Of a stretch of DNA of 28,038 nucleotides, positions 1 through 28,038 are shown in pieces. The notes beneath the pieces were generated by a model. It was not told the origin of the DNA. It ran no database searches and was given only the letters and a program-made list of their open reading frames with translations. How positions within the stretch are numbered: the first letter of the stretch is position 1; each line of letters starts with the position of its first letter. The stretch lies in the IMG/VR virus record IMGVR_UViG_3300032327_000104, positions 1 to 28,038 of that record; one strand, given 5' to 3'. The position numbers and the translations under genes were made by a program. Source of the stretch: a virus. Taxonomy: Duplodnaviria > Caudoviricetes.

Positions 1-390
1 GAAACCAAAGAAGCTGGTCAACTGTCTGAGGACGTAACCTTGCAAGCGGCCATCTTGTCAGTTGTCGCCGAGGGCTCCATGCCCAACACCAAGGTCGAGC
101 AGATTGGCAACACGGTGTTTATGTCGCATTACAGTGAAGACGGTAAAGAAGTCGCTATGCATATGTTTAACGCGGATATTGCGCGAAACTATTTGGAAAA
201 CTTTATCAAGTACGTCAAAGCGTTGCTGGGGCAGGGAGTTGAGCGCATGACCAGCGATTTCTCAGACAAGAAAATTTTGCAATTGTTTAACGCAATTTTC
301 CGCCGTCCCGAATTTCAAGAATGTGGTATGCAAGTGTACAATTTAAACACTGGTGATATGCGTGCGTACGTTGTATTGAAGGGCGCGTAA
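1..390 (+). CDS. 5'-truncated phage protein directly upstream of the ejection-protein genes (possibly GNAT-like virion assembly protein)
   Basis: Frame is open from base 1 (ETKEAGQLSEDVTLQAAIL...), so the true start is upstream of the window. Its stop overlaps the next ATG (TAATG). The functional guess rests on position only. Confidence 0.7.
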   Translation, partial: ETKEAGQLSEDVTLQAAILSVVAEGSMPNTKVEQIGNTVFMSHYSEDGKEVAMHMFNADIARNYLENFIKYVKALLGQGVERMTSDFSDKKILQLFNAIFRRPEFQECGMQVYNLNTGDMRAYVVLKGA

Positions 391-3300
391 TGGGTATATT
401 TAGCTCCATTAAAAAGGCTGTTAAAGGCGTAGTTCATGCAGTTGGCAACGCTATATCATCGGTCGGTAAAGCCGCCCTTAAATTAAGTGATTTTGTCGTT
501 GACAAGATCATTGAGCCTGTGGTTAAAACAGTTGGCACTGTTATTCAATCTGCAATTAACGACCCATTAAAAACCATCGCGCAAGTTACTGCCGTCGCTA
601 CAGGCAACGCATGGGCGCTTCCTCTTATTGAAGGCGCGGACGTCGCTATAGCTGGTGGTAGTATAACTGATGTATTAACTGCTACGGCTAAAGCGTATGT
701 TGCCCAAGAAGTTGGCGACTACGTTGGCAAGACAGCCACCGGTGCTGCTGCCAAAGCCACTGACAGCGCCCTCGCAGGTAAAATTATTGGTAGGGCCGCA
801 TCCGCTGCATCTGTTGCAGTTGTGACGGGGCAAGACCCCCTTAAAGCGTTGGTCAACGGTGGTGTGGCCGCAGCAACCGGCGCGGTGCTGGGCAAAGTTA
901 CTGAGGCAACTGGGGGTAACTTCTCAAAGTTGCCGCCGACTGTGCAAGCGGGCATTCAAGCGGCCATCACTGCAAAAATCACGGGTAGCCCTGTTGGGCC
1001 TGCCGTTATAGGTAGCGTCATCAAAGCCTCGAACATCGTGACTGATGCAATCACGTCGTTTGACCCAGATGGCAAAAAGCTCGACGACACCCAGCGCACC
1101 ATCGTGACGGATGTGCTCATGGGTACGGCTACTGCTGCGCTGACGGGCGGTAACGCATCTAATGTCATCCAAGCTGCCATGACAAAAGCTGGCACAAAAG
1201 CTCTGGGCGATATGGCCTCAGGCGCATTTAAGTCGGCAGCCGCAGCAGTCAAAAATGCGTTCAACACCGCAGAGATTTCTGCGGCTAAATTAACTGCGAA
1301 CCAAAATCAACAAGAAGCTACTGCGGCAAACTACAACAAGATTGCTACGGCAATTGAAAAGCGAATAGCGGAACAAAATAAACTCAGGAATGCGTATACC
1401 GCCGCAGTCAAAACATTCAATGAAAACCCCACAGAAGGAAATGGCAGGGCTGCAAACGAGACTATTCAAAGGTACAACGCATATGTAACGCAACTAAATA
1501 AAGACTACGAACAAACGTACAAACCAGAACTTGCTAAATACGCTGATACACTTGACAGGTTAAAACAAGAATATGCGATAAAAAGCGGGGACTACGAAAA
1601 AGCCATCCAAGCGTTTGGCACCGAGACAGATAAGCTGTCTGATGCGCTTGCCCCGGTCTACCGCGCTAGCAACCGCGCATTTGTTGAAGCGATGGATGAG
1701 AACTTCAACGCCGACCAGTACCGCACCTTGAATGGGCTCGGCGCGGATGTTGACCCGTATGAGCACTTCTTGTCCAAGGGTCAGTTTGAGGGTGTACCGA
1801 CAAACAATAAGGCCGCTGAGCCAGCCATTATTGCGGAACGCACTCGTCTGGTTACTCAGGCACTGGAGAGTAAGGGCGTGACGTTGGCTACGGCTGACCC
1901 AGCCATGATCTCCAAAATTCTGGACAACATTGACAAAAACTACGGCAACAATATCTCAGCACTCAAGTCCGCGTCTATTAAAGATGTAATCAACGGTAAC
2001 GCTACATTGGTCAATAAACTGGTGAGCGACCAACAAAACGGCGTGCTTAGAATTGAGGTTAGCGGCGGTTCGTATGGTGCGTGGAACAAGCCCGCCGATT
2101 TCACTCCACCTACGGGCACCAAATTGGCTTCAGTTGAGGCGTTCAATAGTGGCGCTGCGTCGTTGGTCTACGACAAGAAAGGTAATCCTGTTTGGGTTGA
2201 AGACAACCCCAGCGCTACTGTGGCAGCGTGGAATCCAACCACTGGCACTTACGAACTGCCTAAAGCTACCGCAACTAACAAGAAGCAACCTACTGGGCAA
2301 GAAAAAATTCTTGCTATGGCCTCGATGGGAAACGCAAGTGCTGCCAACGGGTCTATAAGTCAAGCCATGATTGATGCAGCCAAGACGGTCGTTGGCTGGG
2401 CACAGCAGTCGGGTAACTCAACGCTTATCAACGCGTCCGCCAACGTCCTAAAAGCTGGCGGTGGTTTCCTTGAATCCATTAACGGCATGTCTGTGTTGCT
2501 AGGTGTTGCCCCAAGCACTACAACAATGGGTAAGTTTGCAACTGCGTTAAACAATCTTGGCAAAGCAAGTAATACTGCGGAGTACCAAGCAGCCGTTAAA
2601 AACATGAACAGCATAATTGGCGATGCCAAAGGTGTTGGCGGTACGCTCAAAGCAATCTACGGCGCGTTCAAGTCTGCCCCGTTGCAATTCGTTGCAGAGT
2701 ACGTCGGCGTTGAAGGTATCCAAGAAATTGCCCCACTTCTCATTGGTGGCGTAGCCGCTGGGGGTGCCAAGGGTGCTGCACTCGCGTTAAAGTACGGCCA
2801 AGCCGTTGCTGCCAAGATGGGCACCGCCGTAGGTATGACAGCATCTATTGCTACCGACATCGCCGAATCGGCTGGTGGCGCGGCAACTAGCGCGTACAAC
2901 GAAGCGTACAAGACCGCGATTAAAGTGGGTAAGACTCCTGCGGACGCTGACAAGATCGCCATGGATATCGCGCAGCGCCAAGCGTTTGTTGCTGCGGCTA
3001 CTACCGCTGCGTCGATGGGTATTGGTGGTGCGGCCCTTGAGAAAGCTCTTCTGGGTAGAACCGGTACGGGGCTAGGCGACGCAATGCAAGCCCTCGGGGA
3101 TTTTGCCAAGACTGGCACCAAGATTACCATCAAAGAAAGTGTGTCTGAAGGCGGTGAAGAAGGCATTACGCAAGCTGCACTTGAAGGTCAACTGTATAAG
3201 CTCGATAAGACTCGTGACGTTGCCAAAGAAATCACACAGGCCGTTGCGTTTGGAGCCATCGCCGGTGGCCCGATTGCCGGGGGTGCTTACGGCGCAAGTC

Positions 3301-5450
3301 GCACCGGGGATGTAATCTCTAACGCTAGTCAAGGCAACCCACGGATCGCCAACATTTTGGAGACTTACAAGGGTGATCCTCTTGTTGTTTTTGCTGCTGC
3401 GGCACTGGATAAGTTTGGTGTTACGGATAACACTATCAAGTCCAACTTGATGAACACCATTGACAATACCAACTACACCAGCAGTAACGAAGCGGCTGTA
3501 GCGCTGGCCAAGCGTAATGACTACACGTACTCCGATGCAGACGTAAAAGCACTGACCGGTAAAGGCACCGACACGACGTTGGACAGCCGCGCCGAGGCAT
3601 ACGTTGACCCTAAAGTGTTTGACCTTGCAGAAGTCAAAGCCGCTGCTGCTGCTGAAGGCTACATCATCACAGATGAAGAAGCCGCTAAATTTGTAGGTCA
3701 GAAAGATGAAGCTACGGCCACTATTGCGGCCAAAACCGAGTTTGACCCCAAGGCAACTAACTACGACGAAGCCAAATCATTCTTTGCCGCCAAAGGCTAC
3801 ACACCTTCTGAGAATGAAATAAAACAATTTATTGGCGATAAAACTGAGGCCGCACAGGCGCAGGCAATTACTAATTACATCAACCCACGTCAAGTGACGT
3901 TTGACGAAGCCAAAAAGTATTTGGCCGATCAGGGCTACACCCCCACTGATGCGGAAATAAAGAAATTTGTTGGGCAGGTTAATGAAACGGAGCAGGTCAA
4001 GGCCGTCGAGGCTTACGTTGACCCACGCACAGTAAACGCAAAGGAAGTAATCGATGCGTATGTTGCGCTAGGGCTGAGTAAGCCCACGGATGCCGACGTT
4101 AAAAAACTAGTGGGCCAATACGACGAATCAGGGTTGACTGCCAAAGCCACTGATTATCTCCCCACTGCGCGATACAACTCTATCATGGCCGAGCTTGATA
4201 AAATGAGCGCTGGCGGTATCAGCGCGGAAGCCAAAGCCGCAATCGATTTGGTGCGTACCGACCTCACAAAGTCAATGGCCGATACTGGGCTGGAGGTTGC
4301 CAAAGTTGCCTTGAAGGTAGATACGGCCAAAGCTGATCTACAGAAAGCGATCACTGCGTTAGGCACCTCCACAGACAAAAACTTTGCGTCTGTGGACAAA
4401 GCCATCCAAGACCTGCGCGACGCAGGACTTACGGTAGATGACGTTAAGGCAACAGTCGATAAGATCGTAGGCAGTGCTGGTACGGACAAGGTCGCTGCCA
4501 CAGGCATCTACGCGCACATCGACGAGGTAAACACGGCGCTGCAAGCTAATCTGGCCCAGACAGAGAAGAGCATCCTCGCGGAGGTAGCGAAGAACGAGCA
4601 GGCGGGTATGACCCGTGATGCCGCACTCCAGAAGGCTATCGATACGGTAGCAGCAACGCAGAAGACTGATGCTGCAACGCTGACCTCCAAGCTCTCGGGG
4701 GTGCAGACGGCCCTTGGTAAAGAGATAGCAGGCGTACAGGCGGACTTGCAAACCAAGTACGCCACCCTGACGGCGGAACAAAAAGCGCTCGCTACGCAGC
4801 TTACAAATCAGGGTATTGACCTCAACACGGCTATTGCCACTGCCAAGGGGGAGGTGCAGACCCAAATTGGCGCGTTGCAAGATGTAGTTGGTCGCGGTAC
4901 CCAGCAAGCCACGCAGTCCGATCTGAACGCCGTGATCAACCTACTGGAGACTCAGGGTGCGTACGATGCACAGTACGACTACAACGGCGACAAAGTAATT
5001 GACCAGAAAGACAAGGTTGCGATTGAAACGGCATTAGCTTACAAGCCAGATACTAACGACCCGTTTGTCTACAACCCCGCTACAGGTTCCAAGTGGGCGC
5101 CTACTGGTGTGTTCAAGGCCGTGCAGGATGAAGCAGCGGCTACGCGCCAAGCCCAGCAAAACGAAGCAGCGGCTACGCGCCGAACCCAAGCTGCGGCTGC
5201 ACTCAAGACCCAGCGCATGGGTAACCTCAATACCATGATAAACATGGTGGGGCAAGCGGATGACACCGGAGGTCAGCAAGTAACAGTAAAAGCTGCTGAC
5301 CCCGCTAAGATTGGGTACATTTACGACTGGAACAGCATTTTTGCTAACCCAGCACAGGAAAAGATGTTTGCATCTCCGTTTGCGCGGGGCGGTATGGTGG
5401 ACAATGTTGAAGATGTAAACGATGAACTTTTAAAGCTCTTGAAGGGGTAA
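390..5450 (+). CDS. Large (1686 aa) putative internal virion/ejection protein with Ala/Gly-rich hydrophobic segments, coiled coils, 46-aa repeats and an EF-hand/dockerin-like loop
   Basis: Long ORF coupled to the upstream gene. N-terminus MGIFSSIKKAVKGVVHAVG is amphipathic. C-terminal FARGG motif. Lies in an operon of similar proteins. Confidence 0.8.
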   Translation: MGIFSSIKKAVKGVVHAVGNAISSVGKAALKLSDFVVDKIIEPVVKTVGTVIQSAINDPLKTIAQVTAVATGNAWALPLIEGADVAIAGGSITDVLTATAKAYVAQEVGDYVGKTATGAAAKATDSALAGKIIGRAASAASVAVVTGQDPLKALVNGGVAAATGAVLGKVTEATGGNFSKLPPTVQAGIQAAITAKITGSPVGPAVIGSVIKASNIVTDAITSFDPDGKKLDDTQRTIVTDVLMGTATAALTGGNASNVIQAAMTKAGTKALGDMASGAFKSAAAAVKNAFNTAEISAAKLTANQNQQEATAANYNKIATAIEKRIAEQNKLRNAYTAAVKTFNENPTEGNGRAANETIQRYNAYVTQLNKDYEQTYKPELAKYADTLDRLKQEYAIKSGDYEKAIQAFGTETDKLSDALAPVYRASNRAFVEAMDENFNADQYRTLNGLGADVDPYEHFLSKGQFEGVPTNNKAAEPAIIAERTRLVTQALESKGVTLATADPAMISKILDNIDKNYGNNISALKSASIKDVINGNATLVNKLVSDQQNGVLRIEVSGGSYGAWNKPADFTPPTGTKLASVEAFNSGAASLVYDKKGNPVWVEDNPSATVAAWNPTTGTYELPKATATNKKQPTGQEKILAMASMGNASAANGSISQAMIDAAKTVVGWAQQSGNSTLINASANVLKAGGGFLESINGMSVLLGVAPSTTTMGKFATALNNLGKASNTAEYQAAVKNMNSIIGDAKGVGGTLKAIYGAFKSAPLQFVAEYVGVEGIQEIAPLLIGGVAAGGAKGAALALKYGQAVAAKMGTAVGMTASIATDIAESAGGAATSAYNEAYKTAIKVGKTPADADKIAMDIAQRQAFVAAATTAASMGIGGAALEKALLGRTGTGLGDAMQALGDFAKTGTKITIKESVSEGGEEGITQAALEGQLYKLDKTRDVAKEITQAVAFGAIAGGPIAGGAYGASRTGDVISNASQGNPRIANILETYKGDPLVVFAAAALDKFGVTDNTIKSNLMNTIDNTNYTSSNEAAVALAKRNDYTYSDADVKALTGKGTDTTLDSRAEAYVDPKVFDLAEVKAAAAAEGYIITDEEAAKFVGQKDEATATIAAKTEFDPKATNYDEAKSFFAAKGYTPSENEIKQFIGDKTEAAQAQAITNYINPRQVTFDEAKKYLADQGYTPTDAEIKKFVGQVNETEQVKAVEAYVDPRTVNAKEVIDAYVALGLSKPTDADVKKLVGQYDESGLTAKATDYLPTARYNSIMAELDKMSAGGISAEAKAAIDLVRTDLTKSMADTGLEVAKVALKVDTAKADLQKAITALGTSTDKNFASVDKAIQDLRDAGLTVDDVKATVDKIVGSAGTDKVAATGIYAHIDEVNTALQANLAQTEKSILAEVAKNEQAGMTRDAALQKAIDTVAATQKTDAATLTSKLSGVQTALGKEIAGVQADLQTKYATLTAEQKALATQLTNQGIDLNTAIATAKGEVQTQIGALQDVVGRGTQQATQSDLNAVINLLETQGAYDAQYDYNGDKVIDQKDKVAIETALAYKPDTNDPFVYNPATGSKWAPTGVFKAVQDEAAATRQAQQNEAAATRRTQAAAALKTQRMGNLNTMINMVGQADDTGGQQVTVKAADPAKIGYIYDWNSIFANPAQEKMFASPFARGGMVDNVEDVNDELLKLLKG
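3459..4157 (+). repeat. Five diverged 46-aa (138-bp) tandem protein repeats, consensus about [VI]DP+xxxxxEAKxxxAxxGYxPTDxE[IV]KKFVGQxxE
   Basis: Unit starts at 3603, 3741, 3879 and 4017 are exactly 138 bp apart. A more degenerate unit starts at about 3459. Confidence 0.85.
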
Positions 5451-5454
5451 AGCT

Positions 5455-6423
5455 ATGGCACTCGAATGGGTATCCACAGGGGTCGATGAAGATGGCAATG
5501 AGACTGGGTACAACATAGACAACAGTAACGGGCGTGTCTGGGACGCTGACGGTAACTTGTTAGACCAAACTACGGCGCAACCCGTAGATTCCTCATACTA
5601 TACTAGCGAAGAGTTTTATAGAGATTATCCAGAGGCTACAAACGTGGGTAGCGATGTACTATCAACCATCGGTGACTATGCAAAAAAATTTGGGCAGGGG
5701 GCTTTAGACGCACTTAAAAACGCGTTTACTAAAACTGTAAACGGTAAAAGTGTAGTGGACTGGAGGTCAATTGCCGGTGCCGCAGGTGGCGTATATGGGT
5801 TATACCAAAGTCAACAAGCGCCCGAGAAAACTGGATATCAAGGTGGCATCCCCAAGTACGAAGCGGTGCGTGAGACGGTGGCTAACACTTACGACCCCAA
5901 CCGCCGTCCGGGGAGCGCTGCCCAAGACTACTTCTCCAGCACCAAGTTCGTTGCGCCCAAGGACGCTGAAGCCGCTCGTACCGCCGCCAAGCAAGAAGCC
6001 GTAGGTTTGGAAGCCTTGAACAAATCCAACCCCGCACGCCAAGAGCGTACTGTCTTACAAGCAGGTGCAGAGAAAAAAGAAGTTGCGCCGTCGGAAATCA
6101 GACCTGCATCGTCCGTCATCAAAGATTTGCCCGTGCCGAAATACGCATCGGGCGGTATTGCCGAAATGGCTAGGGGTCGGTATTTAGCTGGCGCAACAGA
6201 CGGTATGGCGGATAAAATTCCAGCACGAATCGGTGGAAAACAGGAAGCTCGGTTGAGCCATGGGGAGTTTGTTATCCCAGCAGACGTTGTTGGGCACCTC
6301 GGCAACGGAAATTCCGAAGCAGGTGCACAGCGCCTGTACGCCATGATGGACAAAATTCGTAAAGCCCGCACCGGTACAACCAAGCAGGGCAAGCAAATCA
6401 ACCCCGACAAATTCTTAGCGTAA
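5455..6423 (+). CDS. Putative virion protein (322 aa) with C-terminal YASGG...DGMADKIPA...LSHGEFVIPADVV domain
   Basis: SD-like AAGGGG upstream. The C-terminal motif resembles the xAxGG...SD.IPA.LS.GEFV signature recalled from phage tape-measure/ejection proteins. Confidence 0.75.
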   Translation: MALEWVSTGVDEDGNETGYNIDNSNGRVWDADGNLLDQTTAQPVDSSYYTSEEFYRDYPEATNVGSDVLSTIGDYAKKFGQGALDALKNAFTKTVNGKSVVDWRSIAGAAGGVYGLYQSQQAPEKTGYQGGIPKYEAVRETVANTYDPNRRPGSAAQDYFSSTKFVAPKDAEAARTAAKQEAVGLEALNKSNPARQERTVLQAGAEKKEVAPSEIRPASSVIKDLPVPKYASGGIAEMARGRYLAGATDGMADKIPARIGGKQEARLSHGEFVIPADVVGHLGNGNSEAGAQRLYAMMDKIRKARTGTTKQGKQINPDKFLA

Positions 6424-6435
6424 GCGAGGTAGAAC

Positions 6436-7365
6436 ATGCCAACAGCATCATCTTCAGGAACCACGGATTCCGCCGCCGATACCGGAGTCGGTCAACAAAC
6501 CGGCACCGAATCCTCCCTCTCAAACTGGGCGGGGCCGTATGTCACGGACATGTTGGCTCGTGGCCAAGCACTGGCCAACCAAGACTACCAAGCCTACGGT
6601 GGCCCACTGACCGCAGGTGAATCTGACCTCCAGAAGACGGCGTTTCAAGGCATCGCTGGCCTGACCATCCCTACCGATCAGATGGGTGCATTTGCACCTA
6701 AGACGTTTGACGCAACGCAAGCGCAAAACTACATGAACCCATACTTGACTGCGGCACTCAATCCGCAGATCGAGGAAGCCAAGCGCCAAGCGCAAATTCA
6801 AAACCTGCAAAACCGCACCGCAGCGACTAAAGCTGGCGCGTTTGGCGGCGGTCGCGGTGCCCTGATGGAGTCTGAAAACCAGCGCAACATGTTGCAAAAC
6901 CTTGCTGGCATTACCGGCAAAGGGTACTCAGACGCTTACTCGCAGGCGATGAACCAATTTAACGTCGAACAGGGGCGTGGCCAAACAGCCCAAGACGCCG
7001 CTAACCAATACGGTCTGGCCGCGCTCCAGAAGCAAGGCGAAGCTGGTGCAGCGCAGCGTGACATCGAGCAGCAAGGTATCACCGCTGACATGAAAGAGTT
7101 TGAAACTCAACGCGAGTTTCCGTACAAGCAGGTGCAGTATCAGCAGTCCCTGTTGCAAGGTCTCCCCCTCGCCGCACAGACTTACTCGTACTCGCAGCCC
7201 AGTGCGCTATCAAGTATTCTCAGTCAGGGCGGCGGCCTCATGGACTTGTACGACCGTATTTTTGGTGGGGCCACTCCTGCCCCTGCGCCAGCCCCTGCGC
7301 CAGCCCCTGCGCCAGCCCCTGCGCCAGCCCCTGCGCCAGCCCCTGCCCCTGCATCCGTTCCCTAA
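6436..7365 (+). CDS. Putative DNA ejection/pilot protein (309 aa), Gln/Ala-rich with YMNPY and GAFGGGR motifs and a (PA)13 tail
   Basis: SD GAGGT upstream. Motifs are typical of podovirus-like ejection proteins (recalled), and the operon context agrees. Confidence 0.75.
   Translation: MPTASSSGTTDSAADTGVGQQTGTESSLSNWAGPYVTDMLARGQALANQDYQAYGGPLTAGESDLQKTAFQGIAGLTIPTDQMGAFAPKTFDATQAQNYMNPYLTAALNPQIEEAKRQAQIQNLQNRTAATKAGAFGGGRGALMESENQRNMLQNLAGITGKGYSDAYSQAMNQFNVEQGRGQTAQDAANQYGLAALQKQGEAGAAQRDIEQQGITADMKEFETQREFPYKQVQYQQSLLQGLPLAAQTYSYSQPSALSSILSQGGGLMDLYDRIFGGATPAPAPAPAPAPAPAPAPAPAPAPAPASVP
7276..7353 (+). repeat. Pro-Ala microsatellite: five perfect CCTGCGCCAGCC units (7282-7341) with flanking CCTGCN units
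   Basis: Read directly from the sequence; encodes (PA)13. Confidence 0.95.
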
Positions 7366-7374
7366 GGAATAAAC

Positions 7375-9228
7375 ATGCAAATGCCAAACGCTACACCCCA
7401 AGGTCTTGCAGGACTCATGCAACAGCGTCCGCAAGCCCCTCAAATGCCTACCCCCGGTAAAGCCAGCCCCATGGCTGGACTGGGCAGTGTGGACGACCGC
7501 GTTGCAGCGTATCAGGGCAACACCAAGCCGTTGGAACAACGCTACGCAATGAGCCAAGACTTACTCGATCTGTTGGCGCTCCAAAAGATCAAATCCCAAA
7601 AGGATGCAGCCGCACGTCAAATGCAGTTGCAAATGGCGCAGCAAGGCGCAGAAGGTGGCCAAGCCAACATGACCGTGGCGCAGCAGCGCGAGCAAGAGGT
7701 TAATCAACTAACCAAGAACGAACTTGCTCAACAGCGCGGTGACACGGCGCAGAAGCAAGCTGATGACCAGCAAGCCGCGATGCAAAAGATGATGAGTGGT
7801 ATCGCCGGGGCTCCCGGTGCAAACGCCGCCGCGCAACCCAAGGCCATGGCCGCTGGCGGTATCGTGGGGTACGCTGGCCCTGAAGGTTCCGTAGTGGGCA
7901 AAAAGCCATTGGACGAGGCGGCTAAACAAGAGTTGGCCCGTGTTCAAATGAAGGGCGACCGCGAAGCCTTGATGAATGTCTTGCGCAAACTTGCTGCTGC
8001 TGGATACGACGTTGCCACTGTGATCCCCCGTGGTCTTGCCGGTGCAATTGATACAGCTATTATTCGTCCTGCTCGCGCCATCACTAACATGGAGATTCCC
8101 TATTTAGGGTCTGTCATCGATACGGAGAGCGCTACTCCAGCAATGGATGAGATTGATCGCGCAGAAGCTGCCGCGAAACCACAAGCACCTGCCGTCGCCC
8201 CAGAAGCTGCCGCATCTCCTGCCGCCAGACCGCCTACGCCACCTACGCCACCCGCACCTCCTGTTATGCCGAAGCCCCCCGGTATTGCTGGCTTGCCCGG
8301 TGCCGGTACCGCTGGCCCTGCCGCTCCCGGTGCCGCTCCTGCTGGCCCTGTACCAGCCACCGATTTTGGTGACAAGCTCGAAAAAGCCGCGCTCAAGAAC
8401 GCAGAGATCGACCCTGCTGCCCGGCAACTTTCGGAAGAGAAGCGCATCGAAGACCGTATGGCACTTACACCTGAACAACGCAAGGTGTACGACGAGGGTA
8501 TTGGTGGTCTTCAGAAGATGTACCAAGAGCAGTACGACCCTGAACGCCAACGTCAAGAGGGTATCAAGCGTGCCTTGATCGGTGCGGGTGGGCGTCGCTA
8601 CGGCGAGTTTGCTGGCGCTGCTCAAGCAGGTATGGCGTACGATGATCAGCAACGCGCTGCCAAGCTCAAAGAATTTGAAGGTGTACAGAAAGCCCGCACG
8701 GGCCTGATCGACATTGACCGCGCAAACGTCAAAGAAGGTATTGCCGGGGGTATGAAAGCCTACGAGCAGGGTAGTCTGTCGCAACGTCAAGGCTTAGAAT
8801 CTGGCTCCCGTTTGTACAGCACCGATGTGGACACCCGCAACAAGGCACTTGACCGTGAAATTGAAAGACTCAAAGTTGACGCGCAGCGGGATGCAACTGC
8901 TGCATCGCGTGAGAGTTTGTCATACGACAAGGCCCGTACTGTCTATTCGGCCACGCTCAGCAGAGTGCAAGAACTTGAACGTCGTCTAGACGAAGACTTT
9001 GCAAGGCAGAACGGCATGTTGCTGATGCAAGAACAGTCGGGCAAAATGGACGCCGCGCAGAAGAATCAATTGGAAACTGCAAAGTTGCAACTCCAACAGC
9101 AAAAAGCCAAGATTCGCAAAGAAATAGAGCCGGTACTGGAATCTGCACGCCAGAAACTTGGTGTATCCGATATGGGCGGCGTATCCGATGGGTTCGGCGA
9201 AATGAAAAAAGTAGATTCTAAAAAATAA
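7375..9228 (+). CDS. Putative internal virion/ejection protein (617 aa), Gln-rich coiled coil with MAAGGIV motif and Pro/Ala linker
   Basis: SD TAAGGA upstream; long ORF in the late operon. Confidence 0.75.
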   Translation: MQMPNATPQGLAGLMQQRPQAPQMPTPGKASPMAGLGSVDDRVAAYQGNTKPLEQRYAMSQDLLDLLALQKIKSQKDAAARQMQLQMAQQGAEGGQANMTVAQQREQEVNQLTKNELAQQRGDTAQKQADDQQAAMQKMMSGIAGAPGANAAAQPKAMAAGGIVGYAGPEGSVVGKKPLDEAAKQELARVQMKGDREALMNVLRKLAAAGYDVATVIPRGLAGAIDTAIIRPARAITNMEIPYLGSVIDTESATPAMDEIDRAEAAAKPQAPAVAPEAAASPAARPPTPPTPPAPPVMPKPPGIAGLPGAGTAGPAAPGAAPAGPVPATDFGDKLEKAALKNAEIDPAARQLSEEKRIEDRMALTPEQRKVYDEGIGGLQKMYQEQYDPERQRQEGIKRALIGAGGRRYGEFAGAAQAGMAYDDQQRAAKLKEFEGVQKARTGLIDIDRANVKEGIAGGMKAYEQGSLSQRQGLESGSRLYSTDVDTRNKALDREIERLKVDAQRDATAASRESLSYDKARTVYSATLSRVQELERRLDEDFARQNGMLLMQEQSGKMDAAQKNQLETAKLQLQQQKAKIRKEIEPVLESARQKLGVSDMGGVSDGFGEMKKVDSKK

Positions 9229-9237
9229 GGAGTAAGC

Positions 9238-12200
9238 ATGCCGCTGTACCAGATCACCGGCCCTGATGGTAATCTTTATGAGATTGAAGGGCCAGAAGGT
9301 GCAACTCGTCAGCAGGTAATTACTGCGGTTCAAAAGCGCATGTCTTCTCAAGAAGACACAGATGTAGAGTCCCGCCTGCAACAGCTACGCGCTGAGCGTG
9401 AAGAGTTACTCAAACCAAAACCTACTATCGGTGGCAACGTCAAAGAGACGTTTAAGGGGTTGGTTCCCGGTGCAATTGGTTTGGGCGAAACAGCGGTAAC
9501 TGGTATCGCATCGATGCTGCCCGACAGCACCGAGAAGGCCGCACGTGAGAAAATCAAAGAGCTTGCCGGTATCGCCAAGAAACCGTTTGAAGCTGGCGCT
9601 GGCTACGAGGATTCGGTTGGTCGTAAGCTGGGTGAAGGCTTAGGCTCAACGCTGCCGTTCTTCCTCGCTGGCCCGTTCGGTTTAGCTGGTCGCGTTGCCG
9701 CTGGCGGTCTCGGCGTTGCCGCTGGCGCTGGTGAGGCGCGAGAAGCCGCTGAAGCCAAAGGTGCCACTAGCGAAGAACGCCGCACCGCTACCTTGCTGGG
9801 TGCACCTACCGGTTTGCTGGACATCCTCGCCCCAGAGATCAAACCGTTCAAGAGCCTTATGGGTACCGCGCTGGTGCGTGGTGGTGTGGAAGGTGCAACG
9901 GAAGCGGCGCAGAAGATCGCGCAGAACCTGATCGCCAAAGGCGTCTACGATCCAAGCCAAGAGATTCTTGTCGGGTCTGGAGAAGAAGGCGCGTACGGCG
10001 CTGGAGTCGGTGCGCTGGCCAGCTTGATCGTTGACATGACAGTAGGTCGTAAGGCTCGTCGTGCATCATTGGGGCTGGACAAAGAAGCCCCCGCGCCCGA
10101 GGCCGAGACCAAGACACCCGAACAACTGCTGCTGGGCTACACCGCCGAGCCGTTCACCCCCGTGGCGTTGCCTGATGGCTCCGTCATCACATCCAAGGCC
10201 GAGTACGACGAGTACCAGAAGTCCAAGAAAGGTATTGCACGTCAGCGCGAGGAAGACTTGCGCACCTCTGACCCACTGGCGGGCTTGTCGTCGTTTGACC
10301 AGAACCTTGCGCGGCGCGGTAAAGAAGCGGCGCTCGCCGAGACATTTGGCCAAGAACCCGAGAAGGGCCAGCTTGGGTTGCCCGGTATTGAACGCGATGA
10401 TGGCACTGTGGAAGTGCCGGGACGTGGCCGTGTAGCAGGTGCTCCTACGGCAGAAGACGTTAAGGCTGCGGAGCCTACGGCTGAACGCGACACCCAGACC
10501 CGCGACATGATCGATGAGTTGGAGTCTCAGCAAATCGAAGAGTTGTACGCAAAAGATGAGCGCGAGGGGGCCAAAGCCAAGGCGGAAAAAGAACGTCTGA
10601 AGTTTGAGTCTGACCTTGCCGAATTGACTGGGCAGATGGATCGCAAGCAGGAGAAAACAACTGAGGACACACGCCTTCAGTTGTTGCTGCCCATCGTCGA
10701 ATCCAACGTCAAGAACATCCCCAAAGTGTTTGTGCAGGCGCTCAAGCGTGAGGGCATCACCAACGCAAACCTGACCGACCGCGAACGCAACCTCATCAAT
10801 CGTGCCTATGACATCCGTCTGGCCGAGGAGCCCGTGGCCGAAGCTGACGTTGTGCAGCCGCCCGAGGCGCAGGAAGAAGAACTGCAATCCATTGAGTCGC
10901 TCATTCCTGAGAAGAAGTCCCAGCGTGAACCCGAGCAGATGGGCCTCCCCGGCATGGGTAAGCCGAAGGGTGCCGCGCCCCAAGCCTTCTCCGAGGAGGA
11001 GATTGCGGCCCAAGAAAAGCCGTTCGCTACGGTGCTGACACCCGAGGTGCTGGCTACTGCTGGCCTGCCCAAGCAGTCTGGGTTCTACAAGCAGTTGCTC
11101 AACATGGACATGACCGACACTGCGCAGCAGCCTGTTGTCGCCAACATCTTTGGGCGCATTCGCACCAATCCCAACCTGTCTACGTCTACCAAGGATGCGG
11201 TCGAGAACTTGGCGATGCAAGCGTTTGGCGGTCTGGCCAAGCAAGGCGACATGTTCGTACCCGCGAAGCCAACCAAAACTACCAAGGAAGGTAAGAAAGA
11301 TGCCGACGCTACGAAACCCTCCGCCAAACCAGCAGGTGAACGAGGACGTAATAACAACGCAGGAGATGTCGCTGGAGGAACTGGAACTCGCGCTGAAGAT
11401 CGCAAAGGTAGCGGTCGAAAGGACGAACGCGCTGGAACCCCTGCTGATACCGAGCGCACTGAAGCACCTAAACCCGGTGGACTGGGAGATCGTGGGAGAC
11501 CTGCTGGCGAAGCTGGAAGTCGAGCAGGCGTGGAGTCAGGTGCACTGAAGACTGAGCCAAAGGGGGGTACGGAATCCAAGGCCGAGACCAAGGCCGAGAC
11601 CAAGGCCGAGACCGAGAAGCCTAAGAAGGCTAAGCCCTCCGCTTCATTCGGTGCATACGGCCAAGTGATGGAAGCTGAGAGCCGGTCAGACGCGCTCGAC
11701 TATCTGGCCTATGACATGTACGTGGCCATGTTCGAGAAGTTCAAGCTGCTAACCCGTGTTGATGTGCTCAACGATATTAACGCTCAGTTGCGACAAGGTA
11801 ATCTCCCCGGCGAAGTTGCGTTTGGCCGCGAAAGCACAACCTCAATCGTCCCTCTGAGCGGCGGCAAGTATGCCAAGGCGTTTTACGAGTCGTTGTCGGC
11901 GGCAGATCAAAAGGCACTCGCCCGAAAGATGGAGGACTACTTTGGCCGTTCCGAGGCCGAGGTGCGTCGAGGCTCGGCGCAGTTTAACGTGCAGCAAGAA
12001 ATCGCCCGTGCCACCAAAGAGCAAATGGATGGAGGCAAACTGAACCTATCCCGCGATGCGGTCGTGCTGGCGCTGCCTCTGCATCCTGCCATCCGCAAGG
12101 CGCTGAAAGCTGGTGACCTGCGCGGTGCCCTGACCATGCTGGCTTCGCAGAACCTTGGCCGTGCATCCGAAGTCGCCAAGAAGTTGGCTGACGCAATCGG

Positions 12201-15200
12201 CAATACCAAGGTTGAACTGGAGCCCATGCTTCTCAACGCCGAGGACGTTCCGGTTGCTGGCCTGTACGACCCCAAGACAGACACCATCAAGCTAGACGCG
12301 GAAGAAGGCTTGAACATTCACGTGCTATTACATGAAGCGGTACATGCCGCTACATCACATGTGATAGAAAACAAGTCACACCCTGTAACCAAACAACTTA
12401 CAGAGCTTTACAACAACGTCAAGGACTCGCTGGACACAGCATACGGCGCACAGTCTTTGGACGAGTTCGTTGCTGAATCTTTCAGCAACCCAGAGTTTCA
12501 GCAGAAGCTGGCCGCGATCAACCCCAAGGGTGAGGCGATCACTGCATGGCAACGGTTCACGCACGCTATTCGCAACTTTGTGCGGTCGATCATGGGCGAG
12601 GGTACCAAGGGCATGGGCACTGCGCTCGACGCTTCGGACTCTCTGATCAATACCATCTTGTCGCCTGCACCTGACTCCCGAGATGCTGGCTCGTTGTATT
12701 CGGCCTCCTTGCTGGGCAACGGTTCCCAAATCTTCAAAGCCTTGGACGACCGAATCCTGTCTATGCCGGTGATGGGTACCGACACGATTGCACGGATATA
12801 CGACATGGTGCGTAACGCCCCGCAGACCGTCAAGAAAATCATCTTGCGTAGCTTGCCGCTGAACGTGCTGACCGAAGTCGCCACCAAAGATGTTCCCATG
12901 GCGTCCAAGCTCAACGAGTTGGAGCGGCTGTGGAACGGTGCAAAAGACAAACGCATGCGTGAGACCAACGCCACCATGTCACGCATCCAGAACTGGGTGA
13001 AAGGCAACCCCGAGAAAGAAGTCATCCTGAACGATGTCATTGCTACCAGTACGCTGGAGCAGGTTGATCCATCCAAGTCTCGCGCCGACTACAAAGGCAA
13101 GCAATCCGATAGCGGTGCAGACAAGCAAAAAATTTGGGATGAGTTGCAACCTCAGTGGAACAAACTTGGCTCTGAAGGCCAGAGCGTCTACAAACAGATG
13201 CGCGACACGTACAAGAAAACGTACGACGACTTGCTTGACTTGTTGATGAAGCGCATCGACGACTCCGTGGAGAACAAGGAAGATGCCAAGAAGCTGCGCA
13301 CTGAGATTTATCAGCGCCTTGCCACCAAGGGAAAGATCGAGCCGTACTTTCCGCTGACACGTTCGGGCGACTTCCGCTTGTCGTATGACCTCAAGGGTGA
13401 GCACTACGTCGAGCACTACGAGACCTCGGTTGCGCGTGAACGTGCGGTCAAAGAACTGGAGAGCGTTGGTGAGGCCAAGAACGTGCAGCGGTTCAAAGGT
13501 GGCTCCAAGCGCACGTACAAGGACGCACCTTCAACCTCGTTCGTGAACTCTATCTTGCGAACACTCGAAGCCAACAAAGTCGATCCAGAAGTGACCGACG
13601 AGATCATGCGGACGTTCTTGTCAACGCTGCCTGAGTCGTCGTTCGCTCAAGCGTTCCGCGCTCGTAAAAACACCCCCGGCTTCAGCTTCAACGCAACGGG
13701 CGCGTTCTATTCACGCTCTATGAGCATGGCCCATCAGTTGCCAAATATGGAGTACAGCGCCAAGGCATACAAGCTGCGCGATGAGATCGACGAGCACGCC
13801 AAGAAGAAGGGCGACGAGCAGACCCGCCTCGTAGCTGACGAGTTGAACAATCACATTGAGACGCTGGTCAGCCCTAACATTGCACCTTGGTCTAAGGCCG
13901 TGTCTTCGTTGGCTTTTGGTTGGACGCTGGGCTTTAACGTGTCGTCCGCTGTGGTCAACATGTCGCAGGTGCCGTTGGTGATGGCACCTTACCTCGGCGG
14001 TAAGTACGGCTACCCCGAAACCATGAAAGCCATCGGGTCTGCAACCAAGGTATTCATGGGTAGTGGGCGCAAGCGTATGGTCAAGATGACGGTGCCCACC
14101 GCTGACGGTAAAGAGACCATCGAACAAACAGGTGGCTTCTCGTTGGACAACTACGACTTTGATGCCAAGGACACCCCACCGGAAGTCAAGCGCCTCAAAG
14201 AGTTGTCAGAGATTGCCGACAAGTACGGCCTGCTCGACCGCTCGATGACAAGCGACATGCTCGATATGAACGAGAAGTCATCTCCGCTCGACCGCATCAA
14301 CGCATACTCAGGGTTCATCTTCCACCACGGCGAGCGCATGAACCGCCAGATTTCCTTGATCGCTTCCTACGAGCTTGAGCTTGGGCGCATGGCCAAGGAA
14401 GGCAAGAAGGTTGACGCCGCCGCACGCACCGAAGCGGCCAAGCGAGCCGTGGAGATCGCCGAAACCATGAACGGTGGCGCGTCCGCAGGTAGTGCGCCCC
14501 TGCTGGCAAAGAACTCCATCGGCAAGATCATGTTCATGTACAAACGGTACGGTGTCACCATGTACTACATGATGTTCAAGATGGCCCGTGAAGCCATGAA
14601 GTCTGAGGACAAGAAAGTCCGTGACGCCGCCATGCGCCAGATCGTGGGTATCTACGCCTCCGCTGGCGTGATGGCTGGGGTGCAGGGTCTGCCGATGTTT
14701 GGTATCTTGGCCGCTGTCTACAACCTGTTCAAGGGTGATGACGAAGACGACGCTGAGACCGCTGCACGTAAGTATTTTGGCGAAGGCTTGTTCAACGGTG
14801 CAGTCAACTACCTGACTGGCACGGCTGTCGCCAACCGTATCGGCTTGTCCGACTTGCTGATCAGCGGCACGGGGTACAAAGAGCAAGACAACACAATTTT
14901 GTCGTTCTTGCAACTCGTGGGTGGCCCAGCCTATGGCGTAGCCGACCGACTGCAACAAGGCGTCAAGCTGATCATGGAAGGTGAGACTGAGCGCGGTTTG
15001 GAGCGCATACTCCCCGCAGGTATTTCCAACGGGTTAAAGGGTATTCGGTTTGCAACCGAGGGTGCCAACACCCTGCGCGGCGACCCCATTACAGGTGACA
15101 TCAGCGGGTACAACGCTGGCGCACAGTTCCTTGGCTTTGCACCTGCCGAATACACCCGCCAGTTGGAGATCAACGCATCGCTCAAGAACATCGAGCGCCG

Positions 15201-15468
15201 TGCGATCAAAGAGCGTACCAAGATGCTCCGCGACTACTACATCGCGGCACGAGTCGGCGATTCCGAGGGGGTGGCAGACGCGCTGGATGACATGTTCAAG
15301 TTCAACGCAATGCACCCCGGCGCGGCAATCACAGCCGAGACTATCCAAAACTCAATGACTCAGCACATGAAAACGTCGCAAGAAATGTACCACGGCGTGA
15401 CGCTCAACAAAAAGTTGCGCTCCGAGTTGCTGCAAAACGCCGCTGAGTACGACGATGGGTTGCTGTAA
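9238..15468 (+). CDS. Large polyvalent-type virion protein (2076 aa) with zincin-like metallopeptidase (HEAVH) and PLxRFG-like domain
   Basis: SD TAAGGAG. GLYDPKTDTI...LLHEAVH (12331-12345)...EFVAE. YFPLTRSG at 13345-13368. Gly/Ala-rich hydrophobic N-terminal region. Last gene before the convergent terminator. Confidence 0.85.
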   Translation: MPLYQITGPDGNLYEIEGPEGATRQQVITAVQKRMSSQEDTDVESRLQQLRAEREELLKPKPTIGGNVKETFKGLVPGAIGLGETAVTGIASMLPDSTEKAAREKIKELAGIAKKPFEAGAGYEDSVGRKLGEGLGSTLPFFLAGPFGLAGRVAAGGLGVAAGAGEAREAAEAKGATSEERRTATLLGAPTGLLDILAPEIKPFKSLMGTALVRGGVEGATEAAQKIAQNLIAKGVYDPSQEILVGSGEEGAYGAGVGALASLIVDMTVGRKARRASLGLDKEAPAPEAETKTPEQLLLGYTAEPFTPVALPDGSVITSKAEYDEYQKSKKGIARQREEDLRTSDPLAGLSSFDQNLARRGKEAALAETFGQEPEKGQLGLPGIERDDGTVEVPGRGRVAGAPTAEDVKAAEPTAERDTQTRDMIDELESQQIEELYAKDEREGAKAKAEKERLKFESDLAELTGQMDRKQEKTTEDTRLQLLLPIVESNVKNIPKVFVQALKREGITNANLTDRERNLINRAYDIRLAEEPVAEADVVQPPEAQEEELQSIESLIPEKKSQREPEQMGLPGMGKPKGAAPQAFSEEEIAAQEKPFATVLTPEVLATAGLPKQSGFYKQLLNMDMTDTAQQPVVANIFGRIRTNPNLSTSTKDAVENLAMQAFGGLAKQGDMFVPAKPTKTTKEGKKDADATKPSAKPAGERGRNNNAGDVAGGTGTRAEDRKGSGRKDERAGTPADTERTEAPKPGGLGDRGRPAGEAGSRAGVESGALKTEPKGGTESKAETKAETKAETEKPKKAKPSASFGAYGQVMEAESRSDALDYLAYDMYVAMFEKFKLLTRVDVLNDINAQLRQGNLPGEVAFGRESTTSIVPLSGGKYAKAFYESLSAADQKALARKMEDYFGRSEAEVRRGSAQFNVQQEIARATKEQMDGGKLNLSRDAVVLALPLHPAIRKALKAGDLRGALTMLASQNLGRASEVAKKLADAIGNTKVELEPMLLNAEDVPVAGLYDPKTDTIKLDAEEGLNIHVLLHEAVHAATSHVIENKSHPVTKQLTELYNNVKDSLDTAYGAQSLDEFVAESFSNPEFQQKLAAINPKGEAITAWQRFTHAIRNFVRSIMGEGTKGMGTALDASDSLINTILSPAPDSRDAGSLYSASLLGNGSQIFKALDDRILSMPVMGTDTIARIYDMVRNAPQTVKKIILRSLPLNVLTEVATKDVPMASKLNELERLWNGAKDKRMRETNATMSRIQNWVKGNPEKEVILNDVIATSTLEQVDPSKSRADYKGKQSDSGADKQKIWDELQPQWNKLGSEGQSVYKQMRDTYKKTYDDLLDLLMKRIDDSVENKEDAKKLRTEIYQRLATKGKIEPYFPLTRSGDFRLSYDLKGEHYVEHYETSVARERAVKELESVGEAKNVQRFKGGSKRTYKDAPSTSFVNSILRTLEANKVDPEVTDEIMRTFLSTLPESSFAQAFRARKNTPGFSFNATGAFYSRSMSMAHQLPNMEYSAKAYKLRDEIDEHAKKKGDEQTRLVADELNNHIETLVSPNIAPWSKAVSSLAFGWTLGFNVSSAVVNMSQVPLVMAPYLGGKYGYPETMKAIGSATKVFMGSGRKRMVKMTVPTADGKETIEQTGGFSLDNYDFDAKDTPPEVKRLKELSEIADKYGLLDRSMTSDMLDMNEKSSPLDRINAYSGFIFHHGERMNRQISLIASYELELGRMAKEGKKVDAAARTEAAKRAVEIAETMNGGASAGSAPLLAKNSIGKIMFMYKRYGVTMYYMMFKMAREAMKSEDKKVRDAAMRQIVGIYASAGVMAGVQGLPMFGILAAVYNLFKGDDEDDAETAARKYFGEGLFNGAVNYLTGTAVANRIGLSDLLISGTGYKEQDNTILSFLQLVGGPAYGVADRLQQGVKLIMEGETERGLERILPAGISNGLKGIRFATEGANTLRGDPITGDISGYNAGAQFLGFAPAEYTRQLEINASLKNIERRAIKERTKMLRDYYIAARVGDSEGVADALDDMFKFNAMHPGAAITAETIQNSMTQHMKTSQEMYHGVTLNKKLRSELLQNAAEYDDGLL
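11300..11548 (+). CDS. Candidate overprinted (+1 frame) 82-aa protein nested in the 2076-aa gene
   Basis: AAGGAAGGT SD-like sequence upstream of ATG 11300. Product is protein-like and helical (MSLEELELALKIA...IPSALKHLNPVDWEIVGDLLAKLEVEQAWSQVH). The host frame here is a low-complexity linker. Confidence 0.6.
   Translation: MPTLRNPPPNQQVNEDVITTQEMSLEELELALKIAKVAVERTNALEPLLIPSALKHLNPVDWEIVGDLLAKLEVEQAWSQVH
11578..11613 (+). repeat. Three perfect 12-bp tandem repeats AAGGCCGAGACC encoding (KAET)3
   Basis: Read directly from the sequence. Confidence 0.9.
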
Positions 15469-15469
15469 T

Positions 15470-15500
15470 AAAAAAGCCCCCGCTTGTTACGGCGGGGGCT
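15470..15500 (-). terminator. Intrinsic terminator at the convergence of the two modules (strong on - strand, possibly bidirectional)
   Basis: 9-bp stem AGCCCCCGC/GCGGGGGCT with 8-nt loop. A U-tract follows on the - strand; on the + strand GAACCTTTTT follows. Confidence 0.85.
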
Positions 15501-15528
15501 GAACCTTTTTCAAGGAGAACGAAGTGAC
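15470..15528 (-). ncRNA. Candidate trans-acting antisense small RNA (~59 nt) with anti-RBS 5' seed
   Basis: Extended -10 upstream and terminator at the 3' end. 5' GUCACUUCGUUCUCCUU is complementary to the RBS/start regions at 19636-19646, 20332-20344, 21930-21939, 25311-25322 and 26176-26187. Confidence 0.6.
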
Positions 15529-15534
15529 GGTGCA

Positions 15535-15563
15535 ATACTATCACAAGCGTCTCCAAATACGAA
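15535..15563 (-). promoter_or_regulatory. Putative sigma70 extended -10 promoter for the candidate sRNA
   Basis: - strand reads TTCGTA-N17-TAGTAT, with TGTGA immediately before the -10 (TGn extended -10). Confidence 0.5.
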
Positions 15564-15804
15564 CCCCCCATCGCCCACCTTCAATGCCGGGGCGGTAGTG
15601 GACGACCCATTCCCGCATGGTTGTTATCTGGTGCACTTGACGCACAAGCTCCAGCGTGTTAACGCAGGGGATGAACACAGAGGCACCCACTGGGAACTTG
15701 TCCCAACGGACAACGATACGCACCCCATCGGGCGCAAGGTCGTCAAGCCTGACCCTGTTTCTCGAACAGCGCGGCGGTTGTCGCCAAAACTTGCTCAGTT
15801 TCAT
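15541..15804 (-). CDS. Small conserved phage protein (87 aa), possibly DNA-binding (W..F.VG.SVFIPC...GVRIWR)
   Basis: Overlaps the primase 3' end and has AGGA upstream. The motif pattern is recalled from small proteins downstream of phage primases. Confidence 0.65.
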   Translation of the reverse strand: MKLSKFWRQPPRCSRNRVRLDDLAPDGVRIVVRWDKFPVGASVFIPCVNTLELVRQVHQITTMREWVVHYRPGIEGGRWGVRIWRRL

Positions 15805-18598
15805 CAGTCATAAATCCTGAACAGTCCAACACCAAAACATCGGTTGGCGGCATGTTGATGTGGGTGCCTTTACCGAGCCGAACCTTGGCCTTGACCGCCT
15901 TGGTGCCCCCTGTCTTCAGCCCATCAACGAACCCAGCGTAGTTGATCTGTTGCTTGCCGCACCACGCCTTGAGGGGCTTGATCAGTAGGTACAGCTTCTT
16001 CACGTCATACTCGTACCGTGCAACGAACTGGCCACGGGGTGAACTGTCAGGCACCACAATCTTGTCGAGCACGCCAGCAGAGTTCCGCGCATCTTCTGTC
16101 GATGTAATGCGGAGCATGTTGTTGTAGTTCTCAGCGATGTAGTCAGTCAGTTGGGCTTCAACGTCCACGCTCATCTCACCCACCATAACTCGTGCGTCCG
16201 CCATCACTTTGACAATCCACTGCACAATCGGTGCAATCTGCCAGTTGATCAGGCCAGCTTTCTTGGCCAGCATCAGACCTGCAATAGTGCGTGAAGCCAA
16301 GGCAGACCAGTAGCGGTTCTCAGCGGACAGGCTCGATGCCGAGTCCAACTTGCGTTGCACTGTCATGGCGAGTTCTTTGACCGCATCCAAGTTGTTCAGG
16401 ATGTACTGGATGTAGACCACACCCGCATGTCCAAAGTTGTCCTTGATGGCGGTGCTAAAAACATCGGTCTCTGTCTTGGTGGCAAACTTCACAGGCTCAA
16501 CTCGATACTCCAGCACACGCTGGGCTTCCGCTTGTGGCAGAGCCTTGAACAGCGCGATGCGTTCCAGTATTGACGTGTTACCCGTTGTGCCGAATAGAGT
16601 CTTCCATGGCTTGCCACGTACGCGCTCGACGTTGCCTTTTGCCCCCATGCGGTTGCGTTGCAGACCGCTCGGTAGTTGGTAAGCCCAGTCCGACAAGTCT
16701 TGCGGCTTGGTGTTGGTCATCTCGTCCATGTAACAGACGATGTTCTTGTACACCTCGGCGCGGTTCATCTTCGAGTTGAAGGTGTCGCGCTCCTGCATCA
16801 CCAACAGGTCGGGGTCACCCCAGATAGATGCACCTGCGTACATGGCCGTGGTCTTGCCCAAGCCAGAACCTTTGCTCCATGCGTGAAAAGCGGCGGCGTT
16901 GATCGGCTGAAACTCCATGAGGACAGAACCCAGCGCCAGCCCAAACATAAACTGGTGCAACTCCATGTTCGGCTGGTTGTAAAACTCCATGGTCTGCTTC
17001 CACTTCTCCAACGTACCCTTGGTCTTGAAGATCGGGAACAGCCCCACGGTAGCGGTAGCGGGTGAACTCACCTCAACACGGTCTTTGAAGACTTCCATGT
17101 TGCCAACTACAAACGACTCATGCAAATCGTCTTTCCACCCAAACTGCCGACATGCTTCGTCGGCTTCAGAATTAAACTGTAATTCGTTAACCCATCGCAT
17201 CGTATACTCCATCAGTTCTTGTACGTTCAGGACTGCCACACCCTGTGACGCAAGTTGCTTGCGAAATTCATCTTTCGTGCCCACGGCTGTCAACGGCATC
17301 GTGAACTCCCGCACTCCGTCCTTGGGCAAGTGCAAGCGCATCACCAACGACTCACCCGCCTCGGGGTCTTTGATGCGCCGTATGACGTACAGGTCGTTGA
17401 AATAGACCAGCACATCTTTGTCTTCGCCCTCTGGGTTCTTGCCATGCTTGAACACCCCACCACTCTTGCCCCTAAAGTACGGGTGCGGGTACTTGGGGAT
17501 GACGTACCGAATCGGCGTAGCCGCCGTAACGCCCAGCGGCTTTTCAATGACAATGTTGTCAGCTTCGTCGGCTTCTTCGACCTCCCGCCCGAGGGAGATG
17601 GGAGACTTAATCTTGCCCCAATGCTTGCACTCACGGCAAACCCCGGCGCGGTACTCGTCAAAGCGGGTGCACAGGTACGGGCCTTTGATCAGGTCAGTCT
17701 TGAGTTCAGTGCCCTCGGGGGTGTACTCGGGATGCTTGGCAGAAATCTTGTGAATTGCTTTGCCGCCATCAACACAGAACTTGGCAATCGACAGCCCAGC
17801 CCTCCACAGCGGCTCTGAAATGTTCGGTTGATTGTTGACAACTTCCTTTAGTTGTTCGCACCCGGTTCCCGCCATGGTCTTGATCAAGATGGTCTTGAAC
17901 CGACTCACGAAACTGCCCGACAGGGCTTGCATCATGGCATCTTGTTGGTGCGGCGTGTACTTCTTTGGTGGCACCAAAATTGACGTGTCATCACCCATCA
18001 GATCATGGAACACATCAAACTCAACAGGCGCACCTGCCTCACCCACTACCACCACAGGCGTAGGAGGTTCGGTCTTGTGGTTGTGCGTATTGGGCACCCG
18101 CAACACACGTGCCGCATCCGCTGGTACAGCGGGGTCATTGCGCATACCATGAGTTGTGCACAAGCGTTTGAACTGCTCGGCAACACGCACCCATTCTTCA
18201 CGCGACACAGGCGCGGTCAGCGGCCAGTACACGTGAATGCCACGCCCCGAATTTACAATGGTCGGTCGTGGTAGCTTGAATCCTCTACAAAACGAACGCA
18301 GTGCGGCAAGAGCGTCGCTCTGTGTCGCGTAGTCTTTTGTTGGCCCACAGTCGAGGTCAAGAAAGAATGATCTAAGTTGCTTTACGTTGGGCGCTTTGCG
18401 AGACCCTGCTTGGTCAAAAGTGCCCAACGCAAAATAAGCGTCATACCCTTCAGCATCTAAATTGTGAGCAGCATGGATTGCGGCATCAAGGGTGTCGTAG
18501 AACTTCTGCACCTTGCGTTCGTCAGATGACCGATACGCAAATATGCAGTAGTAGCCTTCATCCCCCAGCACCGACTTCAGAAATACTTTTGTTTCCAT
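15743..18598 (-). CDS. Primase-helicase: N-terminal AEP/RepB-like primase, Cys cluster, DUF927-like region and P-loop helicase
   Basis: FFLDLDCG, VNSGRGIHVYW, DAARVLRVP (AEP motifs). GPYLC..CREC.H Cys cluster. Walker A GSGLGKTT and Walker B CYMDE. Confidence 0.88.
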   Translation of the reverse strand: METKVFLKSVLGDEGYYCIFAYRSSDERKVQKFYDTLDAAIHAAHNLDAEGYDAYFALGTFDQAGSRKAPNVKQLRSFFLDLDCGPTKDYATQSDALAALRSFCRGFKLPRPTIVNSGRGIHVYWPLTAPVSREEWVRVAEQFKRLCTTHGMRNDPAVPADAARVLRVPNTHNHKTEPPTPVVVVGEAGAPVEFDVFHDLMGDDTSILVPPKKYTPHQQDAMMQALSGSFVSRFKTILIKTMAGTGCEQLKEVVNNQPNISEPLWRAGLSIAKFCVDGGKAIHKISAKHPEYTPEGTELKTDLIKGPYLCTRFDEYRAGVCRECKHWGKIKSPISLGREVEEADEADNIVIEKPLGVTAATPIRYVIPKYPHPYFRGKSGGVFKHGKNPEGEDKDVLVYFNDLYVIRRIKDPEAGESLVMRLHLPKDGVREFTMPLTAVGTKDEFRKQLASQGVAVLNVQELMEYTMRWVNELQFNSEADEACRQFGWKDDLHESFVVGNMEVFKDRVEVSSPATATVGLFPIFKTKGTLEKWKQTMEFYNQPNMELHQFMFGLALGSVLMEFQPINAAAFHAWSKGSGLGKTTAMYAGASIWGDPDLLVMQERDTFNSKMNRAEVYKNIVCYMDEMTNTKPQDLSDWAYQLPSGLQRNRMGAKGNVERVRGKPWKTLFGTTGNTSILERIALFKALPQAEAQRVLEYRVEPVKFATKTETDVFSTAIKDNFGHAGVVYIQYILNNLDAVKELAMTVQRKLDSASSLSAENRYWSALASRTIAGLMLAKKAGLINWQIAPIVQWIVKVMADARVMVGEMSVDVEAQLTDYIAENYNNMLRITSTEDARNSAGVLDKIVVPDSSPRGQFVARYEYDVKKLYLLIKPLKAWCGKQQINYAGFVDGLKTGGTKAVKAKVRLGKGTHINMPPTDVLVLDCSGFMTDETEQVLATTAALFEKQGQA

Positions 18599-18631
18599 AG
18601 CCGCCGATGGTTAGAGTGAATGAGATGACTG

Positions 18632-18682
18632 AAAAGGCGGGGCGGTGTGCGCTCCCCCGGGAACCCCCAGAGGCACCGCCCC
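18632..18682 (-). terminator. Long GC-rich hairpin between SSB and primase (terminator/attenuator or processing site)
   Basis: - strand: GGGGCGGUG-CCUCUGGG-GGUU-CCCGGGGG-(AGCGCA)-CACCGCCCC followed by GCCUUUUC. Confidence 0.6.
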
Positions 18683-18690
18683 AAAACTAA

Positions 18691-19635
18691 TCAGTCGTCC
18701 CAGTCTCCAACGATGTCGCTCAACTCAGACTTCGGCTCAGCGGTAGGCGCAGACTTCTTGGTCACCTTGATCGGCTCGTCCACTTCTTCAGCTTCAACCT
18801 TCTCAGCTTTCGTTGCGGCCTTCGTTGCAATCTTCTCGTAGGCAGGTGCGTCTTCTTCCTTCATCAGATCGCCCATTGGCAACTTATCCTTCGGCGCGGG
18901 GATCACGCCATCCATCTGCGACACGTTCATGGTGATCGCCTTAATGGTGTCAGGGTGGCTCTGCAACTTCACTGCGGCCTTGAGTTCCTCTTCTTCCAAT
19001 GCACGAACAGGGCTGAACACCAGCTTGGGGGTGGCGCTGTCGATGTCGAAACGCATCTCGGTCACGATAGAAATCGCGGGGGTGTTGTACGCCTTGAGGT
19101 GGCGACCGTAGGCTTGCAGCGGCATCTTCTTACCTTCTGCGTCACCGAACACAGATGTCGATGGCAGTGTGACTTGATACACGGACTCGTTGTGCAAGTC
19201 GCCGTCGAGCGCTACAGCGATGCGTTGCTGGAATCGGCAAGCGCGTGTATCGCCTTGACCAGAACCCTTGATGTGTTGCTTGCAGTCCTTGCAAAACTTG
19301 GCTTGGCGTTGGTCTTCAGGCACGGCCTTGTCGGGGCTTTGTGTGTCGCTTGACCAGCACGTAGGCTTGGTCTTCTGACCCTTGACGTAGGTGCCTTCAA
19401 AGAACATGCGGGACACAGGTGCGGCGTTGATCAGGATGATCTTCATGGAGCGTTCTTCGCTCACACGCACTTCTTTGCCGCCGACGAACTCGCGGAACGC
19501 ACCGCCTTCAATGCTGATGCGCTTGTTGCCGCTGCCACCACCTGCGAGGGTGCTTGTCAGGTTGTCTTCGATACCACGCAGCAGGGCGACGGTGGCGGTG
19601 TTGGGTTTGCCAAACAGGGTCATTTCGTTACTCAT
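18691..19635 (-). CDS. Putative single-stranded DNA-binding/annealing protein (314 aa) with Cys motif and acidic C-terminus
   Basis: Start reassigned to ATG 19635 after GGAGAACGAAG. C-terminus SDIVGDWDD. CWSSD...CKDC...ACR. Sits between helicase and primase genes. Confidence 0.7.
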   Translation of the reverse strand: MSNEMTLFGKPNTATVALLRGIEDNLTSTLAGGGSGNKRISIEGGAFREFVGGKEVRVSEERSMKIILINAAPVSRMFFEGTYVKGQKTKPTCWSSDTQSPDKAVPEDQRQAKFCKDCKQHIKGSGQGDTRACRFQQRIAVALDGDLHNESVYQVTLPSTSVFGDAEGKKMPLQAYGRHLKAYNTPAISIVTEMRFDIDSATPKLVFSPVRALEEEELKAAVKLQSHPDTIKAITMNVSQMDGVIPAPKDKLPMGDLMKEEDAPAYEKIATKAATKAEKVEAEEVDEPIKVTKKSAPTAEPKSELSDIVGDWDD

Positions 19636-19648
19636 CTTCGTTCTCCAG

Positions 19649-19930
19649 TTACATGTCTTCGTTAAGGTCGTCAAAAGCCAGTTCGAGTTGAACCGGCGCA
19701 GGGGCTGTGGTTGTCACAGATGCTTCAGTTTTTAGTACTTCCGGCTCGTCCTTGGGTGTGTTTGACAGGGCGTCCACCACCTTGGAGACGTTGAAGCGGT
19801 ATGTGTTACCGATCTTCAGATACGTGTCCTTGGGGATATGGCCCTGTCGCACCCATGCGCGAACGGTCGATACCGAAACCGTGAAGTGCTTGGCCAAGTC
19901 TTCGATTGGCACAAAAGGTTCGCTCATCAC
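19649..19930 (-). CDS. Excisionase/MerR-like helix-turn-helix DNA-binding protein (93 aa)
   Basis: IEDLAKHFTVSVSTVRAWVRQGHIP...KIGNTYRF is a typical HTH_17 pattern. Confidence 0.85.
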   Translation of the reverse strand: MMSEPFVPIEDLAKHFTVSVSTVRAWVRQGHIPKDTYLKIGNTYRFNVSKVVDALSNTPKDEPEVLKTEASVTTTAPAPVQLELAFDDLNEDM

Positions 19931-20334
19931 TTTCTCCGTACGGTTATGGTGTATTCGCTGTCCACGTTGAGTCCCGGTGGTAGCAATTCAGGGTTAGCCT
20001 CAAGGAACTCTTTGAGGTTGGTTTGATGTATGCGCTGATGCAGTAAATGCGGCGCGTTGTGCTCGACGATAAACTTGTGCATGGACTCCCAATCGTTTGT
20101 CCAGTAGTCCACCTTGGTAGTGCGATAGAACAAGCCTTCACCTGTCCGCACACTGTCCACGTTCTGGTCTTTACAGAACGCCAATAGCGCAGACTTCACC
20201 TTGCTCATCTGAGTGGACAGCTTCTTTTCTTCGATCTCGTAGGCGACACGCATCTCGTCGTGCTTGGCCTTCATCTTGAGGTAAACCTTAACCAGCGTCT
20301 CGGGGGCGATGGCAGGAATGGGCTCTTCTGACAC
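19927..20334 (-). CDS. Conserved phage replication-module protein (135 aa), N-terminal coiled coil
   Basis: GTG start after GGAGAACGAA. SVRT..G...DW.....FI......LL..RI....PPGL pattern. Has its own promoter. Confidence 0.75.
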   Translation of the reverse strand: MSEEPIPAIAPETLVKVYLKMKAKHDEMRVAYEIEEKKLSTQMSKVKSALLAFCKDQNVDSVRTGEGLFYRTTKVDYWTNDWESMHKFIVEHNAPHLLHQRIHQTNLKEFLEANPELLPPGLNVDSEYTITVRRK

Positions 20335-20366
20335 TTCGTTCTCCAGTTGTAGTTGTGAGGCTTTCT

Positions 20367-20395
20367 ATTGTAGTGATGTTTCCCGCCTTATTCAA
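20367..20395 (-). promoter_or_regulatory. sigma70-type promoter TTGAAT-N17-TACAAT
   Basis: Near-consensus hexamers with 17-bp spacing in the intergenic gap upstream of the 20334 gene. Confidence 0.75.
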
Positions 20396-21929
20396 GTATT
20401 TCTTTGTAAAGATCAACTATTTTTGAGTGAACGTCAATTTTATTGTCTAGTAAGTTGTAAACGTGTCTTTCTACACCTGACCCCACCAGTTGTACCACTG
20501 TAGAGGGGTGGCGTTGGCCCGAGCGGTGGACACGAGCGTTGGCTTGGGCGTAGGTCTCAAGGCTGGATGTCGGCCCCCACCACACCACGGTATTGGCCGC
20601 TGTGAGGGTCACGCCGTGGGCGGCTGACTGAGGCTGGATGACCAGCACCTTGGTGCCGTTGGGTTCGGTTTGGAAACGGTTGAAGATGTCGGTGCGTTTG
20701 TGCACGGGCACGTTCCCGCTGATCACCTCGGTCGTGTAGCCGTCGGCATTGAGCTTGTCGGTGAGGATGCTGATCACATGCTTGAACGGCACGAACACGA
20801 GCACCTTCTGACTGGACTCGTCAATCACCTCGGTGAGCACGTTGTAGCGGTTCTTGATGTCAAACTCCAAGGTCTCGCCTGAGTCGGAGTACACCGCACC
20901 ACAAGATATTTGCAGGAGCTTGGACATGTTCACTGCGGCGTTGACCGACGTGATTTCTTCCCCTGCGGCTTGGATGACCATGCGGCTCTTGAGCATGCCG
21001 TAGTAGCGTTCCTGTTGCTTGGTCAATTCGACACGGCGCTTGACGTACGTCATCTCGGGCAAGTCGAGGCATTCTTCCTTGGTGTATCGGATGGCAGGTT
21101 GCAAGCACTCGTACACAGTCTGCGTGGCGTTCTCTTTGGCAAGCCAACGAAAGTTGTTGAGCTTGATCATCACCATGTCGCGGAAAGTGGTGAAGAACTT
21201 GGGAACGCCCTGTGGGTTGACGAGCTTGGCCAAGCCATACGCATCGAGGGGAGACTGAGCGGCGGGGGTGCCTGTCATCATCCAGAGCCACGTGTCGTGC
21301 TTGACCAGTGAGTTGAGCACCTTCCACCGTTTGGTCTGCACGTTCTTGTATGCATTGGCCTCGTCGATCACAATCAAATCGAACCCACCGTTGGCGATGT
21401 CCTCGGCGACAATTTCCACGCCGTCGTAATTGATGATCACGAACTCGGCGGTACCGTTGACGACGGCCTTGCGTTTTTCCTTGGCACCGTATGCGATGTC
21501 AACAGAGCGGTGCATGGCGAATTTGAACAGGTCTGCTCTCCACGCTGAGTCCATGATGGACAGGGGGCAGATCACCAGCACCCTGCGAATGCGTTTCTGC
21601 TTGAGAAGATAGTCCGCCGCCCAAATGACCGAGCCCGTCTTGCCCGTGCCCTGCTCGTTGAGGCAGAACGCACGGCGGTTCATGGTGAGGAATGCGGCTG
21701 TTGTCTTCTGATGGTCAAACGGTCTGAACTGACCGGGCCAGTCGTAGCGCCCCATGATGGGTGACGGCACGTTTTTTACGCGCAGATTCTTGAGAACTTG
21801 CGCCTCATCTAACCCCCAGTGCACCAACACTTGGTTGTTAGGGAGTTCCCTACTTTTAGGAATGACTGTGGTGACGCGATGCGGGTTACGCAGCGTCAAC
21901 AACAGTGCCTTGTTATCAATGATTTCCAA
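20388..21929 (-). CDS. SNF2-family (SF2) helicase
   Basis: EQGTGKT (Walker A), IIDEA-type Walker B (VIDEA), MTGTP, QANARVHRSGQ. Start reassigned to TTG 21929 (MEIIDNKALL) after GGGGAACGAA. Confidence 0.9.
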   Translation of the reverse strand: MEIIDNKALLLTLRNPHRVTTVIPKSRELPNNQVLVHWGLDEAQVLKNLRVKNVPSPIMGRYDWPGQFRPFDHQKTTAAFLTMNRRAFCLNEQGTGKTGSVIWAADYLLKQKRIRRVLVICPLSIMDSAWRADLFKFAMHRSVDIAYGAKEKRKAVVNGTAEFVIINYDGVEIVAEDIANGGFDLIVIDEANAYKNVQTKRWKVLNSLVKHDTWLWMMTGTPAAQSPLDAYGLAKLVNPQGVPKFFTTFRDMVMIKLNNFRWLAKENATQTVYECLQPAIRYTKEECLDLPEMTYVKRRVELTKQQERYYGMLKSRMVIQAAGEEITSVNAAVNMSKLLQISCGAVYSDSGETLEFDIKNRYNVLTEVIDESSQKVLVFVPFKHVISILTDKLNADGYTTEVISGNVPVHKRTDIFNRFQTEPNGTKVLVIQPQSAAHGVTLTAANTVVWWGPTSSLETYAQANARVHRSGQRHPSTVVQLVGSGVERHVYNLLDNKIDVHSKIVDLYKEILE

Positions 21930-22002
21930 TTCGTTCCCCAGCGCAAACGGCGTAGCGGAGCGAAGTGGGTGTCCCACTCGCCCTCGTCACCGTCGAAGTT
22001 CT

Positions 22003-22031
22003 AATCTAACCGAGCACGCAATGCGCGTCAA
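22003..22031 (-). promoter_or_regulatory. sigma70-type promoter TTGACG-N17-TAGATT upstream of the helicase
   Basis: Near-consensus -35 and -10 with 17-bp spacing, followed by a structured leader. Confidence 0.65.
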
Positions 22032-22324
22032 GCGGGTTTCTTCCCGCCTTTTTCTTTTGGGCTGTGGCCGTTACGGGCACGGTTCTTGGAAGGGGCAACG
22101 ATGCGCAGACCGTCCTTGTTTGACCCACCTTTGGATAACATTTTTACGTGGTCGATGTCCTTGCCTTCACGCTTGTCGGCCTTGCCGTTGCCGTTCTCAT
22201 CGGGGGAACTGGCATCAACTTTTCGCCTAGCGCGTTGGCGTTCCATACGGTCGGGGTGTTCGCCCCGTTCCTTCTGCTTTTGGTACTCGGCTTTGTACGG
22301 GCGTGGGGACTTGGTATACGGCAT
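22028..22324 (-). CDS. Small HNH endonuclease-like protein (98 aa)
   Basis: GKDIDHVKMLSKGGSN...LRIVAPSKNRARN is the HNH pattern. Confidence 0.8.
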   Translation of the reverse strand: MPYTKSPRPYKAEYQKQKERGEHPDRMERQRARRKVDASSPDENGNGKADKREGKDIDHVKMLSKGGSNKDGLRIVAPSKNRARNGHSPKEKGGKKPA

Positions 22325-23002
22325 TTAATCATTCCTTCCGTTGTGCGGGCATGATAAAACAACGCAGTGCCGTTTGCAAAGGCCAGAGGGGCGGGGGTTC
22401 CACACGTTTGTCTCGTACGCTCTTTTCATGCGGCCATGGTCGCGTAGCCACTTCTCCCACAGCTTGGGTTCGTCGGTCTTGTCGTAACTTACCTTGGGGA
22501 ACTGCTTGGCGATGACAAACAGTAATCCCGCCTTGACACGCTTGACCTCGGGGAAGTGCTTGAACACGGCAAGTGCCATCAACTCAAGCTGCCCGGTGTC
22601 GGCGTACTTGGCGCTCTTACTTGTCTTGTAGTCCACCACCCGTGCAGTGCCATCATCCTCAAGGATGATCAGGTCAGCAATGCCACGCCACCATACGTTC
22701 GGGTCTTTGAATTCACACGGCTCCAAGTCGGCGGTCAGCCCCATCTCGTACTCGCACAGCTTCTGGCCAGCGCGGTGCTTGAGGTTGTCCAGTGAACTCT
22801 TAGCGTACGCAAACTGCGGGGGTAGAGGCGTGTCGTCGCGTATGTAGAACTCAGCCGCCTCGTGAAAGGCGGTGCCGTAAGTCAGGTGCTCAGCACCTTG
22901 ATCTTCCTGAAAGTCCTTGGCGACCTTCAAGTGGTAGAACTTCTTTGGGCAATTCTCGAACGTCTTGATGGACGAGAACGACCATGCGGGAATTTGTATC
23001 AT
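22325..23002 (-). CDS. PD-(D/E)XK (RecB/Cas4-like) exonuclease with 1+3 Cys cluster
   Basis: WSFSSIKTFENCP, GTAFH, RGIADL, VVDYKT, QLELMA and C-terminal CKRHC....CPH. Confidence 0.85.
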   Translation of the reverse strand: MIQIPAWSFSSIKTFENCPKKFYHLKVAKDFQEDQGAEHLTYGTAFHEAAEFYIRDDTPLPPQFAYAKSSLDNLKHRAGQKLCEYEMGLTADLEPCEFKDPNVWWRGIADLIILEDDGTARVVDYKTSKSAKYADTGQLELMALAVFKHFPEVKRVKAGLLFVIAKQFPKVSYDKTDEPKLWEKWLRDHGRMKRAYETNVWNPRPSGLCKRHCVVLSCPHNGRND

Positions 23003-24828
23003 CAGCAGTCCCCATAAGATTTGCCGCTACCCGACTCACAGTTCACGGGTAGGCCGGTCGCCCACTCAGGCACCCACCGCATGCACTCCTCGACATACTG
23101 TGTAGCGACAACTACCTCGGCGTCCGGTACGCACACAGCAATCGCGTCATGCACAGTCAGCACGACGTTGTACCGCTTACCGATCTTGAGCATCTGCTCA
23201 GCGATGATGCACCGGGCGATGGCTTGGCACACGTTCTCGATCACCTTGCCGCCGTATATACGGGTGCGACCCTTGCGTGTCTTGTAGTGGAACTCAACAC
23301 CCTTGTCGGTCTGATCGAACTTCAGGTCGTCGTAGCGCATCAGAAGACCCGAAGGCAAACGAATGGCCGTCTCACTCGGCACCACTTCAAGCACACCCGG
23401 ACGCCCAAGCGATGCGGGTTCGCCCCTTGACATGCTCACCAGCGAGTTCTGAGCCTGTCGCCACAGCCTGACCACAGCGTCGTTGGTGCGTCTATAGATG
23501 TCAATGATGCGCTTGGCTTCATCCAAGTCCACGGTTGCGCCCATGTTCTTGAGTTGCGTTTGAAACTTCACTGCACCCATGCCGTACCCCGCGCCGAGAA
23601 TTGTGGTCTTGCCCACGAACCGCTCGTCCTTGGTGATCTCGAACTCAGGCTTGCCATAGATGGCCGAGGCCATCTTCTTGTACACGTCCTTGCCCTCAGC
23701 AAAAGCTGTTACCAAGTCATCCTGCCCCGACAGCCACGCCAGTACACGCGCTTCAATCTGTGCGGAGTCAGCATCGATGATGGTGTGGCCCTCGGGCGCA
23801 ATGATCGCCTTCTTCAGCTTGTTGCCGTTGTTGCCACGGCTTGGTAAGTTCTGCATGTTGATCTTGTCGTCCCCACCAAACCGTCCAGTGTGTGCGGCGT
23901 AATAGCGAATCGGCACGGGCAAGTTGCCGCGCTTGGAGATATCGATGAACCGTTGAGTGCGGGTCTCCTCCAGTGTTGACTTCGTGCCCAACCGTGCGGC
24001 GACAAGCGTCTGCACCCGTACATCATCGTGGTCAGCGAGGGCTTTGAATTCCTCGTCGCTCTTGGCGAACGCATAGGTCTGCTTGCCCGTGGCGGGGCTC
24101 GCCTTCATCGGGGGCTCAACACCGTACGAGCGGAGCAGTTCAGCGAACTTCTCGTTGCTCATGAGTTCGGCCTTGTCCACACCCGAGGATGTCAGCAGGT
24201 CTTCCTTCATCTGCTTGATGCCGATGAGGTGCTGTTGCAACATGTCGCCGTCCAACTCAAGCACAGGGTCGACGAACATGCGCAGGGTCTGATCAATCAC
24301 ACGCAACTCTTGCTTGGGGAAATCCTTAACCAAGATGGTAAAGAGTTTGTACGTGAGTTCCACATCGTTGATGCAATAGTCACCGTACCGTGCGAGTTCC
24401 TCGTCGCTGAAATTCAGTCGTCGTTTGCCAAGGGCGTTAACGACTTCTGTTCCTTTTTCGCCGAGCCCATACCGTTCAGTAAGAGCTTTAAGCGAACCCC
24501 CAACTTCCACGCCGTGAAGGGCACGGCCCATGCACAGAGTGTCAAGCCAACCCCGAGGACTAATATCGAAACGCCAAGACAAGATAGCCCCGTCAAAAAG
24601 GGTGTTGTGTGCCAAGACAAAACTCCGTTCCCATTCAAAATTGCTCTGAAGCCATCGTTTGATTTGTTGATGTGTTCCACTTGCCCACTCCGTTTCTTGG
24701 TTGTTAACTTTTACAGATACGCCAATGACTTCAAAGAGGTCAGAGCGTACGTATTCTTCAGTTGTGATCTTTGACAGCGAGAAGTCGCGGTCGTAGTACG
24801 TTTCAAAATCCACTGTAATCAAATTCAT
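23002..24828 (-). CDS. polA: Family A DNA polymerase with 3'-5' exonuclease (608 aa)
   Basis: Exo motifs DFETY, AHNTLFD, YCINDV. Motif A DSAQIEAR, motif B RFVGKTTILGAGYG, motif C TVHD. ATG 24828 follows GGGGAG and overlaps the upstream stop (TAATG). Confidence 0.93.
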   Translation of the reverse strand: MNLITVDFETYYDRDFSLSKITTEEYVRSDLFEVIGVSVKVNNQETEWASGTHQQIKRWLQSNFEWERSFVLAHNTLFDGAILSWRFDISPRGWLDTLCMGRALHGVEVGGSLKALTERYGLGEKGTEVVNALGKRRLNFSDEELARYGDYCINDVELTYKLFTILVKDFPKQELRVIDQTLRMFVDPVLELDGDMLQQHLIGIKQMKEDLLTSSGVDKAELMSNEKFAELLRSYGVEPPMKASPATGKQTYAFAKSDEEFKALADHDDVRVQTLVAARLGTKSTLEETRTQRFIDISKRGNLPVPIRYYAAHTGRFGGDDKINMQNLPSRGNNGNKLKKAIIAPEGHTIIDADSAQIEARVLAWLSGQDDLVTAFAEGKDVYKKMASAIYGKPEFEITKDERFVGKTTILGAGYGMGAVKFQTQLKNMGATVDLDEAKRIIDIYRRTNDAVVRLWRQAQNSLVSMSRGEPASLGRPGVLEVVPSETAIRLPSGLLMRYDDLKFDQTDKGVEFHYKTRKGRTRIYGGKVIENVCQAIARCIIAEQMLKIGKRYNVVLTVHDAIAVCVPDAEVVVATQYVEECMRWVPEWATGLPVNCESGSGKSYGDC

Positions 24829-25310
24829 TAGGTGCTCCCCCAAGGGCCGTGTGCTGACATGGTTGCGTTGTAGTCAAAGTTGTCAGTGAAGCAATCTTTG
24901 AGCGTGACTGTCTCGGTGCCATACCCCCGCACCGAATCGTTGTATGTAAACACGTTCTTGGGTATGCGTACGCCGTGATGCACAAAGTCAAGCCCTGCGG
25001 GTGTTAACCGCCACAGTCCCGAGTGCTTGGTCTTGGTTTTACCGTTGTTGTCCCTGCGCTCAATGAGCCCCCACCACCGTAGCGTTGGCAGTTGGTTTGA
25101 CTGCACCACCCATCGCGGCGCTGTTGTAGGAACATCCACCCACCCTTTATCATCTGGCTTCGCATACGCTAACCAGACTAAGGATTTTGCCATCGTGCGG
25201 TTGATAGGGCGTGAGTACACCTTACCCCAACGGTCACACGTAGGGCAGTGCCCCCCACCACTCTCAATCGTCCCGCGCCAGATAGCGCGTAGTCTTTCAA
25301 GCACATCCAT
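24828..25310 (-). CDS. Hypothetical protein (160 aa) with CPTC motif and possible winged helix
   Basis: AGGAGAACGAAG-ATG start. Coupled to the polymerase. LRWWGLIER...GLWRLTPAG resembles a wHTH wing. Confidence 0.7.
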   Translation of the reverse strand: MDVLERLRAIWRGTIESGGGHCPTCDRWGKVYSRPINRTMAKSLVWLAYAKPDDKGWVDVPTTAPRWVVQSNQLPTLRWWGLIERRDNNGKTKTKHSGLWRLTPAGLDFVHHGVRIPKNVFTYNDSVRGYGTETVTLKDCFTDNFDYNATMSAHGPWGST

Positions 25311-25331
25311 CTTCGTTCTCCTGTTATGTTA

Positions 25332-25553
25332 TTAGTACCCACGCACTTCTTGGAGCTTTTGCAAATAGTGCTTGGCTTTGCCACCGTCATCGCTTCCGTC
25401 CTTGCGCCCTGCACGTAGGCTGTACTTGATAATGTTGCCTTTGAGAAACCCGATGAATTCCTCGTGGGTCAGCACCGCCTCCATCACCGCCCATGGCTGT
25501 ATGGGCATGTCTTTGTAGTGTGTGCCACTAACTTGTATGTCGTCTGCGTTCAT
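25332..25553 (-). CDS. DUF3310/SaV-like protein (T7 gp1.7 nucleotide-kinase-related family)
   Basis: QVSGTHY...IQPW...GFLKGNIIKY..RAGRK...KAKHYL. Confidence 0.8.
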   Translation of the reverse strand: MNADDIQVSGTHYKDMPIQPWAVMEAVLTHEEFIGFLKGNIIKYSLRAGRKDGSDDGGKAKHYLQKLQEVRGY

Positions 25554-25565
25554 ATCAATGTTTCC

Positions 25566-25853
25566 TCATACTCCAAGCATGGAGCGCACATCATCGATGT
25601 TGTCCTCGTTCACAACGAGTGACATGCCACCCATAGCAGCGATAGCTGCGAGGTTCTTCTGCTGCAACGGTGTTGGCTTGTTATTGCCAGCCTTGCACTC
25701 GATGCCAAAAAACTTGCCGTGGTAGCACCCAACGATGTCGGGCACACCACTGCCGCCGTACCCGCCAGTGACGGGGTAGAAGTAATAGGCGTGGAGTTCC
25801 TTGAGGATTGCCACGACCTTCTTCTTGACCTTGACTTCTGGCGTATCAGCCAC
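25566..25853 (-). CDS. VRR-NUC domain nuclease (putative Holliday junction resolvase), 95 aa
   Basis: TPEVKVK...GVPDIVGC..G.FFGIECKAG..KPTPLQ. Start reassigned to GTG 25853. Confidence 0.85.
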   Translation of the reverse strand: MADTPEVKVKKKVVAILKELHAYYFYPVTGGYGGSGVPDIVGCYHGKFFGIECKAGNNKPTPLQQKNLAAIAAMGGMSLVVNEDNIDDVRSMLGV

Positions 25854-26175
25854 CGAACCACCCCTTAATACGTTGCCACAGGGTAGGCTTGACCGTGGTG
25901 CTCGGGGAGGGCGTAAAGTGGGGCATGGTCGGCGGTGATGCCAGTTCTCCTGCCTTGATCCTGCGCGTGTACTTGCGCTTGGGCGGCACACCGATGCCGT
26001 CCGTAGGTTTCGGCAGCGCACCGATAGACCCAAGGCCACGCTCCTTGTTGAGTTGGTATCGGATGGTGTACACGGTTTGCGGCTTGCACTCCAACTTGGC
26101 GATGATGTCCTTGTTGTTGTAGCCCTTGTTGATCAAAGACCGAATGCGCTGTGTGGTATTTATCTGCTTGTTCAT
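25846..26175 (-). CDS. HTH DNA-binding protein (109 aa) with C-terminal amphipathic helix
   Basis: IRSLINKGYNNKDIIAKLECKPQTVYTIR HTH pattern; C-terminus PTLWQRIKGWFGG; AAGGAAACGAAG-ATG start. Confidence 0.7.
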   Translation of the reverse strand: MNKQINTTQRIRSLINKGYNNKDIIAKLECKPQTVYTIRYQLNKERGLGSIGALPKPTDGIGVPPKRKYTRRIKAGELASPPTMPHFTPSPSTTVKPTLWQRIKGWFGG

Positions 26176-26197
26176 CTTCGTTTCCTTTAAGTTAGTT

Positions 26198-26216
26198 TGT
26201 TAGGGAGTCCCTAACA
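26198..26216. promoter_or_regulatory. Perfect palindrome TGTTAGGGA-G-TCCCTAACA (putative operator)
   Basis: 9-bp arms with a 1-nt centre, intergenic and just upstream of the HTH gene. A second inverted repeat GGTACGTG-N5-CACGTACC is adjacent (26218-26238). Confidence 0.6.
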
Positions 26217-26244
26217 CGGTACGTGAAGCGCACGTACCAACGCA

Positions 26245-26673
26245 TCAAGATGTGGTCTCAGGTGCGTACACCCAATAGACATTACTTGATATTCGACGGC
26301 CTATACCCACCACTTCTTGTGTCGGTGGTGTACCACTCGTGATCATTAACACGGCAAGACGTTCCTTTACCCATTCGGGTAGATCGTCCGTCCGATCATA
26401 GTGGCCGCTGATGTCTGAGTCAATGCTTGCAAGACCAAAACATACGATATCTACCCCATCGGAAAAGACACTCACACGGTATATGTTGTCATTGTTCACC
26501 TCGTGTACGCCCATCGCAGTTGTCCATCGGAGCAGTTCTGTTGTTCCATCCGCCAGTCGTACATCAAAGAGCTTCACCGCTTTAATTGCAGCGCCTTGAT
26601 CTTCGGGGAGAATCTCTTCTCTCAGTACCTTGCGCACTGTCACGTCAGGCGGCGTAGCCTTACGCCATTCCAT
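26245..26673 (-). CDS. Hypothetical early protein (142 aa) with C-terminal LPEW..ERLAVL...V.GIGRRI...YWV motif
   Basis: Start reassigned to ATG 26673 after AAAGGAAA. Confidence 0.7.
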   Translation of the reverse strand: MEWRKATPPDVTVRKVLREEILPEDQGAAIKAVKLFDVRLADGTTELLRWTTAMGVHEVNNDNIYRVSVFSDGVDIVCFGLASIDSDISGHYDRTDDLPEWVKERLAVLMITSGTPPTQEVVGIGRRISSNVYWVYAPETTS

Positions 26674-26674
26674 A

Positions 26675-26836
26675 TTATTTCCTTTCAGTTTTACACAACT
26701 CATCCGTCAGCGGTTTGCGCTCTTGAACGCTCCATCGATGTCCTGATTGGCACTCAAACCTTCGGTATCGTCCCCACGAGCGTGGGCGCGACTCCTTAAC
26801 TTTGGCGTGCCGCCCACACTCAGGACATTTGATCAC
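26675..26836 (-). CDS. NrdR-N-terminal-like zinc-ribbon protein (53 aa)
   Basis: KCPECG...VKESR....YRRFECQSGHRWSVQE. The GTG start overlaps the upstream stop (GTGA). Confidence 0.7.
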   Translation of the reverse strand: MIKCPECGRHAKVKESRPRSWGRYRRFECQSGHRWSVQERKPLTDELCKTERK

Positions 26837-27012
26837 GTCAGTGCAAAAGACCGGCATAGCATCAACCACACAATCAGAGTAACGAGTAGTACGGTCACGC
26901 TCACGGCCAACCAGAACATCCACGTTTCAGCGGGGTCTGGGTCTTCGTCAATGCGGTCGCTGGTGTAAGGGCCGAACGCTTCGGTTAGCGTTCTTGGGTG
27001 TTTATGGTTCAT
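26833..27012 (-). CDS. Small membrane protein (59 aa), not in the ORF track
   Basis: SD TAGGAG. MNHKHPRTLTEAFGPY...WMFWLAVSVTVLLVTLIVWLML has one TM helix. Fills the gap exactly. Confidence 0.75.
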   Translation of the reverse strand: MNHKHPRTLTEAFGPYTSDRIDEDPDPAETWMFWLAVSVTVLLVTLIVWLMLCRSFALT

Positions 27013-27050
27013 TGATAATTCTCCTAAAGTTACTCAATCCCATGCGCTCG

Positions 27051-27401
27051 TCATGTCCTGCTCCTCTCAGGCCAATCTTTAGAGCGGTCTGCCCACTCGA
27101 TATCTACGTACAGCGTTTCTTTCTTTCTTGCCCAGTGAGCGGCTTTCTCAGCCGACTCGTGCATAAAGGCGGGCCATGACCAGCACTCGCCGTCCCACCA
27201 TCTGTACCCAAGAATCCTGTGCAACCCAACTGCGGTAGGCCACCAGCCAAGGCTTGGGGGTGGGCCTTTTTTCCATATAGTTGTCATTTTTTCCATACAA
27301 GTTGCACAACGCCACAGTTTTCGTTTATCAAGTCGGCCACCGAAAGCCTCCTTGTTCTTGTTGCACTTCCAACAGAAGCGCGTAAACGTACCTATTACCA
27401 C
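27051..27401 (-). CDS. Hypothetical protein (116 aa): N-terminal CxxC..CxxC finger plus Trp-rich domain
   Basis: CWKC...CATC, then MTTIWKKGPPPSLGWWP...RWWDGECWS. Confidence 0.65.
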   Translation of the reverse strand: MVIGTFTRFCWKCNKNKEAFGGRLDKRKLWRCATCMEKMTTIWKKGPPPSLGWWPTAVGLHRILGYRWWDGECWSWPAFMHESAEKAAHWARKKETLYVDIEWADRSKDWPERSRT

Positions 27402-27523
27402 GGATACCCCTTCGGCAAGTTTTGTTTACACAGTTCACAGCGGTCACAGAGGTACTGCCAATCATCAGACACCACACTGATTGTGTTCTTGTGCCCAAGA
27501 AGCCAACACAGTAGTTTCTTCAC
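27395..27523 (-). CDS. Small DUF1660-like zinc-binding protein (42 aa), not in the ORF track
   Basis: GGAGATAAA-GTG start; MKKLLCWLLGHK...CDRCELC. An alternative in-frame ATG lies at 27568. Confidence 0.65.
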   Translation of the reverse strand: MKKLLCWLLGHKNTISVVSDDWQYLCDRCELCKQNLPKGYPW

Positions 27524-27567
27524 TTTATCTCCACAGCACAAGCGGGTGAACCCTATTGCCTTTACCA

Positions 27568-27750
27568 TCACTCGATCCCGAAATGGGCCAGCAATATCTT
27601 GCCATCGTAAGATGGCTCATGGTGCTGGTCGATCACCTTGGCGCATTCGCGCACGATGAGTTCCGCAAAGAGTTCTGGATAGATTCTTGAACCCCCCTCG
27701 CGGACGATGCACTTGGCATGAAGTTCTTCAAATAGTTTTTGATTTATCAT
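27568..27750 (-). CDS. Small phage protein of the FAELIVREC...HFG(I/V)E type (60 aa)
   Basis: Motif recalled from small early proteins of uncultured aquatic phages; tightly packed with its neighbours. Confidence 0.7.
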   Translation of the reverse strand: MINQKLFEELHAKCIVREGGSRIYPELFAELIVRECAKVIDQHHEPSYDGKILLAHFGIE

Positions 27751-27937
27751 TTCGTTGTATCTCCACTGCGTTACGTTGTACCCACATAGTGAGTTCCTTT
27801 GCCATCATATCGGCATCGAGTCGCGTTGCTTGGGGGTGTACCCCCCACCCAATCTCTGCGAGTACTTGATCTATAGGTACTCGTTTAGTCAGAGAATCCT
27901 TTGCAGCCTTTGCTGCGCAGCGCCAGATCAAACTCAT
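27728..27937 (-). CDS. Hypothetical protein (69 aa)
   Basis: ATG overlaps the upstream stop (ATGA) and the ORF fills the gap. Confidence 0.55.
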   Translation of the reverse strand: MSLIWRCAAKAAKDSLTKRVPIDQVLAEIGWGVHPQATRLDADMMAKELTMWVQRNAVEIQRNDKSKTI

Positions 27938-28038
27938 TTCTGCACCCAGAAGGTTGCGCTGTCCACACGCAAGCCAACGCCGTCCACGTAGTGGCTGTCC
28001 TCCACCATGCTCAAGGCGGCGAGGTTTCCAGCAATACC
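27934..28038 (-). CDS. 3' end of a gene truncated by the window edge (...GIAGNLAALSMVEDSHYVDGVGLRVDSATFWVQK*)
   Basis: Open frame from 28038 to TGA at 27934; the C-terminal motif resembles that of the 26245-26673 protein. Confidence 0.7.
   Translation of the reverse strand, partial: GIAGNLAALSMVEDSHYVDGVGLRVDSATFWVQK

Follow-up and report, generated by a model that had tools for sequence, protein, structure and literature searches.

A predicted antisense RNA at the end of a phage replication arm and its covariation with the initiation regions of early and replication genes

Occlusion of the Shine-Dalgarno (SD) sequence by small RNAs (sRNAs) is established (PMC7398697; PMC5688073; 10.1101/2022.04.08.487710), and the available portions of the papers cited here describe several systems with which the locus reported below can be compared. 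In Vibrio cholerae, the sRNAs OppZ and CarZ are released by RNase E from the 3′ ends of operons and block the translation of their own transcript, a negative feedback (PMC7398697). The c4 RNA of phages P1 and P7 (RF01695) is phage-encoded, about 77 nt long, and acts in trans at the ribosome-binding site (RBS) of a phage mRNA, that of the antirepressor, in temperate immunity (PMC12197685). SviR of the Vibrio satellite PLE is induced by the helper phage and has two seed regions, one of them aimed at that phage; it acts on several targets by RBS occlusion, its own operons included (10.1101/2022.04.08.487710). The Betaproteobacteria toxic small RNAs (RF02278), or Burkholderia double-hairpin RNAs, consist of a hairpin and a terminator within 57–92 nt, are chromosomal, occur in 3–5 copies and have predicted targets in host carbon metabolism (PMC5688073; PMC4603805). 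In phage T4, two proteins act at the initiation regions of early genes and so shut down these genes of the phage itself as a group: the endonuclease RegB, which reads GGAG with an A-rich tail, and the repressor RegA (PMC3014915). According to the available part of a 2024 review, the role of non-coding RNA in lytic phages is still to be elucidated (PMC10884466), and a literature search that mostly left subscription papers aside found no RNA of the kind described below in a lytic phage. The motif may be among the 8,495 DNA-virus candidates of PMC10690425, without assigned targets; in the available supplement of that paper, three tables searched for motifs and one searched for six contig names gave no matches.

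The element analyzed here lies in a 28-kb piece of a phage record (the window, by which we mean the whole stretch of DNA under study), where the replication arm on the − strand ends. Like OppZ and CarZ it sits at an operon 3′ end and is predicted to pair with the same operon; unlike these bacterial RNAs it has its own conserved promoter and several targets and belongs to a phage. Its predicted targets are replication genes, in contrast to the antirepressor mRNA of c4. Identity with c4 was rejected, as RF01695 was found in 0/5 genomes at E ≤ 1 and nowhere in the window region, and no integrase was found in 5/5 genomes. The likeness to SviR, a satellite RNA, is functional, and in the role that T4 gives to RegA and RegB an RNA is predicted here.

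No family reached its gathering cut-off in an Rfam scan. The best RF02278 match falls exactly on the element, end to end, in the window (27 bits) and in 4 of 10 genomes (G001, G004, G005, and G006; 22–38 bits), always below the cut-off of 50 bits, and no match was obtained in the other six (G007–G012). Second, weaker RF02278-like matches of 19–20 bits (G001:C1:38657–38715 and G006:C1:53138–53194) are probably terminators. Like the RF02278 RNAs, the element holds a CU-rich stretch complementary to RBSs, a hairpin and a terminator in about 60 nt; unlike them it is phage-encoded, comes from virus records, and has targets that covary among the phage's own genes. We predict that it works like this family while lying outside its cut-off, the resemblance being due either to shared ancestry or to convergence. 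Together with the growth inhibition seen when RF02278 RNAs are overexpressed (PMC5688073), the resemblance would also suit an anti-SD RNA aimed outward, at host mRNAs or superinfecting relatives, with pairing to the phage's own genes being secondary. We regard an outward aim as quite improbable: the matches never reach the cut-off and are absent from six genomes, and the seed follows the RBSs of the phage's own early genes, not those of the late ones.

The predicted RNA and its putative pairing sites in the window

The − strand arm encodes a family A polymerase, a PD-(D/E)XK nuclease, an SNF2 helicase, an excisionase-like HTH protein and a DUF927 primase. It converges on a + strand arm of very large genes, and the junction lies at 15468–15541. 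On the + strand the junction is bordered by the LPD39 gene (2076 aa; 9238..15468), whose stop adjoins the terminator U tract; elsewhere on this strand, a Pro-Ala repeat run at about 7290–7360 closes a 309-aa gene. On the − strand the border is the last gene of the replication arm, which encodes 87 aa (15541..15804; a weak DUF7303 lead, score 0.88).

Read on the − strand, the 72-nt intergenic gap has the layout that had been described for it: an extended −10, a seed, a hairpin, a terminator and a U run. The predicted extended −10, TGTG-A-TAGTAT (15535..15545, −), is made up of TGTGA at 15545–15541 and TAGTAT at 15540–15535, and the TGA inside TGTGA is the stop codon of the 87-aa gene. A −35 hexamer, TTCGTA, is predicted 17 bp from the −10 at 15558..15563 (−), within the coding sequence of the last gene, where the conservation of this column is confounded with coding constraint. 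From the promoter spacing, we predict an sRNA of ∼59 nt (15470..15528, −); in relatives the predicted RNA has about 70–75 nt (family range 60–75 nt). The seed, which is complementary to SD sequences and start codons (15512..15528, −), is assigned on complementarity and covariation. A weak inner hairpin, CCUU-GAAA-AAGG (15504..15515, −), would partly mask its anti-SD core; this small tetraloop hairpin of the original prediction is present in the MFE structure and missing from the centroid structure. Structure prediction also allows the window's seed to fold back onto the end of the last gene. The intrinsic terminator (15470..15500, −; stem 15500–15475, U run to 15470) is predicted to end both the replication arm and the sRNA.

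The RNAs of most relatives open with a 5′ hairpin, in which 4 of 5 pairs show two-sided changes and 94% of cells are paired (26 sequences). A remnant of it is left in the window (15525..15531, −): the 5′ arm and the loop, about 12 nt, are missing, and among the 26 aligned sequences the window is the one case of a missing 5′ arm. The shortening at 15525–15534 either reflects a true deletion within the hairpin or arose during assembly. The short form was not found in metagenome_contigs, a search outside which the window's own record perhaps lies. The window's copy is predicted either to have lost control of the primase or to carry an assembly error.

Exact matches to the complement of the seed were recovered at 20344 (13 nt, 135-aa gene), 25322 (12 nt, 160-aa gene) and 19646 (11 nt, putative SSB), in agreement with the complementarities first reported, and no further match of at least 10 nt to 15501–15545 exists on either strand of the window. 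The chance count of an 11-mer, previously put at about 0.01, was computed as 0.014. The predicted target sites comprise the RBS and GTG start of the 135-aa gene (20332..20344, −) and the RBS of the 314-aa putative SSB (19636..19646, −), both defined by an exact match and covariation, and the RBS of the 160-aa gene (25311..25322, −), defined by an exact match and pairing energy. Corrected for accessibility through opening costs, the pairing energies in the window are −17.1 kcal/mol for the 160-aa gene (25310), −15.9 for the 135-aa gene (20334), −15.9 for the putative SSB (19635) and −10.4 for the 109-aa gene (26175). In the last of these a probable target site, with a 1-nt gap, covers the RBS (26176..26187, −), and early genes of two relatives (G001 and G003) have RBSs that resemble it. 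The SNF2 helicase (21929), which has a TTG start in the window, had also been named as a target. Pairing at its RBS (21930..21939, −) amounts to just −6.0 kcal/mol in the window, level with non-targets (polymerase −5.4; best + strand gene −5.6), and its support comes from covariation in the family. The excisionase-like gene reaches −9.5 in the window, without family support. The start region of the primase (18599..18605, −), which pairs with the 5′ part of the relatives' RNAs, has no pairing to the window's shortened RNA.

The target motif agrees with the T4 RegB/S1 consensus GGAGRAYARAA (PMC3014915, available part) at 9 of 11 positions, at sites 20344–20334, 19646–19636, and 25321–25311. In the gap between putative SSB and primase (about 18620–18660, −), a stem-loop followed by a pyrimidine tract is seen in most clades shown; it stands directly upstream of a primase start that has no clear SD in the window, and is possibly an attenuator or a processing site.

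Of the earlier gene labels, “SSB” is used here as a putative one, since Pfam and PDB searches with the 314-aa protein gave no match, and “HTH” for the 109-aa gene corresponds to matches at E 0.03–0.1 only. The 135-aa gene has a DUF7307 lead and is preceded by a conserved sigma70-type promoter (20367..20395, −; 105 of 146 loci vs. 9.5 in shuffles). The 160-aa gene is the head of an overlapping chain of polymerase, exonuclease and 98-aa gene. It had been called translationally coupled to the polymerase; the TAA/ATG overlap between the two is seen in the window, and the coupling itself is presumed from it.

Conservation of the element in related loci

Relatives were collected from viral_contigs in five scans that used the 87-aa last gene as query. 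Of the 278 loci obtained, some were repeats from the same contig; once duplicates were merged and the window was added, 183 distinct 3′ ends remained, a sample of the about 650 stored stretches that carry the last gene. With a loose parse, a sigma70-type −10, an anti-SD stretch and a terminator follow the replication arm in 151 of the 183 distinct loci; the terminator is present in 166. A parsable element is missing in about one locus of six, including some whole clades (e.g., L065, L167, L181, L228). The pattern TA...T follows 118 of 138 TGA stops of the last gene vs. 5 of 948 stops of seven other genes, and where the last gene does not end in TGA, TGnTAnnnT is found further downstream in 28 of 45 loci. 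A stricter promoter scan was positive in 87 of 176 loci vs. 5.9 in shuffles. The −10 is conserved outside coding sequence, and in one clade it stands apart from the stop codon. Four loci have an extra gene (L133, L134, L151, and L175), and in these the unit formed by anti-SD stretch and terminator is displaced ∼520 nt downstream, to where the arm now ends. Conservation of the −10 suggests that the RNA would be transcribed as such rather than produced by mRNA cleavage; in one RNA run, of which a small share was consulted, the element is not covered. A second weak hairpin masks the anti-SD core beyond what is seen with shuffled flanks in 61 of 85 distinct RNAs, and the cost of opening the seed is higher within a long mRNA in 78 of 119 cases, a comparison without a control.

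Two deviating forms were observed. A longer variant (L080, L101, L130, L147, L162, and L172) carries the pyrimidine-rich anti-SD stretch within a larger 5′ hairpin and has an extra hairpin. One clade (L212, L213, L220, L222, L230, L235, L239, L250, and L258) has tandem 10-bp repeats of the GGAGTTGTAT type, in 2–4 copies downstream of the stop of the last gene and ahead of the −10, which are possibly regulator sites or iterons.

We assign the RNA to the − strand because of the promoter, because a U-rich tail is rare on the opposite strand (12 of 162 loci), and because no + strand ORF is conserved; the U tail on the RNA strand, found in 160 of 162 loci, is true by construction. On the + strand (15468–15530) the late arm is without a U tail at the hairpin in 150 of 162 loci, and late transcripts may read through the junction carrying a mimic of the target site. 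The locus could instead be nothing but the close of the replication arm, a 3′ UTR with the terminator that is required there anyway, and in the window the seed is able to fold onto the end of the last gene; or a small antisense peptide could be translated from an RBS on the + strand, as a start codon stands behind the + strand SD-like copy in 74 of 148 loci. We give hardly any credence to this pair of explanations. The ORFs behind those start codons span 1 to 131 codons in differing frames, and a + strand RBS for a peptide was rejected on these grounds; the proposal that the site works only as a + strand RBS, raised beforehand as the competing explanation, fails with it. Complementarity as a by-product of a terminator explains neither the gene-specific covariation nor the conserved −10.

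The 87-aa last gene had no match among 50,697 phage records, and in genome_contigs two weak non-viral loci were matched, by the last gene only. No such element was found at the junctions examined in the nearest cultured phages, whether nearest by primase (Rollin, RHph_TM3_14A) or by capsid (Pag-Yong1, CRP-901, DSL-LC04, HTVC023P). The four phages nearest by capsid gave no match to the window's primase or putative SSB. One podovirus-like record (G004; L122–L125) encodes GroES and a 2OG-Fe(II) oxygenase, and its capsid is 57–73% identical to the capsids of these four.

Covariation of the RNA with the start regions

In the swap test, the RNA was permuted against the start region at clade level, with starts chosen by a generic SD rule. 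The test kept 153 of the 183 loci, each of which had to be placed in the tree and to have a parsed RNA and one or more of three start regions, and excluded the 160-aa and 109-aa targets (12 and 1 loci). Start codons and RNA ends were set by simple rules, with visible mis-calls. The cognate combination had an advantage of −2.5 to −2.6 kcal/mol for the helicase, −2.9 to −3.4 for the 135-aa gene, −2.5 to −2.9 for the putative SSB and −2.4 to −2.7 for the primase, each with p = 5e-5 (68, 45, and 28 clades). The polymerase was borderline (p 0.05–0.10), and no cognate advantage was detected in this test for the excisionase-like, last, exonuclease and 98-aa genes (p > 0.13). In disjoint nearest-clade pairs, own exceeded swapped pairing in 28 of 34 when the best of four targets was taken (p = 1e-4). 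Gene by gene, the counts were 16/21, 24/34, and 22/32 for the three targets other than SSB, which alone was weak (11/19, sign p 0.32); the “last” control was borderline (Wilcoxon p 0.03). Across ten near-complete genomes, the value was −1.30 for same-strand genes (p < 1e-4) vs. +0.40 for opposite-strand genes (p = 0.93), the same-strand advantage being absent in G011 and weak in two more of the ten.

The signal is divided over the RNA. The anti-SD core carries that of the helicase, the 135-aa gene and the putative SSB and nothing for the primase; the 5′ part carries the primase signal (p 0.011) and part of that of SSB (p 0.003). The primase is a predicted target in the family through a second, 5′ part of the RNA, which is lost in the window. 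The covarying genes start after intergenic gaps (median 11–81 nt), and the excisionase-like gene overlaps its neighbor in 97% of 173 loci. Individual loci show how seed and target change together: the reversed seed AAGGAGAAACGAGATG stands against the target aggagaaacgagATG in L046, AAGGAGAACTGA against aaggagaactgagATG in L054, GGAGAATTGA against ggagaattgaaATG in L102, and GGAGAATGATG against gagaatgATG in L220. In each of five close genomes, AACGA[AG] occurs in 4–7 early-strand start regions vs. 0–1 late ones, and it occurs in 0/33 early start regions of G005, which has a different seed. The covariation of seed and RBS proposed as a check in relatives is therefore seen for the helicase, the 135-aa gene, the putative SSB and the primase, and it supports the core of the original prediction, one putative sRNA facing a shared extended RBS, with the primase added as a target.

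The covariation is mostly by identity. The share of G:U among mismatches is not raised (p 0.21–0.54), and real duplexes have a weak edge over mirror duplexes (pooled p 0.14 and 0.037, with significance reached by no gene on its own). Such covariation would also suit a motif bound by a protein, either as DNA, in the form of an operator recognized by a phage HTH protein, or as an RNA site of the RegA/RegB/S1 type. The inverted copy at the junction would then be a further operator, or would act as a decoy within late read-through transcripts, for which the missing U tail of the late strand leaves room; HTH-type genes are present, and the fit of the target motif to the RegB/S1 consensus points the same way. 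We nevertheless consider a protein site unlikely. The copy of the motif is antisense, with a promoter on one side of it and a terminator on the other. The sites preserve the spacing of an RBS and are non-palindromic, and promoters nearby are rare (helicase 6/114, SSB 1/103, primase 1/150). For the primase, moreover, it is another part of the element that covaries. Finally, one-base differences in length between seed and target are common within genomes, which fits an RNA duplex because a duplex tolerates such differences.

Predicted action and role in the phage

Taken together, the comparison of sequences indicates that the element is conserved and that its covariation is gene-specific. Its own promoter, intrinsic terminator and conserved complementarity to distant initiation regions are, at the sequence level, the features of a trans-acting sRNA, and we think it likely that such an sRNA occludes those sites in the replication arm at which translation starts independently. 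The host sigma70 polymerase would transcribe an RNA of 60–75 nt from the extended −10, and part of the RNA pool might arise by cleavage of the replication-arm mRNA at its 3′ end. Pairing would begin at the exposed bases complementary to the spacer; the inner hairpin would then open, and the SD and start codon would become covered. The anti-SD core would engage the helicase, the 135-aa gene and the putative SSB, and the 5′ part the primase. By this pairing in trans the translation of early and replication genes would be repressed as a group, and genes whose starts overlap an upstream stop would follow by translational coupling. Since it would act where ribosomes enter the coupled gene chains, the sRNA would scale the arm as a whole.

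As for its purpose, we see about an even chance that the RNA is a brake of the lytic cycle, which would cap or end the synthesis of replication proteins as RNA and genome copies accumulate. The promoter has no visible delay, so that an accumulating threshold or dosage brake would fit better than a sharp switch; the timing is not accounted for by a sigma70 promoter without obvious delay. A role in lysogeny or pseudolysogeny had also been suggested. Tyrosine integrase and resolvase (PF00589, PF00239) were found in none of five near-complete genomes, and no convincing prophage was found in genome_contigs, which makes a lytic role likelier than one in lysogeny and speaks against that suggestion. 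More tentatively, and with slightly less than even confidence, we propose that a widespread lytic phage family may have replaced T4-style RegA/RegB with one two-seed sRNA, captured from or converged on host anti-SD double-hairpin RNAs. It would gate every independent ribosome entry site of the early and replication genes, with the coupled genes following, and set the dose and the end of replication-protein synthesis.

This large, uncultured phage family supplies a conserved candidate RNA, named targets and dozens of natural seed–target pairs. The pairs would serve as ready-made compensatory controls and spare the engineering of RBSs, the step described as blocking proof of pairing for SviR in the available part of that study (10.1101/2022.04.08.487710). 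If the proposed action is true, the family would offer a clear case of sRNA–target coevolution among deeply diverged lineages, and repressors orthogonal to one another could be drawn from it.
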